Shown here: positions 1 through 14,909 of the stretch, piece by piece
How the letters are laid out: every line of letters begins with the position of its first letter
Position numbering within the stretch: position 1 is the first letter of the stretch
From: Zygophlyctis sp. KS116
Lineage: Eukaryota > Fungi > Chytridiomycota
NCBI GenBank assembly: GCA_054661495.1
Contig: BAAFSQ010000244.1
Location: forward strand, 1 to 14,909
DNA: 14,909 bases
Direction of reading: 5' to 3'
The notes under the pieces: generated by a model
The model's database searches: none
What the model saw: only the letters and a program-made list of their open reading frames with translations
What the model was told of the DNA's origin: nothing
Made by a program: the position numbers and the translations under genes

Positions 1-51
1 TTGCTTTTTGAAGGTAGATCCAATTTTACTCATGAGTTTTGATTCATGTCA

Positions 52-333
52 GTAGTATACGAAGAGCACCGAATGATTGAAAGAATCACGTCGTCTCTAT
101 TTGCGTGTTCTTAAATGGGGGAAAGTATCGGAATTTAAAATATTCAATCTATTGGAATCCACAATTGTTCCTACTTCAGTATGAGATACAACCATCTCCT
201 TCGATTTGTATACATCTAATCCGCATTCCCCAAAATACCCCTCTATTTCCGATTACCGTGCTTGTTAATCAAAGCGTCTTAAAACCTCGAAGTCAAACAC
301 AAACGGTATCATTCGGTGCTCTTCGTATACTAC
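52..333. mobile_element. Miniature inverted-repeat transposable element (non-autonomous DNA transposon), 26-bp perfect TIRs, 8-bp TSD TCATGTCA
   Basis: 52-77 GTAGTATACGAAGAGCACCGAATGAT is the exact reverse complement of 308-333. It is flanked by direct repeat TCATGTCA at 44-51 and 334-341 (alternative parse: 27-bp TIR with 6-bp TSD CATGTC). No transposase coding capacity inside. Confidence 0.85.
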
Positions 334-371
334 TCATGTCAGCTTAAATAATATCATATATAGACATCTTA

Positions 372-1797
372 TTAGTATTTCTCAAGGGCTGAGTCAGGAC
401 TATCGTCCCATCCACCCCATTCCTCATCGCTATTTGATCCTTTTTCTTTTGATTGAACTTCAGCTGGTTCAATTTCAAGAGGCTGCACACTATCTTTTCG
501 AACAATATCAAATGATCCTTCAGAATTTGGGGATGATTTACCATCTACTGATAATAATAAGGGCTTAATTTCTTTAACGGGTATCTTTCCAACTTTTGAT
601 TCATCAGTTGCGTCTAATTCTGTTTTTTGGTCATATTCTTGCAAATTAGATTCAGAAATAATTTCCTGATTTTCTGTTGGAATTTCTTCCACGGTTATCT
701 CAGTATTTTGACTTGTCTCGAGTTCTTTTTCGGCATGCGACTCTCCATCATCATCCTTTTGTTCAACTTCCTGATCAGCAGAATCTATTTCGGAATCAGC
801 CATTTTCGGGTCAACAACTGACTGTGGCTGCATTATTGTACTTTCAGAGACTTGAAGGGGTTCAGACTGGATTGAAATTTGTGTATTTTCTTGATTAGTT
901 TCAATCTTAAGATCTACATCTTTATTGGCCAAATTAGGAGCATCTTCCTTTAGCAAATCATCATCACTATCATCCCAAACTATATCATCTTTATTGTCTA
1001 AAGCCTCTACATTTCAGCGTTTATCATCAATTTACCTTTTAAAGCAATTGATCTAGCGTTTTCCTGATATTCCAATTCAGTAATCTTGAAAAAATAACGA
1101 CTCCAGAACGTTTCATCATCCAGTGGCTGTGGTACTTTGATTCAGTTTTATAATTATCATACCCATTTTTATAAAATAATCTTTAAGAATACTGAATTCT
1201 TCCAATAATTCAATTATGTCTTGTTGATGATCTTTAATAGAAAAAGATTGTAAGAAATTGTGATATCTTTTGACTACACCTTCATCCTCTACAAATGCAT
1301 AATCAGTTGCATACGTGTCAGGATCCTTTTGCATTTCCAAAAGTAGATTTGATCTTCGATCATTCACCAATGTAATTTCTGGTGAATCTGGTATTATCGT
1401 GATAGCTTTAGAGAGAAAGTTTCCTATTTTAGAGGTCATATTTGAGGCCAAAGAATCTATATAATCTTCAGTGTTTGCAGCCATTAAATCTAATTTTTCA
1501 ATTATAGAAACATCTTCTGCAGTATTCGATTTATCTTGGGCCTGATCTTCTTCCTGATCTTCTTCATCTTCCTGATCTTCTTCATCTTCTTCCTCTTCCT
1601 GATCGTCAACTTCATCTTCATCATTTGCTAGAGATTCCACCACCTTTGACGCCTGATCCGTCAGCTCCTTTACGCTTTCAACGATTGATCCCCCGAGAGC
1701 AGCACTTTCATTCTTTACCGAATCAACAATCTCAGAAGACTAATAATCACACAAATACTCTTACCTGTGCCTGGATCCAAGAGATCCAGTCTGACAT
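372..1797 (-). CDS. BSD domain-containing protein (Dos2/BSDC1-like), ~447 aa, 4 exons
   Basis: Start MSDWISWIQAQ at 1797. Introns 1764-1740 (25 nt), 1162-1135 (28), 1035-1007 (29). Splicing restores the BSD signature MVPQPLDDETFWSRYFFK, preceded by LLEMQKDPDTYATD, with an acidic tail ending DEEWGGWDD. Spliced length 1344 nt is divisible by 3. A possible extra in-frame upstream exon exists (ATG 1854, intron 1829-1803). Confidence 0.85.
1541..1625 (-). repeat. Low-complexity acidic coding repeat (EEDQED-type)
   Basis: Repeated CCTGATCTTCTTC units, including an 18-nt unit twice (1552-1587), encoding DEDEVDDQEEEEDEEDQEDEEDQEEDQ. Confidence 0.7.
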
Positions 1798-1896
1798 TTG
1801 GTCTAGGAATTTGACCGTTCAGAGCGTACTTGATCTATTCTTGGAATTTGTCATTGTATAATCAAATCAGTAAATTAAGATAATTTTCATATAATT

Positions 1897-2487
1897 CTAT
1901 TTTAAAGGAATTAAATGACATCCCAATACTCCCTTTCCACCCCAATTTCTAGGAGTCAATTTAGTAACAAATAAAACATCTCTTCTTTGCACTTTAACTA
2001 CAGTTTCTAATCCAATCCTTGCCTGCACTGCATTACCTAGTAAATCAAATGTTTGAGACGTAGATTTTAATTTTGTAGATAAATCACCAAAATTAACCAA
2101 TAAATCATCTCTTTCAAGTCCTGCAAGTGAAGCAGGAGAATCAGGAGCAACACCATCAATCTTTGCAAACGGTAAATCTTCAAAACTACTAAAACTTCCA
2201 GGTCCTTGCACTTTGGCTTGAGAATGAATTTGTATCAAACTCTTTTCAATTTCCTTTAGAATATCAGCATGATCATTTGATAAATGAATTATTTTTGATC
2301 GGGTATGTCTTACTGTATATACATCAATATCAGATCTAGGAAATCCTTGTAGATCAATCAAAGAGTTTGTCATATTTGTATTATTAGCAGTTAGAATAGC
2401 TTCTAGTCTTGAGATTTCCCTTTCCAATTCATCCTTTTTAGAGACTAAAGACTCATAATTCAAGAATTCTTGTTGTTTTCCAGTCAT
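1897..2487 (-). CDS. NAS2: 26S proteasome regulatory particle assembly chaperone Nas2/PSMD9 (p27), intronless
   Basis: N-terminal motif SLIDLQGFPRSDIDVYTVRHTR...LSNDH, PDZ-like PFAKIDGVAPDSPASLAGL, and C-terminal LTPRNWGGKGVLGCHLIPL typical of the family. Confidence 0.93.
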   Translation of the reverse strand: MTGKQQEFLNYESLVSKKDELEREISRLEAILTANNTNMTNSLIDLQGFPRSDIDVYTVRHTRSKIIHLSNDHADILKEIEKSLIQIHSQAKVQGPGSFSSFEDLPFAKIDGVAPDSPASLAGLERDDLLVNFGDLSTKLKSTSQTFDLLGNAVQARIGLETVVKVQRRDVLFVTKLTPRNWGGKGVLGCHLIPLK

Positions 2488-2502
2488 TAGTGAATTTTTT
2501 CT

Positions 2503-3388
2503 ATGCCAGTGACAGCTGTTGAGGAATGGTCCAAATTCTCTGATGGCAGAGAATATTATTCAAAGACTTGGCATCAAAAGGGAGCTTTAAAAGGAACAAT
2601 GTTGTTTATTCATGGGCTGGGAGAACATGTTAATCGTTATAATCATGTCTTTCCATATATTGCAGAGATTGGGATTAAAGTCTTGGCTTGGGATCAGAGA
2701 GGATTCGGTCAAACTGGAAGAAAGTCTGGGATTATAGGACATAATGGAGGTCAATCGAGAGTTTTATTGGATATTTCAGAAGTTGATGGAAGGATTAAAG
2801 TCGATGGAATTCCTCATTTTATAATGGGACATTCTATGGGAGGAGGATTGGCTCTAAAATATGCTTCTACTAATCCAAGTGGATTAAGCGGTTTAATTGC
2901 TTCTGCGCCAATGATTGAAGCTGGAAGTTTAACAAGACCAAGTTTACCAGAGTATTGGGGAGTTCGTATACTATCAAATGTTTTAAAAACGTTTGTGATG
3001 AATAATCCTGTAGATGCAAATCAGTTATCAAGAGATCCTGAAGTTGTGAAAGATTATTTTGACGATCCTTTAGTACATACTTTTGGGACATTTGAGACTT
3101 GTAATTTTATAATTTTTAATCTTAGTGGCTACAATTGTATTGATGGGAGAAGATTTAATGCAAGAGGATTATAAAGAGATTAAAGTTCCTATATTGTTTA
3201 CTCATGGGGATAAAGATACTCAAACTTGTCCTGAAGCATCAAGAAAGTTTGCAAATAAGATTCCTTCAAAGGATAAAACTTATTTGAGTTTTAATGGATG
3301 TTATCACGAATTACATAATGAACTTGCCGAAGATCGTGCCAAAGTCATTAAAAGTTATTGTGACTGGATAAAGTCGCAGATTTCGTAA
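2503..3388 (+). CDS. Monoglyceride lipase / lysophospholipase, alpha/beta hydrolase (Yju3/MGLL-like), ~286 aa, 2 exons
   Basis: Motifs HGLGEH, DQRGFG, GHSMGG nucleophile elbow, HGDKD, YHELHNE. One 25-nt intron 3101-3125 (GTAATT...CTTAG) joins ORFs 2503 and 3125 in frame (FETLATIV). Confidence 0.92.
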
Positions 3389-3400
3389 TAAATACCATTT

Positions 3401-6400
3401 ATGAAACTTTCTATTGATTTGAATGGTTTGCTTACCATATTTAATTCTAGTACTAATAGTTTTTAGAGCGGCATTAGTATCGGCTGCATTGACGAAATCG
3501 TCCAGTTCTAGTGCTGATCGCGTGAAATTGTTAAAGGCCTTGCAGAAACAAGGGACTCATGATATTGTTGAAACTTGCTTTCGGTTTTTAGATGAATTGA
3601 CAGATGTTGGTATTTTGCATTGGAGTGAAATCTTGAAAGTTATTAATCAGGTACTCGTGCCTTATTAAAATAAGTCTTTACCAGAATCTCTCGGAAAGGA
3701 AGAATTGAATACGGTTAATGATGCTAATAATGCATTATTGATTAATAACAATTCTAAAACAAAATTAGTTAAAAATCACTCTTTGCAATCTTCATCAAGT
3801 ACATTAATCTCTGCGCCTTTACTCTCTTATGGTAGTTTAGTAGGAGACTGTCTACAGAATGATAATTCTTGTAATTTGTTAGTATCAGAGTCAATTGCGT
3901 CTATTGATTGTTCGATTCATGGTCTAAATAGGTCTCTGATAAGTCAAAAGCCTGAAATTTCAATGTGCCCAATACATTATTCATATCAGGATGTACATGG
4001 ACAGGATAGTTTAATATTTGAAGAAATTGAATCTCTTGAAGGATTGGACTTTAAAAATCAAAAACAACATCATGATGATACATCAATTCTAAATTGTAAA
4101 AATCAAGAATGGGAAGAGAAATATACACATCTGGCATGTAATTTTAGTGATTATCACACAATTTATCAAATGCTTGCTTTTTGGAGAGTTAAGTTAAATG
4201 CGAATATACTGTATTCGCTGGTGATGAAGAGGGAATATTTCAAGACATTAAGGAGATTTAGTACTTTTAGACCAATAGTTTGCAAGGTATTGACTTTAAG
4301 GATTGTGCGCTGGTGGAATATTTGGAGAAAAAACTTGACAGAAACTCATGTATCTCATAATTATTTAAAAATAGGCAACTAGAACACTTGAAATAGCTAA
4401 AGATTTTTTACATCTTTTAAGACAAAATACGAAGAACGTCGTGATAAATTCAAATCATTTTAATTCATTAAAAACAAAAAGTAAATATTTACAGATATGG
4501 AATGCTGCATATTTTTCTCGGCAAGAGTCTGGAACGAGAATGGGCAAGCTAAATAATTTTGCCAAAGTTTTAAAGGCAAAGTTTTTTCAAGTAAATATCG
4601 ATTGATTAATTTTGAAGCAATGGAAATCATCTCATAGATTGTTATGTAAGGGGAATTATAGTTATCAAAAATTTGCAACTAAGAATGCCTTTTTGAAATT
4701 AAAAAGAATCATTCATCAGAGTATATTTCATAATTTTATAGATAGGAAAACTTTTCAAAACTTTTTGGAACAAATCTCGACTTAAATACAAGACACTTTG
4801 TTTCTTTAAATTAAAGAATAGGTACCTTTGATTTTTATTATTTACTAATAGATATTTTAATAGAATGAATCATATTAGGCAAATGGATTTTTCTCGAGAA
4901 TATTATTTGAAAAAAATTCTTCATTGGTATTTGAATCAGTGGGCTTTGAATGCACAAGAAAAATCAAAAATTGTTTTATTTCATCAATCAAGGTTTTTAT
5001 CGAAATGGCTCAGAAAGAGAGATGAATATTTGAAATTAAGAAGTTTACATTTTCAGCTAGATTCTTTTAAAGCAGACAAAATTCGCCAAACGCTTACAAT
5101 ATGCTTTATTTCTTGGAGGGGAAAGGCAGGTAGTTTCTTCGCTCAAGGGGTACTAAGGAGAAAGAAAGACATCGCTTTAATATTTAAAATATGGCACAAT
5201 ATGACATTGAAAATAGCGGTGTGATTATTAATAGATATTAATTGAAAGAATGATGGTGCGATTGCTCTTAAAATACGGGACTTCAAATCATTAAAATATT
5301 CATTCGGTTTTTGGAAATGCTGTTCTCTCTGGGATTTGTCAAATATTTGTTCAACCTACAAGATGAAAAGTATCGAAAGAAAGATATGTCATGCCTTCAA
5401 AAAATGGAGTGATGAATTTCAAACACATCGAGTATGATATTTTAGAATAATTTTTTTGCAGAAGGCCATTAATACTTGCCAAAACATATTTGAATTTAAA
5501 AATATTAAAAGCAATTTCTCCCTTTGGAGAAGAAAACAGTCTGATAGTATTTTTAAAGATCATCACTACGCATCCTTATGGAATCAAAAATTCATTTCAT
5601 TCAGTATCGGCAAATGGAAAACTATCTATTCCAAAATAAGAGTAATTCTACAACTCTTATTCATAATAGAGTTTGAATGATCTGTTAGCTTTTTTTAGAA
5701 TTAAGAAGCAAAAAGAGTATTTGGATATTTGGCATCAGAACAGAAATCTGCGATTGTTATTACTTAAAGCAAACGCTTATTCAGTTCGAAATTTCTTCCA
5801 AGCTTGGAAATTGGATCTGGTAAATCGACTGCGTGTTGATTTCCAAAGGTATATATTTCGTAGATGGTGGAATTTTTTGGAAAAGAATCGTGAAAAAAAA
5901 TCTGCAATCAAAGCTGATCTACATCTACAAAAATGCAAGAAAGTGCAGCAGCATCTCATCTTTCGTCAATGGCATTTATTTTTCGACAAACGTAAAACGC
6001 TTTCCAGAAGCCTTGATCATATTCTTAAAGTTATAAATCATAATAATCTAAAAGGAAGATTATTATCTTGGATTGATAAGCATCAGAATATCGGAAAAAT
6101 GCTGAATGTAGCCAACATTTCTTCGAGAATCGGCGTATTCAGAGGAAGCTTTTCGTTTTGGAGGAGGGTGTTGACTCAAATTAGAAATCAAAAGTATTAC
6201 CTTGATTTCAATCAAAAATCTTCGGAAAGTAAGGGTTTATATCTTATATTGTAGGATCAGTTTCTAGATTATTTTGCACTTGGCGAACAAAATTTAAAAA
6301 ACAAAGAAATGCTAACAACACACTACTGACAGAATGTCATACAAAAAAGGCAGCTATAGTTTTCAAAATCTGGAAAATGGCGATAAGATATCGGCGAATG

Positions 6401-7904
6401 AGGATAATTGTACGTACCTAATTTGAACTAAAAAATAGAAAAGAATTATTGAGTTTAAGAGAAACTCGAAGCGGAAGAAAATTGTAACAAAACATTGGTA
6501 TACGTGCTTCCAGGTATATATCTCAATTTTTTTTTACTAATTAGCGTTCGAAAGCTAAATACTTAGCTAATCAAATGACTTTGGGAAAATACTATGGCCT
6601 GTTGAAGGCAGCATACCAAGAAAATATGATAGTACGATATTCTCGAAAACGTCTAGTCTTGTCCAGATTTTATCGATCTTGGCGAACATTATCGTCCAAA
6701 AGAAATGAGATTATTGAAAATCAAATAATGATGGAATGTGCTTTGCAAATCTTAAGAAAATGGAACGATTTTTCTGCCAATTCGACTGCTACCATGATTA
6801 AAGCATCTAATTAGTTTTCATTGGGCACTAAAATGAAATTTATTTCTGTTTGGAGATCTGCATTTCGGACTGTGTTAACTAGCACTGATCGCTGCAGACT
6901 TTTATTACACGATAAAGAGGGAAAATTAATATCATATTATTTGAATGAGTGGAGGTTAGTGGGGAATCATATTCAGAGATGTAAAGAAATAACTACGAAA
7001 TCGCTAAGGATGAAATCAATCAAATGTATCGCTTCATGGAGACATCAGTCTAACAAATGGAAAGCCGACTACAATATCGCAATGAATTATTACCTTTTCA
7101 AACTCAAGAAGAATTGTCTTGTTGAATTTCTGGAAAATTATTCATCACGACTAGATAATAGGAGAGCTCAACATTTCGTCCAGAATCGAATTCAAAAAAG
7201 GACATTTATGGCATTTACCGAGCTGTTTAATCAAATGAAAGATTTGAAATCTCTAAGTACTGCGCACTTTCAGTCAAAGAGATTGGGCTTTTTGTGGGGC
7301 TTATGGAAAAAACAGAAATCAATTAAGCATTCTTCAAATCTTGCCGATAAAACTTTTTGTTTGAGTACTCTAGCAGTGTCATTTACAATATGGAAAAAGA
7401 ATCTGCATTGTAAACTATATGAATTTAAAATAGTTGCAAATGTTGGCAAAAGGATACATTTTTCCAGTAATCATTTAGTAGACTTATTTATAGAATGGAA
7501 GAGGCTCGCGCTAGATTCTCAAAAAATAAGAAAACATTTCATGGAGAAGAAGATTCTAAATCTAAAAAGAAGTTTCGAGTATTGGAGGCAGTATTCCAGA
7601 AATCCGCTTAGTAAACTTGGACGCGAATTAGGATCATGGACAAAATGGAAAAAAAATATCCAATTCAAATTATCTAATCAATCTTTGTATAATTTTAGGC
7701 TGGTTCAATGCAAGCATTATTTTTCAATCTGGAGAAATAATTTTCAGAATTGCAATTTCCAAAGACAGCGACAAAAGGTAATTATTGTAAATTTGAAATC
7801 AGATTATGCTTCAAACTTGGTATGATTCTCGAAAAAAGACATTGATGTTCCAAAAGTGGAAGTTGATCTGCGACTCGAAATTGCGGAAATTTTTAGCTGA
7901 TTAG
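3401..7904 (+). CDS. Sfi1-like centrin-binding repeat protein (centriole/spindle pole body), ~1380 aa, at least 14 exons, one unresolved in-frame TAG at 6812-6814
   Basis: Long basic helical protein with recurring F/LxxW(K/R) motifs about 22-33 aa apart. Introns 3426-3450 (or -3459), 3651-3674, 4350-4374, 4591-4617, 4721-4745, 4822-4851, 5219-5248, 5432-5461, 5642-5669, 6229-6254, 6410-6438, 6514-6544, 7778-7802 connect all ORF fragments in frame. Start codon uncertain (3401 vs 3423). Confidence 0.75.
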
Positions 7905-7911
7905 AAAACCA

Positions 7912-8628
7912 ATGTACAGCAATCATACGGCTCCCATACTTCCAATAGAAATGCTATGGTCGATAATGAAATGGTGCGATTTTCAAACATCAATGAACAT
8001 TGCAATTATGTTTGATTTTGATGCCCAAATTGCTTACAAATACCACTTTTATTCACCAGTTATCGGATCTAATTTTGAAATATTTGAGCATCTAAAGTCC
8101 CTTTGTGTTAACTGTTTAAATTTCGAATTTCTGATGATGAATGACCAATTTATTCGACATTATTCATATAATCAACGATTAATCTTTGCAGCTGGAATTG
8201 GGGATATCAGATCTATCATTAAATATATTGAATTAGGAGATCCTTCAGTGGATAATAATCTTGCAGTCCGGTTAGCATCGTCTCATGGTCATACTAAAAT
8301 TGTTGAAATTCTTGTACTTGATCAGAGAGTAGATCCATCCGATCATGAAAACTACTCACTTAAATCTGCATCGCAAGGAGGATTCAAAGAAATAGTAGAA
8401 ATTTTATTAAATGATGCAAGAGTTGATCCTTCTGCTTCTGATAACTTTTCTATTGGAGTAGCTTCGATTTTAGGACATGTAGAAATAGTACAAGTCTTAT
8501 TAAAGCATGATCGATTGCAGTTACCAAATGAATTTTGGGCCTTACGATATGCTTTTATGAAGGGAAATATGGTTATTGTTGATTTACTCTGTACACATCT
8601 TGGTCTAGATATTAATTTATGGAAATAA
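7912..8628 (+). CDS. Ankyrin-repeat protein with putative N-terminal F-box-like motif, intronless
   Basis: LPIEMLWSIMKWCDF resembles an F-box start. About 4-5 ankyrin repeats of the DPSxxxNxxxxxASxxGHxxIVxILLxDxRV type. Confidence 0.85.
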   Translation: MYSNHTAPILPIEMLWSIMKWCDFQTSMNIAIMFDFDAQIAYKYHFYSPVIGSNFEIFEHLKSLCVNCLNFEFLMMNDQFIRHYSYNQRLIFAAGIGDIRSIIKYIELGDPSVDNNLAVRLASSHGHTKIVEILVLDQRVDPSDHENYSLKSASQGGFKEIVEILLNDARVDPSASDNFSIGVASILGHVEIVQVLLKHDRLQLPNEFWALRYAFMKGNMVIVDLLCTHLGLDINLWK

Positions 8629-8721
8629 AGTATTATATGCATGCAGATTAGTGGGCGATTGTAGATTCAGACAAGTCCGATGCGCCGATTCCTTTTTAAT
8701 ATTAAAATCGGAATTCCATAA

Positions 8722-11604
<2,883 letters not shown>

Positions 11605-11638
11605 ATCTTGTGAAACCCTGTGCTTTTTTGACGTTTTC

Positions 11639-13432
11639 ATGACCAAGAACAGCCGAGAGTTCCTGCCAGAGTTGGAATTCAAGGTTCAGCAAACATCCCA
11701 CTTGGCGTAACTTTAAACAATGCTAATATCAGGTTTGCTCTTCAAGACGGTCTTGCTTTTATGACTCTCGGTGCGCAAGCGATAGCGCAGGTGAGACTTT
11801 GATCTGATTGAATATAGGATGAATTTAGTAAATGCTTTGTTCAAAAACCCAGGACATCTTGGTTTAAAATCAGATCGCTTGGATTGGCTTATGCCGGGGG
11901 AATCTTGATCAGATATCTAATTTTATTTCCCTATCGATTGTGTTTGTTATTATTGGCATCTGTCCTATTTTTCATTGCTTTGCCCATTATTTCTCTTCTA
12001 GATAGTGAGAAATGGCAGCGATGGCTATTTAGAATTTACTGCCGTGCTTTTCTAGAAAGTTGGTAATCACTTTGCCTGCTGATAACTTAGGGGATCTCGA
12101 ATTCGGTATCATGGAGAAAAACCGGATCTCAAGGATCCTCATGTTTTTGTATCTAATCATACTTCCTTTATAGACTTTTTGGTACTTAGTGCAAATTCCT
12201 TTCCGCATGCGATAATTGCACAAAAACATGGTGGTATAATAGGTTACTTTGAGAATTTTGTACTTTCTTTGAATGGATCATTGGTTTTTGATAGGAAAGA
12301 GAAAGTTGATCGATCTATTTTGACTTATAAGTAATTGTATTTTAGAATTAACCATTTTAGAATGAAAAAACATGTACATACGCCAAATACAAGTCCTATT
12401 CTAATATTCCCGGAAGGAACTTGTGTGAATAATGAATACACAGTATTGTTCCATAAAGGAGCTTTTGAATTAGATTCGATAGTATGCCCAGTGGCTATAA
12501 AGTACGAGATTTTAAATAACAATTAGATATAATAAAGCATGGGCGGATGCTTATTGGCATACAAGAACTCAGACATTCTCAAAGCATTTGTTATATTTAA
12601 TGACTCGTTGGGCGCTTGTCGCAGACGTTTGGTATTTGACACCCAGAGCCAAGCGTGAAGATCAAACTGCGGTTGAATTTTCTAATGAAGTGAAGGCAGA
12701 GATTTCTAAAAAGGCAGGTTTGCGAAATCTATCAATGGATGGCTATTACAAGGTACCTTATATTTTGTTTATAATTAGAATTTTGCTCCAGCAGAGGAAA
12801 AGCAAATTCGTCTCCGACAAAATCCTCAAATACGGTATGGTGCGGTATTAGCGAATAGGATGAAAAATAGAAAGATAACAAACACTTCCTCTGATCGATC
12901 GGTTCACAAAAGATTTCATAGCCAAGCTGAGGGGTGGCAAGAAAGTCCAAAAAAAGATACATCTGCTCAAATGTATTTATTGCATCAGCTGGATTGGATT
13001 TCTGAAGTATCCACACAAGGTTTATCGGTCAAAAATAAGATGTTGGTGGCACTGCAGGATGATCCTTCCAGTATGATACAGACTATATCTGATAAGAAGA
13101 GTTGTGTCGTAGCCACTTGGAAACGGTTTACCAAAATGAAAACTGCTGAAGATCATTCTCAACGAAGAATCGAAAATTCCACTTGGAGATTATGGTTTAA
13201 GCAGCGGATCGAGCTAGAAAAGAAGAAAGAACGGGAAAGGCTAGAAAGAGAAATGAATTTACAAGAATTAGAAACTGGAACTGAATTAATGCAGAGTGCT
13301 TTCCTTAATTTCTTTTCTGGTGCTGTTAGTCCAGGGGAACCTTCAATAACTGACAATGATTTGCATAGTGACCAGTTACGTAGAGTCTATAGCACGGGAT
13401 CTCTCATGAAAAAATCTGATAGTAGTAATTAA
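11639..13432 (+). CDS. Glycerol-3-phosphate acyltransferase (animal GPAT3/GPAT4, plant GPAT9 type) with long C-terminal extension, ~543 aa, 7 exons
   Basis: AIAQDEFSKCF, GILIRYLILFPYR, catalytic NHTSFID, LIFPEGTCVNN, FHKGAFE, PVAIKY, ADAYW, MTRWALVADVWYL, MDGYYK. Introns 11707-11732, 11791-11817, 12063-12090, 12331-12360, 12502-12526, 12753-12778. The last exon reads without a stop into ORF 12860-13432. Confidence 0.9.
13109..13207 (+). other. DUF1752/AreA-type (Mondo-like) motif in the GPAT C-terminal tail
   Basis: VATWKRFTKMKTAEDHSQRRIENSTWRLWFKQR matches by eye the W..(F/Y)TK...RLENxSWRxW pattern of fungal DUF1752. Confidence 0.7.
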
Positions 13433-13554
13433 AAAGTTCATTAAAGGAAATGTTTATTGCATTCTCGTTGTAATTGAGGATTAATCTCATAGTAAAAATA
13501 AAGAGCCGACATTAAAATCTAAAAGTTGAATGTATTTTGTATGGGAGTCTCATA

Positions 13555-13568
13555 GGGGGGGGGGGGGG
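13555..13568 (+). repeat. Poly-G tract (G14)
   Basis: 14 consecutive G in an AT-rich intergenic region, 45 nt upstream of the ERG7 ATG. Confidence 0.9.
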
Positions 13569-13613
13569 TAAAATCAAAATTGTGGTTTCTGATAACAGCC
13601 CTACAATCTAGAA

Positions 13614-14909
13614 ATGACTGATCTGAGTAGATGGCGGTTAAGAGTTGATCATGGAGCACAGACGTGGCATTATCTCAGTCCAGAGGAAGCTTGTGATTGG
13701 CCTCTATCTGCATCTGATATGTATTGGCTTGGGAATTACCACGGAAGAAAGTTAAAGGCGCCAAAAGACGCATATGCCAGTGCCATAAATGGATTTGAAT
13801 TTTTCAAGGAGCTACAAACAGAAGATGGACATTGGGCAGGAGAGTATGGCGGACCAATGTTTTTGATTCCTGGGCTTGCAATCGTTATGTACATCACCGG
13901 TGCAGTTTATCCCCGTGGATATGAGCAGGAAATGATCAGATATCTCAAAAATCGAGCTAATAAATTTGATGGAGGATGGGGGATGTAAGTCATGTTTTTT
14001 TGTAATTGAAAAGTCATATTGAAGCCGTATCTTCTGTTTTTGGGACAGCTTTAAACTATGTAGCTCTTCGTTTACTGGGAGCCCCAGCAGACGATCCAGT
14101 TTGCGTAAAAGCTAGAAATCATTTACATTGTTTGGGTGGAGCTTCGGGAATACCTGCTTGGGGGAAATTTTGGCTGGCGGTTTTGAATGTTTATGACTGG
14201 GATGGTGTCAATCCAATTCCACCTGAATTATGGTGTCTGCCTTACTCTCTTAATCCTATTCATCCCGGTAGAATGTGGGTGCATACTAGAGCTGTATATC
14301 TCTCTATGAGTTATATGTATGGGCTACGTTTCCAAGCTGATGAAACGGATTTAATCAAAAGCCTTAGGTCTGAATTATATGTTTCGCCTTACGAAAAGAT
14401 TCATTGGAAGTCTTTAAAAAATCATGTTGCTGAGGTGGATTTGTACGCTCCTCATACTGCTACTTTAGATATTTTAAATTCAATGGCAGGTTTATACGAG
14501 CAGCTTCCTAATTCTATTTTACGAAAAAAGGCCTTGGAAGTCGTATTAGATCATATTCGTGCGGAAGATCGCAACACAAACTTTTTGGATTTAGGACCGG
14601 TAAAATACGAATTTTATCATACCAGGTTAATAAAGTTATGAATATTCTTGTCTCATGGCTGGCTGATGGGCCTTCATCTGAATCCTTTCAAAAACATTTG
14701 GAGCGTGTCCCAGATTTTATGTGGATGAGCAGTCAAGGAATGATGATGAATGGTACGAATGGATCACAACTATGGGATACTGCTTTTGCTGTTCAAGCAC
14801 TTACTGAATCAGGTTTAGCCGAAGAAGAATTTGCACGCCCATATATGCTCAAAGCTCTCGAGTTTTTGGATGATTGTCAAATCAAGGATAACATGGTTGA
14901 TTATGAAAA
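13614..14909 (+). CDS. ERG7: Oxidosqualene cyclase, lanosterol synthase type (5' part; continues beyond the window)
   Basis: TDLSRWRL, QTEDGHWAGEYGGPMFLIPG, DGGWGIHIE, IPAWGKFWLAVLNVYDWDG, PIPPELW, HPGRMWVHTR, LGPVNK, MNGTNGSQLWDTAF. Thr in GTNGSQ is the lanosterol-synthase residue, whereas cycloartenol synthases have GYNGSQ. Introns 13985-14013 (29 nt) and 14600-14625 (26 nt). Confidence 0.95.

What the first reader, a model, noticed from the sequence alone, without database searches (positions are those of the whole stretch)
11639..13432. GPAT3/4/9-type acyltransferase fused to a DUF1752/Mondo-like nutrient-signalling motif
Seen: after the usual family C-terminus (MDGYYK...) the frame stays open for about 190 more aa, containing WKRFTKMKTAEDHSQRRIENSTWRLWFKQR followed by a charged coiled coil. 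Known: RLENxSWRxW (DUF1752) occurs in fungal nutrient regulators such as AreA/Gat1, Mks1, Sfp1 and Reg1, and it resembles the ChREBP/MondoA segment WKNF...RLNNAIWRAWYIQ that binds 14-3-3. I know of no such motif on a membrane lipid-synthesis enzyme. Inference: a directly nutrient-regulated entry step of glycerolipid/TAG synthesis, possibly an undescribed regulatory module.
Basis: partly seen in the sequence, partly recalled or inferred. Interest (0 to 1): 0.8.

Follow-up and report, generated by a model that had tools for sequence, protein, structure and literature searches.

The report
Chytrid GPAT enzyme with signalling tail
In this lake chytrid, and in every named chytrid fungus checked, the enzyme that starts fat and membrane-lipid synthesis carries a conserved C-terminal tail with a short motif otherwise known from fungal nutrient regulators, which suggests (not shown) that the enzyme is wired directly to nutrient signalling.

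Summary
Window 11639-13432 (+) is one seven-exon gene with six 25-30 nt introns, coding about 543 aa. The first ~325 aa are a GPAT9/GPAT3/4-type acyltransferase. The last exon (12779-13432) adds about 190 aa beyond the usual family end.

- **One gene, not two.** The 27 codons upstream of the tail's first ATG are under purifying selection (pN/pS 0.10-0.30). The same intron and in-frame junction occur in three related environmental loci. A metatranscriptome contig lacks exactly the 26-nt intron and runs past that ATG. Independently annotated chytrid proteins are colinear across the junction.
- **Motif identity.** The motif (13118-13207) matches Pfam PF08550 (DUF1752/GATA_AreA) at threshold here (18.0 or 21.9 bits, cut-off 20.9). 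Orthologues score up to 28.3 bits.
- **Range.** The fusion is in all ~40 named Chytridiomycota orthologues, including Batrachochytrium, Spizellomyces, Gonapodya and Hyaloraphidium. It is absent from microsporidian, Dictyostelium and plant GPAT9.

The function is inferred, not shown. The resemblance to the 14-3-3-binding helix of ChREBP is real as a pattern but statistically weak. In yeast Reg1 the DUF1752 overlaps the mapped 14-3-3-binding region. My best guess is a phospho-regulated 14-3-3 docking tail. I class this as a new variant of known kinds.

The parts
11639..13432 (+). Whole gene: GPAT9/GPAT3/4-type acyltransferase with C-terminal DUF1752 tail. Seven exons, about 543 codons.
   Evidence: Reading of the sequence and three-frame translation. 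Colinear tblastn of annotated chytrid orthologues P0071, P0083, P0072 and P0021.
11639..11706 (+). Exon 1 (MTKNSREFLPELEFKVQQTSHL + 2 nt). Least certain part of the model. Intron 1 = 11707-11732 (26 nt, GTAAC...CAG).
   Evidence: Only a 26-nt GT-AG intron joins ATG 11639 (frame 2) to the conserved FALQDG frame. Orthologues align from FALQDG onward. No RNA evidence.
11733..11790 (+). Exon 2 (FALQDGLAFMTLGAQAIAQ). Intron 2 = 11791-11817 (27 nt).
11818..12062 (+). Exon 3 (DEFSKCF... and the hydrophobic, presumably membrane-spanning stretch 11878-12000). Intron 3 = 12063-12090 (28 nt).
   Evidence: Hydrophobicity was read from the translation; no TM predictor was run.
12091..12330 (+). Exon 4: acyltransferase motifs I (NHTSFID, 12158-12175) and II (GSLVFDR). 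Intron 4 = 12331-12360 (30 nt).
   Evidence: PF01553 E 5.4e-07, 29.9 bits. Single copy in the genome.
12361..12501 (+). Exon 5: motifs III (FPEGT, 12407-12421) and IV (VCPVAIKY). Intron 5 = 12502-12526 (25 nt).
   Evidence: PF01553 E 1.2e-07, 32.1 bits..
12527..12752 (+). Exon 6, ending in ...LSMDGYYK. Intron 6 = 12753-12778 (26 nt, GTACC...TTAG).
   Evidence: RNA contig with these 26 nt left out. Same intron position in L001, L002 and L003.
12779..13432 (+). Exon 7: the 217-codon tail plus stop TAA at 13430-32.
   Evidence: Open frame. Homologues P0001-P0011. Chytrid-wide alignment.
12779..12859 (+). Linker NFAPAEEKQIRLRQNPQIRYGAVLANR, upstream of the first ATG of the tail frame (12860). It is coding, which shows that the tail has no start of its own.
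   Evidence: pN/pS 0.10-0.30 with pS 0.50-0.86 against L001, L002 and L003. Chytrid-wide consensus DGYfKNfaP.keKq.rlke.pQ.RyGavL.nR.
12908..12922 (+). KRFHS: a conserved basic-x-x-Ser site (chytrid consensus lrRs.s, e.g. RRSAS, RRSNS). It looks like a 14-3-3 mode-I or AGC/PKA-type phosphosite.
   Evidence: R45 and S48 are nearly invariant. Conserved across about 38 chytrid orthologues. Phosphorylation not tested.
12971..13228 (+). Conserved ~86-aa helical module (LLHQLDW...NKMLVALQDD...MIQTISDKK..VVATWKRFTK...QRRIENSTWRLWFKQRIELEKKK).
   Evidence: Alignment A2 has 33 invariant columns. The profile finds 44 proteins among 1.84 billion representatives. All ten full-length ones scanned are acyltransferase fusions.
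13118..13207 (+). DUF1752 / PF08550 (GATA_AreA) motif WKRFTKMKTAEDHSQRRIENSTWRLWFKQR.
   Evidence: PF08550 E 0.0027, 18.0 bits, HMM positions 2-28 of 28. 21.9 bits, over the cut-off, in the genome scan. All 12 members match. Orthologues score 20.9-28.3 bits. 24 of 30 ESM-Atlas neighbour clusters carry PF08550.
13376..13405 (+). LRRVYSTGSL: C-terminal site conserved only in the window's near relatives. The pattern L-R-R-x-x-S-x-G-x-L fits the AMPK/Snf1 consensus from textbook knowledge.
   Evidence: L200, R202, S205, G207 and L209 are invariant in A1. Not conserved chytrid-wide. The kinase assignment is inference only.

Best explanation
One gene encodes the genome's only GPAT9/GPAT3/4-type glycerol-3-phosphate acyltransferase, which by family is a membrane-bound, ER-type enzyme. 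Its C-terminus, cytosolic in characterised GPATs, has been extended by a regulatory tail conserved across the phylum.

The tail has three parts:
- a conserved linker;
- an RRSxS-type phosphosite-like motif;
- an ~86-aa helical module ending in a DUF1752 (PF08550) motif and a charged helix.

Most likely mechanism (inferred, not shown): the tail is a docking and switch module for a nutrient-signalling partner. It would couple GPAT activity or ER/lipid-droplet localisation to carbon or nitrogen status. The most probable partner is a 14-3-3 dimer, binding the DUF1752 helix without phosphate, as in ChREBP, and the phosphorylated RxxS site.

Graded confidence:
- single fused gene conserved in Chytridiomycota: about 0.95;
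- motif is a true DUF1752 member: about 0.85;
- tail is a regulatory docking module: about 0.6;
- partner is 14-3-3: about 0.35.
For: **Fusion.**
- The frame is open from the acceptor at 12778 to 13432.
- The 27 codons before the first ATG are under purifying selection.
- Three related loci have ...DGY[YF]K, a short intron, then NFAP...ANRMKNR... in frame, all downstream of an acyltransferase. The downstream neighbour has changed orientation in two of them.
- RNA contig X2 (223 nt) lies on 12725-12973 with exactly 26 nt left out at the intron and one mismatch.
- Annotated chytrid proteins are colinear through the junction.

**Range.**
- All ten long hits of the tail profile are PF01553 plus tail.
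- Their names are Cladochytrium, Thoreauomyces, Synchytrium, Lobulomyces, Globomyces, Nowakowskiella, Gonapodya, Hyaloraphidium, Batrachochytrium, Spizellomyces and others.
- The motif is present in all named chytrid orthologues and in no microsporidian, Dictyostelium or plant GPAT9.

**Motif identity.**

**14-3-3 lead.**
- ChREBP 117-137 is a phosphorylation-independent 14-3-3-binding helix (PMC11873037).
- PF08550 is the only Pfam hit of that peptide.
- The tail profile aligns ChREBP 102-139 with both anchors, WKxF and RxxNxxWRxWxxQ, one gap apart.
- Reg1's DUF1752 is residues 173-204 (PMC12520357). Bmh 14-3-3 proteins bind Reg1 187-232 (PMC10847541).
- The genome encodes a 14-3-3.

**Precedent.** The cytosolic C-terminus of yeast Gpt2 carries a conserved phospho-motif that controls GPAT activity (PMC7613133).
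Against: - There is no functional data of any kind for the tail.
- The window's own hmmscan score (18.0 bits) is under Pfam's cut-off of 20.9. Several orthologues give no PF08550 hit at E 0.01.
- The ChREBP similarity is within database noise. It scores E 0.26, below evidently spurious Noc hits at E 0.006. The WKxF half adds nothing to the Pfam score.
- Reg1 point mutants inside DUF1752 did not change 14-3-3 co-precipitation (PMC12520357). The review describes Bmh binding to phosphorylated Reg1.
- The AF2 model of the tail is low confidence, pLDDT 50.
- The RNA contig has only 26-28 nt on the 5' side of the joint, under the tool's 31-nt bridging rule.
- The 5' end of the gene model (exon 1) has no RNA support.
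Confidence: 0.6

Rival explanations
1. The tail is a separate small gene (ATG 12860 to 13432, 190 aa) lying directly behind the acyltransferase in a very compact genome. The apparent fusion is an artefact of reading through.
For: Mechanical ORF callers list it as a stand-alone 170-190 aa protein in several metagenomes. Intergenic spacers in this genome are tiny: 34 nt between MCM6 and this gene.
Against: - The 27 codons upstream of the ATG are conserved at the protein level, with pN/pS 0.10-0.30.
- That conserved segment starts exactly at a splice acceptor in four genomes.
- A spliced RNA contig is continuous from exon 6 across 12860.
- About 40 annotated chytrid proteins join both parts.
- The tail is never found apart from an acyltransferase in any protein long enough to judge.
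Confidence: 0.03
2. The tail is a structural or membrane-related extension rather than a nutrient-signalling module. Examples are an amphipathic or aromatic helix that senses the bilayer or lipid droplets, or a coiled coil that oligomerises the enzyme. On this view the DUF1752 likeness reflects a shared helix type, not a shared partner.
For: - The tail is predicted to be all-helical with a long charged helix.
- The WRLWF core is aromatic and basic, as in many membrane-interface helices.
- The enzyme is membrane-bound.
- PF08550 scores are near threshold.
Against: - The same motif sits in soluble nuclear or cytosolic regulators (AreA-type GATA factors, Reg1), where membrane sensing is unlikely (Pfam name; PMC12520357).
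- The polar positions (RR.EN, KQR) are invariant too, which is more than a hydrophobic face requires.
- A conserved RRSxS site accompanies it.
Confidence: 0.22
3. The tail is a docking module for a partner other than 14-3-3. Candidates are the Snf1/AMPK complex or PP1 (as for Reg1, where a nearby W165G change blocks stimulus-induced binding to AMPK), or a TORC1-pathway component.
For: - Reg1 mutations in and next to DUF1752 affect Snf1 regulation, and W165G abolishes induced AMPK binding without changing 14-3-3 co-precipitation (PMC12520357).
- The window's sub-clade has a C-terminal site that fits the AMPK/Snf1 consensus.
Against: - W165 lies outside the 173-204 motif.
- No RVxF-type PP1 motif was seen in the tail (reading).
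- The AMPK-like site is not conserved chytrid-wide.
- Nothing here tests any partner.
Confidence: 0.15

Closest known systems
GPAT9 (plants, algae) / GPAT3 and GPAT4 = AGPAT6 (animals): ER glycerol-3-phosphate acyltransferases, Pfam PF01553
   Same: All four acyltransferase motifs are present, along with the conserved N-terminal DEFSKCF region, the hydrophobic stretch and the ...DGY.K end. The best named relatives are annotated AGPAT6, GPAT9 or GPAT3/4.
   Different: Plant GPAT9 ends about 27-30 aa after DGYLK. The chytrid enzyme continues for about 190-400 aa with a conserved linker, an RRSxS site and a DUF1752 module.
DUF1752 / PF08550 (GATA_AreA) proteins: AreA-type GATA factors and yeast Reg1/Reg2 (PP1 regulatory subunits)
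   Same: The 28-aa motif ...RR[ILV]EN.SWR.W[FY]K is shared. The same genome has a canonical carrier at C22 scoring 53 bits. Function is unknown in all of them (PMC12520357).
   Different: The known carriers are soluble regulators with the motif near the N-terminus. Here it sits at the C-terminus of a membrane enzyme, inside a longer module (about 45 conserved residues upstream) that was found only on acyltransferases.
ChREBP/MondoA conserved region with the alpha2 helix (residues 117-137) that binds 14-3-3 without phosphorylation (PDB 5F74; PMC11873037)
   Same: The pattern WKxF..LK...(R)[IL][NE]N..WR.W[YF].Q has the same spacing, and a basic stretch follows it. A phosphoserine 14-3-3 site is also present elsewhere in the protein.
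   Different: This is a metazoan bHLH-Zip transcription factor. The similarity scores are not significant in a database-wide sense (E 0.26; 0.019-0.064). Homology is not shown and binding is not tested.
Yeast Gpt2 (Gat1): GPAT of the SCT1/GPT2 type with a phospho-regulated cytosolic C-terminus
   Same: The concept is the same: the first enzyme of glycerolipid synthesis is controlled through conserved sites in a cytosolic C-terminal extension, which affects activity, TAG level and ER/lipid-droplet distribution (PMC7613133).
   Different: It belongs to a different GPAT lineage and uses a different motif (S664/S668/S671). It has no DUF1752.

Membership tests
GPAT9/GPAT3/4-type acyltransferase (PF01553) | Profile match over Pfam's gathering score | tested here: met
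   Exon 4 scores 29.9 bits and exon 5 scores 32.1 bits, against a cut-off of 23. The exons were scanned separately by reference.
GPAT9/GPAT3/4-type acyltransferase (PF01553) | Four catalytic and binding motifs: HxxxxD, GxxFxxR, FPEGT, and V.P[VI]AI.Y | tested here: met
   NHTSFID (12158-12175), GSLVFDR, FPEGT (12407-12421) and VCPVAIKY, read from the translation.
GPAT9/GPAT3/4-type acyltransferase (PF01553) | Closest named relatives belong to this subfamily and are colinear | tested here: met
   Orthologues are 54-76% identical per exon. Hits are named AGPAT6, GPAT9 or GPAT3/4.
GPAT9/GPAT3/4-type acyltransferase (PF01553) | sn-1 acylation of glycerol-3-phosphate (enzyme activity) and ER membrane location | not testable with these tools
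   Needs an enzyme assay or complementation, and localisation.
DUF1752 / PF08550 (GATA_AreA) | Profile match over the gathering score (20.9 bits) | tested here: inconclusive
   - The window's tail scores 18.0 bits by hmmscan but 21.9 bits, over the cut-off, in the genome scan.
- Orthologues score 28.3, 24.9, 24.4, 23.7, 21.5 and 20.9 bits.
- Some orthologues give no hit at E 0.01.
DUF1752 / PF08550 (GATA_AreA) | Full-length alignment to the 28-position model with the RxEN..WR.W core | tested here: met
   HMM positions 2-28 of 28 align to tail residues 114-141. The core is invariant in A1 and A2. PF08550 is the top family in 12 of 12 members. 24 of 30 ESM-Atlas neighbours carry PF08550.
Mondo (ChREBP/MondoA) 14-3-3-binding helix | Significant sequence or profile similarity to the Mondo conserved region | tested here: inconclusive
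   The tail profile hits 5f74_B residues 102-139 at E 0.26. PF08550 is the only Pfam hit on the ChREBP peptide, at E 0.019 and 0.064. No Mondo family alignment was available for a profile-profile test.
Mondo (ChREBP/MondoA) 14-3-3-binding helix | Direct, phosphorylation-independent binding to 14-3-3 | not testable with these tools
   Needs a binding assay or a multimer structure prediction. The genome does encode a 14-3-3.

The most novel reading that the evidence does not exclude
DUF1752 and the Mondo/ChREBP alpha2 helix may be one ancient opisthokont docking helix that binds 14-3-3 without phosphorylation and is perhaps metabolite-gated. In chytrids this helix would be bolted directly onto the committed enzyme of glycerolipid synthesis. 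Lipid synthesis would then be switched post-translationally by the same logic that animals use transcriptionally through ChREBP. The same reading would also give DUF1752 in Reg1 and AreA/Gat1 its long-missing function.
Probability: 0.2. Interest if true: 0.8.

Novelty: new variant of a known kind. Interest (0 to 1): 0.55.

Why it matters
GPAT catalyses the committed first step of membrane and storage lipid synthesis. How it is tuned to nutrient state is only partly understood in any organism.

Here a whole fungal phylum, including the amphibian pathogen Batrachochytrium and the genetically tractable Spizellomyces, carries a conserved signalling-type motif on that enzyme. The motif's function is unknown even in yeast Reg1 and AreA.

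This gives two things:
- a simple, testable model of direct post-translational nutrient control of lipid synthesis;
- a new and unusually clean context, one enzyme with one measurable activity, for finding out what DUF1752 does and whether it is a 14-3-3 docking helix related to that of ChREBP.

Tried and rejected
- **NCBIfam scan of the tail.** Only noise.
- **AF2 fold of the tail with the 12-row alignment.** pLDDT was 50 and pTM 0.23, with helices only. No fold search was run on it because matches to a low-confidence model are meaningless.
- **PDB sequence search.** The top hits, nucleoid occlusion protein and alpha-catenin, align to the non-motif part. I judged them spurious.
- **First model of intron 1.** I initially drew it as 11671-11732, 62 nt with a GTTGGA donor. 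I replaced it with 11707-11732, which is 26 nt with a GTAAC donor, fits this genome's intron size and keeps the frame.
- **Possible extra intron at 12835-12858** (GTATGG...AATAG). Rejected: the frame is open without it, the residues it would remove are conserved (YGAVLANR), and the RNA contig is continuous there.
- **Longer ChREBP segment against Pfam.** It did not raise the PF08550 score, so the WKxF half is not part of what Pfam's model recognises.
- **Fusion outside Chytridiomycota.** An unnamed environmental clade (P0098 group) has the motif at its extreme C-terminus but has no named relative. The only Blastocladiomycota hit (Paraphysoderma, P0178) is a partial model that ends 12 aa after DGYFK. 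The range beyond chytrids therefore stays open.
- **Joined spliced protein.** It was never built or sent to any search or fold tool.
- None occurred.
Full report
**1. What is in the sequence**

The region 11639-13432 (+) lies between an MCM6 gene, whose stop is at 11602-04, and an oxidosqualene/lanosterol cyclase gene, whose ATG is at 13614.

Three-frame translation and colinear alignment of annotated chytrid orthologues give a seven-exon model:

| Feature | Coordinates | Length |
|---|---|---|
| Exon 1 | 11639-11706 | 68 nt |
| Intron 1 | 11707-11732 | 26 nt |
| Exon 2 | 11733-11790 | 58 nt |
| Intron 2 | 11791-11817 | 27 nt |
| Exon 3 | 11818-12062 | 245 nt |
| Intron 3 | 12063-12090 | 28 nt |
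| Exon 4 | 12091-12330 | 240 nt |
| Intron 4 | 12331-12360 | 30 nt |
| Exon 5 | 12361-12501 | 141 nt |
| Intron 5 | 12502-12526 | 25 nt |
| Exon 6 | 12527-12752 | 226 nt |
| Intron 6 | 12753-12778 | 26 nt |
| Exon 7 | 12779-13432 | 654 nt, including the stop |

- All six introns are GT-AG.
- Exon lengths and phases add up to 543 codons.
- Exon 1 is the least certain part and has no RNA support.
- PF01553 matches exons 4 and 5.
- All four acyltransferase motifs are present: NHTSFID, GSLVFDR, FPEGT and VCPVAIKY.
- The gene is single-copy in the 12.7-Mb assembly.

**2.

- After ...LSMDGYYK and intron 6, the frame is open for 217 codons.
- Plant GPAT9s end about 27-30 residues after the equivalent DGYLK.
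- The quoted string WKRFTKMKTAEDHSQRRIENSTWRLWFKQR is at 13118-13207 and is followed by a charged helix.

**3. One gene or two?**

The first ATG of the tail frame is at 12860, and mechanical ORF callers list a 190-aa protein there. Four lines of evidence say that this ORF is simply the end of the acyltransferase gene.

- (a) *Selection upstream of the ATG.* The 27 codons upstream (12779-12859, NFAPAEEKQIRLRQNPQIRYGAVLANR) are conserved in three related environmental loci. Synonymous differences are near saturation (pS 0.50-0.86) and non-synonymous ones are few (pN 0.08-0.16), giving pN/pS 0.10-0.30.
- (b) *Same junction in relatives.* In L001, L002 and L003 the same arrangement recurs...DGY[YF]K, a short stop-containing intron, then N[FY]AP... 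in frame through the tail, always just downstream of an acyltransferase. The next gene downstream has flipped orientation in L001 and L003, so this link has outlived local rearrangement.
- (c) *Spliced RNA.* A 223-nt contig from a freshwater metatranscriptome (X2) lies on 12725-12973 with exactly 26 nt left out at the intron and one mismatch. It is therefore spliced and continuous across 12860. The caveat is that only 26-28 nt lie 5' of the joint, just under the tool's 31-nt rule for bridging. Two further RNA-library contigs (X1) match 12989-13139 and 13265-13414 exactly.
- (d) *Independent gene models.* About 40 independently annotated chytrid proteins of 450-800 aa join the two parts.

**4. 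What the tail is**

*Pfam identity.*
- PF08550 (GATA_AreA, formerly DUF1752) is the best Pfam family for the tail: E 0.0027, 18.0 bits against a cut-off of 20.9, covering HMM positions 2-28 of 28.
- It is also the best family for all 11 close homologues, with best E 0.00019.
- In a six-frame scan of the whole genome the tail is the second-best PF08550 match, at 21.9 bits, over the cut-off. The best is a canonical carrier on contig C22 at 53 bits.
- Orthologues score up to 28.3 bits.
- 24 of the 30 nearest ESM-Atlas clusters carry PF08550.
- I accept membership, noting that this particular sequence sits at the threshold.

*The motif is embedded in a longer module.*
- Alignment of 38 chytrid tails gives this consensus, in order:
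  - DGYfKNfaP.keKq.rlke.pQ.RyGavL.nR
  - lrRs.s
  - rNeiLval.d..r...mi..I...kndvV.tWk.YtK.r..d..qRR.EnsSWRlWFKqRie
- A profile of the ~86-aa core (A2) searched against 1.84 billion representative proteins finds only 44 hits at E <= 0.001.
- All ten of those hits that I scanned (the long ones, 416-763 aa) are PF01553 plus tail.
- The ~45 residues upstream of DUF1752 therefore appear specific to this enzyme.
- A C-terminal LRRV[HY]STGSL site is conserved only in the window's near relatives.
- AF2 predicts helices only, at low confidence. This fits a region that folds on a partner.

**5. Taxonomic range**

- Named carriers include Batrachochytrium dendrobatidis, Spizellomyces punctatus, Powellomyces, Homolaphlyctis, Rhizoclosmatium, Cladochytrium, Nowakowskiella, Synchytrium, Lobulomyces, Globomyces, Kappamyces, Chytridium, Gonapodya and Hyaloraphidium. 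These span Chytridiomycetes and Monoblepharidomycetes.
- A regular-expression check finds the core in every named chytrid orthologue. It finds it in none of the microsporidian, Dictyostelium, algal or plant GPAT9s returned.
- Unnamed environmental clades also have it.
- The one Blastocladiomycota model is truncated, so the range beyond chytrids is open.
The orthologue names and the 25-30 nt introns measured here agree with that.

**6. How it may work (inference)**

The tail has the hallmarks of a regulatory docking module: a conserved basic-x-x-Ser site, and a short invariant helix otherwise found in nutrient regulators.

Three published facts point to 14-3-3:
- ChREBP residues 117-137 form one of the few phosphorylation-independent 14-3-3-binding helices (PMC11873037).
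- Reg1's DUF1752 spans residues 173-204 (PMC12520357).
- Yeast 14-3-3 proteins bind Reg1 residues 187-232 (PMC10847541).

Tested here:
- PF08550 is the only Pfam family that hits the ChREBP peptide (E 0.019 and 0.064).
- The chytrid tail profile aligns ChREBP 102-139 through both anchors, WKxF and R..N..WR.W..Q, with a single one-residue gap (E 0.26 in the PDB).
- The genome encodes a 14-3-3.

These scores are weak and not independent of each other. The Reg1 paper also found no change in 14-3-3 co-precipitation for its DUF1752 point mutants. I therefore put 14-3-3 at about 0.35, and 'some signalling partner' at about 0.6.

Regulation of a GPAT through a phosphorylated cytosolic C-terminus has a precedent in yeast Gpt2 (PMC7613133).

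**7. Novelty**

- Both halves belong to known families.
- The combination is present but unremarked in public protein records. A few of them already carry both Pfam labels in precomputed annotation.
- Full-text searches for DUF1752, PF08550, chytrid GPAT and GPAT9 with 14-3-3 found no description of it.
- The scan's own notes hold nothing on it.
- I rate it a new variant of a known kind.

**8. Limits**

- The joined spliced protein was not built or submitted anywhere. Exons were searched separately by reference.
- RNA evidence is from metatranscriptome contigs, not reads, and is thin at the 5' side of the joint.

Noticed in passing
window 11707-11732, 11791-11817, 12063-12090, 12331-12360, 12502-12526, 12753-12778: All six introns of this gene are 25-30 nt long and GT-AG. 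This agrees with the scan's earlier notes on ultra-short introns in this genome and window.
   Followed up: partly
window 11605-11638 and 13433-13613: Only 34 nt separate the MCM6 stop from the GPAT start codon, and 181 nt separate the GPAT stop from the cyclase ATG. MCM6-GPAT adjacency is kept in L001 and L002. The cyclase is on the opposite strand in L001 and L003.
   Followed up: partly
window 13556-13570: A run of about 15 G in the spacer between this gene and the oxidosqualene cyclase gene.
   Followed up: no
L005 838-1632 (-) = G000 C22, match at 46764-46838: This is the genome's canonical DUF1752 protein (PF08550 52.6-53.3 bits, motif GRRLENISWRLWYR near the N-terminus of a 264-aa ORF). 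No other Pfam domain was looked for, so its identity (Reg1-like, AreA-like or other) is unknown.
   Followed up: partly
ESM Atlas result: A Streptophyta cluster auto-named 'putative Sucrose-phosphate synthase 2' has PF08550 in 48% of members. Sucrose-phosphate synthase is, from general knowledge, a classic plant 14-3-3 client. This may be a coincidence or an auto-naming artefact.
   Followed up: no
P0098, P0099, P0102-P0104, P0107-P0110, P0115 (unnamed Logan/ENA/NCBI proteins): An environmental clade of GPAT9-type proteins carries the RR[IL]EN.[ST]WR.WF motif within about 25 residues of the extreme C-terminus and lacks most of the upstream module. Its nearest named relatives are chytrids at 44-46% identity.
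   Followed up: partly
window 11920-12086 (run X3): A contig from a library labelled RNA-Seq but of metagenomic source matches exactly and runs into intron 3. It is probably genomic DNA or unspliced RNA. The organism or a near-identical strain therefore also occurs in a soil-labelled sample.
   Followed up: no
P0065 (NCBI, 784 aa): One chytrid record flagged UNVERIFIED_CONTAM combines PF00501 (AMP-binding) with PF01553 and the tail. This is probably a merged gene model.
   Followed up: no
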